Origin: an uncultured virus (IMG/VR IMGVR_UViG_2651870170_000001)
Lineage: Duplodnaviria > Heunggongvirae > Uroviricota > Caudoviricetes
Strand: one strand, 5' to 3'
Virus record (IMG/VR): IMGVR_UViG_2651870170_000001
Length of the DNA stretch: 64,000 nucleotides
Under the pieces are notes generated by a model, which saw only the letters and a program-made list of their open reading frames with translations, did not search any database and was not told the origin of the DNA. A program made the position numbers and the translations under genes. Numbering within the stretch: position 1 is the first letter of the stretch; each line of letters starts with the position of its first letter. This document shows positions 1 through 64,000 of the stretch, one piece after another.

Positions 1-414
1 ATGCGAGTAACAGAATTGGAAGGCGATACGCTTGACCTGTGGGTGGCCAAGGCTTGGATGGCCCGGTCCACATACGCCACGGTCGATGCCTCTTATGTCC
101 GGGATTATGACTTCCATCCGTCGACCGACTGGGCGCAGGGAGGCCCGATTCTCGAACGCGAGCATCTAACGCTGGAAGCCGGCAACCACTATGGCGGCGG
201 AAACACGTATAAAGCGTGGTTGCGCAACCCCGATGGATTCTTCCATGCGTACGGGCCAACGCTGTTAATCGCTGCGATGCGCGCCTACGTTTGTTCGATT
301 TTTGGCGAAGAGGTTGAGGATTCAGCAATCAAGCCATCCGCAGAAGGGAAAACCGATCATTGGGTCGATGGCGGATACGACCAAAAGATTGACGATTTCC
401 TTCGGGCAAAGTGA
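1..414 (+). CDS. Phage protein, NinX/DUF2591 (ABA sandwich)-like
   Basis: ELEGxxLDLWVAKA...PSTDWAQGGPILERE...GPTLLIAAMRA pattern. Confidence 0.7.
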   Translation: MRVTELEGDTLDLWVAKAWMARSTYATVDASYVRDYDFHPSTDWAQGGPILEREHLTLEAGNHYGGGNTYKAWLRNPDGFFHAYGPTLLIAAMRAYVCSIFGEEVEDSAIKPSAEGKTDHWVDGGYDQKIDDFLRAK

Positions 415-480
415 AACGTGAAAGTTCGGAGAGGAAGTGCCGGATTCGGCCAATGACGCGCTACTTGCGTAGGAGATTGT

Positions 481-699
481 ATGGGCGATGATCCGCGAAA
501 GCCGAAATGGGGCAGCGCCCCATACTGGGCAAAATTCGTCGCGATGGACGAAAACGGTCGCTGGATGTGGTACGAGGGATATCCTGAGTTTGACCGGGAG
601 TCGGGGCTATGGAACTGCGATCACGGCAGGCTACAGGAAGCCTACGTTGAGCAGCTAGAGGCATCGGAGACGCTTGAAGGGCGTCCGGAGGGACAATGA
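481..699 (+). CDS. Hypothetical phage protein
   Basis: ORF with AGGAG RBS; APxWAxFVAMDENGRW motif typical of small early phage genes. Confidence 0.7.
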   Translation: MGDDPRKPKWGSAPYWAKFVAMDENGRWMWYEGYPEFDRESGLWNCDHGRLQEAYVEQLEASETLEGRPEGQ

Positions 700-1028
700 C
701 CGAGATTGAAGAACGATTGCTGCGAGATGCTTTCGACGCACTCAACCCGATGAAGTCAGGCAGCAGCGATGAGGCGCAGAAAGCGCAGCAGGCCCGCGAA
801 AGGATCGGCGAATACCTGAAATACCAGGAGCAGCGCAAGCCGGTTGCATACGTGGCCGCAGGCGTGGAAGATGGCATCTGGATTGTGCTCGCGCAGTATG
901 CTGGCCGCAACGAGTCGGAAGTATATTCGAGAGTCTTGGCCCAGGCCATGAAAGAGGGCTATCGGGGAACTGGCGTGGATCGCATGCGTGAACTTGGATG
1001 GGAAATCAAGGGATTGTATTTGGACTGA
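696..1028 (+). CDS. Hypothetical phage protein
   Basis: ATGA overlap with previous ORF, GGAGG RBS. Confidence 0.7.
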   Translation: MTEIEERLLRDAFDALNPMKSGSSDEAQKAQQARERIGEYLKYQEQRKPVAYVAAGVEDGIWIVLAQYAGRNESEVYSRVLAQAMKEGYRGTGVDRMRELGWEIKGLYLD

Positions 1029-1130
1029 CGCGCAGCACAAGGCTGGCTAGAGAGGGGTGAGCCGACCCCGCAGGATCGGCTGGTAGCTTCTGGCGAAGCA
1101 AAAGCGGGGTGGGTGCTGCACTGTGGGCTA

Positions 1131-1718
1131 TCAAGACTGTGGCAAATTTGCCGTGACGTTCGGCAAGAGGTGATCGGCAATGACGGGAATGATCCCCGCC
1201 GGTTTGCCGATGTGCGTCAGTCGACCGGGATGCATTCCGCCGAGAGGAAGGTTGGGCACAGGATCCGACCCGTTCCGCCAAAGGTGAAGAGGAACCTTTG
1301 ACATCAGGTTTCGCAAGGTCAGGTCGAAACTCACGCGAGCTGGCTCGAAAGCGTACACGGCAATCGGCGGCTTACCAGCGAGCGTCAGGGCAGCAGCAGC
1401 GAGCAGGCTTAATGAACCGCCAAGGGAATGACCGGCCAGTGTCACTGGCTTGCTCCCCACTGCCGCTATCACCTGATCCGCAATAGCTTGCCAGGCAAAG
1501 TAAAAACCCTGATGGCAGTCACCCATACCCGGAACCGAAACCGGCACTGCGTCGAGGTTGTGTATCCACGAGTCGAGGTCATCCGACCCACGGAACGCCA
1601 CAACCAGACCGCCCGCAGTCTCTCGCACGATCGCCCGGGAAGCGCTATCCGCAATGCCGATATCTGGCGGATCGTCGTAGGCTGCCTGGGCGAGCGCGGC
1701 GTAGTCCCGCGCATTCAT
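1131..1718 (-). CDS. Class 3 lipase (alpha/beta hydrolase)
   Basis: VVAFRGS, HQGF, GHSLGG nucleophile elbow, DPVPxLP, C-terminal DH; no signal peptide. Confidence 0.9.
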   Translation of the reverse strand: MNARDYAALAQAAYDDPPDIGIADSASRAIVRETAGGLVVAFRGSDDLDSWIHNLDAVPVSVPGMGDCHQGFYFAWQAIADQVIAAVGSKPVTLAGHSLGGSLSLLAAAALTLAGKPPIAVYAFEPARVSFDLTLRNLMSKVPLHLWRNGSDPVPNLPLGGMHPGRLTHIGKPAGIIPVIADHLLPNVTANLPQS

Positions 1719-2173
1719 TGCGAGGCTGCAACCGGTGCCGAAGCGGCAGGAGCAGCAGCGGCAGTCGGCGTGCCATACGCCGCATAAGCCGCGGCAACCG
1801 CCAGATTGGCAATTGTCAACAGATTGCCAAGCTTCGTTTGATCGGCGGCACTCAGGCCCGCAGTAGCCAACCCCTTGACCGCAGCAGGAAGCACGGTCTG
1901 TGAGATGGTTTGCAGCGACGTGACGTTGATGGCCGCGTTATTTGCACACAGCCCAGCTACGGCGGACATGCCTAGCGCGACGTCGGGATTTGTCACAGTC
2001 GGATAGAGCGCTGTCACGTCCGCAGCAATGGGGTTGTACACATCACACACCTTCGTGATCTGTGCATTGACCTGCTGGGCGACAGTGAGAACCTGGGCTT
2101 GCTGGGGTGCTGAGCAGCCAGCGAAGGCGAACGCGACTGCGCCCGCCAGAACAACGGCGATAGTGCGGAACAT
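1715..2173 (-). CDS. Lipoprotein, candidate unimolecular spanin
   Basis: Signal peptide with lipobox FAGC; hydrophobic C-terminal segment LLTIANLAVAAAYAAYG. Confidence 0.6.
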   Translation of the reverse strand: MFRTIAVVLAGAVAFAFAGCSAPQQAQVLTVAQQVNAQITKVCDVYNPIAADVTALYPTVTNPDVALGMSAVAGLCANNAAINVTSLQTISQTVLPAAVKGLATAGLSAADQTKLGNLLTIANLAVAAAYAAYGTPTAAAAPAASAPVAASQ

Positions 2174-2211
2174 GGAATTTCCTTCAGAAGATGCCGCGGA
2201 GCGGCCGGGGA

Positions 2212-2418
2212 TTACTGCGCGGGAGTAGCCGGCGTGGCGCCGAACTTCTTCTCGATGTACGGCTTAGCCAGATGGCCAGCCCACACGAATGCGCCGGTGA
2301 GGATCGGTAACACCTCGGCTGGTACCGGATGGCCTGCAGAGGTGAACAGCCATTGGATGAGGGCTGCAACCGAGCCCGATGCGACGCCAATGCCGCCGCT
2401 GACGAGTGCGTTGTTCAT
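2212..2418 (-). CDS. Small two-TM membrane protein, holin-like
   Basis: Two hydrophobic segments, basic C-terminus, ATGA overlap with PLD gene. Confidence 0.55.
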   Translation of the reverse strand: MNNALVSGGIGVASGSVAALIQWLFTSAGHPVPAEVLPILTGAFVWAGHLAKPYIEKKFGATPATPAQ

Positions 2419-3059
2419 GCTTTAGTCCTTGCGCGCTTGCGCTTCGATGCGACGCCGTGTTGCGCCGCCATGTGTTCGGCCAGCAATTCGGCCTGGAACC
2501 GAGCCACAGCATCGGGATCGGTGAAAACGGATTGAGTGTTGTTTTGCGCGCGGTACCCGACGCCGCCGGCCGCGCCCTTCACGACGAAAGTGCCCTCGCC
2601 TGATGCACTCCAGTTCGTCGAGCCTTCGGCGCCGACCTTGCCATCAGCGACAAAGCCCTTCGTGTGGCTGATCTGGTGTGTGGCCGACTGGCCAAGAACG
2701 AAGTGCGTCGAGAAGCCCACCGGATCCTTTGCGGCATCCGACTCGAGCAGCCGTTTTTCGTGCACGCCCCCGGCTTGCGACTTGTCGAGCGTGATCACGC
2801 ATGTGATCGACCGATCGTGGACGATCTTCATGAGGACGTCGTTGAGCTCCTCATCGTCGAACCCGAACATGTTCAGGTAGAGCGAGACGGTCACGCGCGA
2901 CAGCACGTGCTTGAGGATGTTATGCACGTCGTCGCGCCCCACGTAGAACATGTGGAAGTCTTTCGACGCGTTGGGTGAATAGCTGCCCTCCTTCGTGTAT
3001 TCAGCGAGATCCGTGAGATCGAAGGTGTGCAGCGTTTTAGGAAAGATTTTTGTGGTCAT
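2415..3059 (-). CDS. Phospholipase D-family protein (single HKD motif, Nuc/Zucchini-like)
   Basis: HTKGFVAD-x6-GSTN matches HxKx4Dx6GSxN. Confidence 0.85.
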   Translation of the reverse strand: MTTKIFPKTLHTFDLTDLAEYTKEGSYSPNASKDFHMFYVGRDDVHNILKHVLSRVTVSLYLNMFGFDDEELNDVLMKIVHDRSITCVITLDKSQAGGVHEKRLLESDAAKDPVGFSTHFVLGQSATHQISHTKGFVADGKVGAEGSTNWSASGEGTFVVKGAAGGVGYRAQNNTQSVFTDPDAVARFQAELLAEHMAAQHGVASKRKRARTKA

Positions 3060-3070
3060 GGCCGTAAACG

Positions 3071-3093
3071 AAAAAACCGCCCGAAGGCGGCTT
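3071..3093 (-). terminator. Intrinsic terminator
   Basis: GC hairpin CCGCC-TTCG-GGCGG followed by T6 on minus strand. Confidence 0.7.
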
Positions 3094-3113
3094 GTGATTG
3101 GAGAGGATGAGGA

Positions 3114-3398
3114 TCAGTCGGGGCTGCGCGTATTGACCGCCTCGATCCATGCCTCTACTTCGGCAGGAATCGGCTGCAGCGTCGGCGGTGTTTGCCCGGT
3201 CAACTCGAACGATCCGTCCGTGACTTTGCCGACGACCCACACGCCCGGCTGCACAACATTGGCGTTACCAGAACTGCGAAAGTCGGCCCAGCAGTTGTTG
3301 TAGTTGTCCGTGGCGACGATGACTGCGTTATCGCCAGAGCTATAGGACAGTTGCGCCCCGCCATTGAGGATTTGAATCGCGCTTCCGATAAGAGACAT
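3114..3398 (-). CDS. Hypothetical protein
   Basis: ORF with AAGGA RBS in late operon. Confidence 0.65.
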   Translation of the reverse strand: MSLIGSAIQILNGGAQLSYSSGDNAVIVATDNYNNCWADFRSSGNANVVQPGVWVVGKVTDGSFELTGQTPPTLQPIPAEVEAWIEAVNTRSPD

Positions 3399-3407
3399 GA
3401 GCGGTCC

Positions 3408-4847
3408 TTAGAGAATGGAGGCAATCAAAGGCGCTTTTCGTCCAGCAAGATATTCATTGCCGGCATCGCCGTTCGGATGTGTGTTGTCGCTCGCGCTCGT
3501 ATAGCGCCCGTGATTTGCTGAAGTGACGAAATTCAGCACGTCGACAAACGGAAAGTTGAACTGCGCGGCAACCGCCATCACCGCTGTGCGCACAAGGCTA
3601 AGATTGGTCGTCGTCCCGAGTGGCGTGGCGGGGCCCATGACCCAGATTCTGGTTGTCGGCCACGCTGCCTGGATGGCCTGGACGCAGGCGACCATGGTTG
3701 AGGAGAGCGTCGTCATACTGCTACCTGCGTCGTTGTAGCCCAGATCAAGCTGAACGTATTGCGGGACGATCGGAACAGCAGTTCCCTGCGGCGTTGACAC
3801 CTGCAAGGTCGACAGGATGCTTTGCACGCGAGTCAGTGCAGCATTGCTGCCGGTCGTGTTCCAGCCGGAGCCGCCAATGCCGTTGGCTAGCACCTCGAGA
3901 CCGAGTGCGGCATAAGCAATGCAACAGTTAGCGGCAGCCGGGCTGCTTGCATCCGTGCCGTAGGTGTAGCTGTCGCCAAAGATCAGGGCTAACGGTTTGC
4001 GAGGCTCGCCGGGATACCAGACCGATCCAGTAGAGTTTGTGTAAATGCCACCGAATGCCGTGTTGACGCCCACCAGTTTGTACGAACGGGGTTGAAAAAC
4101 GCCAGCCCAGTCCACCGTCAGCAGATACGGCGCGCCGCTCGCATCAGTCGAGAAACCTGCCGAACTGATCCGCTGCCATTGCCCATTGACGCGGATGAAC
4201 AACATGTACAGAGAGTTGTTACCGGTGAGCTTGATATCGAAGTGCGCCTCGTCCGACTCCCATTCAACGAGAGTCGCGACACCGTTATTTGCGACACTGC
4301 CGAGATATCCGCTCGTGACATCACCAATGGAATAACCCGTATAGCGATACGTGCCGTTGCTCACCGCACGCTGCCAGTACACGGCGTTCGCGCAAGTCGA
4401 CATCACACCAGCGTTAAAGCCAAGCGTGAAGGTGGCGCCCGTACCAACGCCAGTCGTGGAACTCTGCGCAACAGGATTCGTAGGATTCGCTTGATAGACG
4501 CCCGGGGTAATGACGAATGCGCTCGTAATGGAGCCGCCCGCGCCAATCCCTGACACCTCAACGACGCCAGCCGTCGTGTACGTTCCGGCTGCCAGCGTGA
4601 TCATGTCACCGACGACATACCCCGTCCCCGCCGCAGATACGCCAACGGTAGAGATGCCGCTTCCCTTGTTGAGACTTGTCGTGGGCGGTGCGGCCATGAT
4701 CGGCATGACGTTCGCGAGCGCCACCTCCATCGGCCAGTTGCGCCGACGCGACGTGTCCGAAAGCCAGTTCGACAATGGGCGAGATACGGTATTGCCTGAA
4801 TCCGCAACGGGACTGGAACTGCCGAACGGAGGAAGTGACGATCCCAT
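3408..4847 (-). CDS. Virion-associated SGNH/GDSL esterase (tail spike-like, putative polysaccharide deacetylase)
   Basis: Blocks FGDSY, GIGGSG, LGYND, DNTHPN; Gly/Thr-rich N-terminal structural region. Confidence 0.8.
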   Translation of the reverse strand: MGSSLPPFGSSSPVADSGNTVSRPLSNWLSDTSRRRNWPMEVALANVMPIMAAPPTTSLNKGSGISTVGVSAAGTGYVVGDMITLAAGTYTTAGVVEVSGIGAGGSITSAFVITPGVYQANPTNPVAQSSTTGVGTGATFTLGFNAGVMSTCANAVYWQRAVSNGTYRYTGYSIGDVTSGYLGSVANNGVATLVEWESDEAHFDIKLTGNNSLYMLFIRVNGQWQRISSAGFSTDASGAPYLLTVDWAGVFQPRSYKLVGVNTAFGGIYTNSTGSVWYPGEPRKPLALIFGDSYTYGTDASSPAAANCCIAYAALGLEVLANGIGGSGWNTTGSNAALTRVQSILSTLQVSTPQGTAVPIVPQYVQLDLGYNDAGSSMTTLSSTMVACVQAIQAAWPTTRIWVMGPATPLGTTTNLSLVRTAVMAVAAQFNFPFVDVLNFVTSANHGRYTSASDNTHPNGDAGNEYLAGRKAPLIASIL

Positions 4848-4848
4848 A

Positions 4849-5820
4849 TCAGTCCACCATCACAGAAACGATTGCGGTTGAAGACGGTGCGTAGATTTGC
4901 AGCCGCCCTTTGAATGTCTGCGATGACCATGCGCCGCCCTGAGCGCCGGCAGCCGATCCACCTCCGAGCGCAAACACGCTGGCATTGGCCGGTGCCGCAC
5001 CGCTCGCGGCAGTACCGTCATCGCGCACCACGGCGATCTGGGCGCCGCTCGTGTTTTCGATATCGACGTTGTTGCGGGATGGGGATGCGGGAACGGTTGC
5101 GATCAGGACGTAACTGGCGTATGGGCCTGCGGCGGCAAAAGGCTGGCCGACGACGGGCAGCGCTGGTTGATTGGCCGAATGATCCTGACCCACCGACCCC
5201 GCAGATACGACCGTCGCATTCAGATCCGCCGCATTGCCATTCTTTACGCCGACGTGCTTGATCGCTGCGGTGCCGTTGAACGTAACGCTGAATGTGCCAG
5301 AGCTGAGCGCGCTCAGGCAGACGCGGAATTGCTTGAACGCCCCCGGGTTGGCTTCGAAGTCACCAATCGTGGTAGTGCTGGTAACGCCCTGCGCACCCAC
5401 ACTGATCGGGTAGACCTTCGGGTTGTCCCACGTGACGCCATCCACCGATCCCTGAAACAGGATCGTGCCGACACCGCTACCAGCGATCTTGATACCCAAT
5501 CCACCGATGGAATCGGTATTGATCGTCACCGTGCTGCCTGCGGTATTGCCTGTGGGGTCCGCGACGGTCAGGTTGCCTGTGACCTGGACGTTCTTCGTGA
5601 AGACCGAAAGGATGCCTGCCAGAGCAGATGAAATTGCGGTAAGGAGCGTATTTCCCGCAGTCTGATTGGCCGCCGTGGAACCCGCCGCCGTGCTTGCCTC
5701 AATCGCATCGAGCGCAGCCACTGCTGCATCATCGCTCGCAAGCGTGACCGATACACTCCCAGCACTTGCTGCACGGCCGAGCTTTGCTGGCAGATTGATA
5801 ACGTACGAAAGAAAGGACAT
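4849..5820 (-). CDS. Putative minor tail/fibre-like structural protein
   Basis: Ala/Gly/Ser/Thr-rich beta-type sequence among tail genes. Confidence 0.55.
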   Translation of the reverse strand: MSFLSYVINLPAKLGRAASAGSVSVTLASDDAAVAALDAIEASTAAGSTAANQTAGNTLLTAISSALAGILSVFTKNVQVTGNLTVADPTGNTAGSTVTINTDSIGGLGIKIAGSGVGTILFQGSVDGVTWDNPKVYPISVGAQGVTSTTTIGDFEANPGAFKQFRVCLSALSSGTFSVTFNGTAAIKHVGVKNGNAADLNATVVSAGSVGQDHSANQPALPVVGQPFAAAGPYASYVLIATVPASPSRNNVDIENTSGAQIAVVRDDGTAASGAAPANASVFALGGGSAAGAQGGAWSSQTFKGRLQIYAPSSTAIVSVMVD

Positions 5821-5829
5821 TCGCGCCTC

Positions 5830-6315
5830 TTAGGTATAGGAGATGCCGGTCGGTGCGCCGGAGCTATAGGAAACGGTGCCGACCGAGCCGCCGCCGGTGA
5901 TGGTGTTTAGCGTGCCGTCCGTGTTGTAGGCGAGTTCGTACGCAATGCCGTCTTCGGTATAGCCAGTCAGTTGGCCTGCGCCGTTGTAGGTCAGTCCCGA
6001 GACTGCGCCGGGGGTCCACGCGCCATCACCGCGGAGGAATGCGCCCTGACGATCTGCTGCGGGAGCGGGGACCGAGCCAGCCGTGCCAGCGACGGTGCCG
6101 GTTGAGCCAACCATTGCGGGGGCCTCTACAACTAGCATCCACTGGAGCGGTGCCGTACCCGGAGTGACGCCCTGAACGGACTGAAGCGCGGCCCAGCAAG
6201 CGCCCTCATAATTGACGGCCTGCCCTTGCGTGTAGGTCGTATTCGGGTTGTATGTACCCTGCAACGAGAGTCCAGGCGCACCCTGTGGCCCGGGAATGCC
6301 AACAACAATTGTCAT
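5830..6315 (-). CDS. Collagen-like plus carbohydrate-binding (CBM5/12-like) structural protein
   Basis: GIPGPQGAPG triplets; YxxxTTYTQGQAVNYEGACWAAL...PG...W motif. Confidence 0.6.
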   Translation of the reverse strand: MTIVVGIPGPQGAPGLSLQGTYNPNTTYTQGQAVNYEGACWAALQSVQGVTPGTAPLQWMLVVEAPAMVGSTGTVAGTAGSVPAPAADRQGAFLRGDGAWTPGAVSGLTYNGAGQLTGYTEDGIAYELAYNTDGTLNTITGGGSVGTVSYSSGAPTGISYT

Positions 6316-6322
6316 GTTTGCC

Positions 6323-6763
6323 TCAAACGTCCAGGTTGAGATAAAGCTTGCCGCTGAACTCGCGCACGACTGCGCCGGCGGCGTTCGTTACTTTCATTGT
6401 GTAAAACCCCATCTGGAACGCAGTGCCGCCGGTCTGGAGTGGGGCGGGCAGTCCTGTTGGCGTGAAAGTCGACGTCATCGAGGCGGGTACATTCCACGCA
6501 ATTGAGCCGGCCGCAACGTTGATGACGAGCGTTCCTGCGGCAGTCGAAAGCTGAAAGATGTTGACCGGCGAGCCGAGGCAGGCCGCAGCCGTCATGACTG
6601 CGGAACAGCCAGAGAGATTGACGGCGTTCGCGGGATTCGTCGGGGTCGTAGGGTTGACTGGGTCGTTCTGGATGAAAGCGACGTAGCTCCAGTCGGCTCC
6701 CTGATTCACCAGGAAATCGATTGTTTCGTTCATGCTGGCCCAGAAAGCAAAATAGCCGCTCAA
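6323..6763 (-). CDS. Putative fibre adaptor (BppU-like) structural protein
   Basis: QGADW...VNLSGCSAVM pattern; position before fibre-like genes. Confidence 0.5.
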   Translation of the reverse strand: MSGYFAFWASMNETIDFLVNQGADWSYVAFIQNDPVNPTTPTNPANAVNLSGCSAVMTAAACLGSPVNIFQLSTAAGTLVINVAAGSIAWNVPASMTSTFTPTGLPAPLQTGGTAFQMGFYTMKVTNAAGAVVREFSGKLYLNLDV

Positions 6764-6825
6764 GGCGGCGCGTTATACCTTGCGATTGGATCGCAGGGGA
6801 TAATTTGAGGTGAGGGGATTCGGGA

Positions 6826-7269
6826 TCAGACTGGCGTATTGAACAGCGCCTGTTCTGCTGCGCGTCGAGCGACGAGGCCGGGTAAGACGTGGCCGGCCGC
6901 CAGATTCCATCGCGCGAACTGTTGAGCGGCGCCAGCGAAGTCGCCAGCATTCAGAAGACGTAGCAGCGTGGACGACCGGAAGTTGCCCGCGCCCACGTTG
7001 TAGACAAAATCACACAAGCTATCGAACTGGTTCTGATTCACCACGACATGGACGAGGCCATTCACAGCTTGGCCGGCGCGATTGAGGCCTTCTTCAAGCC
7101 GCGAATCGGCCTGCGCCTGCGTCCAGACTGTGCCCTGGGTAATGTCCGGCCCAGTCGATCCCCAGCCACACGTCCAAGGCTCCGCACCAGTACCCGGATC
7201 CGGATAGGCAGTCAGCCGGCACGATTCGAATTTCTTCGTGAGTGCGATTCCGTTGGGGGAGACTTGCAT
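6826..7269 (-). CDS. Endolysin, phage lysozyme (GH24)
   Basis: FESCRLTAYPDPGTGAEPWTCGWGST catalytic E-x8-D pattern; NQNQFD, FVYNVG, GLVARRAAE. Confidence 0.95.
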   Translation of the reverse strand: MQVSPNGIALTKKFESCRLTAYPDPGTGAEPWTCGWGSTGPDITQGTVWTQAQADSRLEEGLNRAGQAVNGLVHVVVNQNQFDSLCDFVYNVGAGNFRSSTLLRLLNAGDFAGAAQQFARWNLAAGHVLPGLVARRAAEQALFNTPV

Positions 7270-7276
7270 GGTTACC

Positions 7277-7486
7277 TCACTTCAATAACGCCTCAAACGC
7301 CTTGAAAGCACCCGCCGGCCCAAACAGCAGGACGAGCAGCAGGAAATAAATGATGTATTCGATGCGCTGCATTCGCTTCTCGCCGCGCGTGAACTTGTCG
7401 ATGATTCCCTGGTACCGTTCCGCGCAAACCGCCTCGTGGACGGCAATGCGCTGTTCGTTCTCTGCAATCATTTCTTTGGTGTCCAT
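7277..7486 (-). CDS. Small membrane protein upstream of endolysin (holin/XhlA-like)
   Basis: Helical N-terminus, single C-terminal TM, adjacent to lysozyme. Confidence 0.55.
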   Translation of the reverse strand: MDTKEMIAENEQRIAVHEAVCAERYQGIIDKFTRGEKRMQRIEYIIYFLLLVLLFGPAGAFKAFEALLK

Positions 7487-7505
7487 GAGGCCCCGGGTAG
7501 AAAAT

Positions 7506-7570
7506 AAAAAGCCGCTCGGGGCGGCTTGTATGTGGTATGGACGTAAAAAAACCGGCTCGGGGCCGGTTTC
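7506..7570 (-). terminator. Two tandem intrinsic terminators
   Basis: Hairpins 7506-7527 and 7545-7570, each followed by a T-run on minus strand. Confidence 0.65.
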
Positions 7571-7571
7571 G

Positions 7572-7742
7572 TTATTTGTCTGGCGGTGGCTTCGCGCGCT
7601 GTATCAGTTGGCGTAGCCAGTCAAGGCCGTATGCGTCGATCTTCGCCCATAACTCAGGTGACAGCCGAATCGATCGCTGCACCTGCTTCTGTTCGTCCGG
7701 TAGACGCGGTCGTCCGCCGGGGTGTTTGGGTTTCGTTTCCAT
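7572..7742 (-). CDS. Small ribbon-helix-helix-like DNA-binding protein
   Basis: GGRPRLP...QRSIRLSPELWAKID pattern. Confidence 0.6.
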   Translation of the reverse strand: METKPKHPGGRPRLPDEQKQVQRSIRLSPELWAKIDAYGLDWLRQLIQRAKPPPDK

Positions 7743-7796
7743 TCCCGGATTGTACACGAGAAAAAGAATCACAAAAACTCCTTGTCTTTAGGAGGT

Positions 7797-7809
7797 TTGT
7801 GAATCACAA
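7797..7809. promoter_or_regulatory. Palindromic operator candidate TTGTGAATCACAA
   Basis: Near-perfect palindrome between divergent RHH and OMP genes; GAATCACAA half-site near 7766-7774. Confidence 0.45.
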
Positions 7810-7912
7810 TAACTGCATCGAAAAACGTTTTATGAATAGGAGCGCCCCGCACGGCGGCAACCGGCGAGGCGCTGATGACCCGAAACCAAACTCTGACGTA
7901 AGGAAACGAATC

Positions 7913-8608
7913 ATGTTCGAGAATATCACGACGGGGGTCGTGGTGGCGTCGCTCGCCCTCGCAGCATCAACCGCCAGCGCTGAAAGCTGGTTCCAGTTTG
8001 AAGCCGGTATTGGTGCATCCGTCTACAGCAAAGGGCCGGACGGTCTCTGGCTCCAGGATGCTTTCCCACACAAGCTGCGCCTCGAAGCGCCAGCATTCGA
8101 GACCGGCCTAACCGGCCCTGTCTGGCAATCAGCAAACTGGGGTGTCGATTGGCACGCGGACTGGGCGTGGCTCGGGTCGGTTCACACAGATGCACTCGCT
8201 GTGCCTTTGGACAGCAATTACAATTCGAAAACAAAGTCTTGTAATGGGACATGTCTGCCGCTGGCCGACTACAGCGGCAGCGGGCATGCGCAGGTTGCTT
8301 TCATTGCGCTGGAGCCGCACTACGACATTGGAAAGTGGCGCCTCGGCGTCGAGGCCGGACCGTCCCTATACCGCACGACCTGGGTTGAGAACGTCAATAA
8401 CATCCAGTATTCAGCCGGCGCGCCCCCGATCAGCATGCGCCTCGCGAGCACTGATGGGTGGCGTGTCGGTGCGGTCGTCGGCGCATCGGTCTCGCGCGGA
8501 CCGTTCTCGCTCGTCTATCAACACTTTTTTATGAAGTCGAGCACATCGAACCCGGCACCGCCGATCTGGCATTCGGTTGACTCTCTTTTCATCAAATACC
8601 GCTTCTGA
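7913..8608 (+). CDS. Outer-membrane beta-barrel protein (moron)
   Basis: Signal peptide ending ASA, alternating beta-strand pattern, C-terminal KYRF; AAGGA RBS. Confidence 0.75.
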   Translation: MFENITTGVVVASLALAASTASAESWFQFEAGIGASVYSKGPDGLWLQDAFPHKLRLEAPAFETGLTGPVWQSANWGVDWHADWAWLGSVHTDALAVPLDSNYNSKTKSCNGTCLPLADYSGSGHAQVAFIALEPHYDIGKWRLGVEAGPSLYRTTWVENVNNIQYSAGAPPISMRLASTDGWRVGAVVGASVSRGPFSLVYQHFFMKSSTSNPAPPIWHSVDSLFIKYRF

Positions 8609-8660
8609 GGCTGGAGCCGCAGCTTCTGGTAAATTAGCGCTTTCGCTCAGGGAGCACGGG

Positions 8661-8828
8661 ATGACGGACGACACAAAAGAAGTGACATACCGCGTCGAAT
8701 TCGAAACCGGCGATGTGATGCATACCACCGACAGGGATCTAGCCATCCTTCACCGCGAGAAAGGTCGTCTCGTCACGCCAGACCCGCATGAGCAGTCCGA
8801 GCACCACTCCACCAAAGAAAAAGAATGA
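8661..8828 (+). CDS. Hypothetical protein
   Basis: GGGAG RBS; ATGA overlap with next gene. Confidence 0.5.
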   Translation: MTDDTKEVTYRVEFETGDVMHTTDRDLAILHREKGRLVTPDPHEQSEHHSTKEKE

Positions 8829-9865
8829 GCACGACAGCCGTTATCGAAGAATCATGGCCGGAGTCCGATCTGGAGGCGGTGGCTGCCTGTCCTTATTGCG
8901 GCAGCAGTCAGCGCGAACTCGCCTATGCTGATGCGCAGGACTGGGCATTCTATTGCGCACCCGGCAAATGGGCATATTGGAATTGCTCAGAGTGCCAATC
9001 ACTTTACCTCGACCCCCGGCCGACACCGCAAAGCATAGGCAGGGCCTATGGAAACTACTACACGCATGGCGTATCGGGCCTTCGCGGATTGGCCCAGAAT
9101 TTTAAGTCAGCCTTGCGGAACGAATGCTACAAGCACTGGCATGGCATACGTCTAAGTCCACGCCTGCATTTACCGGGGTTCGCCGCACCATTAATCAGCC
9201 CGCTGAAAGGAAAATTTTTTATTCCTTTCGGCCTGCTGGAACTGGCACAAATTCAGCCTGGCAAGTTACTCGACATAGGCTGTGGCAGCGGAGACTTCCT
9301 GTTGCAGGCCAAACAGATGGGCTGGCAAACCTTGGGCATTGATCTGGATAGCAAGGCCTGCGAAATCGCGCAAAGCAAAGGGCTGCGAGTTATCAACGGA
9401 GGGTTTGAGCAAGTGGGTAATCTGGACGACAAATTCGATTGCCTGTTTTGCTCCCATATTCTGGAGCACACCTATGATCCGATTCATCTACTGAATTTGA
9501 TGAAATCCGTGCTGAATCCCAACGGAACTATCTTGTTGTCTCTGCCCAATTCGCAAAGCGCTTTCCGTCATTATTTCGGTAAAGAGTGGCGCGGCCTAGA
9601 AGCACCGCGCCATATCGCCATCCCGTCTGCCGCTGGCCTTAAGGAAAAACTTGAACAATTGGGTTTTCACGTGCACGCGGGTCTGCATCACACGATATTT
9701 TGCGCGACAGAATCCTTCAAGATCCGCCGACGCTCGGAAGTTTTATCGGAAGAGGACAAGCAAAAAGCCCAACAACTCAGCGAACAGGTGCCGTTAGACA
9801 ATTACGAGACAGCCGACTTCATCCATTTTACCTGTAGCCTGCGCGCCGATACTCCGCTCGCTTGA
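8825..9865 (+). CDS. Class I SAM-dependent methyltransferase with N-terminal Cys-rich zinc ribbon (moron)
   Basis: CPYCG...CSECQ; LLDIGCGSG motif I; HILEH; visibly lower GC than flanks. Confidence 0.85.
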   Translation: MSTTAVIEESWPESDLEAVAACPYCGSSQRELAYADAQDWAFYCAPGKWAYWNCSECQSLYLDPRPTPQSIGRAYGNYYTHGVSGLRGLAQNFKSALRNECYKHWHGIRLSPRLHLPGFAAPLISPLKGKFFIPFGLLELAQIQPGKLLDIGCGSGDFLLQAKQMGWQTLGIDLDSKACEIAQSKGLRVINGGFEQVGNLDDKFDCLFCSHILEHTYDPIHLLNLMKSVLNPNGTILLSLPNSQSAFRHYFGKEWRGLEAPRHIAIPSAAGLKEKLEQLGFHVHAGLHHTIFCATESFKIRRRSEVLSEEDKQKAQQLSEQVPLDNYETADFIHFTCSLRADTPLA

Positions 9866-9867
9866 AA

Positions 9868-10065
9868 TCAGGAAGGCGTCTTGGGCGTTGCCGGCGGCGC
9901 TGTGTAGCTTGTTCCGTCGAACAGATATCCAATGGTAGCGGGCGAGCCATCAGGCAAGGGGTGCGCCGTAGTGCCCGCGGGAGGCTCCCAACCAGATTGG
10001 CCATCCCATAAAATGACGTTTGTTACCGCGCCATTCTCAACCACGGCGTATGTGCTGATCGTCAT
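9868..10065 (-). CDS. Tail fibre assembly-like small protein
   Basis: YAVVENGAVTNVILWDG...IGYLFDG...PP pattern directly after fibre. Confidence 0.65.
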   Translation of the reverse strand: MTISTYAVVENGAVTNVILWDGQSGWEPPAGTTAHPLPDGSPATIGYLFDGTSYTAPPATPKTPS

Positions 10066-10074
10066 GCGATATCC

Positions 10075-11427
10075 TTAGAAGTATTCGGTAATGATAATCA
10101 CGCCTTGGCCTCCCGCGCCCCCCGTTTGAGCCGACGTGCTTGCCCCATTGCCTGCGCCACCGCCGCCAGCACCATATGCGCCTGCAGGATTGCCGGGTAG
10201 CGTGTTTGTGCCAATCGGCGCGCCACCCCCGCCGAATTTTGTAGGCGCACCGCCACCGGAAAGAAATGACCCCAAAGCGGCCGCAGTCGAAGGCTGTCCC
10301 GGTTGCCCACTCTGCGCAAGAATATTACCCGTTCCAGCAGCACCCCCGGCACCACCCGCCTGCACATAAACGGGGGCACTACTTGAACCGCCCTGGCCGC
10401 CAAATCCGCCGTTAGCTCCCATCAATGCGCCGAACGAGGTAGATCCGCCCGTGCCACCAGTGCCGCCGCCCGATGCGCCACCCGTGCCAGCGGCGCCAAC
10501 GGTCATCGTTACGCCCGAAAATCCGGTTGTGAATCGGGCGCGAGAGTATGCGCCCGCCCCACCGCCGCCGCCGATTGAGACTGCGGATGATCCGGTTGCC
10601 ACAGTTCCGCCACCGCCACCGCCACCACCGACCAACTCAACATCGACGCTATTTGTACCCGCAGTAGGCGTATAGGTACCACTCGCGGTGAATACGCGGA
10701 CGCTGATAAGCCGCCCCGTCGCCTGCCCAAGCTGCATGGCATGCTGGGATGCGGTGGCGGCACCAACGACTAGCGGTTCGTACTGGCGCAGCGCGGAGCC
10801 GGCGGTTGCCTGCCATTGCCCGCTTGTGGTCGAGGCGTAGAACGAGAGATCATCGCCGGGTTGCATGACGATTGACGTCACCTGACCGGTTGCTACGACG
10901 AACTTGTCGCTACCGTTAGCCGTCAGGGTGAGTGCTGCCGTGCCATCGTTGTAGACGGCCGTAGGCGTAAGTGACGGAACGGTCGATTGACCGGGCATCG
11001 AGAATGTAGCCGCAGAAGTCCCGGTGAAGCCAACCGACTCGCCCGCAATGGCAGCGGTCAGGGTCTGCGATGAACTGAACGACGCCGATGCCTGATACTG
11101 CGTGCGCATGGTCGTGAGCCCGACCGTGCCCGCAGTGGGGCCGCAGAATGCGAAATCGCCCACGTTCCAGTTCAGCGCAGACGTACCTTCCTGCCCACGA
11201 AGCACCGTCAATGTCGCACCACTGATGGCGGTCACGTAGACGATTTCATAGATCGCGCCTGTCGCTGCATCATTGAGTGTGAGCGGCATCTGCTGGCCGA
11301 TCGCGGTGTTGAGCGGCGGCAGGTTTGTGCTGCTTGCCAGCACTACCGTGGTCGACCCCGCACCCGACGCGGGCAATGCCGCGGCAAGTTGGGTATTAAC
11401 GTTGTTCGCGATGACGAATTGCGCCAT
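10075..11427 (-). CDS. Tail fibre protein with glycine-rich C-terminal domain
   Basis: EIVYVTAISGATLTVLRGQEGT N-terminal anchor; FTASGTYTP...VELVGGGGGGG...GVIIITEY. Confidence 0.8.
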   Translation of the reverse strand: MAQFVIANNVNTQLAAALPASGAGSTTVVLASSTNLPPLNTAIGQQMPLTLNDAATGAIYEIVYVTAISGATLTVLRGQEGTSALNWNVGDFAFCGPTAGTVGLTTMRTQYQASASFSSSQTLTAAIAGESVGFTGTSAATFSMPGQSTVPSLTPTAVYNDGTAALTLTANGSDKFVVATGQVTSIVMQPGDDLSFYASTTSGQWQATAGSALRQYEPLVVGAATASQHAMQLGQATGRLISVRVFTASGTYTPTAGTNSVDVELVGGGGGGGGTVATGSSAVSIGGGGGAGAYSRARFTTGFSGVTMTVGAAGTGGASGGGTGGTGGSTSFGALMGANGGFGGQGGSSSAPVYVQAGGAGGAAGTGNILAQSGQPGQPSTAAALGSFLSGGGAPTKFGGGGAPIGTNTLPGNPAGAYGAGGGGAGNGASTSAQTGGAGGQGVIIITEYF

Positions 11428-11443
11428 TTGGTTTGCCCAAAAG

Positions 11444-11467
11444 AAAAAGCCCGCTCAGTGGCGGGCT
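11444..11467 (-). terminator. Intrinsic terminator
   Basis: GCCCGC hairpin followed by T-run on minus strand. Confidence 0.65.
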
Positions 11468-11487
11468 ATGAATGGAGTGTTGCGGTG

Positions 11488-12201
11488 TCAGGCGACGATG
11501 ACGGTGAAGCGCACCTGAAAGGGAAGGGCGAGATACCCTTCGTTGACCAGTGCCTGGAATATCTGCGAGTTCTGGCCGGCCGGGACTGTAATGGTTATCG
11601 ACCGTGCGGCGAGGTTGTTTCGGGTCTTGCGGGTGTTGTAGGCTTGGGTGTTGTAGGCGGCACTCCCAAATGCTCCGCTGAAGCCCGTCGAGGACCGCTC
11701 GATGCTTATCTGAAACGAATCCTCGACTGGAATATCCGAACCGTTCGCGCCGAAGATGAAACGGGCCACTCTCATGCGCAGCCACTGGATCGACATTTGC
11801 CGGCCGTCGCCCAGGTAGGTGTGCCAGGTGAGTGTCCGCTTATAGATGTCGTCACTGGCGGCTTGTGCAGTCCCTGAATTGATGTGTTTGCGCGTTCCGT
11901 ATGGCAGCGTGTTGTACGGGACGGTGTTGTATGCCCCATACGATCTCGACATTAGCGTTGAGATAACCGGCCGGCTGATTCCGTAGATTCCTTGACCGAT
12001 CCAGTCGAGCAGCGGGCCGTTTATGTTCGCCGAGGTGTAGACCGACAGAGGCGTCGCGTTGAACCAGTCCACATAACCTTGGGCCGTAGTATTGACCCCG
12101 GCAAAGAAGGCCTGAATATCTGGATCGTCGGCGTATTGGGCGTACACATAAGTAGGCACCACCGTCGCCAGCGGCGAGGCGCTAAAGGATTCGGTCGTCA
12201 T
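11488..12201 (-). CDS. Baseplate wedge subunit
   Basis: GPLLDWIGQGIYG..R and DDIYKR motifs; follows baseplate J-like gene. Confidence 0.7.
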   Translation of the reverse strand: MTTESFSASPLATVVPTYVYAQYADDPDIQAFFAGVNTTAQGYVDWFNATPLSVYTSANINGPLLDWIGQGIYGISRPVISTLMSRSYGAYNTVPYNTLPYGTRKHINSGTAQAASDDIYKRTLTWHTYLGDGRQMSIQWLRMRVARFIFGANGSDIPVEDSFQISIERSSTGFSGAFGSAAYNTQAYNTRKTRNNLAARSITITVPAGQNSQIFQALVNEGYLALPFQVRFTVIVA

Positions 12202-12203
12202 GC

Positions 12204-13409
12204 CTAACCTTGTGTAACTGTCACAGCCGTGTTCGACGCCTGAAAATAGGATTCAGGGTCGCCCAGGATAATTCCCGTCCCAGCTTCTGGCGTGACAACG
12301 GATCCGTTGATCGTGACCGTTACCGTGAAGGCCGAAAGGTTCGCCACGGGCAACACTGATGCAATTGCGGCCTGAAACGCCGCGGACATCGCATTCAGAT
12401 TCATCGGCTGGCCAACTACGATGCTGTTCACGTAGCTCTGAATTGCCGGGGCACCCAACTGATTGACCTGTGCGCCCGCCGTGAAATTCGACAAATTGGT
12501 GTTCCAAATCACCGAGACCGTCACGACTTGCTGCGGCGGATTGACATAGGTGACGTTGTACTGGTTCGGAGATGAAGTGATCGTTGCTGTAACGTTGCGC
12601 GCGGTCGTGTTCGAGCCGACGATGGTCGAGAGATCCAGCACACCAAGGTAGATCGCGCCAGCCACCTGGTAAGGGTCACCGCCACCGCACAGCACTTCCC
12701 AGCCAAACGTGGATTGCAGGATGGAGACGAGGCGCGGAATCACGCCGGGCACGTCCATGAGGAGCGACTGGATATAGTCAGGCGTTCCCTGTCCTGCCAC
12801 CTGATTTGCGACGATGATCCGCGAGCGGTAGCTCGGTACGGTTTCGGTCGAAGTGGACGGGGTTCCGGCCTGCGGATTTGTGACCGTCATGGTCTCGTTG
12901 TACGGCGTCGGCAGGGAGGTGACGATCTGCGTCACCGAGCCTTCTGGCACCGCCCACGTCCCACTCTGGTTTGCCACCGCGAGCAGAGGCGCGCTGACGC
13001 CATTGGATGCAAGTACGCCGCCATCCTGCAAGACGTACTGATACGTTCCATCGCCGACAATGAATCCCTGCGGCAGCACATACCCGGGCGCACTGGTGTC
13101 GGTGAAGACGACCAGCACGCTCGTATTCGTCGGCTGGCCTTGTGGAATGCCGAGCATGACGCCTTGTTGGGCGAGAATGAAGGCATTCGCCCCGTACGGC
13201 GTGACGCTATCAATCGCATCCACGCGCGCCTGGTCCATCTGCGCCAGCATGGCCGTGCCGGTCGAGGTCAGGTCTTCGAGAAGAAGACCAGGGAGATTGG
13301 CTGTAAATCCCGCGTCTTCTGCCTCTACCGTGGCAATGAGGTCGCTGTTGAGCGCGGCCGGCGAGTTCGGCACGGGGCCGCTCGCGGTCATGATGACAGG
13401 TAGCGTCAT
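12204..13409 (-). CDS. Baseplate J-like wedge protein
   Basis: Size, position, ETVPSYRSRI and VPGV motifs. Confidence 0.8.
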   Translation of the reverse strand: MTLPVIMTASGPVPNSPAALNSDLIATVEAEDAGFTANLPGLLLEDLTSTGTAMLAQMDQARVDAIDSVTPYGANAFILAQQGVMLGIPQGQPTNTSVLVVFTDTSAPGYVLPQGFIVGDGTYQYVLQDGGVLASNGVSAPLLAVANQSGTWAVPEGSVTQIVTSLPTPYNETMTVTNPQAGTPSTSTETVPSYRSRIIVANQVAGQGTPDYIQSLLMDVPGVIPRLVSILQSTFGWEVLCGGGDPYQVAGAIYLGVLDLSTIVGSNTTARNVTATITSSPNQYNVTYVNPPQQVVTVSVIWNTNLSNFTAGAQVNQLGAPAIQSYVNSIVVGQPMNLNAMSAAFQAAIASVLPVANLSAFTVTVTINGSVVTPEAGTGIILGDPESYFQASNTAVTVTQG

Positions 13410-13753
13410 GTGGGAATGTTCTGGCTGATGATGGCGCCGGAATGAGTCACGGCGCGCACGTTATACTGAGGCGGCAACGACCCCGGAACGCGGGTGATCG
13501 TTAGCGAAGCGAAGTACTGGGCATACTGTTGCTGTATCCTGGACATATAGAAGTCCGGGAACGTCTGGGTCATGATCGTGGTGTACTGCGGAATTCCCGC
13601 ATTCGCGTAAATCGGGCTTTCTCCGAGATTCAGCTTTATGCACTGCGCGAGCGCTGTAATGTAGAAGGCGTCGTTCAGGCCATTTTCCTGAGTCGTGACA
13701 GCCACCCATTGATAGGTGCCGTTTTCGTTATACGTTCGCCCCCATGCACGCAT
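13406..13753 (-). CDS. Baseplate protein (gp25/W-like sheath initiator)
   Basis: LAQCIKLNLGESPIYANAGIP motif; position between spike and J. Confidence 0.65.
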   Translation of the reverse strand: MRAWGRTYNENGTYQWVAVTTQENGLNDAFYITALAQCIKLNLGESPIYANAGIPQYTTIMTQTFPDFYMSRIQQQYAQYFASLTITRVPGSLPPQYNVRAVTHSGAIISQNIPT

Positions 13754-13768
13754 TGCTTAACCTTTGCT

Positions 13769-14437
13769 ATGTTTGATACCCGTCCGGCCAACTTTTTCAC
13801 GCACGAGAGCCTGTGCGACCTGTCGCGCGAATATCTAGCGCTTGTCGTGTTCGTGAAGAGTCGCTCGGGGGCGTTTGATCTGGCGATGGACGTGGCGAAA
13901 CTCGCGCCCCTGCTCGTGGAGCGCGATCTCGAATCATTGAAAATCTATGTGGCTGGCTTTCCCCAGACCCTGGAAGGGGCCATTCGCGCGATGGATCTGA
14001 TCCATTACGTGCGCGGATGGAAGGGGACTCACTTCTACGCGCGCGGGCGGATGATCATCGGGGAAATGAAGCAGGCGTACGATATTGAGGCCGTACTCCA
14101 ATGTTTTTCTGAGTCATGTGCGGCAAGCGACTTTCGGGCGCACTGTCACCGAACTATCGATACGCCATATTTCCCGATCGTCCAACTCATCAAACTAGAG
14201 CGGATTCACCCGATGTTCCGGCATATCACTGCGCAGTCGGACGAGGGAATTTACACCTTCCCCTGCAAACACATGCTGCAATGGTTTCAAGCGCAGGAAC
14301 ATCACCAGGCCTCGGTACGAGACCAGATTCAGGCCGAAGGCGTCGCCAAGATGTGCGATGTGTGCCCGAGGTTCAACCCAGACGATTTCAGGAAGCGAGA
14401 GGAAAGCAATGACACAAACGATTCAGAGAACCGGTAA
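13769..14437 (+). CDS. Hypothetical protein (antisense moron in baseplate cluster)
   Basis: Long ORF filling the gap between baseplate genes; Cys/His motifs HCH, FPC, CDVCP. Confidence 0.7.
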   Translation: MFDTRPANFFTHESLCDLSREYLALVVFVKSRSGAFDLAMDVAKLAPLLVERDLESLKIYVAGFPQTLEGAIRAMDLIHYVRGWKGTHFYARGRMIIGEMKQAYDIEAVLQCFSESCAASDFRAHCHRTIDTPYFPIVQLIKLERIHPMFRHITAQSDEGIYTFPCKHMLQWFQAQEHHQASVRDQIQAEGVAKMCDVCPRFNPDDFRKREESNDTNDSENR

Positions 14438-14597
14438 ACCTTACAAGGCAATGATTGCGCTTGGCGCCGCATCCGTGGTCATCGGCACGCCAGTTCTGTT
14501 TTTCAATCACCACGGGTATGCAGCAGGAATCGCCTTGCTGGGCGGGGCCGTGGTTTATGTTATCGGCAAGGCCGGCGCATGGTGGAATCACGCCTAG
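14409..14597 (+). CDS. Small two-TM membrane protein
   Basis: GAGGA RBS; two hydrophobic helices; AWWNH end. Confidence 0.65.
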   Translation: MTQTIQRTGKPYKAMIALGAASVVIGTPVLFFNHHGYAAGIALLGGAVVYVIGKAGAWWNHA

Positions 14598-15277
14598 CCA
14601 GTCATCGTGCCAGTATTGCCGGTACCAGTCTGCACCCCGGGGTGATAGTGACCATTCACCGCGCCATTCGGCAGGATGACGTCCGGCGCCTGGATTGGCA
14701 GAGTCGATACCGCCTCCGTCCCGCCCCATGTGAACGTCTGACCGCCGACCGTCAACGTGATGCCAGAGGCGTTAATGACCAGGGTAGTGGTCTCGAATGT
14801 GATGGTCGTGCCACTTGAATTCGTAACGATTGACGATGTCGGGCCAGTTGTCGTCCGGATAATCGCGCCGTTTGGCCCCTGCACTTGAGCGGCATTCGGG
14901 TCGATCGGCGGGGAGTTTGCGTTGCTGACCGGCGTAAAGACCAGATTCGACAGGTTGCCGCGGCGAAGAAAACTGGCGATGCCTTTGCCAAGCCCCGAGA
15001 TTCCGCCGAGATAGACATCTGCCGGCGCGGTATATCCGAAGTCTCCAACCTGTGTCGGCATGCGCACCCAGTTGCTCTCCGCCTTCGGGATCGTGATCGG
15101 CGGCAGCGTCCATGGTGCCGTATCCATCTCGAATTCGACAGTCACGACCGCCCCTATGACCTGAGTCACGCGGCAAGGTAGGGCGCGGCCCTGCTTCTGG
15201 ATCTCCTGCGCAGCCCGATTGATGGCCAGCTGGTTCTGGTTCTTCTGGAGCCAGAGCTTTGCGAAGTTGTCAGCCAT
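14594..15277 (-). CDS. Baseplate spike (gpV/gp45-like)
   Basis: N-terminal OB-fold (LPCRV, PTQVGDFG); C-terminal HYHPGV metal-binding tip. Confidence 0.85.
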   Translation of the reverse strand: MADNFAKLWLQKNQNQLAINRAAQEIQKQGRALPCRVTQVIGAVVTVEFEMDTAPWTLPPITIPKAESNWVRMPTQVGDFGYTAPADVYLGGISGLGKGIASFLRRGNLSNLVFTPVSNANSPPIDPNAAQVQGPNGAIIRTTTGPTSSIVTNSSGTTITFETTTLVINASGITLTVGGQTFTWGGTEAVSTLPIQAPDVILPNGAVNGHYHPGVQTGTGNTGTMTG

Positions 15278-16271
15278 TCGAGTACGGCACGCAGTTGATG
15301 ATTGTTACCCAGGAGCGGCCGTCACCGGAACGGAAATTGCCGACGTGACGCATCTCGACAATCTGGAACGAACCGGAGAATGTCGTCACGTAATTGGCGC
15401 TCGACGGCAATGAATTACCTGAGGTAAGCACCTGCCCGACTTGCCCTGAAAGTCCTGTCGGCATCTTCACCGTGGTTCCGATCTGGAGATCGCCGCGCAT
15501 CACCAGTTTCACCTGAAGCGTGTTGACGTCAATCCAGGTGGGCTGCCCGACCAGATCCGCGAAGTTGAGTTGAACAGTAGGCGATTGCCACGTGCTATCA
15601 AATACCGAGAGTGCGCCGCCTTGCATGGCGATCTGAACGCCCGGATAGGTCGGACCCAGAAACTGCCCATTCGTGATGCCTTGAACGTACTGCGCCAACT
15701 CCTCGAGCGTGCCGCAGTGATGCACTTCCTGGTCCGACTGCACGAGTTGATTGCTGATGTTCACCGTCAACGGCGTGTTGGGATAGGCGACCGACAGGCA
15801 ATTTTGAAGCGCCGTCGAAAGCGGCTGACCTGCCTGCCAGTTCAGGACGAAGTTGCCGGGATTGTCTGAATCATAGCCGCCCGGGTTGATGACGAAATCG
15901 AGCGTCATCTCTGTGCCTTCCCAGTTGCCGAAGGCCTGCCATATCTGCCCCTTGAGTAAGGTTCCTTGCTGGGCGGGATTGGCGAGCGGAAGCCCCTTTC
16001 CCATGCCGCCCTTCAGCACGAACGTCATGCCGGGCTGCTGCACACCATTAACGATCTGCGGGGCAAACTGCTGCGGCTGCATCAGGTCGGCAATCGATAT
16101 TCCTTCGATTGTGACTGATTGACCGCCAATCGGCGTTCCGTAAGGGGCGACCGTCAGATCAAACTCGACATTCAATGCGCCTGGATCGAACTGCCCACCC
16201 GGAAAGGATGTCCAGGTGCGCGTTGGCGTCGTGCTGCCCGGTGCGTACAGGTCGATCTCGTAGAAGCGCAT
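15270..16271 (-). CDS. Baseplate hub protein
   Basis: Size and position; HVGNFRS...SWVT C-terminal motif. Confidence 0.7.
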   Translation of the reverse strand: MRFYEIDLYAPGSTTPTRTWTSFPGGQFDPGALNVEFDLTVAPYGTPIGGQSVTIEGISIADLMQPQQFAPQIVNGVQQPGMTFVLKGGMGKGLPLANPAQQGTLLKGQIWQAFGNWEGTEMTLDFVINPGGYDSDNPGNFVLNWQAGQPLSTALQNCLSVAYPNTPLTVNISNQLVQSDQEVHHCGTLEELAQYVQGITNGQFLGPTYPGVQIAMQGGALSVFDSTWQSPTVQLNFADLVGQPTWIDVNTLQVKLVMRGDLQIGTTVKMPTGLSGQVGQVLTSGNSLPSSANYVTTFSGSFQIVEMRHVGNFRSGDGRSWVTIINCVPYSNG

Positions 16272-16547
16272 TTATGGCGTGATTTCGAAGTTGCCGCTGT
16301 CCTCGCGGTAAAGGATCGTGCTCGTCGTGAATATCCCGGGCGCGAGCGGAATGTCGTAGTTCAATGGCGAGCCGACTAATGCTCCATACCAGGCCACGCT
16401 TCCCGACGCATTCACAAGCGATACATACCAGCGCTGCGCCGCGAAATTCCACATCGCCGTGAGGTTGTACGGCACGCTATCAAGCGTCACCGTTACCTGA
16501 AAGGGCGGCGTTTGTGTGGGCGACGGAGCGAATGGAATGGTCGTCAT
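16272..16547 (-). CDS. Baseplate plug-like small protein
   Basis: FQVTVTLD...WN..AQRWYVSL pattern. Confidence 0.6.
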   Translation of the reverse strand: MTTIPFAPSPTQTPPFQVTVTLDSVPYNLTAMWNFAAQRWYVSLVNASGSVAWYGALVGSPLNYDIPLAPGIFTTSTILYREDSGNFEITP

Positions 16548-17230
16548 GAAGAGGGGTAGATACCGAAAAGAGCGGACGTGCCCTGAACAGGCGTGCCGGC
16601 GACAGACGCAGCATCAGACCATGACGAGGTTGTGAGTTGCTGACCGCCCGAGATCATGGATAGCATCCCGTTGAAAGCGGTCTGGGCTTGCTGCTGCGTG
16701 ACCAGCGGCTGCACAAAATCGATCTGCCACTGAGCCTGCTGCTGGTACCCTTCGCCGCTCGTGACATCTGTCATGCCCGTCATGATGCAATCGAAGTACG
16801 GATATGACGGCGTCATGACGTGATACGTCCCGCCCGCTGCGGTGTGCGCCTCGAAGGTGCTTTGCAGTGCCATGAACAGCGCCTGCTTAAGCAGGTAGCC
16901 ACCCGTCGAATTGACCGGAGCAATCATCAGCAGCGAAATATTCTTCGGATTGCGGATGACGGCATTGCCGGCCACAAAACGGTTTGCGAAAGGGTAGGTC
17001 GCAGCCGTATTGCTGATCGCTGTGCCGCCTGGGATCGGCACAAACTTGACGGTGGGCGCCGTGTCAGATCCCGTCACATCGTTGACCAGGCTTCCGAGTG
17101 CAGTCAGGATCGGCGCCATGCCGCCTAGCGCCGATGCGAACAGGCCGCCATTGAAGATAATTGGGCTTGTCTGGTACGCCAGGTCATAAGCCACCCGCGC
17201 AGCATTGCCGAGAGTGTTTGCTGTGCTCAT
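16544..17230 (-). CDS. Tail tube initiator/Dit-like protein
   Basis: Position directly after tape measure. Confidence 0.55.
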   Translation of the reverse strand: MSTANTLGNAARVAYDLAYQTSPIIFNGGLFASALGGMAPILTALGSLVNDVTGSDTAPTVKFVPIPGGTAISNTAATYPFANRFVAGNAVIRNPKNISLLMIAPVNSTGGYLLKQALFMALQSTFEAHTAAGGTYHVMTPSYPYFDCIMTGMTDVTSGEGYQQQAQWQIDFVQPLVTQQQAQTAFNGMLSMISGGQQLTTSSWSDAASVAGTPVQGTSALFGIYPSS

Positions 17231-19053
17231 GATCCAGTCGCCGCCGCGTTAGTCGACACAGCCACTCGCGCCGATGTGTCGTTTTTGACATCCACCTTGA
17301 GATTCACCGTCGACTTCTGTGCAAGCGCGGTTGTGATCTTGTTCAGGTAGCTGCGGGTCTCGGCCGGGAGATGCTGCTCCCAACTCGCGCCGTTCTTCGC
17401 GATGTCCTTGTCGAGGTTGCCAGTGCCCCAGTTGTACCCAGCCAGCGCCTTCCGGATATCTCCCTTGTACTTTCGCGTCAGGTCGCCCATCATCCGAGCG
17501 GCCGCGGCGGCTGAATCGTGAAGGTTGTACGGATCCTGCAGCCCGTATTGATTGGCCGTGTCGGGCATGAACTGGAACGGACCCATGGCACCTTTCGGCG
17601 ACAGTGCGCCGATTTTTCCACGCGACTCAACCATTTCCTGTGCGTACAGCAGCCCTGCCGGGAGCGACTGCGATTTTTCGAATGCTCCGAAATAGCTCGG
17701 CTCCCCGCCCATCTTCTGGACGGTGCCTGCAAGCTTGTCGACAAGGGTAGGCGACAGCGCTTGATACTTCGCCGCATTGCTGTTCATTGCAGCAGAGAAT
17801 CCGGCAACAGTGCCATGCGTTTCGCGCTGGACTTCATTGGCATCAAGCGAGCCGCCAGTGCTCGAAGAAGACCCAGTGTCGATGCCCAGGAATTTTGCTG
17901 CCTTGCGCATGGCTCCCGCGACATCGCCTACGAGACCTGCCAAATACCGCATATCCTGCCGGAATTGAGGCGAGCCAAGATAGGTTGCCAACTCATGCAA
18001 TCCATCGCCGGCCGCCCTCAGATTCTGTGGTGACAGGACGTCGTCAATCAGAATCTTGGCGTCATCGCTCAGACCGCTAACAAACTCCTTCAGATTCGGC
18101 GCCAACTCAGCCAGGCGGTCTGTCAGATCCGTCTTCAGTAGCTTGCCGGCCGCCTCAACTTCCCGCTCGAATCCGTACCATGCGTCCGTGCTTTTGTCCG
18201 AGACATTGAAGGACTTCACATCCTTGCCGTAATTCGCTCTCGCTTCGGAGAATTCCTGCGGCGTCATGGCGCCAAGTTTGCGCACTTCCTCGAACGACAT
18301 GAACTGGTCAAGACCGGTGCCGCGGAGCGTCTGGGCGTTGCGCATTGCGACCGGCGTCTTGCTAAACCAGTCGTGCGCGCGCTGCATCATGCGCAGCGAT
18401 AGCTCATCGGGGCTTTCGTTCTGGATGGCCGACATGCTTTGGCCGGTCGCCAGCATCGCGTACGGAAGCTTGCGCATGTCCGATTGCGCATCGGCCGCAC
18501 GATTCAGGATCGACGGATCGACGTAACGCCCAAAGTCCGTCTGGAAGGCTGAAAGTTGCCCGGTTGTGACGCCGATGCTACGCGCCTCGCCCTGCGTCGA
18601 AATAGCCGAACGCGCGAGATCGCGCAAACCCAGACCAGAAAGGATGGCGCCTAGCCCGGTCAAGCCAAACCCCAGCGTTCCGATCTTCATCAAAAACTTG
18701 CCGATGCCGAACACTTCGGAGCCGAGGGTTTTGGCATGCTTTGCCATCTTCTCGAGCTCGGAACTGCCATTACGCGCGACGCTGGCGAACTCCTTCTGCG
18801 CCTTGATTGCCACGCCAACCGATTTGCCGATCGCGTCAGCCTGGATGGCGGCGATCATCAGCGCTTCTTTCGATGTGTCTGAGTGCTTCGCAAAATCGCT
18901 TACCGATTTGCCCGCTTCTGCCGTCGCGCCGTTGATCTTCTTCCAATCGTCAGGCATTTCCTCGACCTGCGTCGAGTACTGCTTGAAGAGTTCGTAGAAG
19001 GAGCGAAACTGCTGGTCATTGACATCGACCTCAATGATCGGCTTATTGCTCAT
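17227..19053 (-). CDS. Tape measure protein with C-terminal lytic transglycosylase (SLT) domain
   Basis: Helical N-terminal two-thirds; VES, GAMGPFQFMPDTA, ALAGYNWG, ETRSY motifs. Confidence 0.85.
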   Translation of the reverse strand: MSNKPIIEVDVNDQQFRSFYELFKQYSTQVEEMPDDWKKINGATAEAGKSVSDFAKHSDTSKEALMIAAIQADAIGKSVGVAIKAQKEFASVARNGSSELEKMAKHAKTLGSEVFGIGKFLMKIGTLGFGLTGLGAILSGLGLRDLARSAISTQGEARSIGVTTGQLSAFQTDFGRYVDPSILNRAADAQSDMRKLPYAMLATGQSMSAIQNESPDELSLRMMQRAHDWFSKTPVAMRNAQTLRGTGLDQFMSFEEVRKLGAMTPQEFSEARANYGKDVKSFNVSDKSTDAWYGFEREVEAAGKLLKTDLTDRLAELAPNLKEFVSGLSDDAKILIDDVLSPQNLRAAGDGLHELATYLGSPQFRQDMRYLAGLVGDVAGAMRKAAKFLGIDTGSSSSTGGSLDANEVQRETHGTVAGFSAAMNSNAAKYQALSPTLVDKLAGTVQKMGGEPSYFGAFEKSQSLPAGLLYAQEMVESRGKIGALSPKGAMGPFQFMPDTANQYGLQDPYNLHDSAAAAARMMGDLTRKYKGDIRKALAGYNWGTGNLDKDIAKNGASWEQHLPAETRSYLNKITTALAQKSTVNLKVDVKNDTSARVAVSTNAAATGS

Positions 19054-19340
19054 GTGATGGATCCGCGAAGTGCTTCGAGAATGAGTCGCTCCCGGAACTC
19101 TCGGGCGCTATGGAAGGGGATTTCATTCCGTTCGGCGAACTCGGCAAACCCTTCTCGCGAAACGTATCTCAGACAGGCAGCGACGATACCGGCTTCGGTG
19201 TAGGCTCGACCTTCGTCGAGGTCTGCAAGGAAGCGGCCAGGTCCATAGGTGTGGACGATGTAATCGACCCACCCGCTACTGAAGCCGTTGCTTTTGCGAT
19301 GCCCATCCGATCCATCTTCTTGGCGGGCATCACATGACAC
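19050..19340 (-). CDS. Tail assembly chaperone GT extension (-1 frame)
   Basis: -1 frame is open from the T8 run at 19343-19350 to a stop overlapping the tape measure start. Confidence 0.55.
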   Translation of the reverse strand: MSCDARQEDGSDGHRKSNGFSSGWVDYIVHTYGPGRFLADLDEGRAYTEAGIVAACLRYVSREGFAEFAERNEIPFHSAREFRERLILEALRGSIT

Positions 19341-19756
19341 GTAAAAAAAACTAGAGCCGCCTCGAGCTCGGACCAGTCTTCGGCGTCAATCTTGCCTTGC
19401 GAGATAGCGACGTCGATCGGCATGTTTTCATAGCCGGAGGCGCCAGGAACGAGAACGGTCGTCAAGCGCTTGATTTCAGCGAGCAGAGCGGGGGTGCGCC
19501 CATCAAGTGGCTGCCCCTGTGCGTCCAGGCTGTCACGCTCGGCCGCGTCTTTCAGCCCCTCGTCTTTCAACACAAGGTTGGCGATGCGAGGGCCGGAACC
19601 CATCTGGTAATGGATGCCTTTCCTGGAAAGCGCGGCCCTGGTGGCGTTGATGACGCCATAGTTCTGTTCGTAGATGGCACGCGAGATCGGACTGTGGAAA
19701 GCCGTGAGCCCGTCGCCGAATGGCAGCGCGAGATTCAGGTTATCTGTGATCTGCAT
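19169..19756 (-). CDS. Tail assembly chaperone
   Basis: Position between tube and tape measure; TGATG coupling to tube gene. Confidence 0.7.
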   Translation of the reverse strand: MQITDNLNLALPFGDGLTAFHSPISRAIYEQNYGVINATRAALSRKGIHYQMGSGPRIANLVLKDEGLKDAAERDSLDAQGQPLDGRTPALLAEIKRLTTVLVPGASGYENMPIDVAISQGKIDAEDWSELEAALVFFTCHVMPAKKMDRMGIAKATASVAGGSITSSTPMDLAASLQTSTKVEPTPKPVSSLPV

Positions 19757-20202
19757 CAGTATGTCCACAACGACGAGTTCACCGGCAGCGCACCAGCCAA
19801 CACGAGCGTGAAGTCAGGATTGGTGCCATCGAACGGACCTGGATCAATGTGATTCGCAACGACATCCTGCAGAGCGATCGGCGGGAAGATCGACGAATCG
19901 CTATAGATCGTTGCTTCGCCGATGTTGCTGTCCGTGAGAATCTGCGACATCCAGGATACCGAGATTTGCTGCGTGCGCAGCAGCGCAATCGTGATGGTCG
20001 CGCGAATGAACGGCTCCGGCGAATTCACAAGGCCTGTACCGGTCGGAATCTGGTTGACCAGGTTGTCAGAAAACGAGATGCGGGCCAGTGCGCGGCCCAT
20101 GTTCGCGGGGATAATATTCAGCGACGCGAAGCCCGGCACGACCACCGAGCACCGGACGCGATTCAGGACGCCACGGGCGATCCCGGGATTTTGGGTAGGC
20201 AT
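19756..20202 (-). CDS. Tail tube protein
   Basis: 148 aa directly after sheath. Confidence 0.7.
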   Translation of the reverse strand: MPTQNPGIARGVLNRVRCSVVVPGFASLNIIPANMGRALARISFSDNLVNQIPTGTGLVNSPEPFIRATITIALLRTQQISVSWMSQILTDSNIGEATIYSDSSIFPPIALQDVVANHIDPGPFDGTNPDFTLVLAGALPVNSSLWTY

Positions 20203-20215
20203 TTATGGTGTCCTG

Positions 20216-21547
20216 TTAAGCGAACTGAATAGCGTCGAGTTGGACGCCGACCTGGAGGAAGCCGTTCTGGCCGACGATGTTCACGCCGAGGCCTTGGTAG
20301 ATGCCCGCTTTGTAATTGGCAGGGTTCGCCGTCGTATAGGCCTGGAACGACTGCGCCGTCACGGTGCCGGTCAATGCGCAACCGAACGAGATCGCGACAT
20401 TCAGATCGCTCTGCGCTGTCGCGGCCAACTGGTTGATCCCGTTCTGGTCATACAGCAGCGGGGGCTCTTCGTTCGAGCCATTGATGACCTCGAGCGCCAG
20501 ATCATTGACAACCCGGATCTGATACCAGTCGATCCCATACCACCATGACGACTGCGATCCATCCATCGTCATGCCCTTGAAAATACAGGTGTTGGTGATG
20601 CCACCCTGCGGCGGGACGAGGTTGATATTGCCGAATGCGGTGAGGACCGTCTGGATGTTCGCTGCGTAGCCCGTTGCCGGCCATGGCGTGACGCCCGTCA
20701 GGAAGCGATAGGCCATCGGAGCAAGTGGACTCGTCGCGCTCGGGTTGTTCACCAGCCACTGATAGAAGTGGGCAGCGGCACCGAATTCCTGCGAAGTTGC
20801 GGTCGGACTCGGCACGAACGCATAGACGCTCTTGTTCGGCGCGTACGTGCCCACGTTGGCAACGGTGGTCGTCACAAAGAAATATGTGCGACTCGTCGGG
20901 CTTGAGTATTGCGACGCGACGATATTCAACTCGGATGCGAGAGTTGCGGTACCCGCCGCACCAGTACCGCTGCCGCCGCTGAATGCGACGGTCGGAGCAG
21001 ACGTGTATCCGGAGCCCGGATTCGTGATCGTGACGCCCGTTACCGAGCCGTTGGCAATGGTTGCCGTGCCGGCTGCACCCGTGCCACCGCCGCCACCTGA
21101 GAATGCAACCGTAGGCGCTGAGGTGTATCCGCTGCCGCCCGCGGTGATCGTGACGTTGCCTACGACTTCCGACGTGTTATCCCATGCAGCAGGGACGAGG
21201 AAAGCGTAGAACGTAGCCGGATTATTGGTGATCCACGTACCCAGCGCCTCGACGCCCGCTGCACCGGACGTTTGCGTGCCCAGTTCAAGCACATAGGCGC
21301 CGACTGATTGACCTTGGGCGAAGAACGTCGTGCCCATGGTATTCAGTTCGGTATAGTTGCCCGAGCCGCTGGTTTGAAGCACGGCCTGCAATGCCGAGAG
21401 CTGGCTGCAGTAGAGATAAGTCCCGGTCGTCAGCGTAGTGCCGCCCACAGACACAAACGCGCCGCTCTGCTGTAGTTGCGACGGCGCAGGCGCGACCGTG
21501 AGAACCGCTGTCAGATTAACGATCTGCGGCGTGATTGTGTTTGCCAT
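20216..21547 (-). CDS. Tail sheath protein with inserted [10 protein letters not shown] repeat domain
   Basis: WYGIDW and [13 protein letters not shown]-terminal sheath motifs; position. Confidence 0.75.
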
Positions 21548-21558
21548 GAAGGCTCCAG

Positions 21559-21588
21559 AAAAACGAAACCCCGCTCAGTGGCGGGGCT
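21559..21588 (-). terminator. Intrinsic terminator
   Basis: CCCCGC hairpin plus T-rich tail; 16-bp core identical to the 11444 terminator. Confidence 0.55.
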
Positions 21589-21609
21589 GGGAGGGTGTGA
21601 AGCTGAGGG

Positions 21610-21903
21610 TTACGACCAGGAGACGGAGATCGTGCTTGTGGTGGGAGGCGTTACGACAATCCCTGTCGCGGTGGGGATGCCATAGAAGTAGTAGGTGCCG
21701 ACAGCTTCTGGAATCACTCCGATCTGATTGGCAACCGTATTGCCGCTTGTCGATGCAGAGTCAAAGATCGCGCCGACAGCAGTTCCAAGAGACAGGACCG
21801 AGACGACATAAACGCGGCCCGGTGAATTCTTGATAACCGCCGCAGCAGTGATGTCGAGCGTGGTGGTATTGCCGCCAGGTTGGGGCGGGAAATATTGGGG
21901 CAT
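21610..21903 (-). CDS. Small beta-rich structural protein
   Basis: GGAG RBS; between neck and sheath genes. Confidence 0.6.
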   Translation of the reverse strand: MPQYFPPQPGGNTTTLDITAAAVIKNSPGRVYVVSVLSLGTAVGAIFDSASTSGNTVANQIGVIPEAVGTYYFYGIPTATGIVVTPPTTSTISVSWS

Positions 21904-21919
21904 TTCGAAGACTCCAATG

Positions 21920-21942
21920 AAAAAAGCCCGCGCGCGGCGGGC
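21920..21942 (-). terminator. Intrinsic terminator
   Basis: GCCCGC hairpin plus T6. Confidence 0.6.
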
Positions 21943-21968
21943 AGGAACGTCCAGCGGGGATGCCCCAG

Positions 21969-22931
21969 CTAGGAAACGGTGATGGAACTGAATCCGGCAG
22001 AGAGAATCAGCCGGCGGGCGATTGCATCAGCGGTGCCCTGGTAGTACGAGGCCTGAATGACCATGATCTTTTTCATCGCCAGAACGGCGATTTCGACCTG
22101 TGTGCGCTTGTCGTCGACGATGGCCGGAGAGTTGCAGAAGCCAAAGTCATCGGTGTTGACCGAGTAGTCCATCAATGCGGCAAAGAACTGGATTGCCTGC
22201 TGATTCGTGAATCCGTAAAACGTCAACTTCACCGTGTCTCGCATCAACTGCCAACTCGGCACCTCGTAGAGAGGCGACGGATCGGCATTGGGATTCGATC
22301 GGCCGGACCAGTCGAAGAGTGGGAACGCTTGCAGCGCAATCGTCTGGTTCGGATCGATGTGCGCTGTGATATAGGGCGGCACAACGTTGTCCGGCACGAG
22401 AAAGGACGGGTAGACCGGCGCCAGACTGTTCTGTGCAAGCCAGATAGGCAGGCTGTTTGATACGATCGGACCAACCGGCAAATCTGCGGCACTGTCAATC
22501 AGTTGCGAGGCGAGGGCTGGATAGACCGCGAATCCGCGGTAATGCCACAGTCCGGCCTGCTGATAATTCATTCCGGTCGATGAGAACGCAACCTGCAGCA
22601 TCGTATCGTCAACCTGCCAGGCGCCGACCCATAATGTTCCAGGGGCAACGCTGTTCAGTTGCGAGACTTCCTGCTCGGCCGTGAATACGATCTGGTTCGC
22701 GGCGATGGTCTGGTCTTCGTCCTGCTGCCTGTCGGACAGGATGTGCAACGAACCTGCGAATGGAATCGCATAGCCAGTCGCCACCCAGAAGACATAGCCG
22801 TCTTCCGAAAACGTGTATTTCGTGTACTGCTGGAACGTAACGGTCTGATTGCTGGATATCTGCTCGAGACCACTATCAAGCGCAGCCTCTAGCTGGCTGG
22901 GCGCTGCAGATGCTTCGTTGATGATGCCCAT
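21969..22931 (-). CDS. Head closure/tail completion (neck) protein
   Basis: Position; long ORF with structural-gene codon usage. Confidence 0.6.
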   Translation of the reverse strand: MGIINEASAAPSQLEAALDSGLEQISSNQTVTFQQYTKYTFSEDGYVFWVATGYAIPFAGSLHILSDRQQDEDQTIAANQIVFTAEQEVSQLNSVAPGTLWVGAWQVDDTMLQVAFSSTGMNYQQAGLWHYRGFAVYPALASQLIDSAADLPVGPIVSNSLPIWLAQNSLAPVYPSFLVPDNVVPPYITAHIDPNQTIALQAFPLFDWSGRSNPNADPSPLYEVPSWQLMRDTVKLTFYGFTNQQAIQFFAALMDYSVNTDDFGFCNSPAIVDDKRTQVEIAVLAMKKIMVIQASYYQGTADAIARRLILSAGFSSITVS

Positions 22932-23392
22932 TATTCAGTCCAGGCGCGAAAGGATGCGGCGTAAAGACCTGTATCGACGAACTCTGCACGGGCCGGACGC
23001 TTCTTGAGTGGCTGCTTTTTGCGATGGCTCACGCCTTGATTCGCGGCCTCAACACTTTGGCCGCTGGTCTGCTTCCATTCGCGCAGATCAAGGTAATTAT
23101 TGAAGGCCCGCTCAATCTTGCCGTTGACGCTGGCACCCGAAATCATGACTTTGCCGAGACTTGTATTCAGGTCTTTGCCAAAGACGGCGAGCGGCCGACC
23201 TTGCGCCATGCTCTCGATTTCGCCCACCATGGCATCAGCCAGAAACTCGCCGATCTGATCCTCGTAAAGCTCGAGGAACGTGCGCATGATGTGATACTGG
23301 TCTTCGAGATAGCCTGCCACGTCGCCCGTGGTCTTGGTCCCCTCGCCATCTGAATACCCGACGTCAACAACCCCTAAACACAAAGTAACCAT
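22931..23392 (-). CDS. Neck protein
   Basis: RAEFVDTGLYAASF motif typical of neck proteins. Confidence 0.65.
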   Translation of the reverse strand: MVTLCLGVVDVGYSDGEGTKTTGDVAGYLEDQYHIMRTFLELYEDQIGEFLADAMVGEIESMAQGRPLAVFGKDLNTSLGKVMISGASVNGKIERAFNNYLDLREWKQTSGQSVEAANQGVSHRKKQPLKKRPARAEFVDTGLYAASFRAWTE

Positions 23393-24081
23393 TACGCAGC
23401 CTCTTCATGGGCGATGCCGACCTTTTGCAACCAATCCTCGTAGTCAAGTGCGCCCTTACTTAGATTGCAAAAGGCGCACAACCACTGAAGATTGGCAATA
23501 TAGTTTGACCCGCCACGGCTGATAGGCTGTTTGTGATCGAGATGCCTTTTCTCTACACGAAGATCAACGCAGCACTTTGGATTGGCGCATTGGTAGCCCT
23601 GTCGCTCTAGCAACTGGATCAGTTCTTCCGGAGTGTGAGACCCATCCGATTGTCCATAAGCCGCGCGCCTGGCATGATTACGAGCCGCAACCTTGTCGGG
23701 ATTACTCGCTCGCCATTTGGCATGGATTGCTTTCGTCTTGTCCGGATTCTCTGCGCGCCAGTGGCGATCCTGTTCAGCACGAAGTTCTCTGTTCTCAGCA
23801 TAGTGCCTAGCGCTTTTGGCATTGATGCGCCCTGCATTGTCCTTTCGATACTGAGAGAAGTAGTCGGCGCGCTTCGCATCCTTTGTCTTCTTCTTTTCGG
23901 GATTGCGCCTCCACCAGTCCGCGATGGCCTTCCTGTTGCGCTCCGGATTCGCCTCTTTCCACGCTTTGCTGTGTGCATTGACGCAAGCCTTACACTTTGG
24001 ATTCAGGCCATTCTTGCCACTCGAATGCTTGCCGAAGTCAGTCTCAAACTTAGACTCGCCACATTTCGTGCAAGTCTTCAT
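23392..24081 (-). CDS. HNH homing endonuclease
   Basis: KTCTKCGESK, CKAC, HLDHKQPISRGGSNYIANLQWLCAFCNLSKG. Confidence 0.9.
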   Translation of the reverse strand: MKTCTKCGESKFETDFGKHSSGKNGLNPKCKACVNAHSKAWKEANPERNRKAIADWWRRNPEKKKTKDAKRADYFSQYRKDNAGRINAKSARHYAENRELRAEQDRHWRAENPDKTKAIHAKWRASNPDKVAARNHARRAAYGQSDGSHTPEELIQLLERQGYQCANPKCCVDLRVEKRHLDHKQPISRGGSNYIANLQWLCAFCNLSKGALDYEDWLQKVGIAHEEAA

Positions 24082-24740
24082 CAGCTAGCCTCAACAATAT
24101 TCGGCCCGTACATCTGGGAATAGGCCAGATACTCTTGACCCCATGGCGTCTTGATCAGATCCAGGCCGGACATCGTCAGGCCCTTGAGAAAATCGGCAGT
24201 CACAAGCGTGTTCGACGTCGACTGGTCTGCCGACGCAGCGACAGGGCCGGCGATGAAACTCAATAGCTTGAACGCCGCGCGCTGCGCTGTAAAAAATGTC
24301 TGCCCAGGCTGGTCCTGTCCGATCTTCAACAGTTGATGCATGCCGAAGTTATAGACTGCCATGACGTACAGAATCGCCGGCAAGGTAGCAGGCGGAATCA
24401 GCGTCACGCCAATGGCAATGTTGAATGCCCATTGCAGATATGGCGACAGCGTCAATGCGCTCGCCGCATTGATCGCTTCAGGCGGCGCAGGGGAAACGGT
24501 TCCGCTATTCGTGCCGCCGTTCCACGTCACCAGATATGTATTCGCAGGAATGCCGGGGCCAACCAGCGCCGACCCGACTGCGATTGTCCCGGTGGTGCCG
24601 GTTGCGGTCAGGTTGCCCGACACATCAATGCCGATTGTGCTCAGCGTGCCGCTAGGCAGATCAGCCGGCGGCACACCCTGATCGAGCACGAATGCAGCGA
24701 AGTCCGAAACGTTCGGATGGGTTGGGTTGGCAAAGCTCAT
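24081..24740 (-). CDS. Head-tail adaptor protein
   Basis: YNFGMHQL, KTPWGQEYL motifs; position. Confidence 0.7.
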   Translation of the reverse strand: MSFANPTHPNVSDFAAFVLDQGVPPADLPSGTLSTIGIDVSGNLTATGTTGTIAVGSALVGPGIPANTYLVTWNGGTNSGTVSPAPPEAINAASALTLSPYLQWAFNIAIGVTLIPPATLPAILYVMAVYNFGMHQLLKIGQDQPGQTFFTAQRAAFKLLSFIAGPVAASADQSTSNTLVTADFLKGLTMSGLDLIKTPWGQEYLAYSQMYGPNIVEAS

Positions 24741-24949
24741 TACACCGCCGTCTGAACGATTTCACCGCCAGAAGCCATGTAATCAGGCAGGTCGGCTGCT
24801 GCTGGCATTACGGCAATGAACGGCGTGCCGCACACCTCGGCGAGTTTGCGCGGAGCGAACGCCCACACGCACCATTGCCCGGTCACTGTGATCTTCATGC
24901 CCTTTGCCATGAGCGCCCTTACTTCTTCAGCACGAGTCATGGTTTCCAT
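24740..24949 (-). CDS. Hypothetical protein
   Basis: ORF tightly packed between neighbours. Confidence 0.55.
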   Translation of the reverse strand: METMTRAEEVRALMAKGMKITVTGQWCVWAFAPRKLAEVCGTPFIAVMPAAADLPDYMASGGEIVQTAV

Positions 24950-24951
24950 AG

Positions 24952-25473
24952 TCAGATCGGCAACTTGGCGGTCCGGTTATCCGCATGGCCGTCCTCGGCA
25001 ATGGTGAGGTGCATCTTCACCTCATTGCCTGTGGCCTTCTGCCGCGGCGGGATGTCCTGCTCCACGGTGATTTCAGTAATCTTCGCAAGGCGTTTGCGCT
25101 TATCTTTCGGAGCGCGGTTCGCTGTGTCGAAGGCGAGGGCCGATTTCGTTGCTTCCGACGCCGATCGGTATTCCTGATGCTCAACCAGGGCTTCGTTGCC
25201 CTGATAAATCTGGTCTTCCGCGACCGGCTTGCTGACGTTGTATAGAAGGCCAGCGAACTCCGGAAGTTTGCGGCTCGTCTCATTGGCGCGACGAAAGCCA
25301 CACTTCTCGAGATGCTCAATGAAGCCCTCAACCTGAGAATCCGTCCAGTTGTCCCCTACCAGTACTTGCCGGCCAGAATCAATTTCAGCCATCGAAAGCT
25401 TGTTGCTTTCACGCAAGCGGTAGCAGTGCTTGAGGTGTTGCTGAGTGCAATTTGCCAGATAGATCTTTGCCAT
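24952..25473 (-). CDS. Hypothetical head-associated protein
   Basis: MAKIYLANCTQQ start with AGGGA RBS; follows capsid region. Confidence 0.65.
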   Translation of the reverse strand: MAKIYLANCTQQHLKHCYRLRESNKLSMAEIDSGRQVLVGDNWTDSQVEGFIEHLEKCGFRRANETSRKLPEFAGLLYNVSKPVAEDQIYQGNEALVEHQEYRSASEATKSALAFDTANRAPKDKRKRLAKITEITVEQDIPPRQKATGNEVKMHLTIAEDGHADNRTAKLPI

Positions 25474-25568
25474 GACGGTATTCCCTGTGAAATCCCTGTG
25501 CACGGATGACCATGCCAACCCGCACAGGGGACGGGCTTTCGGCTCCGGAGCCTAGGCATGGTCAAAAC

Positions 25569-25592
25569 AAAAAGCCCGCACTGGGCGGGCTT
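25569..25592 (-). terminator. Intrinsic terminator
   Basis: AAGCCCGC hairpin plus T-run. Confidence 0.65.
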
Positions 25593-25615
25593 CGTAGATT
25601 CGTTATGCTGCTTTG

Positions 25616-26149
25616 CTAGAGCAGGAAACCTTGCTCTTGCATGAATTCTATTGGGTCTTTCGCATGCTTCCGCATGTTGCAGCGTGGGTGCAACAACTGC
25701 AAATTCATCCAGTCGTTGGAGCCACCACGCGCGAGCGCAATTCTATGATCGACGTGGTAGACGTTATTCAGAGGCTTATGGCAAACGGCACAACATCCGC
25801 GCTGAAGACCTAACAGGCGCTTGATGTCTGCTACGGTATGCGTTCCAGGAGCAGACTTTTCAATGGCGCGACGTTTCCGTCTTTGAAGTCTCCCGGACTC
25901 CGGATTTTCCCGGTTCCATTGCTTGCAATATTTGAGGTGCTGCTCTTTATTGGAGGATTTCCACTTGCGCGCATGCACTCTCGTAGCGATGGAGTTGATT
26001 TTGTTCCATGCCGAATGAGCGATGCTCTGACATTCTTTGCAATATGATCGGAGCCAACCTTTGCTCTTATCCTTGAACCCGTATGCCGAAAACGGCTTTT
26101 CGATCTTGCAAGTTGAGCAAATTTTGGATGCTACAATGGATGTAGACAT
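25616..26149 (-). CDS. HNH homing endonuclease
   Basis: KICSTCKIEK, CKEC, HVDHRIALARGGSNDWMNLQLLHPRCNMRK. Confidence 0.9.
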   Translation of the reverse strand: MSTSIVASKICSTCKIEKPFSAYGFKDKSKGWLRSYCKECQSIAHSAWNKINSIATRVHARKWKSSNKEQHLKYCKQWNRENPESGRLQRRKRRAIEKSAPGTHTVADIKRLLGLQRGCCAVCHKPLNNVYHVDHRIALARGGSNDWMNLQLLHPRCNMRKHAKDPIEFMQEQGFLL

Positions 26150-26236
26150 GAGGGCCTCTTGTATAGGTTTCTCAGGTTTAGAGGCCCCTCGCGATTCGCA
26201 GTCGCTTGGGGCTTCGTCATTTTACGCTTCTAAATC

Positions 26237-27262
26237 CTAATACGGCAACGATAAGAGATAGAGTCCTTGGGGTCTGATACACCAGCCACTGGTTATTCTC
26301 ATCTGTTGCACTTCGGTGATCGCCCCGTCCGGGATCGGAGTCGGGATCTTCATCGGAGCAGCCATGTCGGCGTACTGCAGGTTCACCGCCTTCGTGGCTG
26401 GCTGGATATCGCCGAACACGTTGGTGTTGATCCCCGGCATATCCGGCTGCTCGATTTCGGGAATGGTCATGATGACCATATCCGCGCCGCCCGCGCCCTT
26501 GCCGATCAGCGTATCGTCGTAGTAATACTCGACTTCATCGCCGGCTTCACGCGCCACGTTCTGAACCACTTCAGCCGTGGTCGACGTGCCTGCACCAGGA
26601 CGTTGATATGCCACCACCTGAACGATGTTGGCGAGCTGGAACTGCAGCAAAACGCGTTGCGGGCCGATGAAGCGGATGCGGTTCGTGATCTGCGCGCCGG
26701 ACTGATACATGCCCGACTTCAGGTTCACGATCTGGCTCAGCAGCCACAGCGACATTGCACCGTTGTCGTAAGTGACGACGGTTGTGTTGCCGTACTCATC
26801 CGGCGGAAGCGTGACCGAAGTAGCGCCAGCCGTATTGATGAGGCCTTCGCCGTTCGCCGGTTGATAGCCGTAAAGCAGACCTGTACGCATCTGTTGATAG
26901 ATGCCCTGGCGAGCCGCCAGATCCTGTGCGGCAGGCAGGCTTACGGCATAGTGAGCAGCCGCAGCGATGTCCTGCTCATCCCAGATCGAGCGGGTACGTA
27001 CGAGGTACGTCTGCGTACCGTAGTACGTGCCCTTCAGGGTTGCCGAAGGCAGGTAGTTGGCACCAGCCTGCGCCGAAAGCGTCTCAGTGCGCAGATCGAG
27101 TGCATTGATGTACACGTACAGATCGTCCTTGCTGATCTTGACGCGCGGCTTGCCGCCTTGCAGGGCGGCGAATGCACCCGACGCCTGGGCATAGGTGACG
27201 ATCAGGTCCGGCTCCGAGAAATGCGGGGAGACCCGGGTCTGTGCGGGGAAGAGGTTTGCCAT
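26237..27262 (-). CDS. Major capsid protein
   Basis: 341 aa after decoration gene, strong AGGAG RBS, strong codon bias, LLYG motif. Confidence 0.8.
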   Translation of the reverse strand: MANLFPAQTRVSPHFSEPDLIVTYAQASGAFAALQGGKPRVKISKDDLYVYINALDLRTETLSAQAGANYLPSATLKGTYYGTQTYLVRTRSIWDEQDIAAAAHYAVSLPAAQDLAARQGIYQQMRTGLLYGYQPANGEGLINTAGATSVTLPPDEYGNTTVVTYDNGAMSLWLLSQIVNLKSGMYQSGAQITNRIRFIGPQRVLLQFQLANIVQVVAYQRPGAGTSTTAEVVQNVAREAGDEVEYYYDDTLIGKGAGGADMVIMTIPEIEQPDMPGINTNVFGDIQPATKAVNLQYADMAAPMKIPTPIPDGAITEVQQMRITSGWCIRPQGLYLLSLPY

Positions 27263-27274
27263 GTGATGGGCTCC

Positions 27275-27877
27275 TTAGATCGAGATCATCGCAGCGGCGC
27301 CCGACGTCCAGGTCAATGCCCCGGTCCCCGAGTTGTAGCTAACGATCTGGCTGTTGGAATTGAGCGAAAGGATGCGAGTCGTCGCCGGCAATGCAAACGC
27401 GCCGCTCGCACCCGATGCCGTGAGTTGCTGGAGTGCCGGGTCCCAGTACAGCGTCTGGTTGATCGCGCCACTATCTAGTGTGGCAACGATGGAACTGAGC
27501 ACGGAGACGGCAATGCGGGCATTCGAGCCGGTGCGGAAAAAATTCACCGTCATCCCCGCAACGGCTTGCTGCACGCTGTTGCCCGGGATGATCACCATGT
27601 TGTTGGCCTGATTGAAGACCGTCATGCCGGTGAAGTTGCCTGCGGCGCTAGCCAGCACAAGCGAGTTGCCCAATGCGTTTGCGTTCACCGTCGCGACTTC
27701 TTCGGTGATCGCCATGCCGCCCCAGACGGGTTGCGTGACGCTGGCAGCAACAACGCCGCTCATCAGCCAGTTCTTGGTGCTTGGATCGTCGAAGAACGTG
27801 CCGCCGACGTAGCCTTCCGTCGACTGGACGAAGGTGTTCTGCGGCGCCGAGGTGAGCGCCGGATTGAAGTTAATCAT
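27275..27877 (-). CDS. Head decoration/cement protein
   Basis: Position between protease-scaffold and capsid; PVWGG motif. Confidence 0.7.
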   Translation of the reverse strand: MINFNPALTSAPQNTFVQSTEGYVGGTFFDDPSTKNWLMSGVVAASVTQPVWGGMAITEEVATVNANALGNSLVLASAAGNFTGMTVFNQANNMVIIPGNSVQQAVAGMTVNFFRTGSNARIAVSVLSSIVATLDSGAINQTLYWDPALQQLTASGASGAFALPATTRILSLNSNSQIVSYNSGTGALTWTSGAAAMISI

Positions 27878-29785
27878 TTATCGAGCTCCGTTCGAAGGAC
27901 GCAGTACCTTGGCGACCATGCCATGGTGTTTGAAATGGTTCAGCCAGACGTCCATATCGCCCGACCATTCGGTGATCTGACGACCGGCGCTGTCGTGGCG
28001 AACGATCGGAATCAACCGGCCAGCCGGCGATACAGCGGGGCTGCGCGCGTAGGCCTGTGCGTCGTTGAGGATCTGCGCCTCGATACCGGTGAACGACTCA
28101 TCGTCGATCGAATCGAAGCGGATGGCCTTAAAGCTCTGGCTGTGCTTCTTGAACTTCTCCGCAAGACGCTTGCGATACGCGATCGGGCTTTCGCCATGCA
28201 ACGGAGCCGAGACGGTTTCGCCGAACATCTGAGCGACCGAATCCCAGCGGGATTGAGCAGCGCTCAAAGCGTCGCGGTCGGACGGGGAGAGCGGTGTTGC
28301 CAATGACGTGAGCCGCGCGTCCATGGCTTTGATCTGGGCCTTGAGCGCCGCATTCTCGCGAGCCTGCGAGTCGGCGCGCGCGGCATCCTTGCGCTCCTTC
28401 TCGAGACGCTCTTTCTCGGCTTTTTCTTCCGAATCCAGACGGGCTGAATCCATCAGCATTTCAGCGTCCTTTCGTTCCTTGGCTTCGCGGGCAGCTTTCG
28501 CTTCGGCCGTTTCTTCATGCTCGCCGGCCGCCAAAGCAGCAGCCTCGAGGGCATGCTCCTTGCGACCTTCGACCTCTGCGACGCCCAATTCACTGGCAGC
28601 CGAGTCGGCAGTCAGTTCGGCGGTAGGCATCTGATCGCCGCCCTTGTTTTCGAGTGCATCCAGCCGCGCACCCAACGTCGTGCATGCCTCATCGAAGCGC
28701 TTACCCAGCGCATCGGCCCAGGCCGGGACTTGCTCTTCAATTCCATCCATTTGAGTTTCTCCAGTGTTGACTCCGCTGGGCTCGCCGCCTTTGTCCCACA
28801 CGCCCTCCTTGCAGATTGCGAGGTGGTCGAGGTAGGACGGCTTGCCTTCGATAAGAACCGTCTTGCCGTCAACATCAACGGAGACAGCCGAGCCCGCGTC
28901 GCGGAAGACAACCGCGGGACTAGTCGATGCGTGCGTCGTCAACATGAGTTGAGCGGCGTCCGCATCTAAAATCTTCACAACGCCCCGCACCTCGTCAGTC
29001 GTGAGGTAGGGCACAAAGACCGAGCCAATGGAGCGGTCGCGGAACTCGTCGGTATCGAGACCGCCCTTCTTGGGGTGTTCGAAAATGACGGGCAGGCCGT
29101 AGCAGCGCTCTCTGAATTCCTCGGTCAGAAACTCTTCAGGTGTGCGGTACGAGTACTCATCAAGCGCCGTGCGGTAACTCGTGCCCGTGCCCGTGATGCG
29201 CAGATCGAAAAGCCAGATGCTTTCGTAGCGCTGCGGCGAGAGAAGGTCGCGATAGGCAATACGTTTGGCGATGTCCAGTTCATTGCCGGTGACCAGCGCA
29301 ATGGTTCTGGCTACTTCGGGGTGAGTGTTTTCGGGAAGTGCGTCAGGGAAGACCCACTGCCATTCGGTATGCTCATCGTTTAGCTTTGGCTCGAATGTCC
29401 CGTCGACTTCCTGCTGAAAGCACGTGTAATCGCCACCATCAGGATTCTTCGTGATGCGGATTGCCCATCGATCACCGTCAGGGCACGAACCGATTTCCTC
29501 GACGCACTCACGCCCTGCGGCTTCTTCGGGCGATTCATCCGCTTCGATGTGCCCGCCCGGCTGCTCCCACTCACCCGTGTCGCTGCGCTTGACGAGCAGG
29601 TATTGCGGACCGGGGGCGCGGAAGAGGATGCCAGCGCAATTGGCAGACATGACAGAATCGTGGCGGCTTTCGCCGGCTTCGCTATATGCAATGGCTGCCG
29701 CCTGCTTCGGATCTTTGCCTGCGTTAATCTCGGTCGCGATGTTATGGCAGATGGCCTCGCGCGACGATCCTTGTTCGAGAGGCAT
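27878..29785 (-). CDS. Prohead protease/scaffold (DUF2213-like) with N-terminal NUDIX hydrolase domain
   Basis: NUDIX box GGHIEADESPEEAAGRECVEEIG; PVIFEHP, DHLAIC; acidic coiled C-terminal scaffold. Confidence 0.8.
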   Translation of the reverse strand: MPLEQGSSREAICHNIATEINAGKDPKQAAAIAYSEAGESRHDSVMSANCAGILFRAPGPQYLLVKRSDTGEWEQPGGHIEADESPEEAAGRECVEEIGSCPDGDRWAIRITKNPDGGDYTCFQQEVDGTFEPKLNDEHTEWQWVFPDALPENTHPEVARTIALVTGNELDIAKRIAYRDLLSPQRYESIWLFDLRITGTGTSYRTALDEYSYRTPEEFLTEEFRERCYGLPVIFEHPKKGGLDTDEFRDRSIGSVFVPYLTTDEVRGVVKILDADAAQLMLTTHASTSPAVVFRDAGSAVSVDVDGKTVLIEGKPSYLDHLAICKEGVWDKGGEPSGVNTGETQMDGIEEQVPAWADALGKRFDEACTTLGARLDALENKGGDQMPTAELTADSAASELGVAEVEGRKEHALEAAALAAGEHEETAEAKAAREAKERKDAEMLMDSARLDSEEKAEKERLEKERKDAARADSQARENAALKAQIKAMDARLTSLATPLSPSDRDALSAAQSRWDSVAQMFGETVSAPLHGESPIAYRKRLAEKFKKHSQSFKAIRFDSIDDESFTGIEAQILNDAQAYARSPAVSPAGRLIPIVRHDSAGRQITEWSGDMDVWLNHFKHHGMVAKVLRPSNGAR

Positions 29786-29801
29786 TCCGATTTACCAAAA
29801 G

Positions 29802-29825
29802 AAAAAGCCACCGGATGGGTGGCTT
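29802..29825 (-). terminator. Intrinsic terminator
   Basis: AAGCCACC hairpin plus T-run. Confidence 0.6.
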
Positions 29826-29844
29826 CGTGTGGGGTGGCGCTGGG

Positions 29845-30675
29845 TCAGGCAGCGACTTTGCGCTTGATACGAGTTTCTTCGAGCAGTTTCCGACCTTTCT
29901 CGGTCAGCATGCGATCAGGCAGTTCGCGAAGGGCATTGAGATAGGTGTATGAGCACTGGCACGCGACTTCTTCGGCCGGCGCCGTGATCTCGTCCGTGTA
30001 GCCGTCGCCCTTGTTGATCAGGCCTTGCTCCATCGCCCAAGACCCGCGAATGGCGTAGATCTTGCCATCACGTTCCTTATGGTCCTTGCGATAGTCATAG
30101 CCCGGGCGTTTCCAGCGCGAATTCCACTCTGCCGCAATGGCTCCGGTCTGTTGGGCGATCACCGCATTGATGGATGAAATCAACTTATGCCCCTGGTCGA
30201 TCGTGACGCGCCTTTCTTCGTAGCGAACCTGTTTGATCGACTTGGCGATGCCCTCCTTGACGTCGATCTTGTCGACCACACGCGAGCCACCATCAGGAAT
30301 TGATGTCGCCCAACCAGAAGCACGCTGCAACATCTTTTCAACAGCCTGCTCGCGATTGATCTTGATCAGGTTGACGCTTGCGAGAATGCGCCGGTCCAAC
30401 TCCGAGCGAAGCTGAGGCTTGATGCGTTCAATGGTGAAGAGCGGCACGCCAGGGTGATGACGCAGCATCGCCGTCTTGGTGAAGTTGCGACGGAACACTG
30501 CGTCCATCGCCAGCTCCATGCGGGTGCGCACCTCTTCCTCGGTCGGCAGATCAACCAATGCAGCGATGCGCAGGCGTTTGAGCCACTCGTTGATTCGGGT
30601 CAGGTCGTCGTAACCGTTCTCGGAGATATCCCGCACCGCCTCAGTCAGAACTTCCTGGAAGGTGCGGGAACTCAT
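29845..30675 (-). CDS. Head morphogenesis protein (MuF/SPP1 gp7-like)
   Basis: DQGHKL, RKDHKERDGKIY, PAEEVACQC motifs; follows portal. Confidence 0.8.
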   Translation of the reverse strand: MSSRTFQEVLTEAVRDISENGYDDLTRINEWLKRLRIAALVDLPTEEEVRTRMELAMDAVFRRNFTKTAMLRHHPGVPLFTIERIKPQLRSELDRRILASVNLIKINREQAVEKMLQRASGWATSIPDGGSRVVDKIDVKEGIAKSIKQVRYEERRVTIDQGHKLISSINAVIAQQTGAIAAEWNSRWKRPGYDYRKDHKERDGKIYAIRGSWAMEQGLINKGDGYTDEITAPAEEVACQCSYTYLNALRELPDRMLTEKGRKLLEETRIKRKVAA

Positions 30676-32123
30676 GTGCGCCCCGATTCGACCATTGGCT
30701 CAGGTTCACTCTCTGTCATCGGCGTAGGCGGCACATAATTGGCAATCGCCTCGCGATCCAGTTCGAGTGGCGCCGAGAACATCAGTTCACGCTCATTCAT
30801 GATGTCAGCCAGCCACAACGCGAGATCTGCTTTGCTTTCTGGATCCAGCATCGGCGAGAGCACTTCCACGATGGCGATTGCGGCCTTCATGACAATGTCG
30901 TCTACCTTGGCTTTCTCGCTGTCGGGCTCGACCAGCAGATTCGGCCATTCGGCTTCAAACGCATTCTTCCATTCGTAGAACGCGGTCTCGTATGGCGTAT
31001 CCGCATAGCCAGGATACTTGCGCTGGATCGATGCGTAGAAATCCGGATTCCATGCCCGCCGCATGACGATGTTGTCAAAGAAGCGGTAGATCGGAGCCAT
31101 GCTCTTGCGGAACTCGGCGATGTATTCCGCGATCACCTTGGCGTCTTCAGTGCCTTCGCCAAATCCCTCGGCCAGCGTTTCCTGATTGATCAGGCTCGCC
31201 GGCATGTTGTCCGACGTGGCGATGTTCTTTAGGACATTATTGCGCGCGAATTCAGCAGCATCCCGGACGTTCTTCAGATCTATCGACTCGATGCTTTCAT
31301 TGACGCCGATCGAAATGACATTGCCGGTCTTCGCGCCTTTGAGTGCCTGGCGCTTGAATCCGAACCATGCGCGCGACTGCTGGTCGATCACTGCGCCAGG
31401 CGATTGCATCTTCATCACCAGCAGCATCGCCTTCTCAAGGATGGCGTTGTCAGTGATCATCGACTGGACAAACGACTTCAGCGGATAGAGCGCGCGCTGA
31501 TAAACAGAGCGGCCCACAAAGCCGAACGCGCTATTCGACCACTCAATATAGATCGGCTGCTCATTGAGCATGACGACCGCGCGCGAAGGGTGGTAATCCG
31601 CCTTTCCCACGCGGATATGCTGCGGCTTCTGAAAGTCGGGCGCGTTCGGATCCTGATTCAGAACCAGCGAGCCAGCCGTATTCAGCGGATCCAGGACGTT
31701 GTAGTACAGATCCAGTTCGTGCAGCCGATCCATCGGAAGCGGCTCGTCAGTTGGAAAATCGAGCGCGCCCGCTACAACCGACCCGGCGCCATATGCGCGA
31801 CTCGTGCGCATCACGTTGGCGATGACCTTATCCGCACCGATGCTGCCGGTTTGTTCCCATTCCTTCTCGAATGCCTTGATCAGGTCTTTCTCGGGACCAC
31901 CGGGAATTTTGATGGTGCGCTTCTGCGACTGCGCTTTCTTGATCGGCGCATCAACCATTTTGGCGCCGATCGGGTGGAAGGCCAGGATGGTCTTGCACAA
32001 CTCGTACGATGGCGAATCCCCCGGCTGGATATCCTCAGCCATCAGGATTTTCATGAGCGGGGAGTTGTTGCCCATCGATACCCCGAGTGTGGCCGCGCCT
32101 CCCTCTTCGTTGTTTCCGCTCAT
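30672..32123 (-). CDS. Portal protein (DUF1073-like)
   Basis: 483 aa after terminase; HPSR motif; position. Confidence 0.8.
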   Translation of the reverse strand: MSGNNEEGGAATLGVSMGNNSPLMKILMAEDIQPGDSPSYELCKTILAFHPIGAKMVDAPIKKAQSQKRTIKIPGGPEKDLIKAFEKEWEQTGSIGADKVIANVMRTSRAYGAGSVVAGALDFPTDEPLPMDRLHELDLYYNVLDPLNTAGSLVLNQDPNAPDFQKPQHIRVGKADYHPSRAVVMLNEQPIYIEWSNSAFGFVGRSVYQRALYPLKSFVQSMITDNAILEKAMLLVMKMQSPGAVIDQQSRAWFGFKRQALKGAKTGNVISIGVNESIESIDLKNVRDAAEFARNNVLKNIATSDNMPASLINQETLAEGFGEGTEDAKVIAEYIAEFRKSMAPIYRFFDNIVMRRAWNPDFYASIQRKYPGYADTPYETAFYEWKNAFEAEWPNLLVEPDSEKAKVDDIVMKAAIAIVEVLSPMLDPESKADLALWLADIMNERELMFSAPLELDREAIANYVPPTPMTESEPEPMVESGRT

Positions 32124-32162
32124 TTATCAGCCTTGCGATTGCCAAGGCTATAAGCCCGGCGA

Positions 32163-32831
32163 TTAGTCAGTTTGACCGTATCGAGGTTTCTGGGTAATGG
32201 CGCGCTCAGCGGTCCATCCCATTTGAAGGCGGCAATGGATAAGGCCGCGCCGGAATCCGCGCCGGTCTTCCCATTGAGCCACCGTTAAAGTCTCGCCATT
32301 GAAATCGAGCATCCGGCTCGATCGGCGGTTGTTGGCCTGCTCTTTCTTTGTGGCCCAGCGGACATTACCCGGCTCGTAGTTGCCGTCGTTGTTTGGATAA
32401 CGGTCAAGCGTTAGTCCCTTCTGCGGCGGGAGGCCGACATCTGCGAGGAAGTTTTCAAACGTCATCCAGCGATCACAGACCTTGACGCCACGGGCGCCAT
32501 AATCCATGTAAGCCTTGCATTGCGCATCATTGCAGCGCTGGAGCATGCTCATCCATGTGTTGTGGATGGGCGTATGCGACATGCCGTGCTGGAGAGATGC
32601 GGCCTTTGCTCGCTCTTTTTGAAGGCAACCGCAAGACTGTGTCATCCCTCTCCGGAGATTCTGCGATCCCACTATCGCCGCAGCGCCACAATCGCATGCA
32701 CACTCATAAAAGAGTTTTTCTATTCCCGGCTTACGGTGCGGCCTAATGGCGGTAAGCCGCCCGAACTTCTGCCCCGCAAGCTCAATCCGGTTAGACGCTT
32801 TTACTCCAGTGACCACGCCTTTTGCTGTCAT
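32163..32831 (-). CDS. HNH-type homing endonuclease
   Basis: GQKFGRL, CACDCG, SCGC, YGARGVKVCDRW, TLDRYPNNDGNYEPGNVRWAT..EQANN. Confidence 0.85.
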   Translation of the reverse strand: MTAKGVVTGVKASNRIELAGQKFGRLTAIRPHRKPGIEKLFYECACDCGAAAIVGSQNLRRGMTQSCGCLQKERAKAASLQHGMSHTPIHNTWMSMLQRCNDAQCKAYMDYGARGVKVCDRWMTFENFLADVGLPPQKGLTLDRYPNNDGNYEPGNVRWATKKEQANNRRSSRMLDFNGETLTVAQWEDRRGFRRGLIHCRLQMGWTAERAITQKPRYGQTD

Positions 32832-32878
32832 CTCAAGCCCCAGTAGTAAGGAGCTAACAGCATACTACAATCTATCTG

Positions 32879-34153
32879 TTAATACCCGTCCGTATCACCC
32901 AATGATATAGCTATGCTGTAACAGAAGGTATCTAAAAGGTCCATGTTGTGGGGCGTCTTCGTCCCCATGCGGAACCCGCAGACCTGAGATACCAGGTGAT
33001 TGCGTGTTTGCCCCTTGTAGTTCACAAGCTTGTCGTGCGCATACCGACTGATCTTGACCTCGCCGCGGTGAACGTACCCGCTGACCGACAGCGCGCGGCC
33101 TTCCTTGCCAAGATCAGTCAACTTACTGTCGATCGGATAGAAGGGCAGACTGCGTCGCGCCGCCTGTTGCAGCAGTACGATGCCCGATGCTTTATCTTCG
33201 ATCCACGCGCCGACGTTGCCTTGCCGCGCCTTGGTTTGGATTGCCAGTTCCTCACAGCGTTGATTGACGCTTGGAAGCCAGCTCTCGAGCAGTGATCCCT
33301 CTATCTGGAGAAGATCCCAATCAAGAATGATGAGAGGGTGGCCTGCATATTTGCTTTTGGCGCAATAGATGACCGCAGTCCCATCGTGCTCGAGACCGTC
33401 TTTGAGGGCGGTGTCGATGACCGCGAATATCTGATCCGTCTTGACCGGATAGTCGACCGGTTGGCCATCTTCGAGAAGACTAAGCTCAGAGAAGAATGCC
33501 GAGCCGCGCCAGTCCACAAAATCAGCGAGGTATTCCTGCTGGTAGACCAGCGGCGGGTAGTCATGAATCAGCTTCGCGACAACATCCGGGTCCAGGTGCG
33601 GATTGGATGCGGTCGGGGCGTGATACTCGACCCAGCCTTCAACAGGATTGGTGCATGCCTCGTAGAAATAGTTGTCAGGGTCGATGCCTTTCGGCGTACC
33701 GGCCATGATGATCGAGCCGTTATAGTCCAGCAGCGTTGGACGTATCGACTGATCGATGATCTCTTTCAGGCCCTTCGCCTTGAGGCTCGCCTCGTCAACG
33801 ATGACCTTGTGATACTTGCGTGACCGGCCGGCGTTCTCATCCTCCAGCGTCCAGAACTCAACCAGCCCGCCCGTGTTGAGCTGGATAAGCTGGTCGATCT
33901 TGGACTTGGACTGAATGACCGGCTTGAGCGTATGGATTAGGTTCCCATACGTCGGCGCATTCAGCTTGTACTTCGGGCCGAGCCAGCCGACGCGCTCGCC
34001 ATTGAACGCCCACTTCGCAGCGCACCGCTCAAGCAAACTAGTTTTCCCGAAGCGTCGACCGCAGCGGATCACTACCTTCTTATGCTGCTTGAACCCTTGG
34101 GCGATCTCGATCTGGCGCTCGTGAAGCTTCTGCAGCTTGACGGATTCCTTCAT
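32879..34153 (-). CDS. terL: Terminase large subunit
   Basis: Walker A CGRRFGKT, Walker B VIVDEA, GTPKG, YQQEYLADF, IEDKASG nuclease motif. Confidence 0.95.
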   Translation of the reverse strand: MKESVKLQKLHERQIEIAQGFKQHKKVVIRCGRRFGKTSLLERCAAKWAFNGERVGWLGPKYKLNAPTYGNLIHTLKPVIQSKSKIDQLIQLNTGGLVEFWTLEDENAGRSRKYHKVIVDEASLKAKGLKEIIDQSIRPTLLDYNGSIIMAGTPKGIDPDNYFYEACTNPVEGWVEYHAPTASNPHLDPDVVAKLIHDYPPLVYQQEYLADFVDWRGSAFFSELSLLEDGQPVDYPVKTDQIFAVIDTALKDGLEHDGTAVIYCAKSKYAGHPLIILDWDLLQIEGSLLESWLPSVNQRCEELAIQTKARQGNVGAWIEDKASGIVLLQQAARRSLPFYPIDSKLTDLGKEGRALSVSGYVHRGEVKISRYAHDKLVNYKGQTRNHLVSQVCGFRMGTKTPHNMDLLDTFCYSIAISLGDTDGY

Positions 34154-34575
34154 ACATCTGGATCCGGGTCGGCAAGTTTGGGAGTCTGTTCGTCGTCGGC
34201 CCTAATCCGAGCCGCAAACATACCGCCAGCCTCTTTCGCCGCCTGCTCAATGAGTTGCGCAGCCATTGCGTAATTGCCGCGGCGCGATGTCTTCTCGTAC
34301 ATGCCTTGAAGCGCACGCAGGCGGAAAGACTGGTTGGCTATCGGAATGGCTGCAGTGTTGGCAAGGAAGGTCTTACGCGTTTCATGGAAAATCGCCTGCC
34401 ATTTCTTCGCGAGCCCGCGCGTTGTCTTCTTCGTGGGGTCATACGATGCGATCTGCTGACGCGTCAATTCCAGGCCGAATTCTTCCTTAACCGCCTCAGA
34501 AACCTGTGTGGGAGTATCAAAGCATGCCAGCGCTTGCACGATGAACGCTTTCACGTCCTCCGTGAGCGTTGCCAT
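34150..34575 (-). CDS. terS: Terminase small subunit (DUF2280-like)
   Basis: FIVQALACFDTPTQV, YDPTK, IPIANQSFRL, EQAAKE; directly upstream of TerL. Confidence 0.8.
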   Translation of the reverse strand: MATLTEDVKAFIVQALACFDTPTQVSEAVKEEFGLELTRQQIASYDPTKKTTRGLAKKWQAIFHETRKTFLANTAAIPIANQSFRLRALQGMYEKTSRRGNYAMAAQLIEQAAKEAGGMFAARIRADDEQTPKLADPDPDV

Positions 34576-34603
34576 TTTTCATTCCGTAAGAGGTGAGTAA
34601 GGG

Positions 34604-34825
34604 CTATGCGGCGATCACCGGCTGACCATTCCTGCGAAACCATTCGTCCCAAATAGAATCAGGATCTCCGCCCAATTCCCGAATCTTCTCGGACATCAGG
34701 CCGATGATTTCGCTTCGCTGACGAGCGGCTAACTTGTGAACTTCGATGTCATCCGGAGACATGTAAGCTTCCGCCAAAACTAACGGCGCCTCATATGTCA
34801 CGCCATCAATGCGCTTTTGTCCCAT
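34604..34825 (-). CDS. Hypothetical protein
   Basis: Short ORF in late operon. Confidence 0.5.
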   Translation of the reverse strand: MGQKRIDGVTYEAPLVLAEAYMSPDDIEVHKLAARQRSEIIGLMSEKIRELGGDPDSIWDEWFRRNGQPVIAA

Positions 34826-34844
34826 GACATTCTCTTCGTAAAAG

Positions 34845-35075
34845 TTATTCGCCCTCAGGATCGACCGTATCGAAGATGTCCGGCATATCGCGCAGGAGGA
34901 TCGACAACTGAGCCGTGGTCGGAGCAACCGTGATCTTCCAGCGCAGAGGACTGATGTGCTCAGGGCAACTCTCATCCCATGCGACGACGCCCTTGGTCAT
35001 CTCGACTTCAAGGCCCTGGATTGTGGTTAATCCCATGTCGCCGCTGTTCCGGTATGTCTTTGTCAGATCCGTCAT
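34845..35075 (-). CDS. Hypothetical protein
   Basis: GAGG RBS; ATGA overlap. Confidence 0.55.
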   Translation of the reverse strand: MTDLTKTYRNSGDMGLTTIQGLEVEMTKGVVAWDESCPEHISPLRWKITVAPTTAQLSILLRDMPDIFDTVDPEGE

Positions 35076-35734
35076 GCCGCCCTCAATAAACAAGTCCCGC
35101 ACATCCGCGCAATATCCACATTTCCGATCTCCGGCGCACGCTTTGCCGCCTCAACGAGAGCAGCCGTTTTGCCCGCAGCGGCGCCGACTCCATACCTGCG
35201 AACAATGCCAACGAACTCCTCGACGTCGTGTGATTGGATGCCGATCTTGGGGAGACCGTCTTTGGTGAAGGCCGGTTGGTCGAACTCATCGGGCTTGTGT
35301 GCGATGTGAAAGAGTTCGTGTTCGATGAGCGCACAGAACTCAATGTCGGAGCACTCCCGCGCGTAATTGGCGTCAAGCGTAATCAGGTAGGCCGGGACTC
35401 GCCCGAACCATTCCTTCATCTGCTGTTCCTGCCGGCCCTTCTGCCACGCTCCACAACGGAAGGTGACTTCCTCGCATTGTCCGACCACCCTGCGCATCTG
35501 GCGTTTGTTCTCGACTGCAGCCCAGAGGTATTCGATGTCGGCGTAGTGGAGATGTTTGTGATCCTCGTTATAGAGCGGTGAGGATTCATCCATCAGGGTC
35601 TTGGCTACCCACTCGGCGAGGCCATCGGCCGGCACGAAGTGTTTTGTCCAGTTGCTCTCGTCGAAGAGGATTTCTGGCGGAGCAGGGCGCAATGGAGAAA
35701 TATTCTCGACGCTTTCCCGTTTCTTGCGTGGCAT
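35072..35734 (-). CDS. Phage putative metallopeptidase
   Basis: LIEHELFHI (HExxH), HDVEEFVGIVRRYG. Confidence 0.85.
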   Translation of the reverse strand: MPRKKRESVENISPLRPAPPEILFDESNWTKHFVPADGLAEWVAKTLMDESSPLYNEDHKHLHYADIEYLWAAVENKRQMRRVVGQCEEVTFRCGAWQKGRQEQQMKEWFGRVPAYLITLDANYARECSDIEFCALIEHELFHIAHKPDEFDQPAFTKDGLPKIGIQSHDVEEFVGIVRRYGVGAAAGKTAALVEAAKRAPEIGNVDIARMCGTCLLRAA

Positions 35735-35789
35735 TCGTTTCTTCCAGGGGCGCAAAGTGCCGGAAGAATTCACTTCTTCCATCCAAAAC

Positions 35790-35889
35790 AGGTCGTCCCG
35801 GCTGGATTCGAACCAGCGACCGGCTAAGCGGAGCAAAGGAACTCACTTCCAGTGCTCTGCACCCTCTCTACCAACTGAGCTACGGGACA
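35790..35889 (-). ncRNA. tRNA-like RNA / pseudo-tRNA without canonical anticodon loop
   Basis: 7-bp acceptor stem, D arm GCTCAGTTGGTAGAG, T arm GCTGG-TTCGAAT-CCAGC, ends ACCT; enlarged anticodon region. Confidence 0.75.
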
Positions 35890-35990
35890 ATATAAAAGCG
35901 CCGCCGAAGCAGCGAACTCGGTGAGGGCCGAGGAGGAGAATAGAGCCGCCCGGGTGTGCTCTGCGTAGCCGTCCTACGCGTGACGGCAAA

Positions 35991-36101
35991 TCAATCCGGC
36001 AGCAGCCAATCACCCCAAGCCACCCAGGCACTGGCCGCGGCAAGGTGGAATTGCGCTATTGCAGCAGCGCAGGCGGCGAGGTATTCGGCGATGGGGATCA
36101 T
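35991..36101 (-). CDS. Small hydrophobic peptide (36 aa)
   Basis: Manually translated MIPIAEYLAACAAAIAQFHLAAASAWVAWGDWLLPD, 3 nt after previous stop. Confidence 0.35.
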   Translation of the reverse strand: MIPIAEYLAACAAAIAQFHLAAASAWVAWGDWLLPD

Positions 36102-36104
36102 GAT

Positions 36105-36359
36105 TTAGGCCGGTGCGCCCGCAGTGGAGCAACTGAAGCCAGCCAGCCTAGTAGGGCAACTGCCGAAATTCGGGCAGACGTACCCAATAGGGGAGCCCAA
36201 CTCAATATTGCATTTAGAACAGCGCGGCTTAGCGCCCATCGTTGGCATGATTGGCCAGGTAATCGGTGGGGTAGGCACCTCGCCATTGCGATGGATGCCC
36301 TTTTCAAGGCGATCGACCCGGCGCTCAAGCTCGGCAATCTTCTCAGCGTCGGTCATCAC
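36105..36359 (-). CDS. Hypothetical Cys-rich protein
   Basis: CSKC...GYVCPNFGSCP; overlaps previous stop. Confidence 0.6.
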   Translation of the reverse strand: MMTDAEKIAELERRVDRLEKGIHRNGEVPTPPITWPIMPTMGAKPRCSKCNIELGSPIGYVCPNFGSCPTRLAGFSCSTAGAPA

Positions 36360-36481
36360 AGCACCATCCTTCGGAGAGCATCCAGCCGCGCCACAAGCGA
36401 CGCCTTCAGCGCCTCGTCAATCCTCATGCGCTGGATGTCCGCTTCGAGGCTGTCGATCAGTTGCTGGGCTTCGAGGTTCAT
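36356..36481 (-). CDS. Hypothetical small helical protein (41 aa)
   Basis: Manually translated MNLEAQQLIDSLEADIQ...; stop/start overlaps on both sides. Confidence 0.5.
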   Translation of the reverse strand: MNLEAQQLIDSLEADIQRMRIDEALKASLVARLDALRRMVL

Positions 36482-36762
36482 TTCTTGGCCCGTTCCGCAT
36501 CGAGCTCATCCTGATCCATATCGGCAATCGAGGTGATGAAGCCGCCAGGGACGAGCGCATTGGCTGAGATCTTCGCTGCCAGCACGTCACGCGCCCATGC
36601 GAGCGCCTTGGTGTTGTGCTCGCGGCACGTACCACCACTGGCGAACTGGAAGCCGTCCACGGTGATTTCAACGCCGCGCGAGGTGTGGTCGATCGTGATG
36701 CGGCCGAACTTCTCCAGATCGGAGTAATCCAGATCGGTTGCTTTCAGAATCATTCCGCTCAT
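36478..36762 (-). CDS. Hypothetical protein
   Basis: GAGGA RBS, ATGA overlap. Confidence 0.6.
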   Translation of the reverse strand: MSGMILKATDLDYSDLEKFGRITIDHTSRGVEITVDGFQFASGGTCREHNTKALAWARDVLAAKISANALVPGGFITSIADMDQDELDAERAKK

Positions 36763-36962
36763 TTAAACAATTCCTCTAACGCCATCCATGCCGCACTGCG
36801 TTTGCGCGGTTGCCCTTCTTCTGCCAACCATTGTTCTAGTGGCTTGTGGGGTGGGGTGGGTTCGCTTTCCCATCGACGCGGATATTCGGGTAATGGGCTG
36901 TTCTGGACTGGCTGGCGTTCCTGGCGACGTTCGCGGGCCTGCTTGGCGGCGAGAATATCCAT
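36759..36962 (-). CDS. Hypothetical protein
   Basis: First ORF after late leader terminator. Confidence 0.45.
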   Translation of the reverse strand: MDILAAKQARERRQERQPVQNSPLPEYPRRWESEPTPPHKPLEQWLAEEGQPRKRSAAWMALEELFK

Positions 36963-37011
36963 CGGATCGCCGTACAAGTGCGAGGAGAGAGCCATGGCAT
37001 GCCTGAAACGC

Positions 37012-37037
37012 AAAAACCCGCCGGGTGAGGGCGGGTT
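37012..37037 (-). terminator. Late leader terminator (tR'-like)
   Basis: AACCCGCC hairpin plus T5, about 150 nt downstream of late promoter. Confidence 0.7.
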
Positions 37038-37190
37038 CGGGGAAATTTCGGGAAAGCTTCGCCATCGAAGGGCGATTTTTGCGATGTTATCTAGGGCTCT
37101 TGGCTGGTTGCTCCGGGATCACCGCGACGTGCGCGACAACCTTATGGTCCGGACCTGGCTTCAAGTCAATATTAGGATTCGCTGCCGGAT

Positions 37191-37219
37191 AGTATATGAC
37201 GAAAGTTAGGTGTATACAA
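37191..37219 (-). promoter_or_regulatory. Late promoter (pR'-like)
   Basis: TTGTAT-N17-TATACT; downstream -10-like TAATAT consistent with a sigma70 pause element. Confidence 0.7.
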
Positions 37220-37226
37220 CAATTAT

Positions 37227-38468
37227 TTATGCTGCTTCTTTCGCCACCAAATCGGAGCGTGCTGCCTGCCAGTCGTCAGGGTGAACCATGAACGCGGCCT
37301 GCATGGCAGCGGGCGAGACGGGTTCGGGCAATGCAGCAAATCCGCAATCGCCGTAGAACCGGCTCGCCATCACAACCTGTTCGCGCGCTTCCAGTTTTTC
37401 GAACCGCTCATGCACATCAGCCCGGCCGGGGCGAATCAGCGCGGCGTCCAGATGCTCGGCGAAATTGGTCGTCATGATGAAAATGCGGCCATCAGGTGTC
37501 GTGATTCCATCCAGTGCGTTGAGCAATCCTGCTTTGGTAACGCCCTGCGATTCCTTCTCGGGCTCTTTCGGGTCTTTCTCGACGGCGCGGATCTTGGTCG
37601 CCTGGGCGCAGTCGATATCCTCAATCAGGACAATCGCATTGGATGGGGCCTCAGTGATCGCGGAGAACAGCGCGTCATCGTCGTCAACCGATCCAAGATT
37701 GAGAACGCATACCGGGCGACGCACGTGGCCCGCCAAGGCGAGAACGATGGATGTCTTGCCGGTTCCCGGTGGCCCGGAGAACAGGTAGCCGCGACGGTAG
37801 GGAATACCGCGCGATTCGTACCATTCCCGCGATTCCATGAACCATGCGAGGTCAGCCAGGATTCGGTCCATCTGCCCAGCCTTCAGGGTCAGCGTGTCGA
37901 TGCGGCGCGGTGTGCGGCCTCGGATCGTGTTCCAGTAACCATTCCAGATGCGGAGCGACACCAGCGAGCTTTGCATCGTGATGTCGTGCGCCTCTGCCAC
38001 CAGGGAACGCAGGATCGCCTGTGAGCGTCCGAATGTGCGGAAGTGGATCTTTTCGATGGGGCGCATGTTGGACTTGTTGCCACCCGGCTTGTCGCCTTCC
38101 TCTCGGTTGATGAAGAGAATACGCCGACGCCAGATGAACCAGTGCGGCCCCACGCCCGGAGCCAGAAAATAGGCGGGCATCGAATCCGATTGACCCGGCG
38201 ACATAATGGAGTTGTTGTCGGCCGGCGAGCGCAGTGTAACCTTGTGCGTCTTGCGTGCGTACGGTTGCGCCGACAGCCAGCGATCAATCCACGCGAATGT
38301 CGGGTCCATGTTCGACACCGTCAATTCGACAGTAAGCGAGCGAAGCAGCGCGCCGCCGATCATCGCGGGAATCTGGCGCAGTTGGTAAGCGATGCCGCCT
38401 AAGACTGTTGCCGTACCGAGGCCGGCGACGATGGGATTGCGCAGGGTTGAGGCGATAAGATCAATCAC
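37227..38468 (-). CDS. BCS1-like membrane-anchored AAA+ ATPase
   Basis: N-terminal TM; PGVGPHWF; GIPYRRGYLFSGPPGTGKTS, LIEDID, LLNALDG, FIMTTN, LDAALIRPGRAD. Confidence 0.85.
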   Translation of the reverse strand: MIDLIASTLRNPIVAGLGTATVLGGIAYQLRQIPAMIGGALLRSLTVELTVSNMDPTFAWIDRWLSAQPYARKTHKVTLRSPADNNSIMSPGQSDSMPAYFLAPGVGPHWFIWRRRILFINREEGDKPGGNKSNMRPIEKIHFRTFGRSQAILRSLVAEAHDITMQSSLVSLRIWNGYWNTIRGRTPRRIDTLTLKAGQMDRILADLAWFMESREWYESRGIPYRRGYLFSGPPGTGKTSIVLALAGHVRRPVCVLNLGSVDDDDALFSAITEAPSNAIVLIEDIDCAQATKIRAVEKDPKEPEKESQGVTKAGLLNALDGITTPDGRIFIMTTNFAEHLDAALIRPGRADVHERFEKLEAREQVVMASRFYGDCGFAALPEPVSPAAMQAAFMVHPDDWQAARSDLVAKEAA

Positions 38469-39007
38469 ACAACCTCCGCCGCTTCTTCCATCACCCCAAA
38501 AGCCTTCATCGCGCCGACTCTATGCGAGGACACAGCGCCGCGAAGGCATTCGAGAACGATTTCATAATCACTTTCATGCTTCTTCCATGAACCGGCCGCC
38601 AGGTTTGCCATGTGTGCGCGCTCGAATTCCGTATGCTGATGCAACCCGGTTCCGTTGCATTTGGTGCACTCGTTGATGACGCCATGCTTGTTGGTCACGA
38701 TCCCGCGCCCCCCGCACTTGCGGCAATTGTCTGCAAGCCACTCCCTCACTGCCGTATGGCAAAGCGCCTTCAGCACATTCCGCTTGCGACGCTCATAGAA
38801 CCGCTCGCCCAGCAGGAATACGCAGCGACCGTAGACCGTGTGATCGTGTGCCCATTTCAGGCGCTCAAGTAGCGAACCTAGCTTATCGCCAGACAGGCCC
38901 CGTGCTGCAATGTAATCGGCGTCGGTCGGGCCGGTGTCGCGCCATCGGAGATCGCCCGAGTTAATCGCCCGCGCTTCACGTCGTCGGAAACCACTGAAAC
39001 TTGCCAT
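38465..39007 (-). CDS. Late-gene antiterminator, Q-like
   Basis: CRKCGGRG...CTKCNGTG zinc finger; last nin-region gene before late promoter. Confidence 0.7.
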   Translation of the reverse strand: MASFSGFRRREARAINSGDLRWRDTGPTDADYIAARGLSGDKLGSLLERLKWAHDHTVYGRCVFLLGERFYERRKRNVLKALCHTAVREWLADNCRKCGGRGIVTNKHGVINECTKCNGTGLHQHTEFERAHMANLAAGSWKKHESDYEIVLECLRGAVSSHRVGAMKAFGVMEEAAEVV

Positions 39008-39032
39008 GTGTCGCTCCGAATTGATGCCGGAT

Positions 39033-39061
39033 ATCATACCGGATATGTCGTTAGGAGTCCA
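39033..39061 (-). promoter_or_regulatory. Sigma70-like promoter upstream of Q-like gene
   Basis: TGGACT-N17-TATGAT with tandem ATATCCGG repeats. Confidence 0.45.
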
Positions 39062-39083
39062 TCGTAAATGCTTGAATCTACAG

Positions 39084-39287
39084 CTAATCCTGCGTAGAGC
39101 CATCATGCACATCGCGCGGATACGCCGCCTCTACTCCGAATGTTGCAGGATCGGCGTCACGGTGCTTTCTACGGCGATGCAAGGTCGGGGGTAGGGCGTG
39201 ACGTGCATAGAGCCACACATCCACCAAGACCATGAATGTTCCCATTGAGATCACGCCAAGCGCCCAGAAGCCGAGTTTCGTCAGCAT
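39084..39287 (-). CDS. Small membrane protein
   Basis: N-terminal TM; GAGGG RBS. Confidence 0.5.
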   Translation of the reverse strand: MLTKLGFWALGVISMGTFMVLVDVWLYARHALPPTLHRRRKHRDADPATFGVEAAYPRDVHDGSTQD

Positions 39288-39472
39288 GATTCTTCCCTCT
39301 GCCCACAAGGGCATGGCAGATTGCCGTACGGATCGGGTTTGGCGCCGCACGATATGCAAATCCGATGCGGTTGAATTGGCCTATAGACGCACCCAAACCA
39401 GCCAACTCCGTTTTGGTCGACGATTACTCTGCCAAGTCCTATCAGGTCTTCGCGGTTGGTGTCGTGGTTCAT
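39281..39472 (-). CDS. Small zinc-finger protein
   Basis: CISCGA...LPCPCG. Confidence 0.55.
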   Translation of the reverse strand: MNHDTNREDLIGLGRVIVDQNGVGWFGCVYRPIQPHRICISCGAKPDPYGNLPCPCGQREESC

Positions 39473-39786
39473 TTCGGCTCCTTGGCTCGATGCGCATCGA
39501 TTTCGATGTTGATGCTTCCCGGCATATCAGGTCCACAACTGACGACCGCGGCGTATAGCTGCTCAACGTTGTCTTCGAGAGAGATTGCCCAGCGGTAGCG
39601 CTCCGCATCCTCCCTCAACTCACAAACCTCCTGATTCATCTCCCCGCAAGCAGTCACGAAGCTGTTAAGTTCGGCGCGCAACCTCCTTACCTCTGCAATA
39701 AGCTCAACCACAACACCAGGCGTGATGTGCCCGTAGCGGTCTCCGGCGGTGTTGATGCGTTCGATTTGGTCGAGGTCGAGGGTCAT
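39469..39786 (-). CDS. Hypothetical phage protein (Ead-like)
   Basis: TPGVVVELIAEVRRL, REDAERYRW, IDA motifs. Confidence 0.65.
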   Translation of the reverse strand: MTLDLDQIERINTAGDRYGHITPGVVVELIAEVRRLRAELNSFVTACGEMNQEVCELREDAERYRWAISLEDNVEQLYAAVVSCGPDMPGSINIEIDAHRAKEPK

Positions 39787-39995
39787 TTTCCGACTCGCTC
39801 AAACGGATCGGCTGATTCTTGGCAGAACGTGCAGACCACACTGATTATCCATACGATTGCCGCGAGCGTGTAGAAAACGCCCCATCCCCAGCCAGGAGCA
39901 TGCAGGCGGTCAAGCAGCAGCCACCATGCAGCGGTAGCGGTGAGCGGCCAGCGCGACGGCAGATTCTTTGCGGAGACGACTTTGATCTTTTTCAT
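39783..39995 (-). CDS. Small membrane protein
   Basis: Two hydrophobic segments; ATGA overlap. Confidence 0.55.
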   Translation of the reverse strand: MKKIKVVSAKNLPSRWPLTATAAWWLLLDRLHAPGWGWGVFYTLAAIVWIISVVCTFCQESADPFERVGK

Positions 39996-40003
39996 GGCGG
40001 CCA

Positions 40004-40141
40004 TTAGTTGTAGTTGATGGCGAAATAAATCACGTAGAACCACGAGAACATCCCGTGCAAGATGGCCCACCAGATGCTGTGCCACTTCGCATAGCTCATA
40101 ACGATCGCAAGCACAGAGCCGAAACTGATGCCTTCTTTCAT
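40004..40141 (-). CDS. Small membrane protein (45 aa)
   Basis: Manually translated MKEGISFGSVLAIVMSYAKWHSIWWAILHGMFSWFYVIYFAINYN; GGAGG RBS. Confidence 0.6.
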   Translation of the reverse strand: MKEGISFGSVLAIVMSYAKWHSIWWAILHGMFSWFYVIYFAINYN

Positions 40142-40782
40142 GCCACTTCCTCCAAAAGTTGATTAACTTCCGCCTTCTCAGCTATCCGCTTCTCAAGCCG
40201 TCTAGCTTTCTTCTGCATCACCTTCTTGAGCCGCTTGAGGTAATCGATATCCCACTTGGCTGCCCCTTGCATTGCCTCGATTTCTTCGACGCGGTTGACG
40301 CCGATGCGCTCGATGAGGCCACGGCGGAACTCAACGGACATACCTCCGTAGTCCCTATTACATTGCTTACACTGTCCGCATATTTGCGTAAGGTAGTAGC
40401 GCATGTGCGGGGCGCTTCCTACGCTCCGATAATGCCCAGCGTCCATGCCGCCGCCGTATCGCGCTTTTGGCCGGCCCTCGCACGAGATGCACCCATACCC
40501 AGCCAGTTGATCGCGCAACCGGGCAACCTTGTTCACCGCGACTTGCGCCTCGGCAATCCACTCACGGCGCGTCTTGAGTTTGATGGCGCGCTCTTTCATT
40601 GACTTGCGCTCGACCTTCAGTGCCTTGGCCGCTGACTTTTTCTTTGCCGCATCATTCAAAGCCAGCGCACAGGGAACGCTACAGGCTTTGGACATGCTTG
40701 AGATTGGTGCGAAACTATTTCCGCAATGGCGGCAGCGCTTGGGTTTGAGCGCCTTCTTTACCGGAAGAGCGGTTCTTATCAC
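40138..40782 (-). CDS. ninG: NinG/Rap Holliday-junction endonuclease
   Basis: CISCE, DAGHYRSVGSAPHMRY, QCKQCN, GLIERIG; GTG start with GGAGG RBS. Confidence 0.85.
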   Translation of the reverse strand: MIRTALPVKKALKPKRCRHCGNSFAPISSMSKACSVPCALALNDAAKKKSAAKALKVERKSMKERAIKLKTRREWIAEAQVAVNKVARLRDQLAGYGCISCEGRPKARYGGGMDAGHYRSVGSAPHMRYYLTQICGQCKQCNRDYGGMSVEFRRGLIERIGVNRVEEIEAMQGAAKWDIDYLKRLKKVMQKKARRLEKRIAEKAEVNQLLEEVA

Positions 40783-40994
40783 CGGACCTCCCTGATTGCT
40801 TTCGTCGCCATAACAACACAGGTATCTTCGCCGTCGCACTCGCTCGAAAACCCGTACTCTGTCGATCCAGCCGGAATCCATGCTGGCGCGTCGATGCAAT
40901 GTGCGAGTTGCCAATCGTGATCCTGTGGCCATCCACATGACTTCGAAGCCCATACCGAACCTTGGCCATTCAGATTGACGGTGAGCGTTCTCAT
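40779..40994 (-). CDS. Hypothetical Cys-containing protein
   Basis: ORF overlapping both neighbours. Confidence 0.5.
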   Translation of the reverse strand: MRTLTVNLNGQGSVWASKSCGWPQDHDWQLAHCIDAPAWIPAGSTEYGFSSECDGEDTCVVMATKAIREVR

Positions 40995-41407
40995 GCCACA
41001 CCTCGCGCCATCTCTTCATACCCTTGGTCGGCAGGCTCACTCCACTTCACATCACGCTCAGATCCGAACGCGCTCATCAGCTCCTGCAACTCCGACATTT
41101 CCGCCTTTGTCATCTTGCTTGTCGATTGACCCAGCACAACGAAGCCCCCATCCAGCCCTGGAACCGCGCGTTGCTTTTTGAGTCCCGCAGAGAAGATATG
41201 CTTCCAGTCTTCCGGTGCGAGTTTCAGCCCGTGCCATTCAACTTGGCGCGATATGTCGGTCAGCATTGCCCATAGACGAGCGTTCTGGAGGATCGAACGT
41301 GTCGCAGGCTTCACCTCGACGCAAAATCCGTCTGGCGCGCACTTAATGGCCTCGATGGCTTTTGAGCGAGCGACGGCATGGGACAAAACAAACGCCTGCT
41401 TATCCAT
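40991..41407 (-). CDS. ninB: NinB/Orf recombination protein
   Basis: RSILQNARLWAMLTDISRQVEW, EDWK, GQSTSKM, FGSERDVKW. Confidence 0.9.
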   Translation of the reverse strand: MDKQAFVLSHAVARSKAIEAIKCAPDGFCVEVKPATRSILQNARLWAMLTDISRQVEWHGLKLAPEDWKHIFSAGLKKQRAVPGLDGGFVVLGQSTSKMTKAEMSELQELMSAFGSERDVKWSEPADQGYEEMARGVA

Positions 41408-41918
41408 GTGAATCCTCCGCGGGCCAAACTGCACCCTTAGAAACACGGCAAGCATGAACCTGCGTAATCCCAAATTCCAGAGACAACTCCTTCAGGGATG
41501 CGCCGTTTTCCCTCATCGCCCTTAATCGAGCGGCTGATTCAATGGTGAGCTTTGCCTTGCCGTTCCGCGTTAGCGCCGGCTGTCTGTTCTTCTTTACGCA
41601 GTCTTTGGCGTTGTCGAGATAAGTGCCAAGAAAGAGATGATTTGGATTGACGCATGCAGGCACATCGCAGCGATGACAAATAACCATTCCCTTGGGAATT
41701 TCCCCATTGTGGGCCTCAAATGACCAGCGATGTGCAAAGCCCTGTCTGCCGTTCGCTTTCATAAATCCGTATCCTTGCGCATTGACGGCTCCCATCCATA
41801 TCCAGCAACCACATTCAGGGACGCGCTCAATATTCATTTCGATCCGAACCGAAATTGGCGCCCGGTAAGCAAGTTGCGCGCGACGCAATGGCCCGACTTG
41901 TTTTCTCTTTCCGCCCAT
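41400..41918 (-). CDS. HNH homing endonuclease (HNH_3 type)
   Basis: GCWIWMG, AHRWS, CHRCDVPACVNPNHLFLGTYLDN. Confidence 0.9.
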   Translation of the reverse strand: MGGKRKQVGPLRRAQLAYRAPISVRIEMNIERVPECGCWIWMGAVNAQGYGFMKANGRQGFAHRWSFEAHNGEIPKGMVICHRCDVPACVNPNHLFLGTYLDNAKDCVKKNRQPALTRNGKAKLTIESAARLRAMRENGASLKELSLEFGITQVHACRVSKGAVWPAEDSHG

Positions 41919-42018
41919 CAGTAGTTCCCTCCTCGACCGTCAGGAGCATGTGTGATCGCACGCATTGCCATCTGACGGGCGGTGGGGTGGACTAAACGGA
42001 ATATCTGCTTCGAGTCAC

Positions 42019-42207
42019 TCACTTTTCCTCTCCCAAAACCCGGATCTCAACGGCCGGTCCATCCGTCGCCACAAACTGCGTGAGTGCCTTTTGCTGCAAC
42101 TCGATTGCGAGGCGCTTGAAGCGGTCTAACGAGCAGTGAATCCCGGCATTGCCCATGGCTTCGATAAGCTCAGCCGTGGTGTAACCGATTACTATAGGTG
42201 TGGTCAT
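42019..42207 (-). CDS. Hypothetical protein
   Basis: GGAG RBS, ATGA overlap with methyltransferase. Confidence 0.55.
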   Translation of the reverse strand: MTTPIVIGYTTAELIEAMGNAGIHCSLDRFKRLAIELQQKALTQFVATDGPAVEIRVLGEEK

Positions 42208-43943
42208 GCGATCTCCGCAAACATGTCGGATTGGCGAGAGGCGTCGATGCGCCGCTGTTCAACGCGCTCGTATTCGAACTTGATCCGTGCTTCCGCGATC
42301 GCCACGTATTCCGGCGTCATGTCGATACCGATGAACTTGAAGCCTTCGCGCATTGCCGCTTTGCCTGTGCTGCCCGATCCCATGAAGGGGTCGAGGACGA
42401 TGCCGCCCGGAGGTGTCACCAGGCGGCACAGATAGGCCATAAGGTCGGTTGGCTTGACGGTTGGATGGTGGTTGCCATTGCGCTCTTGCCAATCGGCCGT
42501 TTCGCGATCGCGCATCGTTGCATCGGTCTCGACCGCCGGCGCATCGCTACCGCCGATGCCTTCGTTGCGATCGGTTCGCGATGCTTTGGCACAGTACATA
42601 AATCGGCTACCAGTCGACGGCGCGCAATCCTTCTCCACAACTACCGAGTTCGTCGGCGTGATGCTGAATGTGATGCTCCCGGCAGAGCCATCTAATTCGG
42701 AGTGGCTGGCTGTAATCGTCATGGTGCCGGTCGGCGCCAGGCTTGCCGCAACGCTCACAGGGTTCGGGATCAGGGAATGCCTTCCTTGCGGCAGCGCGAG
42801 CAAGGACGCGTTGCCGAAATGCTGAATCGTCTCGATAACGCGTTCGGCGATCTGCCTTGATTGCTTCGGCGTTACGATCGTAGAAGGTGCCTTCGAGACG
42901 CTTAACCGCCTGCCCACGGGGAGCACCGATATTGCTGCATCGCTTTGAGCAATAGCGTCGGATAGCTTTTGCAGGGACAAATTGGCTGCCGCAGTAAGCG
43001 CAGGCGATAGGGCTTCGAGCCATTCCTCATCCTCCATTTGAACGCAGTAAAAGAAGCGGGCCGCAGATCCTGTATCGAGTCGACGCGCGCCGGGCTTCAT
43101 GGCGAAGTTCGTACTACCTGCATCGGAATAGACGCGATCGACGCTGGGCTCATTCGCACGACCTGCGCGCAGAGAGCCATAGACGTTCTGACTGGCGCGC
43201 GCAGCAGGATTGAGGCTTGCATCCGCCATCTGGCCCGGCGCATCGGGAAATTGCTCGAGTACTTCGGGCGAGCCGTCGTGAATGACGTTGGCTGGCCAGC
43301 GCCCGATATCGCTTGGTTGCCAGTCTTCGGGGCGCTTGTGCATGCGCCAGCCATCGGCTGCAGTAGGGTTGCCGAATGGCTGTGCCTGGCCGGCTATCCG
43401 GCACGCGTCAATATTGATTGCGCCGGTACCGTATGCCTCAACGTTTGCTGCGACGGTACCGATAAGCGGCTTGCGGGCCATGCAAATCGGTTCCGTAGCT
43501 GGCTTGAGCGCGGTTCCCCAGCCTTCCCATTGCCCGTCGAGATTCTTCGATTTCGGGAAACCGCTGCCGTAGTGCCACGGCACCATGTCGCGGATCTCGA
43601 AACCAGCATCCTCGATCGCACAAGTCATGCGGTGATAGGTCCGCGTAGCTGCGAACGCCAGAAGGTGGCCGCCCGGCTTAAGTACGCGCAGGCATTCGGC
43701 CCATAACTCGACGCGGTGCGCAATGTCGCCGCCGTCCCAAACCTTGCCCATGAAACCCTTGTCGCCGATGCGATGGCGCCCATGCGGCATTTCTGGATTG
43801 TTCGTGCGTGCGTGGCCGCCACGGGAAACCTGCGTGAGGTGATAGGGCGGATCGCAGACGACAGAATCCACAGAGGCGTCGTCAAGCGTGCGCAGGACAT
43901 CCATGCAATCGCCAAGGCGAAGTTCGTAAGCGGCGTTCATCAT
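42204..43943 (-). CDS. Beta-class amino (N6A/N4C) DNA methyltransferase with a 151-codon in-frame insertion
   Basis: GDC, VCDPPY (motif IV), GSGFPKS, ALKPATEPI, GRWPAN, HPTVKP, VLDPFMGSGSTG (motif I). Confidence 0.9.
   Translation of the reverse strand: MMNAAYELRLGDCMDVLRTLDDASVDSVVCDPPYHLTQVSRGGHARTNNPEMPHGRHRIGDKGFMGKVWDGGDIAHRVELWAECLRVLKPGGHLLAFAATRTYHRMTCAIEDAGFEIRDMVPWHYGSGFPKSKNLDGQWEGWGTALKPATEPICMARKPLIGTVAANVEAYGTGAINIDACRIAGQAQPFGNPTAADGWRMHKRPEDWQPSDIGRWPANVIHDGSPEVLEQFPDAPGQMADASLNPAARASQNVYGSLRAGRANEPSVDRVYSDAGSTNFAMKPGARRLDTGSAARFFYCVQMEDEEWLEALSPALTAAANLSLQKLSDAIAQSDAAISVLPVGRRLSVSKAPSTIVTPKQSRQIAERVIETIQHFGNASLLALPQGRHSLIPNPVSVAASLAPTGTMTITASHSELDGSAGSITFSITPTNSVVVEKDCAPSTGSRFMYCAKASRTDRNEGIGGSDAPAVETDATMRDRETADWQERNGNHHPTVKPTDLMAYLCRLVTPPGGIVLDPFMGSGSTGKAAMREGFKFIGIDMTPEYVAIAEARIKFEYERVEQRRIDASRQSDMFAEIA
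42591..43058 (-). mobile_element. 453-bp HNH-carrying insertion with degenerate duplicated junctions
   Basis: CGCTTCTTTTACTGC (43044-43058) and CGATTTATGTACTGT (42591-42605), both encoding RF(F/M)YC, 453 bp apart. Confidence 0.7.
42607..43023 (-). CDS. HNH endonuclease nested out of frame inside the methyltransferase
   Basis: GGAGGATGAGGA before ATG; CAYCG...YCSKRC zinc finger; CERCG...HHDDYSQPLRIRWLCREHH..H HNH core. Confidence 0.85.
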   Translation of the reverse strand: MARSPIACAYCGSQFVPAKAIRRYCSKRCSNIGAPRGQAVKRLEGTFYDRNAEAIKADRRTRYRDDSAFRQRVLARAAARKAFPDPEPCERCGKPGADRHHDDYSQPLRIRWLCREHHIQHHADELGSCGEGLRAVDW

Positions 43944-43974
43944 TCCCCCGCCAGCCAGTCGAGTACTTTTGTGG

Positions 43975-44556
43975 TCACGCTGCAATCTCCTCAGGTTCAT
44001 CCCACAGGTTGTGAACCACGCGACCGTTCGCGGCAGTCGGCACCTGAACAAGCCCAAGCGCCGGAGCAAAGGGATTTACCATCGTCGCGCCGGTTTTCCT
44101 GAGGCGCCGGCGGATGCCATATAGCCTTACTTTTTCGGATTGAGACTGGCGGGGAGGGCGAGGCACGTTTTTACCGGGGCCGATTGCGTAGATGGCCGCT
44201 GCACGGCCGCCGCCTCCCTGACGCCAGCCGATGACATGGGTCTTGCCATCCGGGCCGGGGTTTGAAGCGCGGAGATGCCGGTCAATGACCGATTGGGAAA
44301 GCCCGGTACGTCGGGTGATGTCGGACACGGTGCTGGGCAGTCTCTCGATTTCGGCCTTGACCAGATTCCACGCAAATCCCGCAGCACCGCGATCAGAATG
44401 AGCGCGCGGGCCGAGGCCCATCACATCTCGAGCATGCGAGACCGCAGCGTGATAGCTGTGGCGCGGAATCTGGATAAGCTGGCGCTTAAAGTTTTCCGTA
44501 CCAAGCCACGCCTTGCTCAGGATTTCTTCCTCTTCAGGTGTCCAAGCGTTTCTCAT
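43975..44556 (-). CDS. Hypothetical DNA-binding protein
   Basis: WTPEEEEIL start; TVSDITRRTGLSQSVI HTH-like segment. Confidence 0.6.
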   Translation of the reverse strand: MRNAWTPEEEEILSKAWLGTENFKRQLIQIPRHSYHAAVSHARDVMGLGPRAHSDRGAAGFAWNLVKAEIERLPSTVSDITRRTGLSQSVIDRHLRASNPGPDGKTHVIGWRQGGGGRAAAIYAIGPGKNVPRPPRQSQSEKVRLYGIRRRLRKTGATMVNPFAPALGLVQVPTAANGRVVHNLWDEPEEIAA

Positions 44557-45050
44557 GCTGCCTCCAGTTGGCATTCCTCGGCCGAATACATGTGCCCTTC
44601 GTTCGCCCGCTTCACGATCGCCCGAAGGGCTTCCTTGATCTCGGCTCGCGTGGCGAGTGCGCATTGCTGGTCGTGCAGGGTGATCGCATGACGCATGGCC
44701 GCAATCCCGGACTCATCGAACGTCCACTTACCAGTGCGATCGGCGCGATATTTCACGGCCATGAGCGATTCCATCGCAGCCTTGACTTCGGGAATAAACT
44801 CTTCGCCGTAGCCACGCTCAGCCAAAACCAGAGCGACGTTCATCGAGCTGGCGAGGACGTACCAGGATTCCTCGTCGCCGTCGCGCAGCATCTGCTCGAA
44901 TGCGATGTGGTAGACAAGGCCCAGATCGCGCTGCTGGTCGTCGGTCAACGGGTTAGCGTCGCGGCGCTTCTCGGCACTCGAGACAATGCGGGAGACGAAA
45001 CGTGTCGGGTCGTACTTGCGGCGAGTCTTTTTAGAGGCTGGCATTTTCAT
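44553..45050 (-). CDS. Hypothetical phage protein
   Basis: GGAG RBS; LHDQQ motif; ATGA overlap. Confidence 0.65.
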   Translation of the reverse strand: MKMPASKKTRRKYDPTRFVSRIVSSAEKRRDANPLTDDQQRDLGLVYHIAFEQMLRDGDEESWYVLASSMNVALVLAERGYGEEFIPEVKAAMESLMAVKYRADRTGKWTFDESGIAAMRHAITLHDQQCALATRAEIKEALRAIVKRANEGHMYSAEECQLEAA

Positions 45051-45909
45051 GCTCCGACTGTTCAATCACATTTGCGATTCGCACGGAACCAAGTGGCGCG
45101 GATAAAAGTTCTTTCGGCCACCCATTTTTTGCTCGCTTCCAGACGACATAGGGAGGCAGACCCCAACTTCTCGCCCATTCGGAAGCGCATTTCTCAACGC
45201 CATCGATCTCAATGATCATCGGTGTACTCTTGGGTTTTTCTCTCACTTCCGGCGACGTGGACAGCGCGCGATCAATGGTCCAGCCGCGATTCCGAATACG
45301 ATCTCTAAGCGTCGCGTAGCCAATTCCGGTTTCTTTGGCCCAGTCTTTCAAACTCAACCTCCTGCCTTTGAATTCGTAGGCCAAGGAGTTGCGCTTGTTT
45401 TCGTTTTGCTCTTTGATTGTTGCCCACCGGCAATTTCCGGGTTCGTAATTCCCATTCACATCAGGGTATCGATCCAGAGACAAGCCAGCTGGCCGCTCAC
45501 CCATATCCTCCAGAAATCGTTCAAACGAGTTCCAGCGCTCGCAAATAGTGATTCCACGGCCCCCATATTCGGCGAAGTGACTATCTTTTTCCTGAAGGCA
45601 GCGGCGACGCATGGCTTGCCATGTGTGATAAGTGCGCGTATGCGAACCGGGGCGCGCGTGGCCATGAACGCGTGCATGCACCTTCGCCGCATCGGCAATC
45701 AGGCATCCGCATGAGCGAGTCTTATCGGTGCGAAGGCTCTTTCCAGAGACCACAGATTCTTCGCCGCAATCGCATGCGCAAAGCCAGTAGGCGCGGCCTT
45801 GATTGCTGACATGAGATGGCGTCGCCGCACGAGATAGGACCAACAATCGACCGAATCTCTGCCCGGCCATATCGACCATCTTTGTGTTGTGTTTCTGTGA
45901 GCGAGCCAT
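45031..45909 (-). CDS. HNH-type homing endonuclease (paralogue of 32163-32831)
   Basis: GQRFGRL, CACDCG, SCGC, YGGRGITICERW, SLDRYPDVNGNYEPGNCRWAT. Confidence 0.85.
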   Translation of the reverse strand: MARSQKHNTKMVDMAGQRFGRLLVLSRAATPSHVSNQGRAYWLCACDCGEESVVSGKSLRTDKTRSCGCLIADAAKVHARVHGHARPGSHTRTYHTWQAMRRRCLQEKDSHFAEYGGRGITICERWNSFERFLEDMGERPAGLSLDRYPDVNGNYEPGNCRWATIKEQNENKRNSLAYEFKGRRLSLKDWAKETGIGYATLRDRIRNRGWTIDRALSTSPEVREKPKSTPMIIEIDGVEKCASEWARSWGLPPYVVWKRAKNGWPKELLSAPLGSVRIANVIEQSEHENASL

Positions 45910-46535
45910 TACGCGGCCTCCGCTTCAAGCACGCATTGCGCGAGAATGGCGGCGCACTTCGCCGCACGCTCCGCGGTCTGCGTTGACGGATAGGCGCGAC
46001 CGACCGCAGACAGGATCGCATCGCGGCAGTGGATCGGCGTTTCGACAGCCATTGACTGACCGTTGAGCGCCTTCCCGCGCATGAGAAAGTCGTACGCCCA
46101 GCCCGGATGAGCCGAAGAAAATCTTGCCGTTCGGGTCAGCCGCTGGATGCGGCCCATGTTTTCGGCGATGACCTTCGGGTCTGCCGGCTCGATATGCTCG
46201 ATCTGCCGCGCGGTGTGTGCCGCCTGCTCCGCACGAGCCTGCTTGCAGAGATTGACGAACTCCGGGAGCGTCGGCGGCTTTGGGATCGCGGTCAGGGAGT
46301 CGCTGCCGGCCTTCAGCTGCTCACGCGAAAGCTTGAAAAGCTCAACCGCCCACGCCTTCTGCACCTCGTCGACTTTCGAGCCTCGCCACATGTCCGCGAA
46401 GCGTGCGCCGTAGAACGCGCTCATCTTCGAAAACAATGTTTCGATCCAGCGCTTAGGAAGGGCGTTAAGAGGCCAGTCCGGCGCAGCCGGGCGCTCATAC
46501 ATCGATGATTCGGTCATTGTGCTCAGGTCGTTCAT
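45909..46535 (-). CDS. Replication protein P-like (helicase loader)
   Basis: FYGARFADMW, PPTLPEFVNLC; directly after initiator. Confidence 0.65.
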   Translation of the reverse strand: MNDLSTMTESSMYERPAAPDWPLNALPKRWIETLFSKMSAFYGARFADMWRGSKVDEVQKAWAVELFKLSREQLKAGSDSLTAIPKPPTLPEFVNLCKQARAEQAAHTARQIEHIEPADPKVIAENMGRIQRLTRTARFSSAHPGWAYDFLMRGKALNGQSMAVETPIHCRDAILSAVGRAYPSTQTAERAAKCAAILAQCVLEAEAA

Positions 46536-47316
46536 GGTCGCTATTCCTGCCAGTCAATGCTGCGATGGTCTCTGCGCGTTCGTCGTGGTAGGTGCGAGGC
46601 GAAGCACGGGCTTGCGCGGTCCGGGGAGAGTTGGCTTCGCGCGTCCACGCCTCAGCGATCGAGACCACATAGCCCGCACTGATCCGCTGCCCCGGCTTTT
46701 TCGACTTCGCCTCTCCGCATGCAGCCTCAACGGTCTCGACCGTTACGCCAGCCTCGGCGGCAGCGATAATTCGCGGATCGCCCGACTGAGATTCAATGCT
46801 ATGCCCGCGCATTGCTGCGCTCAGTTGTGCGGGGCTCGCGCATGCACGCGAGGAATCTGCAGAAGCGTGTGTATTGCCTATGGTTTGTTCTTCTCTTCTC
46901 TTCTCTTCTTTAGCTAACGCACTCGTAACGGCCTCATCCTGTTTTTGTAACGGTTCCTGCGTTACAGCGGCACTTCCTCTGTGTTTTCCGACGCGCTTGG
47001 CAGTCTGCGCGCGGCTCTTGGCGGATGCTCCGTTGTGATCGTCGAATTTGAAGATGCGCACGCCGCCTTCAATTTCCTCAATCCAGCCGATTTCCACGAG
47101 CGCACTTCCAAGACTTGAAACACCAGTCTTTCGAGTGATTGCCGCCGCAGTGAGACCGGGCAGAATCCCATCTGCCGAGTGATCATCGGCAGTCGCCCAA
47201 AGCCAGTACAGACCGCCAATGACGGCAGCCTCTTCGCATCCGGTCAGGTCGCACAGATGCGAGACTCGAGGATCATTCCAGAGATTGGTGCGCATCTTGA
47301 TCCACTCACCAGCCAT
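46495..47316 (-). CDS. Replication initiator (O-like)
   Basis: MAGEWIKMRTNLWNDPRV, GGLYWLW, FDDHNG, EEKRREE linker. Confidence 0.75.
   Translation of the reverse strand: MAGEWIKMRTNLWNDPRVSHLCDLTGCEEAAVIGGLYWLWATADDHSADGILPGLTAAAITRKTGVSSLGSALVEIGWIEEIEGGVRIFKFDDHNGASAKSRAQTAKRVGKHRGSAAVTQEPLQKQDEAVTSALAKEEKRREEQTIGNTHASADSSRACASPAQLSAAMRGHSIESQSGDPRIIAAAEAGVTVETVEAACGEAKSKKPGQRISAGYVVSIAEAWTREANSPRTAQARASPRTYHDERAETIAALTGRNSDHERPEHNDRIIDV
46885..46966. repeat. Replication origin candidate: (G/C)TAACG/CGTTAC iterons plus CT-rich run
   Basis: Four hexamer copies next to TTCTC repeats within the initiator gene. Confidence 0.5.
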
Positions 47317-47330
47317 ACATTTCTCACTTA

Positions 47331-47383
47331 CGTAACGTCGTAGTTCGGAGTGCGTAACGCTGTGAGCGTTACATGTGCGTTAC
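47331..47383. repeat. Second GTAACG/CGTTAC cluster upstream of initiator
   Basis: Four copies in about 55 bp, two in each orientation. Confidence 0.5.
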
Positions 47384-47395
47384 CGAAACGAGCGG

Positions 47396-48253
47396 CTATA
47401 CCGCCGCCTGCACCTCAAAGTCCCACATCGCCTCCTTGGCCTCAGCGAGCCCCGGCAGCGCGACTGGCTCGTCGATCCCCAGCACCCAGCGCAATGCCTT
47501 GGCTCGCTCGCCAGTCGGATCGACTTCCAGTTCGGCCAGAATCTGCTTGCGGGTCTTCATGCGAGGCCTGTCATCGCCCAGCACCTCTCGCTGCTTCCGG
47601 GCGCGCTCATGCGGCCCTACGCCATTGCCAGCGGCAACCAGTTCTGCAACCTTGGCTCGCTGTTCGGCGGGTTCCAGAGAGGCGAGTTGCTTCGCGTGTG
47701 TGACGCCGATCCTTCCCGACTCGACAGCCTTCTGGACGTCGGCGCAACATTCGAGCAGCGCGAGGGTATTGCGTACCGTGGCGGGTTTGCAGCCGAATAC
47801 CACAGCAATATCCCGCTCGTCGCGGCCGATCGCCATCAGCCGGCGCATTTTCTCGGCGCGGCCCAGCGGCGTGTCAGCCTGACGGACCTCGTTCTCGCTC
47901 ACGATCACGTCAAGCGCGTTGCGTCGCTCGCCCTTATGGACGTAGGCCGGAACGTGAATCGGTGCGACGCCGCGACCCTTGCGCCATTCGTTGGCGAGCC
48001 GTGTGGCCTTCACTCGTTGGCGGCCGACGATCACCTCAACGTCGCCCGTCTCGGGATTCTTCTGGATCAGGACCGGCTCAAGCACTCCTTGATAGTCGAT
48101 GTTCCGTGCGAGGTCTTCATCGACCGGCAGATGCACGCGCGGATCGTAGAGCGGTGAAGCCTCGTCGGTAACCAGCATCAGCACTTCGGGATCGAAGTAG
48201 AGGAGGTTGGTCTTGCCGGATGCGCCGTAAGCGTCGATAGAGTTTTTAGCCAA
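47396..48253 (-). CDS. ParB/Srx-like N-terminal domain protein
   Basis: GVLEPVLI, VIVGRQRVKA, SENEVR, HTH IAVVFGCKPATVRN. Confidence 0.8.
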   Translation of the reverse strand: MAKNSIDAYGASGKTNLLYFDPEVLMLVTDEASPLYDPRVHLPVDEDLARNIDYQGVLEPVLIQKNPETGDVEVIVGRQRVKATRLANEWRKGRGVAPIHVPAYVHKGERRNALDVIVSENEVRQADTPLGRAEKMRRLMAIGRDERDIAVVFGCKPATVRNTLALLECCADVQKAVESGRIGVTHAKQLASLEPAEQRAKVAELVAAGNGVGPHERARKQREVLGDDRPRMKTRKQILAELEVDPTGERAKALRWVLGIDEPVALPGLAEAKEAMWDFEVQAAV

Positions 48254-48283
48254 TTGAGGCTCCTTGCTTGTCGTATTGGTCGC

Positions 48284-48382
48284 TCACAAAGCCCCCTGAA
48301 CCCGCATAACCAGCGCACAAACTGCCCAGAGCGCGAGGAATCCGCCGAGGACTAGGGAGGTGAGAATCAGCAGAGGCTTCAT
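48284..48382 (-). CDS. Small membrane peptide
   Basis: MKPLLILTSLVLGGFLALWAVCAL; GGAG RBS. Confidence 0.45.
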   Translation of the reverse strand: MKPLLILTSLVLGGFLALWAVCALVMRVQGAL

Positions 48383-48693
48383 GCTGGCTCCCGGAGGTCT
48401 TCGATAATCTCGTCGTCGACAGGAACGCCGGAAATCGGGCGAAGAATTGCGTCTTGAATGCTTCTCTCGCGAAAGAGAAGGAATCGGCCTAGGCTGGTTT
48501 TCATCGGCAAAGGCGTCGAACTTCTGACGAACCAGCAGGGAGCCTCTATCCGCAGATACACCACATCTCCAGCAATAGACGGATAAGCCTCTCCGGGAAC
48601 TGCGCGACGCAGGATCTCGACCACGCGACCGGTAAGACCGGGTGTTGCACATGGGCCTACGATGATTGCCAGATCGCCAGGTTTTACGTTCAC
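48379..48693 (-). CDS. Hypothetical protein (KOW/SH3-like)
   Basis: VKPGDLAIIV...LRPI; GGAGG RBS. Confidence 0.65.
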   Translation of the reverse strand: MNVKPGDLAIIVGPCATPGLTGRVVEILRRAVPGEAYPSIAGDVVYLRIEAPCWFVRSSTPLPMKTSLGRFLLFRERSIQDAILRPISGVPVDDEIIEDLREPA

Positions 48694-48887
48694 AGCACAC
48701 CTCCAATCAAACACTCCACGACACCAGCAATAGCCAGTGCACAGAGCAGGGCAAGCGAAACGAAAAACGTCGCCGGCGACTCAAGAACCCGGTCGACGAT
48801 GGAACGGTCGCGGGGCACGTAGCGAAGGCTGCGATACCAGTGGTCGCGCTGCATGGCGGTAGTGACTGCGCCGTTGGTGGGGGTCAT
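48690..48887 (-). CDS. Small membrane protein
   Basis: C-terminal TM; AGGAG RBS. Confidence 0.55.
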   Translation of the reverse strand: MTPTNGAVTTAMQRDHWYRSLRYVPRDRSIVDRVLESPATFFVSLALLCALAIAGVVECLIGGVL

Positions 48888-49285
48888 GCCGCACTCCTGA
48901 TCTCAGTGAACAGACGGCGCTCGACCGCGCGTTCGGCTCTTTCTTGCGCGAGTTCCTCGCGGGTAATCCTCAACTCGCGCTCAAGTTCCGTCTCTTGCCG
49001 GCGCAGGCTGTAAAGGTCATAGCCACGTTGATGCAGCATCCACAGGAGCGGCGCATCGTTACCGCACACGTCCATCAGCTTCACGAACTTGGCCCACACG
49101 ATTCCTTCCTGCCCCGACTGCCAGCGGCTGAACTGGGCCTTGTCGACTTCCAGTTCCTGCTGCAGCGTCTTATCCAGTTCAAAGCCTGCTGCCTTGGCGC
49201 AAAGACCGATCGCGCCGCCTAGTGACTTCTCCCGCTCAATCTCGCGGGCCGTTACTTCAACAGGGATTCCGGCTTGGGTACTCAT
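48884..49285 (-). CDS. CII-like transcriptional regulator
   Basis: Position after cro; DKAQFSRW HTH, LMDVCGNDAPLLW. Confidence 0.65.
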   Translation of the reverse strand: MSTQAGIPVEVTAREIEREKSLGGAIGLCAKAAGFELDKTLQQELEVDKAQFSRWQSGQEGIVWAKFVKLMDVCGNDAPLLWMLHQRGYDLYSLRRQETELERELRITREELAQERAERAVERRLFTEIRSAA

Positions 49286-49405
49286 GGTCAGCAACCTTGT
49301 TGTGTGGTGTTGAGAGGCTAAAAAGGGCCAAAGTAAAGGCTGACAACTTCGCCAGCCTTCTGCCCTGATATGAACTACTGCCCCCAACCCGCTAGTTATG
49401 TATTG

Positions 49406-49417
49406 TTGTTAAACAGC
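49406..49417 (-). promoter_or_regulatory. nutR boxA-like site
   Basis: GCTGTTTAACAA at end of cro resembles boxA consensus GCTCTTTAACA. Confidence 0.5.
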
Positions 49418-49747
49418 TCGCGTTGCGGCTCGCGCCTGCTTAGTAGTACTACTGGTCCCGCCGACAGGTGGCTGAACATCGTCGCTTGCGTCCAGATCCC
49501 TCAGGTGCTCCGGCAACCCATCAGATGGATGGGGATAAAGCCGAGGTGCCAGTTGATGCGGAGTCCACTTCCACTGCGTTTGCTCGGACAGCCAGAGCAC
49601 CCGGCCCGGAGGCAGCTTCTTGCGCCATTTACTGATCGCCCAGGGACTCAGTTTCAGCAATCGCGCGACAGCGCTGTCTCCGCCAAGGTCATCAAGGGCC
49701 TCAGCGACGGAGGGCGGAGCGGATTCGGTATCATGTTCGGTAGCCAT
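49409..49747 (-). CDS. cro: Cro-like repressor (YdaS family)
   Basis: LGGDSAVARLLKLSPWAISKW, TPHQLAPRLYPHPSDGLP; divergent from repressor. Confidence 0.85.
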   Translation of the reverse strand: MATEHDTESAPPSVAEALDDLGGDSAVARLLKLSPWAISKWRKKLPPGRVLWLSEQTQWKWTPHQLAPRLYPHPSDGLPEHLRDLDASDDVQPPVGGTSSTTKQARAATRAV

Positions 49748-49757
49748 GACCACATGA

Positions 49758-49842
49758 TGCTACACAAAGTAGAAAACATCAAGAACAAAAAGTAGAAATG
49801 ACGGATGCTCCTACTCCTGATAGCCTTCTACCTATGGTAGAA
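49758..49842. promoter_or_regulatory. Right operator: CTAC-N5-GTAG palindromic sites and pRM-like promoter
   Basis: TGCTACACAAAGTAGAA (49758), AAGAACAAAAAGTAGAA (49781), CTACTCCTGATAG (49811), TTCTACCTATGGTAGAA (49826); ATGACG-N17-TAGCCT 7 nt before ATG 49834. Confidence 0.7.
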
Positions 49843-50886
49843 ACAACAGATCAATACCCGGTGAGGTACCCGGAGTTCGCGGCACGCCTGCAGAAAGCAA
49901 TGGCGGATAAACCTATCGACGTGAACGGGGTAGTTGAGTACTTCAAACAGAACCAGAAGAAAATCACGTACGAGATGGTGCGTCGCTACAAGGAGGGCCG
50001 GGCGATGCCGAGAACGGAAAGGCTCGAGCTATTGGCCGCCGCCGTGGGCGTCAAGCCCGTGGATCTCGTCTACGGAGAGGAAGAGGGTGCAGAAGATGCA
50101 TCCGATGAGCATAAAAAGGACGCCGGCGATGTTCCGATCAGCGAGCCGTTGGGACTCATATTTGACAATTCAGCAGAAAGCGAAGAGGCTACGCTACTTG
50201 CTGGAATGTCCTCCCCTCAGCAGCGTCTTAAAGCAGCTCTAGGACCAGAATCCGTGTCTGCCGAGGCTTTAGCGAGCATCGCAAAGGTCGGCATAGACGT
50301 CGCTTCCCAGTGGTTGGCCGGAGAGGGCCAGGAAATTACACTGCTGCAGGCGATTGCGATACAAAACACATACGGGGTCAACTCTGTTTGGCTGACAAAG
50401 GGATTGGGCAATCCTGGCGTCGCGGTGCGCTGGAGCGATGAGTACCGTCCGATCCCCATTAAAGGCTTCAGAGTTATTCCGGTGGTAGGCATGGCACAGC
50501 TTGGAGACAACGGGCATTGGTCGGACCTGGAATATCCTGTAGGGCATGGCAACGGTTACGTCGACTTCCCCTCAAGAGACAAGGACGCCTATGCTTTGAA
50601 GTGCGAAGGGGACTCAATGTCGCCCCGCATAGAAGCAGGTGAGTTTGTAATCTGCGAACCCAATACACCCGTCAAGGCGGGGAAGAACGTTCTCCTGAAG
50701 TCCAAGGATGGACGGGTGATGGTCAAGAAGTTCCTCTACAGCGCTGCGGGGCGCGTCTACCTCATTTCCATCAACAAGGCTCACCCGCCGATCTCCTTCG
50801 CCAGGGAAGAGATCGAAAAGATGCACTTCATCCGAGCCATCGTCGACGAAGATTCCTGGATACCCGATCTTCCGACCTCGGTCTGA
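49834..50886 (+). CDS. cI: CI-like repressor with two XRE HTH domains and S24 peptidase
   Basis: HTH1 FAARL...VRRYKEGRAMP; HTH2 QQRLK...VASQWLAG...VWLTKG; IPVVG, GDSMSP, VKK. Confidence 0.85.
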   Translation: MVETTDQYPVRYPEFAARLQKAMADKPIDVNGVVEYFKQNQKKITYEMVRRYKEGRAMPRTERLELLAAAVGVKPVDLVYGEEEGAEDASDEHKKDAGDVPISEPLGLIFDNSAESEEATLLAGMSSPQQRLKAALGPESVSAEALASIAKVGIDVASQWLAGEGQEITLLQAIAIQNTYGVNSVWLTKGLGNPGVAVRWSDEYRPIPIKGFRVIPVVGMAQLGDNGHWSDLEYPVGHGNGYVDFPSRDKDAYALKCEGDSMSPRIEAGEFVICEPNTPVKAGKNVLLKSKDGRVMVKKFLYSAAGRVYLISINKAHPPISFAREEIEKMHFIRAIVDEDSWIPDLPTSV

Positions 50887-50906
50887 TTTACTGACCGGAC
50901 CCAAAC

Positions 50907-50930
50907 AGCCCGCCTTGAGCGGGCTTTTTT
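50907..50930 (+). terminator. Intrinsic terminator after repressor
   Basis: AGCCCGC-CTTGA-GCGGGCT plus T-run. Confidence 0.8.
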
Positions 50931-50949
50931 ACGACTGCAGAAAATCAAA

Positions 50950-50999
50950 TGCTACTTTCGGTCGAAAAAACTTGACATCGATGCTACGCAAAGTAGAAT
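50950..50999 (+). promoter_or_regulatory. pL promoter with left operators
   Basis: TTGACA-N16-TAGAAT; operators TGCTACTTTCGGTCGAA (50950) and TGCTACGCAAAGTAGAA (50982). Confidence 0.8.
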
Positions 51000-51037
51000 G
51001 AAGTCATCGAGTCACCCACACCACCCTGGAGGAAGAG

Positions 51038-51373
51038 ATGAACGCAGACCAGCGAGAGGAACTGATCGCCACAGTTAAGCAGACCGGCGAAGCACACGAC
51101 GCAGCGAAGTTGGCGCTCGAGCTTTTCGAACGCGACCCGAAGAACAATGTTTTCGAGTCCCTCGCCAAGGCGGAGTACGAGCTTGAAGATGTTCTGCGCG
51201 ACAGAGCGTCGGCTGATTGCGAAGGCTCGTATAACTGCGGCGCCGACGAATACCGCCAAGGGTTTTTCGTTGATGGTGTCGAGTATGTCGCCATTGCGTC
51301 GGTGGAGTACAACCGGCACGACAAGACGTATTACTACGTCGAAGAGTTCGATTTCAGCATCGAAGCAGTTTAA
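51038..51373 (+). CDS. Hypothetical acidic protein, first gene of pL operon
   Basis: GGAGG RBS. Confidence 0.7.
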   Translation: MNADQREELIATVKQTGEAHDAAKLALELFERDPKNNVFESLAKAEYELEDVLRDRASADCEGSYNCGADEYRQGFFVDGVEYVAIASVEYNRHDKTYYYVEEFDFSIEAV

Positions 51374-51374
51374 C

Positions 51375-52150
51375 TGTCCGCAGCGAGAAGCCTTCCACGG
51401 TTTCTCAGTACGGATACCGCTTTAAATGCGCATGGCCGCGCAGAAAAAGGCCCGTGACCCGGCAGAGCCGATAGCGAACGATCTTTAACCTGACCAGAAG
51501 GCATACCAGTAATGGCGGGGCCAACGCGCTACCCCGGAGAAGATCGGCGCCTATCAAACCGTGGTGGTTCGGCTAGTGATCCACGGTGAGATTGATAACA
51601 GACATACGCAACCCGGAGCTGGCTCGGCCAGGTGTAGCCGGGTGCGTATGTGTAGCAGTTTTTCTGAAAGAGCGCTGAACTCCCAACACAGACTGAGTAT
51701 CCGTCGCCAGTAGCCGCGTAGATCCGTTGGCCTCCCATAGCCCGGTAGCGCCGAACCCGACACGAAGGTCTCCCTGATAGTACCAGCGCTCTCCCAGAAG
51801 AATTGCAAGTTACACCCCGAGAGGGCCACGCTGCAGCAGCACGCAGCAATCCAGGCACATTCGAGAACTGGGTGAATCGCCTGGTAGGTCCGCACGCTAG
51901 GCAAGTGCGCCGAGTCTCCGGCAGCTTGCTTGACCCTGCGCTGACGCAGTGGCACCCGACTCAAGATGTCCCGCCTCATATGGGGAATGACGAGCCGCCG
52001 CACGCGGGTAAGCGGCACCAATTCCTCGCCCTGCGGACAAAAGGGCATACGACCGGCCACTAGGCCATCAGCGAAAGGGGATGCCGCCCGCCAGGCGGCT
52101 TATTGAATAACTTGGGCGTCGCTTTGATGTAGGCGCTTAGGACTACAAAT
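51375..52150 (+). ncRNA. Long structured non-coding early transcript region with nutL boxA-like site
   Basis: Successive hairpins (51375-51416, 51552-51597, 51602-51651, 51655-51806); CGATCTTTAAC at 51479. Confidence 0.5.
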
Positions 52151-52167
52151 CTACGAAGGGGATCGAC

Positions 52168-52974
52168 ATGAGTGATGAACAGAAGCAGGAACCGATTCAA
52201 TCCGTGAAAGGCTTCAACGCAGACATGACGTGCCGAGGCTTCCAATTCGAACCGAACGGAACCTACACGCATTCAGGCGACGCGGTTGCATGCGAATCCG
52301 GCTTTCATGCGGTCTCTGGTTATCCGCTCGAAGTTCTGAAGTACTACCCGCCAGCAGGTAGCCGATTCTTTCATGTCGAGCAATCCGGCCAACTGGCTAC
52401 GCATGCGGAAGATTCGAAGGTTGCCAGCACGGTCCTGAAGATCGGCGCGGAATTGAGCCTTGCGGGCCTTATCAGGCTGGCCGTTGAATACACGACGTCT
52501 CGCTGCAAGCCGATTGATCCCACATCGCCCGCATGGTCGACTGAGACCAACGGGGCGGCGGTCGAGACCATCAAAAACGGTGCTGCCACGGCCAGCGGCG
52601 ACAGCGGTGCTGCCACGGCCAGCGGCNNNNNNNNNNNNNNNNNNNNNNNNNNNNNNNNNNNNNNNNNNNNNNNNNNNNNNNNNNNNGGTGCTGCCACGGC
52701 CAGCGGCGACAGCGGTGCTGCCACGGCCAGCGGCGACAGCGGTGCTGCCACGGCAGAAGGCAAGCATTCCGTCGCGACCGCCTCTGGTTTTCACGGGAAG
52801 GCTCGAGGCGTCGAAGGTGCTGCGCTGTTCCTCGTCTACCGCGACGAAACATATGCCGACGACACACACGGCCGAATCCTTCACGCCAAGGCTGCAATCG
52901 TCGGACAGGCCGGAATCAAGGAGATGGTTTTTTACGCGCTGAATGCTAGCGGCGAAATTGTTGAAGCGGAGTAA
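52168..52974 (+). CDS. Phage protein with GAATASGDS repeats (DUF7666-like)
   Basis: KGFNADMTCRGFQFE, CESGFHA, PLEVLKYYPP; repeats interrupted by a 60-N gap. Confidence 0.75.
   Translation: MSDEQKQEPIQSVKGFNADMTCRGFQFEPNGTYTHSGDAVACESGFHAVSGYPLEVLKYYPPAGSRFFHVEQSGQLATHAEDSKVASTVLKIGAELSLAGLIRLAVEYTTSRCKPIDPTSPAWSTETNGAAVETIKNGAATASGDSGAATASGXXXXXXXXXXXXXXXXXXXXGAATASGDSGAATASGDSGAATAEGKHSVATASGFHGKARGVEGAALFLVYRDETYADDTHGRILHAKAAIVGQAGIKEMVFYALNASGEIVEAE
52579..52754 (+). repeat. 27-bp tandem repeat GGTGCTGCCACGGCCAGCGGCGACAGC
   Basis: Identical units on both sides of N gap 52627-52686; register preserved across the gap (about 6.5 units). Confidence 0.85.
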
Positions 52975-52977
52975 ATC

Positions 52978-53118
52978 ATGTTCTACACCGAGTTCGGCTT
53001 TCGGACGTACCGCGTCCGTACATCGCATTACATTTTGCGGTTCGTGAATCACTACGACGAGTATGTCAACTCGGTCCTGGTGCGCAGCGCGGACTACAGC
53101 CAGATCTGTTTGCAGTGA
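52978..53118 (+). CDS. Hypothetical small protein (46 aa)
   Basis: Manually translated MFYTEFGFRTYRVRTSHY...; GGAG RBS. Confidence 0.45.
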   Translation: MFYTEFGFRTYRVRTSHYILRFVNHYDEYVNSVLVRSADYSQICLQ

Positions 53119-53125
53119 GGACGAC

Positions 53126-53350
53126 ATGGATCAGAAAGAGCGAGACGCGTGGAACGCACGACCGATGGTCGTCACTGTGAAAGAGCATTGTCTGGAATGC
53201 AAAACACTGCAGGGGACGGTAGAGCCGCGCGAATACGCATCGTACTGGCCCACTGTTTCCTTGAAATTGACGAGTTGCGCCCCTTGTTTCGAGATCGCCA
53301 AACAAAAGGCGATTACCGAGGCCAAGGCTGAGAGTAGTGCTTATTGCTGA
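53126..53350 (+). CDS. Hypothetical zinc-binding protein
   Basis: CLEC...CAPC; GAGGA RBS. Confidence 0.6.
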   Translation: MDQKERDAWNARPMVVTVKEHCLECKTLQGTVEPREYASYWPTVSLKLTSCAPCFEIAKQKAITEAKAESSAYC

Positions 53351-53359
53351 GGAGGTGAA

Positions 53360-53692
53360 ATGAGCCCATTCGAAGAAGCGCTTAGCCACGCCGCCCAGCA
53401 ATCGATTCTGAAGGTTGTCATGGACGGTCGCTGGATCGAGCCTGACTATGCGAACCGCTTCAAGATTCCCGCCGATCTAATTCGGGACATCTACGGCCTG
53501 GTCGACCGCGAAGCGTTAAAGGTGGCGATCGGCAAGCGTCTCGAAGAAGAACTCGCGGACCGGATCGTCAATGCGCTGGCCGCTGAAATTGCAACTGACA
53601 TCAAGCAGATCCTGTCGGTCAAGGAGCGCCGCGAGGAAATCCGCGAAGTCGCACGGAAACATCTGCAGCACATCGCCAAAGAGGGGGTCTGA
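53360..53692 (+). CDS. Hypothetical protein
   Basis: GGAGG RBS. Confidence 0.7.
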   Translation: MSPFEEALSHAAQQSILKVVMDGRWIEPDYANRFKIPADLIRDIYGLVDREALKVAIGKRLEEELADRIVNALAAEIATDIKQILSVKERREEIREVARKHLQHIAKEGV

Positions 53693-53693
53693 C

Positions 53694-54041
53694 ATGTCCA
53701 AATTCGAACTCGCCCTAGCTATCTGGGCATTCCTTGCGGTATTTGCTGTCGTATTCAACCACGGCGGTCATCGCCGGAAAATTGAGGGGGAGCAAATGCC
53801 GCATTTCACTGATGAACAACTGGCCGAACTTGAAACGGCGTTCGGTATCAAGCGCCAGGACTCGTTGCCTGTACGCGATGGTCGAGTGACGCGTGAATCG
53901 ATGGTCTGGTGGCGCGCGTTGACTGGCCCGGAATGTGTGCGCGCCGACAGCGGGACGCATTGGCACAACATCAGCCAGTTTCCGCATGTGTATCAGATCA
54001 CCAAGCCGATCTACAAAATTCAGTACACGGATGAATCATGA
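53694..54041 (+). CDS. Hypothetical protein (N-terminal TM; internal start possible at 53796)
   Basis: RBS-like sites before both ATGs. Confidence 0.55.
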   Translation: MSKFELALAIWAFLAVFAVVFNHGGHRRKIEGEQMPHFTDEQLAELETAFGIKRQDSLPVRDGRVTRESMVWWRALTGPECVRADSGTHWHNISQFPHVYQITKPIYKIQYTDES

Positions 54042-54268
54042 TCCTTGCCGACCAGCTCCGCTCAATCGTCGCCGAACAACTCTGCATGTCTCCCGCCGAG
54101 ATAGCCGACCACGATTCCCTGTCGCAGAAACACAAGATGGACAGCCTGGATCGCGTCGAGATCGGCCTGACAGTGGAGCATGTCCTGAAGGTCGAACTGG
54201 ATGATGACGTGATGTTTCGGTTCGATACGATTGCCGCGCTGATTGAGGCGGTCGAAGTGGCGGCTTGA
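54038..54268 (+). CDS. Acyl carrier protein
   Basis: LRSIVAEQL...MDSLDRVEI...VE...VELDD...TIAALI; acidic 76 aa with DSL attachment serine. Confidence 0.85.
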   Translation: MILADQLRSIVAEQLCMSPAEIADHDSLSQKHKMDSLDRVEIGLTVEHVLKVELDDDVMFRFDTIAALIEAVEVAA

Positions 54269-54273
54269 AGAAT

Positions 54274-54466
54274 TGACGGGTTGCGGTCGCGCATCCCTTA
54301 ACCGGTGGCCTGGTAATCAGGGCAATCCGGGGCCTTGAGCCCCGCGAGAAATACGGGTGCAACAGTTGGGCGACCGCGTGGTCCACGTCACGGACCGCCC
54401 TGACGAGTGCGTTCGCGTAGTCGCCAGGGCCAAAGCGGATTCTATCCGTTGATCCCGCAGCCGTTA
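54274..54466 (+). ncRNA. Multi-branched structured RNA candidate
   Basis: Closing stem TGACGGGTTGCGG/CCGCAGCCGTTA enclosing several hairpins including a UUCG loop. Confidence 0.45.
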
Positions 54467-54549
54467 TTGCGCACCCGGGCGTAGGCGGGAAGTGCGCGGG
54501 TGAGGATGGTGTAGCGAGTAAGTCCTGACTAAATTTCGGAGTACACATC

Positions 54550-54735
54550 ATGGGTAAGAGAAACAACGAACTGCTCTGGGAGCAATTCCAGCCCGCACCC
54601 GAGCCGGACGAGGAAAACTCCGGCGTCGCACTGTGGGACGACGACGCATGGGGAAACCGGAACGAGGCTGATACCCATCAGAAACGCCTGCAAGCCGAGG
54701 CTGCTGGAGTGGGGATAGGGGAGTGGTACGCATGA
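54550..54735 (+). CDS. Hypothetical acidic protein
   Basis: GGAG RBS. Confidence 0.55.
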   Translation: MGKRNNELLWEQFQPAPEPDEENSGVALWDDDAWGNRNEADTHQKRLQAEAAGVGIGEWYA

Positions 54736-55154
54736 GCGCGCACGGAATCGAAGAGGGCGACGTGTGCGGTCGTGACGGGTGCGCAGGGCGAATCGAGTTC
54801 ACGAAGCCCGATAACTGCTCTTGTCACCTTTCGGCGCCGTGTAGCGCCTGCACCAGAACCTATCTGCACTGTCCAGATTGTGACTGGGAGGCAGAACAGT
54901 ACGTCATCAATGATTACTTGGTGACGGAGAATGTCAAGACGAATGTCTATGAGGATTGGAAGCCACGCCCACTGGACCCATCGAAACTCGACTGGCACAG
55001 CAAGCCGCATTCGAGCGCGTCGATGATTAAAGAGGGTGTTTATCCGCCTCACATGACTCACGCCGAGGTTGAGGAAAAGGTGCGCGGCACATTTGGCGGC
55101 CGATTCGAATATTTCGGCGACGGCAGATTCAAGTACGTCGCTTACACGGATTGA
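54732..55154 (+). CDS. Hypothetical Cys-rich phage protein
   Basis: CGRDGCAG, CSCHLSAPCSAC, GTFGGRF...FKYVAYTD. Confidence 0.7.
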   Translation: MSAHGIEEGDVCGRDGCAGRIEFTKPDNCSCHLSAPCSACTRTYLHCPDCDWEAEQYVINDYLVTENVKTNVYEDWKPRPLDPSKLDWHSKPHSSASMIKEGVYPPHMTHAEVEEKVRGTFGGRFEYFGDGRFKYVAYTD

Positions 55155-55162
55155 GGCCGACC

Positions 55163-55369
55163 ATGCCAAGACCCTTCTTTCTCCGCCGCCCCTCCTCCCG
55201 CATCGCCCGCCAGATAAGCGGCGAAGAGCGGGAGCCTATAAGCGGTGCTCGCGGCGACGTATTTGCCGGTGCGCTAATTCTTCTCTGCTGCGTCGGCGTA
55301 GGTTCCGCAGTCTTAATCCTGGTGCTTGGTGCGCCGCTTCTAAATCTGGTTTGCTGGGGTGTGAGATGA
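55163..55369 (+). CDS. Small membrane protein
   Basis: GAGG RBS; hydrophobic C-terminal half. Confidence 0.5.
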   Translation: MPRPFFLRRPSSRIARQISGEEREPISGARGDVFAGALILLCCVGVGSAVLILVLGAPLLNLVCWGVR

Positions 55370-55761
55370 GCAATCTAACTGATGAACAGGTCTCGGGCCT
55401 TCCGCAACTTCCCGAGCCGTTGGAAATCGACTGGCCGGAGCTGCATTCGCAAGGGCTCGGTTGCGGAGTCGAGGATCGGAACATTACGAACCGGTATGAA
55501 GCCGCTGAATATGGCTGGCAGCACGGCGTAGACCAAGCCATCGAGCGCGTTCCTGAAGACATTTTCACTACCGACCAGATGCGCGAGTACGCCCGCACCG
55601 CTCTCGAATCCGTGAGCAACGCGCTCTACAGTCACCTGATGGGCGGCACATTCGATATCGGCGAAGCGTATCTGAATCTGAAGTGCGTCGGCTCATGCCC
55701 GAGCAAGGATGACTTTCTGGCTGCGCTGCTGGCACTTGCTGCTGAAAAGGAGCCGACATGA
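55366..55761 (+). CDS. Hypothetical phage protein
   Basis: GLGCGVEDRNITNRYEAAEYGW, DQMREYAR motifs. Confidence 0.65.
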   Translation: MSNLTDEQVSGLPQLPEPLEIDWPELHSQGLGCGVEDRNITNRYEAAEYGWQHGVDQAIERVPEDIFTTDQMREYARTALESVSNALYSHLMGGTFDIGEAYLNLKCVGSCPSKDDFLAALLALAAEKEPT

Positions 55762-55955
55762 CCACCTGGACCATCGTCGACGACGACCGCGAAGGCGTCG
55801 TGACACACATCAGCGACGCCGGGCACACGGCCCTCGCCACCGAACAACGCGCAGACACCAACGCCAGGAATCACCAGGTCACTGCTGCAGTCATTGGCGG
55901 TCTGATCGTCGGCGCGATTTTGATTGAAGCGGTAAGACTGACTTTTGGAGGGTAG
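55758..55955 (+). CDS. Small membrane protein
   Basis: AGGAG RBS; C-terminal TM. Confidence 0.55.
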   Translation: MTTWTIVDDDREGVVTHISDAGHTALATEQRADTNARNHQVTAAVIGGLIVGAILIEAVRLTFGG

Positions 55956-55958
55956 GCC

Positions 55959-56150
55959 ATGTTTCGCACACCACATAAGAACGAAGACTTGCGCCACGTT
56001 GCGACTTCGCTTGAGCCGAGCGAGCGCCTCGCCGCGGTCAACGAGAACAAGCGGCTGCAGGCTATCCGGGCGCTGGGAAATCGCTGGTTGCTGGCGAAGG
56101 ACTATGACGGCCACTATCAGCCGGAATTGCATGCGCGAGGCGCGCGATGA
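55959..56150 (+). CDS. Hypothetical protein
   Basis: AIRALGNRWLLA motif; GGAGG RBS. Confidence 0.6.
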   Translation: MFRTPHKNEDLRHVATSLEPSERLAAVNENKRLQAIRALGNRWLLAKDYDGHYQPELHARGAR

Positions 56151-56974
56151 GCGAACTCAAACAGATGCAGTCTGGCGACGAGGTTTTTGATATTCGGGGC
56201 CGAGCCGCCAGCTACGTCGCGCTCACGCTGGACGGCCATGTCGTGCAGCCCATCTATACACGCGGCGATGAGGGCGACGAATACTACGGCGCGCCGGAAG
56301 TCTGGCGCGAGGTGTTCAGCACCCCACCCGTGGAGAAGCTGCACGGAGAGATTGCGGCGATGCAAAGCCGTCTCGCTACCGAGCGGGCATCGCTCGATGC
56401 CGTTCGCAAGACGCGCGGTGACGAAGACCGCGAATACGCTGCGCGCGCAGCCGAGCGCAAGCGCTTCACCCAGCTACAGACCCTTGACGACTTCATTGCA
56501 GGGAAGATCACGCATTTCTTCGTGGTCGAAGGCTATGCCGAACGCATGTCGATACAGACGTTCGAGCAATTCATGAAGCCCAAAGACAACGATGGATTCA
56601 GCTACGACCGGAAGATGCGGCTGCTGTCGCTATTCGGTGGGTCGAATGGCGATCTTGCCTGGTATGTCGATCGGTATTCGGACGGCTCTGGCGGCAGTAG
56701 CGGTCGTTGTTTCCCTGCTATTTCATACGAAGACGCGCTGGCCCACGCCGCACAGTGGATCAACGGGCGAGTCGCTGAAATCCGCAAACAGGAGAAAAAG
56801 TATCAGGCGCTTGACCTTGCTAACTCCGCCGAGAAACTCGGACTCGCTGTGCCAGATGACATTGCTGGTTGGGCCAAAGGCTTCGCGGACGAGCGCCATC
56901 AAGCCAGCCTCAAGGAGGCGCGCAAACAGTTTGATGCGGCCAAGGCCAAGCTTCAGGAATTGGAGGCATCGTGA
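56147..56974 (+). CDS. Hypothetical phage protein
   Basis: 275 aa ORF, ATGA overlap; LLSLFGGSNGDLAW...YSDGSG. Confidence 0.75.
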   Translation: MSELKQMQSGDEVFDIRGRAASYVALTLDGHVVQPIYTRGDEGDEYYGAPEVWREVFSTPPVEKLHGEIAAMQSRLATERASLDAVRKTRGDEDREYAARAAERKRFTQLQTLDDFIAGKITHFFVVEGYAERMSIQTFEQFMKPKDNDGFSYDRKMRLLSLFGGSNGDLAWYVDRYSDGSGGSSGRCFPAISYEDALAHAAQWINGRVAEIRKQEKKYQALDLANSAEKLGLAVPDDIAGWAKGFADERHQASLKEARKQFDAAKAKLQELEAS

Positions 56975-57159
56975 CCATGCTTGTTGACTGTGACCCCGAC
57001 CCGGTTGAAGAGGCCGCCTACGGCTATTGCCGGCGTTGCGAGTGCGAAGTTCCGATTGAAGAGCGGGACTTCGGGATTGGCCGCGACGAGGCTTATGGCC
57101 GTCCGATCGTTCACGTGGATATGCAGTGGTGTTGCTGTGAGTGTGGAGACCAACTATGA
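56971..57159 (+). CDS. Small zinc-ribbon protein
   Basis: CRRCECE...DFGIG...CCECG. Confidence 0.6.
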   Translation: MTMLVDCDPDPVEEAAYGYCRRCECEVPIEERDFGIGRDEAYGRPIVHVDMQWCCCECGDQL

Positions 57160-57443
57160 GCGACTACACACGACTGACCACCAGCGCCGAAGTCTATGCA
57201 GTGATTATGGCGCGCCACCGTGACCAGATGGTTGCCTTCGCGACGTTCAGTGATCCCGATGGCACATTCAACGGTGGACCGGGAATCCGGGGCCGCATGG
57301 ATACCACCTGGGGCATCGCCGGTTGTGACTATCCGATCCTCGAAATCAATACGTACTGGGACATTGACCCAACGCAACCACATAAGCGGGTCAACCAGAC
57401 GCATTCGTATTTTCTGCTGATGGCGGAGAAGGACGAGACGTGA
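57156..57443 (+). CDS. Hypothetical protein
   Basis: GGAG RBS; ATGA overlap. Confidence 0.65.
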   Translation: MSDYTRLTTSAEVYAVIMARHRDQMVAFATFSDPDGTFNGGPGIRGRMDTTWGIAGCDYPILEINTYWDIDPTQPHKRVNQTHSYFLLMAEKDET

Positions 57444-57622
57444 ACGAAATATCCGCCTATCGCGTCGCCCAGGCCGTCAGTGCGATGAAGGCCATTGATG
57501 AAGCGTGGAATGCGAATCCGAATGGCGCGATGCGCTCTAGTCTCATAACGGATCTGGCAATAGCGCGAATAGATTTTGAGTCGACCTTGCTGCTTTTGAA
57601 ATTAACTGTGGAGGAAGTGTGA
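57440..57622 (+). CDS. Hypothetical protein
   Basis: GTGA overlaps both sides. Confidence 0.55.
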   Translation: MNEISAYRVAQAVSAMKAIDEAWNANPNGAMRSSLITDLAIARIDFESTLLLLKLTVEEV

Positions 57623-58779
57623 CAACCGAACTGACATTGCCCGAACGCGCCGCCCTGGCGCTAGGCACGGCAAAGCATGAAAAGGAGCTGATCGAACTGG
57701 CCGAGCAATCGAGGTCGATCACCGAGATCAAGAACAAGGATGCGCGCGAGCAGTGTCACAGCACGGCCATGGTCCTGAAGACCCGGCGCACCAGCATTCG
57801 AAAGGCTGGCAAGGATGCGCGCGACGACGCGACAAAGTTCTCTAAAGCCGTGATCGCGGAAGAGGACCGGCTAGTTGCTCTCATCGAACCGGACGAAACA
57901 CGGTTGATCGCCTTGCGCGACGCGTGGGACGACGAGCGCGAGGCAGAGCGACAAGCCAAGCTAGCCGCCGAGAAAGCCCGTGTCGATGCCATCCGCCGAA
58001 AGATTGACGAGATCAAGGCTTGCCCCGCTGAATCTGTCGGCCACCCCTCCGCTAGCCTGGCCGCAGTCATCGAACTGATGGAGCGGCACGAAGTCACGCT
58101 TGAGGAATTCGCGGAATTCGCTGGCGAAGCGGAGATGGCAAAGGTTGCTGCGCTGGCGAGGCTTGGTGAAATGCTGACGGCACAGCAGGCACACGAAGCC
58201 GAACAGGCCCGCATCGCCGCCGAACGCGCCCAACTCGCCAAAGAACGCGAAGAAGCCGCCGAACGCGAACGTCAGGCCGCCGCCGAACGCCAACGGATTG
58301 CCGACGAAGAACGGATTGCCCGAGCCAAGGCACACGCCGCGATGCTGGCAGAGCAGCAGGCGCACGAAGCGCGACTCCGGGCCGAACGTGAAGCGGCAGA
58401 AGCTGAATTGCGCAAGCAGCGAGAGGCCGAAGAGGCGCGACTCGCAGAGCAACGTGCGGAACTGGCCCGTCAGCAGGCTGCGATTGACGCAGCCAACGCG
58501 GAACGCGAGAGAGTCGAGCGGGAGGCTAGGGAGGCGGCAGAGGCCGAAGCCCGAGCCGAAGCCCAGCGCATCGCAGATGAACAGGCCGCCGAGGAAGCGG
58601 CAGCCGAGGCTGAGCGCCAGCGTCGCGAGCGGGTCCAGTTTGAATTGAACGGTCCGGGCGATGTGGAAATCGTTACCACCTTGGCGCTCGAATATGCCAC
58701 CAACACGACTGTCGTTGTCGGCTGGCTCGAAAAATTCAATGCGGCGGCGTTTAAGTCGCCGACCGAAAAAGCCGCTTAA
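57619..58779 (+). CDS. Long coiled-coil phage protein (Ala/Glu/Arg-rich)
   Basis: Heptad-rich sequence upstream of recombination genes. Confidence 0.75.
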   Translation: MTTELTLPERAALALGTAKHEKELIELAEQSRSITEIKNKDAREQCHSTAMVLKTRRTSIRKAGKDARDDATKFSKAVIAEEDRLVALIEPDETRLIALRDAWDDEREAERQAKLAAEKARVDAIRRKIDEIKACPAESVGHPSASLAAVIELMERHEVTLEEFAEFAGEAEMAKVAALARLGEMLTAQQAHEAEQARIAAERAQLAKEREEAAERERQAAAERQRIADEERIARAKAHAAMLAEQQAHEARLRAEREAAEAELRKQREAEEARLAEQRAELARQQAAIDAANAERERVEREAREAAEAEARAEAQRIADEQAAEEAAAEAERQRRERVQFELNGPGDVEIVTTLALEYATNTTVVVGWLEKFNAAAFKSPTEKAA

Positions 58780-58828
58780 CCGTTTCACTTAGACCCTGTC
58801 GGATTACGGCCAAAAGGAGTGCCGTTAT

Positions 58829-59338
58829 ATGGACAAGCCACAAACCAAAACCCATTGGAAACGCCTCGTCAACCCGGATTACATCGGCGCCTATGCGCTG
58901 AACCCGGACGAGGATTTGACTGTCACGATTGATTATGTTCGCCGTGAGGAAGTTGTCGGGGCGGGCGGTAAGAAAGAGGAATGCACCGTCGCGCACCTGG
59001 TCGGGCATAAGCCACTGATTCTGAACGCGACTAACTCAAAGTCGATCCACAAGCTCTATGGGCCGTACATCGAGGAATGGGCGGGCAAGCAGATCACGCT
59101 ATTTGCAAGCACGGCAAAACTGGCTGGCGATGTGGTCGAGTGCCTGCGGATTCGCCCGAATGTAGCCAGGCAAACGAAGCCCAAGATCATGCCGGATCGC
59201 CTTAAGAAGGCAATCGCATCGATTGTGGCAGGGCAGTACACCACCGAGAAGTTGCGCGCCCAGTTCGACCTGACGGATGCGCAAGAGAAGGAAGTCGAGG
59301 AAGCAGTCAAGAAAGCCGTGGAGGGCAGCAATGTTTAG
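58829..59338 (+). CDS. Putative ssDNA-binding/annealing recombination protein
   Basis: THWK...DYIGAY, KPLILNATN, EEWAGK motifs; paired with exonuclease. Confidence 0.55.
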   Translation: MDKPQTKTHWKRLVNPDYIGAYALNPDEDLTVTIDYVRREEVVGAGGKKEECTVAHLVGHKPLILNATNSKSIHKLYGPYIEEWAGKQITLFASTAKLAGDVVECLRIRPNVARQTKPKIMPDRLKKAIASIVAGQYTTEKLRAQFDLTDAQEKEVEEAVKKAVEGSNV

Positions 59339-59960
59339 GATCCGGTGTTCATCGCTCAGCAAGATCATGACCGAACCGAAAAGCAAGGATGAAGTCCTGT
59401 CAGTCGGAGCCAAGACGTACATCGAAGACCTTGCCAAGGAATTCGTCTACAACTTCCAGCGCATCGTCAGCAGCAAGGAAATGGAGAAGGGCACTATCGT
59501 CGAAGATCAATCGATTGCGCTTCTGAACGAGGTTCTGTTCACGAACTTTGTGAAGAACACGGAGCGCAAGACAAACGACTGGATCACTGGCGAGTGCGAC
59601 ATTTTTAGCGGCGTAAAGATTCACGATATCAAGTCGCCGTGGTCGCTCGCCACTTTCCCGGCAACGGTGTTCGCCGGCCGCGACAAGGATTACGAGTGGC
59701 AATTACGCGGCTACATGATGCTGTGGGACTGCGACCAGTCGGAAATCGATTACTGCATGGTCAACACGCCCGATGAACTGATCCGGTTCGAAGACGTGTC
59801 GATGCACTACGTCGATCACATTGACCCGACTTTGCGCGTTACGCGTGTCCCGTATGCGCGTGACAAATCGCTCGAAGACAAGATCAAGACGAAAGTCGAT
59901 GCCGCGCGAGTCTATTTCGACAATATCTGCGCGCAGATCGCAATCGAGCACGCCGCCTGA
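59331..59960 (+). CDS. YqaJ/lambda-type exonuclease
   Basis: RCSSLSKIMT, KGTIVE, TGECDI, DIKSPW, YEWQLRGYM. Confidence 0.85.
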   Translation: MFRIRCSSLSKIMTEPKSKDEVLSVGAKTYIEDLAKEFVYNFQRIVSSKEMEKGTIVEDQSIALLNEVLFTNFVKNTERKTNDWITGECDIFSGVKIHDIKSPWSLATFPATVFAGRDKDYEWQLRGYMMLWDCDQSEIDYCMVNTPDELIRFEDVSMHYVDHIDPTLRVTRVPYARDKSLEDKIKTKVDAARVYFDNICAQIAIEHAA

Positions 59961-60039
59961 AGTTTCACCGCCGCCACCTCTCTGCTAGGCGAAAGCGGGT
60001 CCAGAGTTTAAAGGGTGGCGGCACCTAATTGAGGTTCAT

Positions 60040-60324
60040 ATGAACAAAGAACAGATTTACGACGAACAGATTTCCCCGCTGATGACCCAGATCATCGCTA
60101 TCTGCCGCGCGCACAAGATCGCGCACGTCGCATGCTTCGCGATCCCGACCGAAGATGATCCGGATCTTCGTTGCTCAACCGCTCAACTGACCTCCGACTT
60201 CGAGCCGCCCGAAGAATTCCTTCAGGCATGGAAGCATCTTCGACCGGCCAGCAGATCGTCGACGATGATGCTGCGCACCGAGAGCGGCGACGGCAACGTG
60301 ACACTAACTACGATTGTCGAGTAA
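60040..60324 (+). CDS. Hypothetical phage protein
   Basis: KEQIYDEQISPLMTQIIAIC..HKI; GAGG RBS. Confidence 0.7.
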   Translation: MNKEQIYDEQISPLMTQIIAICRAHKIAHVACFAIPTEDDPDLRCSTAQLTSDFEPPEEFLQAWKHLRPASRSSTMMLRTESGDGNVTLTTIVE

Positions 60325-60382
60325 AGACCAACAGCGCCCCCGGCGCGGCAAGGGGCTGCGGCCCCGCTTTTCGAGATATGTG

Positions 60383-60706
60383 ATGAGCGAAAAATTGAGC
60401 GACCATGAAATCGACAAAGTTTGGAACAGCCTTGACGGTCAAGCGATCATCAAGGGCCTGTCGCACAACCGTTGGAACGCAGCATTGCGCCGGGCATTCG
60501 CCAGAGCCCTTCAAGTCAAATTGCCAGCAGTCGAAAGCGATGCGCGCGAGTTGCTTCGCGAAGCCGCTGATCTGATCGAGTACGCCACCTACCACGATGG
60601 GCGTTACGACCAGATGGCGGGCGTGAACTGGCAGAGTGAGGCGCAAAAGCTGGTGCAGCGCATGGCCGTTGCGCTGGATCGCCAACCCTACGAGAGCCTG
60701 AAATGA
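60383..60706 (+). CDS. Hypothetical protein
   Basis: LSDHEI...FARAL motif. Confidence 0.55.
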   Translation: MSEKLSDHEIDKVWNSLDGQAIIKGLSHNRWNAALRRAFARALQVKLPAVESDARELLREAADLIEYATYHDGRYDQMAGVNWQSEAQKLVQRMAVALDRQPYESLK

Positions 60707-61017
60707 GCGAAGAAACCAAGATCATCAACGCACCCGAGCGTATATGGCTTCAGGTCGGCGATGACTTTGAACCTGGCGCCGTCGACTTCAGCCAGTTGAG
60801 CGAGGTCACTTGGTGCGAAGAAATTCAGAACCCACTCGATATTGAATACGTGCGCGTCTCAGCCGAAGTTCCCTTCGTGGACTCGTACGGCTTCGAGGTT
60901 CTGCTGGGCGATCGCATGTACATCGACAACAGCATGCAATATCGCAACGGCACTACGGTACTCACCATCAAGCGCAAACCCCGCGAGATCGCAGCCGCTC
61001 CTACGGAGTCGAAATGA
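60703..61017 (+). CDS. Hypothetical protein
   Basis: APERIWLQ...VTWC...DIEYVR motif. Confidence 0.65.
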   Translation: MSEETKIINAPERIWLQVGDDFEPGAVDFSQLSEVTWCEEIQNPLDIEYVRVSAEVPFVDSYGFEVLLGDRMYIDNSMQYRNGTTVLTIKRKPREIAAAPTESK

Positions 61018-62423
61018 CTGACGACCAAATCAAGCGCATCTACTTGGAATCGACCGGATTCGACCTTGACGAGAGCGATGCTGCATTGCTTGACTTCGCA
61101 CGCACATTGCTCGCCACCCAAGCCATTGTGGGAGACGTGGTGCCTCACTGGCACGGCTACAATGCTCAACCGTCTGATGCTCAAGTCACGCTGACAACTA
61201 CCATTGCGGGAGAGGGCGACGGGCGGCAGTTGCTGGAAGGTCTTGCGATGAGGCTGGAGTCGGGCCGATTTTTTAATGGCGTCGCCCAACCCAATGCGGA
61301 CATCTATGCGCAAGCAATCCGTGCCGCTCTCGCACAGAAGGCTGTACCAACAGCGGGAGAGTTTCCGTATCAACGTACGTTCAACGCTATTGCAGCGGCG
61401 ACCAAAATCGAGGGCGGCCACATCGCTATCTCGGTACGAGCGTTCTGCGAGACCTTTGGCAACGATCCCGCTCCAATAGCGTCAGCCTCGGAGGCGTTCC
61501 AGTCGCGCGTGCAACCATGGATGCTCGCGTGCTTCGGTGCCGAGATCGCAGCCGACAAGATGGAACGCAATCACAGGTTTTTCGAGGAATCGACCGAGAC
61601 CGTACAGGCTAACGGCATGACGCGCAGTGAAGCGCATCAGTTGGTTGATTACGTCTACGACAGGCCGGTGGGCGAGTTGCATCAAGAGGTCGGCGGCGTC
61701 ATGGTGACGTTGGCCGCGCTATGTCTCGCGAGCGGAATTGATATGCACGAGGCAGGCGAAGTAGAACTTGCGCGCGTGTGGACGAAGATCGAGAAGATCC
61801 GTGCCAAGCAAGCCGCCAAGCCCAAGCACTCACCATTGCCCGAGCACACCCATCCCGCAGCAGCGCAACCAGCGAGGGCGGAAGTGCTGGAGAACAAGCA
61901 GGAGCCGAAAGATGAAGCCAATGCTAACTTCCCCGGTTATTTCGTGACCGAGGCTGGAGAAATTTTCGGGCCGCGCGGCCAGATTAAGGGACATCCATCA
62001 CCGAAAGGGTATTTGCGCGTCGATTTGCGCGACGGCGAGATCAAGAAAACCATGACGATACACAAAATCGTTCTGGAAACTTTCGTTGGCCCACGCCCTA
62101 CCGGTCTTCAGGCTAGACATAAGAACGGCAAGAAGTTGGAAAACAACTTGGGAAATCTGTGCTGGGGAACGGCCACGGAGAACTATGAAGACAAGCGCCT
62201 GCATGGAACGCATCAGGTTGGTGAGCGCCATGGAGCTTCAAAGCTGACCGCGCGTGATGTGTTGATGATTCGCGAAGCATTCGCCAATCGTAACGGCCAC
62301 GATTGGGGTGCAGCAAGATTTGCAAAACAGTTCGGTGTTCACCGGACAACAATCAGCGATGTGGCGCGCAGAGAAACTTGGTCAGACCCGACGGCGATTC
62401 GCGATCTTAAGGACAAACCATGA
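61014..62423 (+). CDS. Mosaic protein: MazG-like pyrophosphohydrolase domain fused to NUMOD4-like/HNH endonuclease
   Basis: RFFEE..ETVQA...QEVGGVMVTLAAL; KGYLRVDL, HKIVLETFVGPRP, RHKNG...NNLGNLCWGT..EN. Confidence 0.75.
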   Translation: MTDDQIKRIYLESTGFDLDESDAALLDFARTLLATQAIVGDVVPHWHGYNAQPSDAQVTLTTTIAGEGDGRQLLEGLAMRLESGRFFNGVAQPNADIYAQAIRAALAQKAVPTAGEFPYQRTFNAIAAATKIEGGHIAISVRAFCETFGNDPAPIASASEAFQSRVQPWMLACFGAEIAADKMERNHRFFEESTETVQANGMTRSEAHQLVDYVYDRPVGELHQEVGGVMVTLAALCLASGIDMHEAGEVELARVWTKIEKIRAKQAAKPKHSPLPEHTHPAAAQPARAEVLENKQEPKDEANANFPGYFVTEAGEIFGPRGQIKGHPSPKGYLRVDLRDGEIKKTMTIHKIVLETFVGPRPTGLQARHKNGKKLENNLGNLCWGTATENYEDKRLHGTHQVGERHGASKLTARDVLMIREAFANRNGHDWGAARFAKQFGVHRTTISDVARRETWSDPTAIRDLKDKP

Positions 62424-62659
62424 GCAAATACGAAAAACTCGACGATCTTATCGTGGCGTCACTTGGCGATCTCCCAAAGACGTTCGGCGTCATTCACACT
62501 GGCGAGGTCGCGAGCGAGTGTGAGCGGATTGCGAAAGAGGAGGGCACGAGACGATCGCCATTCGGTGTCGAGTCATTCCGAATCTGTGACCGCCGCCTTC
62601 AGGCGTTGCGCAAGGCTGGGCGGATCGTTTCAACGACTAGGGGATGGGTGTTGTCATGA
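62420..62659 (+). CDS. Small winged-helix-like protein
   Basis: YEKLDDLI...RICDRRLQALRKAGRI. Confidence 0.65.
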   Translation: MSKYEKLDDLIVASLGDLPKTFGVIHTGEVASECERIAKEEGTRRSPFGVESFRICDRRLQALRKAGRIVSTTRGWVLS

Positions 62660-62955
62660 CAGCAGATCAGATCAAGGCTCTGGCGGCGATTCTGCGCGAG
62701 GATGCTCGCTGGGTTGGGAAGCAGTATAGCTCGCATATAGAGGATCGAATTGAAAATGCCGCTGACGCCCTCGAAGCCCTCTCGCTAGAAAACCAGCGGT
62801 TGAGGGTAGATGCGGAACGGTATCGCATGATCCGAAACCGGAGTGACTACTGGCGGCAGCATGGCCGTCAGGCTGTAATGCTGGGGATGTTTGAAGAATT
62901 CCTGGACGCCGTTATCGACGCCGCCCGGTCGCAGAGTGAGGAGGGTAAGCAATGA
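62656..62955 (+). CDS. Hypothetical phage protein
   Basis: AADALEAL, DAERYR, LDAVIDAA motifs. Confidence 0.65.
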   Translation: MTADQIKALAAILREDARWVGKQYSSHIEDRIENAADALEALSLENQRLRVDAERYRMIRNRSDYWRQHGRQAVMLGMFEEFLDAVIDAARSQSEEGKQ

Positions 62956-63233
62956 CGAACGACGATATTAAGGCTTTAGTCCGACAGTTGCAGGAATGCA
63001 GTTGGGCCAGAGCAACAATTAGCCCAAAACTTAAACCTCAATGGACTGGGGATGATGCTCCAGAAAGAGCCGCCGACGCTCTCACTACCCTCCTGGCGCA
63101 ACTCGAAATCGCCACGCAAGAGCTAAAGAACATCGCGAACGCCGATACCATCGAATGGGACGATCCGACCCAGTATGAGGCTTGGGCCAAGAGTCGGGCG
63201 CGGTGGGCGCTGGGGAAGGTGGATAAGCCATGA
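62952..63233 (+). CDS. Hypothetical phage protein
   Basis: GGAGG RBS; ATGA overlaps. Confidence 0.65.
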   Translation: MTNDDIKALVRQLQECSWARATISPKLKPQWTGDDAPERAADALTTLLAQLEIATQELKNIANADTIEWDDPTQYEAWAKSRARWALGKVDKP

Positions 63234-63514
63234 CCGAACTCCCATCCCTAATCCTGCCCCTCAAGCGCCTGTACTTCGACCAGATCAAGAGCGGCGAGAA
63301 GGTCGAGGAATACCGCCTCTGCACGCCATACTGGCGCAAACGTCTGGAGCATCGCCACTATGGGCGGATTGTGCTCACCCTTGGTTATCCAAAAGCCGAC
63401 GACCATGAACGCCGGATCGTGAAACCGTGGCGCGGCTACGTTGAACGAACAATCAAGCATCCGCACTTTGGGCCGCATCCGGTGCGCGTGTTTGCTATTC
63501 ATGTGGGAGCATAA
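63230..63514 (+). CDS. ASCH domain protein
   Basis: LPLKRLYFDQIKSGEKVEEYR...YWRKRL, LGYP. Confidence 0.8.
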   Translation: MTELPSLILPLKRLYFDQIKSGEKVEEYRLCTPYWRKRLEHRHYGRIVLTLGYPKADDHERRIVKPWRGYVERTIKHPHFGPHPVRVFAIHVGA

Positions 63515-63814
63515 ATGACACTCTACGCCGTATTCATGCCCGGTTCGGGCGAGCGATTTGCCGCTCCCACCGAGTGGTGGGCCGAACGTCTTGCCGACAA
63601 GCTCACCGCGCATTTCGCCGAGATCAAGAAACAGCGCGGCGACAACTACCCGTCAGTGCTCGCCGAGGTTGTCATCTGGCCGGAACGCTTCGCCGCGCTT
63701 CACGCCGAGGAACTGGCTAGGGATTGGGCCGAGCACGCCAAGTTCATCGGGCCGGTCGAACCCGAACCAGAGCGCGATACCCGGACGATTGATATGTTTT
63801 CGGAGGCTAAGTGA
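63515..63814 (+). CDS. Hypothetical protein
   Basis: GGGAG RBS; RDTRTIDMF end. Confidence 0.65.
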   Translation: MTLYAVFMPGSGERFAAPTEWWAERLADKLTAHFAEIKKQRGDNYPSVLAEVVIWPERFAALHAEELARDWAEHAKFIGPVEPEPERDTRTIDMFSEAK

Positions 63815-64000
63815 CTAACCGGGAAGCATTCGAAGCGGCCATGACGAAGTTGGCCGAACAGCCGGAAGATGCATTTGAGAAGCCGTATCCGGATGATGAC
63901 GTGAACGCTCATTGGGCGGTCTGGAGGGCCGCCGAGGCATCTGCGATTGAACGGTGTCTGAAGATCGTCGAAACCTACGAGGTCAGCGTCGGCAATAGCG
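63811..64000 (+). CDS. Hypothetical protein, truncated by window end
   Basis: GTG start with GGAGG RBS; frame open to 64000 (TNREAFEAA...WAVWRAA). Confidence 0.55.
   Translation, partial: MTNREAFEAAMTKLAEQPEDAFEKPYPDDDVNAHWAVWRAAEASAIERCLKIVETYEVSVGNS

What the first reader, a model, noticed from the sequence alone, without database searches (positions are those of the whole stretch)
42591..43058. Splicing-free homing element: an HNH gene overprinted inside a DNA methyltransferase whose frame stays open
Seen: the motif GSAARFFYC-AKAS, which I recall as contiguous in this methyltransferase family, is split by 453 bp (151 codons). The junction is duplicated as RFFYC / RFMYC (10 of 15 nt identical). 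417 of the 453 nt form a complete zinc-finger plus HNH gene in another frame on the same strand, with a strong RBS. The methyltransferase frame has no stop across the insert and reads as S/T/A-rich linker-like sequence between motif IV (DPPY) and motif I (DPFMGSG). The Leu codons read in the nested gene are CTC/CTT/TTG, and GTT precedes AAG, choices that avoid TGA in the host frame. There is no intein C-terminal HN and no room for a group I/II intron core. Inference: a further way for a homing endonuclease to live inside a gene. The host tolerates the overprinted peptide as a loop, or the ribosome bypasses between the matched junctions.
Basis: partly seen in the sequence, partly recalled or inferred. 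Interest (0 to 1): 0.88.

Follow-up and report, generated by a model that had tools for sequence, protein, structure and literature searches.

The report
Hidden HNH gene inside phage methylase
A selfish DNA-cutting (HNH) gene sits in a shifted reading frame inside a prophage DNA-methylase gene whose own frame stays free of stop codons, an arrangement first published in 2025, so this is a new member of a known kind.

Summary
A PF01555 DNA methyltransferase (minus strand, 42204-43943, 579 aa) has its conserved RFFYCAKAS motif split by 453 nt. Of these, 417 nt are a complete zinc-finger/HNH-like gene (42607-43023) with its own GGAGG Shine-Dalgarno site. The methylase frame is the nested frame shifted by +1, and it has no stop across the insert.

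In the window alone the open frame is not significant: P(open) is 0.40-0.97 under synonymous shuffles. Across relatives found through the nuclease frame, it is. All 35 viral loci and 55 of 56 further distinct metagenome loci have no stop in the host frame. The one exception is a free-standing relative, which has 3 stops.

I found no Rfam intron match, no conserved RNA structure and no intein domain. The insert is patchy on the methylase tree and, in one pair, much younger than its host genes.

This kind of element is already published as the 'ShiLan domain' and the Pacc40 insert (Arsenault, Gosselin, Gogarten 2025). This scan has met it before on other DNA, including this RFF-site family twice. 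Here it is a different nuclease at a different site in proteobacterial-type phages.

Read-through as a tolerated loop is the best-supported mechanism but is untested. Ribosomal bypass is disfavoured.

The parts
42204..43943 (-). DNA N6/N4 methyltransferase ORF, 579 aa including the insert. Motif IV DPPY is at residues 31-34 and motif I DPFMGSGST at 518-526. The ORF stays open upstream to a TTG at 44069, but homologues start at the ATG at 43943.
43050..43943 (-). Upstream host part, residues 1-298, ending in GSAARFF.
42597..43049 (-). The 453-nt (151-codon) insert, absent from insert-free homologues. Read in the host frame it gives an S/T/A/P-rich peptide with no stop.
42607..43023 (-). Nested gene for a 138-aa zinc-finger plus HNH-like (His-Me finger) nuclease. 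The host frame is this frame shifted by +1. Its stop, TAG, is at 42609-42607.
43024..43035 (-). Shine-Dalgarno region GGAGGATGAGGA directly upstream of the nested ATG. An in-frame TGA of the nested frame lies at 43029-43027, so the nuclease is started on its own and is not fused to the methylase.
43044..43058 (-). Upstream junction copy RFFYC. RFF is invariant in all 23 homologues of alignment A2.
42591..42605 (-). Downstream junction copy RFMYC. The RF(x) mimic lies after the nuclease stop, and YC begins the downstream host part.
42204..42596 (-). Downstream host part, residues 450-579 plus the stop: YCAKAS..HPTVKP..DPFMGSGST, the AdoMet-binding domain.

Best explanation
This is a 453-nt homing-endonuclease cassette that has invaded the conserved RFF|YCAKAS site of a prophage beta-class DNA methyltransferase gene.

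The cassette is almost nothing but the nuclease gene: a 26-nt leader holding a Shine-Dalgarno site, a 138-codon Zn-finger/HNH-like ORF, and about 10 nt of tail that repeats the upstream junction as RFx. The nuclease is translated on its own from its own start.

The methyltransferase is translated straight through the cassette in the +1 frame. The product is a 579-aa protein carrying a 151-residue, mostly unstructured insertion at the boundary between the poorly ordered middle region and the C-terminal AdoMet-binding domain. No splicing of RNA or protein is involved.

Selection removes any nuclease codon choice that would put a stop into the host frame. The +1 relation is the frame in which this costs least, because a stop needs T at nuclease codon position 2.

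**Shown:** the insertion and its exact site; homology to phage endonucleases; purifying selection on the nuclease frame; family-wide absence of host-frame stops; patchy, horizontally moving distribution.

**Inferred:** that the long protein is made and still methylates, and that the nuclease cuts empty alleles.
For: **Site.** RFFYCAKAS is contiguous in insert-free homologues. It is split at the same place in the window and in 17 further protein clusters among the 120 best hits listed.

**Nuclease identity.**
- tblastn finds phage 'endonuclease' genes in 226 records.
- PHROG matches are endonuclease, E=7e-11, and HNH endonuclease, E=1.5e-6.
- The family alignment has invariant CxxC..CxxxC and PCExCG..DRHHDDY..RWLCRxCHxxHH.

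**Open host frame, loci found through the nuclease frame.**
- 35 of 35 viral loci have no stop in frame +1 over the nuclease (3 of them cut by contig ends). Frame +2 is open in only 1 of 35.
- 55 of 56 further distinct metagenome loci have none. The exception, L148, is a free-standing relative with 3 stops.
- In the 33 complete copies the expected number of stops per copy is 0.85 (within-gene permutation) or 2.47 (flank codon usage), and the observed number is 0. The median P(open) with flank usage is 0.05.
- Leu/Val xTG codons before an A-starting codon number 0 of 86, against 94 of 324 elsewhere (Fisher 1.6e-11; the sequences are related, so this overstates).

**Which frame is conserved.** Nuclease-frame identity is 0.57, the host-frame peptide 0.32 and the flanking methylase 0.44 (253 pairs). 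Nuclease dN/dS is 0.17-0.28.

**Mobility.**
- Insert presence needs 11 changes on the methylase tree, at least 4 of them forced by well-supported branches.
- In the pair L048/L053 the nuclease dS is 0.38 and the flank dS is 1.54.

**No splicing apparatus.**
- Rfam gives 0 matches at E<=10 over 41900-44200.
- RNAalifold on 32 copies gives -0.99 kcal/mol, 8 pairs and 0 compensatory changes.
- Pfam gives no Hint or intein hit on the 621-aa reading.

**Host gene still looks alive.** Motif I follows in frame in 29 of 33 insert-bearing loci and motif IV precedes in 26 of 33.

**Structure models.** In both AlphaFold2 models confidence is below 50 up to the site and rises right after YCAKAS.

**Same arrangement elsewhere.** Three other lineages (ShiLan, Cr-LKS3, BUCT618) show the same layout and the same +1 frame relation, with P(open) 0.006-0.07 each.
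Against: - No expression data exist. No RNA run holds this DNA, so neither read-through nor absence of splicing has been observed.
- The window's own open frame is not significant by itself (P 0.40-0.97).
- The copies are related, so pooled statistics overstate the evidence.
- Homing keeps invading fresh, intact alleles. Intact methylase motifs therefore do not prove that the interrupted enzyme works.
- The insertion cuts a nearly invariant motif, which is not an obviously permissive place. AlphaFold2 confidence around both junction copies is below 50, so the models cannot say which copy is used.
- Curated HNH models barely see the nuclease. Pfam HNH matches 1 of 28 members at E=0.053, and the PDB profile search has no hit below E=0.07.
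Confidence: 0.8

Rival explanations
1. The insert is removed by a mechanism that the libraries do not hold. Candidates are an unrecognised intron, long-range ribosomal bypass from the Phe codons of RFF to the Phe codon of RFx, or protein-level excision. A near-native 428-aa methylase would then be made.
For: A junction mimic (RFF.../...RFx) is present in nearly all copies. This resembles matched take-off and landing sites. Absence from Rfam does not exclude a new ribozyme.
Against: A spliced or bypassed segment needs no open frame, yet the frame is open in about 90 of about 90 in-methylase copies. No stop follows the take-off site. The gap is 453 nt, against about 50 nt in the known T4 gene 60 case (recalled). 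There is no conserved RNA structure and no compensatory pair in 32 copies. There is no Hint domain and no terminal HN. The nuclease ORF fills 92% of the insert.
Confidence: 0.05
2. The interrupted methyltransferase is dead or dispensable. Under this reading, the frame is open because ribosome traffic through the region avoids polarity on downstream nin-region genes, or because copies are young and keep re-invading intact alleles.
For: Phage methylases are often dispensable, as the 2025 paper argues for ShiLan gp65. The element is mobile. 2 of 33 loci (L036, L062) have N-terminally short host ORFs without DPPY in frame.
Against: Copies are old enough to have diverged to 40-95% nuclease identity, yet none in a methylase has a stop. 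Motif I follows in frame in 29 of 33. Flanking dN/dS is 0.25-0.30 between insert-bearing pairs. Translation of the nuclease itself already covers most of the insert, so avoiding polarity would not require the host frame.
Confidence: 0.1
3. The host-frame peptide is itself a functional domain, so the region is truly dual-coding and the peptide is not a passive loop.
For: AlphaFold2 places a three-stranded sheet at residues 395-428 with pLDDT about 70. The host-frame motifs PTGTxTITAS and SITFSITP recur in 18 proteins.
Against: Those motifs overlie the invariant DRHHDDY..CHxxHH codons of the nuclease, which explains their conservation. Host-frame identity is only 0.32, against 0.57 for the nuclease frame. 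The rest of the insert has pLDDT below 50. No family matches it.
Confidence: 0.05

Closest known systems
ShiLan domain: hidden out-of-frame HNH insertion in mycobacteriophage DNA methylase gp65. Sources: Gosselin et al. 2023, PMC9957025 (passages read); Arsenault, Gosselin, Gogarten 2025, PMC11855218 (abstract, sections 1, 3, 4 and legends read).
   Same: The host family is the same: PF01555, and gp65 aligns with the window's enzyme. The nested HNH is on the same strand, and the host frame is the nested frame +1. The host frame has no stops, no intron or intein is detectable, a junction is duplicated, and the distribution is patchy and mobile. The nuclease carries the same N-terminal CxxCG..RYCSxxCS finger (E=2e-4 over 35 aa).
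   Different: The site differs: RFF|YCAKAS here, WGTALKP| there. The nuclease is smaller (138 against 195 aa) and its catalytic core is not detectably similar. The junction mimic lies at the 3' end here and at the 5' end there. The window has a strong Shine-Dalgarno site, whereas the paper reports no RBS. The element occurs in proteobacterial-type prophages and uncultured viral contigs, which the paper does not mention.
Pacc40 gp60 methylase insertion with a hidden HNH-like ORF (same 2025 paper)
   Same: It is an out-of-frame nuclease ORF inside a methylase with an open host frame.
   Different: It sits in a different methylase family and at a different site. Relatives of that nuclease are free-standing next to the methylase. 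No sequence comparison was made here.
Inteins, including those with out-of-frame or antisense homing endonucleases (bioRxiv 10.1101/2025.01.02.630785, passages read)
   Same: Both are in-frame insertions at a conserved site of a phage gene. The nuclease may lie in another frame.
   Different: This element has no Hint splicing domain, no C-terminal HN and no Pfam intein hit. The insert is presumably not removed.
Group I intron-encoded HNH homing endonucleases of phages, such as I-HmuI (named in PMC11855218)
   Same: An HNH homing nuclease gene interrupts a conserved phage gene.
   Different: There is no intron core. Only 36 nt lie outside the ORF, there is no Rfam match and there is no conserved structure. 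The host frame is open, whereas introns usually bring early stops.
T4 gene 60 translational bypass with MobA, and the mobE split of nrdA in phage Aeh1 (both recalled, not checked here)
   Same: Both are other ways in which a free-standing homing nuclease and an interrupted host gene coexist.
   Different: The bypass gap is about 50 nt and has a stop at the take-off site. mobE splits the gene into two polypeptides. Here there is one continuous ORF.

Membership tests
ShiLan-type hidden out-of-frame nuclease insertion (kind) | The insertion interrupts a conserved site of a phage DNA methylase and is absent from close homologues. | tested here: met
ShiLan-type hidden out-of-frame nuclease insertion (kind) | The host reading frame has no stop across the insert, beyond what chance would give. 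| tested here: met
   At family level: 35 of 35 viral loci and 55 of 56 metagenome loci, with expected 0.85-2.47 stops per copy. The window alone is not significant.
ShiLan-type hidden out-of-frame nuclease insertion (kind) | A complete HNH-type nuclease ORF lies in another frame of the same strand. | tested here: met
ShiLan-type hidden out-of-frame nuclease insertion (kind) | No intron and no intein signature is present. | tested here: met
ShiLan-type hidden out-of-frame nuclease insertion (kind) | The distribution is disjunct, implying horizontal transfer between divergent methylases. | tested here: met
   11 changes on the tree, at least 4 of them forced. L048/L053: dS 0.38 in the nuclease against 1.54 in the flanks.
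ShiLan domain proper (same element family as in phage ShiLan) | It has the same insertion site and a homologous nuclease. | tested here: not met
   The site differs. Only the N-terminal zinc finger aligns. The Cr-LKS3 nested ORF, by contrast, is 44% identical to the ShiLan ORF over its full length.
HNH / His-Me finger nuclease | It has the sequence motif of the beta-beta-alpha-metal core, with a catalytic His and zinc-binding Cys pairs. | tested here: met
   Invariant PCExCG..DRHHDDY..P..RWLCRxCHxxHH. The window has His in place of the second Cys of CxxC.
HNH / His-Me finger nuclease | It matches curated HNH models or solved HNH structures. | tested here: inconclusive
   PHROG HNH endonuclease E=1.5e-6 and endonuclease E=7e-11. 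Pfam HNH matches 1 of 28 members at E=0.053. The best PDB HNH-like match has E=0.14. Atlas neighbours are endonuclease VII and HNH clusters at 0.90-0.94. The fold was not predicted.
HNH / His-Me finger nuclease | It cleaves the insert-free allele site-specifically. | not testable with these tools
   A bench assay is needed.
Group I / II intron | It has a conserved catalytic RNA core. | tested here: not met
   0 Rfam matches at E<=10. The consensus fold is -0.99 kcal/mol with 0 compensatory pairs.
Intein | It has a Hint domain in the host frame, a C/S/T at the start of the insert, and HN followed by C/S/T at its end. | tested here: not met
   No Pfam Hint or intein hit. If the boundary is drawn after RFFY, the insert starts with Cys and Cys follows it. 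But its last residues are then FMY, with no HN, and the peptide is S/T/A-rich.
Programmed translational bypass (T4 gene 60 type; features recalled) | It has matched take-off and landing codons, a stop right after take-off, a short gap and a conserved stem-loop. | tested here: not met
   Phe codons occur at both junctions. But there is no stop, the gap is 453 nt, and no conserved structure was found.
PF01555 N6/N4 DNA methyltransferase, beta class (host gene) | Motif IV DPPY comes before motif I FxGxG, and the protein matches the family model and solved relatives. | tested here: met
   Pfam E=1.9e-31. CcrM 6PBD E=2.4e-22 for the insert-free homologue.

The most novel reading that the evidence does not exclude
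The junction mimic is not a scar but part of a mechanism. A fraction of ribosomes (a long hop from the Phe codons of RFF to the Phe codon of RFx), or of proteins, would yield an insert-free methylase, with the open frame serving as a fail-safe. This would be a new route of gene expression across a 453-nt selfish insert.
Probability: 0.03. Interest if true: 0.85.

Novelty: new member of a known kind. Interest (0 to 1): 0.3.

Why it matters
It shows that the 'hidden nuclease in an open host frame' lifestyle, a fourth option beside introns, inteins and free-standing genes, is not a mycobacteriophage oddity. The arrangement recurs at a second site of the same methylase family. It is found in about 90 distinct uncultured phage contigs and in a proteobacterial-type prophage, there with a canonical ribosome-binding site.

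It also suggests a simple rule. In all four lineages examined the host frame is the nuclease frame +1. That is the frame in which stops need a T at nuclease codon position 2 and are therefore cheap to avoid.

In practice, gene callers annotate these loci as one long methylase and miss the nuclease.

Tried and rejected
- **Expression data.** The look-up of sequencing runs listed no RNA holder for this DNA, so no reads were laid.
- **Close relatives.** 40 related genomes held no close allele of the gene, with or without the insert. The window's own genome has one copy of the nuclease and only one other, distant methylase-like match.
- **Genome-contig scan.** The scan with the nuclease returned only 29-residue zinc-finger matches in Bacteroidales (18 loci), which are irrelevant. 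Six viral loci (L067-L072) were of the same kind and were set aside.
- **Frame labels.** In one search I had the two alternative frames swapped. Its 'frame +1' columns are really frame +2. This was corrected.
- **Insert detection.** A first attempt to score insert presence by alignment columns failed, because MAFFT scattered the inserts. I redid it by cutting the inserts out.
- **Junction copies.** The AlphaFold2 models could not tell which junction copy takes part in the fold. Both have pLDDT below 50.
- **Start-site scan.** A regex scan for SD-like cores upstream of the first start codon was positive in only 14 of 33 loci. It is unreliable because the true starts are uncertain.
- **Literature.** The search 'homing endonuclease / alternative reading frame / no stop codons / insertion / phage' from 2024 on gave 0 papers. 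'ShiLan domain' gave only the two Gogarten-lab papers.
- **Not seen.** The supplements and GitHub files of PMC11855218 were not seen. They may list further loci.
Full report
**What is there.** The region holds a minus-strand ORF, 42204-43943 (579 aa from the ATG that homologues use; the ORF stays open to a TTG at 44069). It matches Pfam PF01555 (N6/N4 DNA methylase) with E=1.9e-31 in two stretches.

It lies in a lambdoid nin-type prophage region. NinB (40991-41473), NinG (40138-41040) and a free-standing HNH_3 gene (41400-41918) follow it.

Inside it, on the same strand, is a 138-codon ORF (42607-43023). The sequence GGAGGATGAGGA directly precedes its ATG. A TGA in its own frame lies two codons upstream, so it starts independently. 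The host frame is the nested frame shifted by +1: nested codon position 2 is host position 1. I first derived this the wrong way round and mislabelled the frames. One search is correct.

**The insertion.** In 4 of 4 phage homologues and in the 94 insert-free homologues of alignment A5, RFFYCAKAS is contiguous and nearly invariant. The window reads GSAARFF-[151 residues]-YCAKAS, and the insert ends in ..GSRFM.

- RFFYC and RFMYC share 10 of 15 nt.
- 417 of the 453 nt are the nested ORF.
- The insert peptide is 41% S/T/A/P, against 28% elsewhere in the protein.
- The nested Leu codons are CTC x4, CTT and TTG, and GTT precedes AAG.

**The nested protein.**
- By tblastn it resembles phage 'endonuclease' genes: 226 records, 31 of them covering at least 80% of it, at 27-34% identity.
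- It matches PHROG endonuclease (E=7e-11) and HNH endonuclease (E=1.5e-6) families.
- An alignment of 28 family members has invariant CxxC..CxxxC and PCExCG..DRHHDDY..P..RWLCRxCHxxHH. For that alignment I left out near-duplicates, copies with uncertain starts and copies cut by contig ends.
- Curated HNH models hardly see it. Pfam HNH matches 1 of 28 members at E=0.053, and the best HNH-like PDB match has E=0.14.
- Atlas neighbours are viral endonuclease VII and HNH clusters at 0.90-0.94.

I call it HNH-like (His-Me finger) on motif and PHROG evidence. Its fold was not predicted.

**Is the open host frame more than chance?** For the window alone, no. Only three nested codons with T at position 2 precede an A-starting codon. 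P(open) is 0.97 under within-gene synonymous permutation and 0.40 with the codon usage of the flanks.

For the family, yes. I ascertained relatives through the nuclease frame, so that open host frames were not pre-selected.
- Of 41 viral loci, 35 carried nuclease-length matches at 53-81% identity. The other 6 were zinc-finger-only matches.
- In all 35 the +1 frame has no stop over the nuclease (3 are cut by contig ends). It carries RFF upstream and YCAK or HPTxKP downstream. Frame +2 is open in 1 of 35 and holds 0-20 stops.
- For the 33 complete copies (the window plus 32 loci; L056, L061 and L063 left out), the expected host-frame stops per copy are 0.85 (permutation) or 2.47 (flank usage), and the observed number is 0. 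The median P(open) with flank usage is 0.05.
- Leu/Val xTG codons before an A-starting codon number 0 of 86, against 94 of 324 elsewhere (Fisher 1.6e-11). The copies are related, so this overstates the case.
- A metagenome scan gave 80 loci. 24 duplicated loci already held, leaving 56 distinct, of which 55 have no host-frame stop.
- The single exception, L148 (42% identity), is a free-standing gene not inside a methylase. It has 3 stops in that frame, which makes it a natural control.

**Which frame is selected, and is the element mobile?**
- Over the same DNA, nuclease-frame identity averages 0.57, the host-frame peptide 0.32 and the flanking methylase 0.44. This covers 253 pairs from the 23 of 33 loci with long enough flanks.
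- Nuclease dN/dS is 0.17-0.28.
- Among the 120 best protein hits, 17 clusters besides the window's own carry the insert at the same site.
- On a tree of 112 methylases with the inserts cut out, insert presence needs 11 changes, at least 4 of them forced by well-supported branches. Shuffled labels need 16.9 on average, and 0 of 500 shuffles were as low.
- The window's allele sits among insert-free alleles.
- In the pair L048/L053 the nuclease dS is 0.38 while the flank dS is 1.54.

This is the pattern expected of a homing element.

**Splicing or bypass?**
- Rfam finds nothing at E<=10 over 41900-44200.
- RNAalifold on 32 copies with their junctions gives -0.99 kcal/mol, 8 pairs and no compensatory change.
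- Pfam finds no Hint domain, and the insert does not end in HN.
- Only 36 nt lie outside the nested ORF.
- No RNA data exist for this DNA, so expression could not be looked at.
- A selected open frame is what read-through needs. Splicing and bypass do not need one.

**Where the insert sits in the protein.** AlphaFold2 models were made for the window's protein (mean pLDDT 62) and for an insert-free homologue (mean pLDDT 65). In both, confidence is low (below 50) up to GSAARFF and high from just after YCAKAS. The site therefore lies at the edge of the C-terminal AdoMet domain, which aligns with CcrM 6PBD.

Most of the insert scores below 50. A three-stranded sheet is predicted at residues 395-428 with pLDDT about 70. 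Neither junction copy is resolved.

Across copies the upstream RFF is invariant. The downstream copy reads R/S-F-x with x variable (M, I, E, N, K, T, F), and it persists whatever the position of the nuclease stop (-1, -7 or -10). Its role is open. It could be a structural patch, a means of disrupting the cleavage site, or a scar of recombination.

**What is known.** The arrangement is published. The 'ShiLan domain' of mycobacteriophage methylase gp65 was described in 2023 (PMC9957025, passages read). In 2025 it was shown to hide a 195-aa out-of-frame HNH with an open host frame, no intron or intein, a duplicated junction and a proposed tolerated loop. A second case was reported in Pacc40 gp60. 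There were no experiments (PMC11855218: abstract, sections 1, 3, 4 and legends read).

I re-derived the 195-aa GTG-started ORF in ShiLan. gp65 is a homologue of the window's enzyme, but the ShiLan insert sits at WGTALKP|, not at RFF|YCAKAS. The two nucleases share only the N-terminal zinc finger.

The paper does not mention Burkholderia, Proteobacteria, Pseudomonas or cyanophages. Its supplements and repository were not seen.

Two phage records annotated as single long methylases carry such elements at or near the ShiLan site:
- Cr-LKS3 has a nested ORF 44% identical to the ShiLan ORF.
- BUCT618 has a nested 201-aa ORF with no relative in the phage collection at E<=1e-5.

All four lineages use the same +1 frame relation, and the three others have P(open) of 0.006-0.07.

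This scan has also met the kind before on other DNA (8 notes). It has met this RFF-site family twice.

**Verdict.** The element is a real, mobile, apparently splicing-free nuclease cassette with a host frame kept open by selection. It is a new member of a published kind: a new site, a different nuclease and a canonical RBS. How, and whether, the interrupted methylase works remains untested.

Noticed in passing
window 41400-41918 (-): A free-standing HNH_3 endonuclease gene of 172 aa (Pfam PF13392, E=9e-14; PHROG endonuclease, E=1e-33). It lies two genes downstream of the methylase, between a 62-aa ORF and NinB, so the nin region holds a second homing-type nuclease.
   Followed up: no
L001 1498-3360 (Escherichia phage BUCT618, OM735461): A methylase annotated as one 620-aa CDS holds a same-strand nested 201-aa multi-zinc-finger/HNH ORF (1911-2516) near the ShiLan site. 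The host frame is open (P(open) about 0.02), and the nested ORF has no relative in the phage collection at E<=1e-5.
   Followed up: partly
L003 1498-3348 (Cylindrospermopsis phage Cr-LKS3, OM373202): This methylase carries a nested 204-aa HNH that is 44% identical over its full length to the ShiLan nested HNH. It sits at the same WGTALKP site, and both flanks are mimicked (ALETVTFASKPY / DAGVKP). The ShiLan family thus reaches a cyanophage.
   Followed up: partly
L148 1489-2073: The most distant relative of the nuclease (42% identity) is free-standing and has a C-terminal extension. It has 3 stops in the +1 frame, which makes it a natural control for the open frame of the nested copies.
   Followed up: partly
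L036 and L062: Two insert-bearing loci have N-terminally short host ORFs (400 and 364 aa) with no DPPY in frame. This may reflect a second interruption or decay of the methylase.
   Followed up: no
window 42607-43023 (-), nested residues 114-118: The window's nuclease, like that of L032, reads CREHH where 26 of 28 relatives read CRxCH. A presumed zinc ligand has changed from Cys to His.
   Followed up: no
window 42660-42761 (-), host residues 395-428: AlphaFold2 gives the host-frame peptide a three-stranded sheet at pLDDT about 70. It lies exactly over the DNA that encodes the nuclease's invariant DRHHDDY..CHxxHH motif.
   Followed up: no
L073 816-3698 (phage ShiLan gp65); L001; L003; window: All four nested-nuclease lineages examined share the same frame relation: the host frame is the nuclease frame +1. 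They also share an N-terminal CxxCG..R(F/Y)CSxxCS finger.
   Followed up: partly
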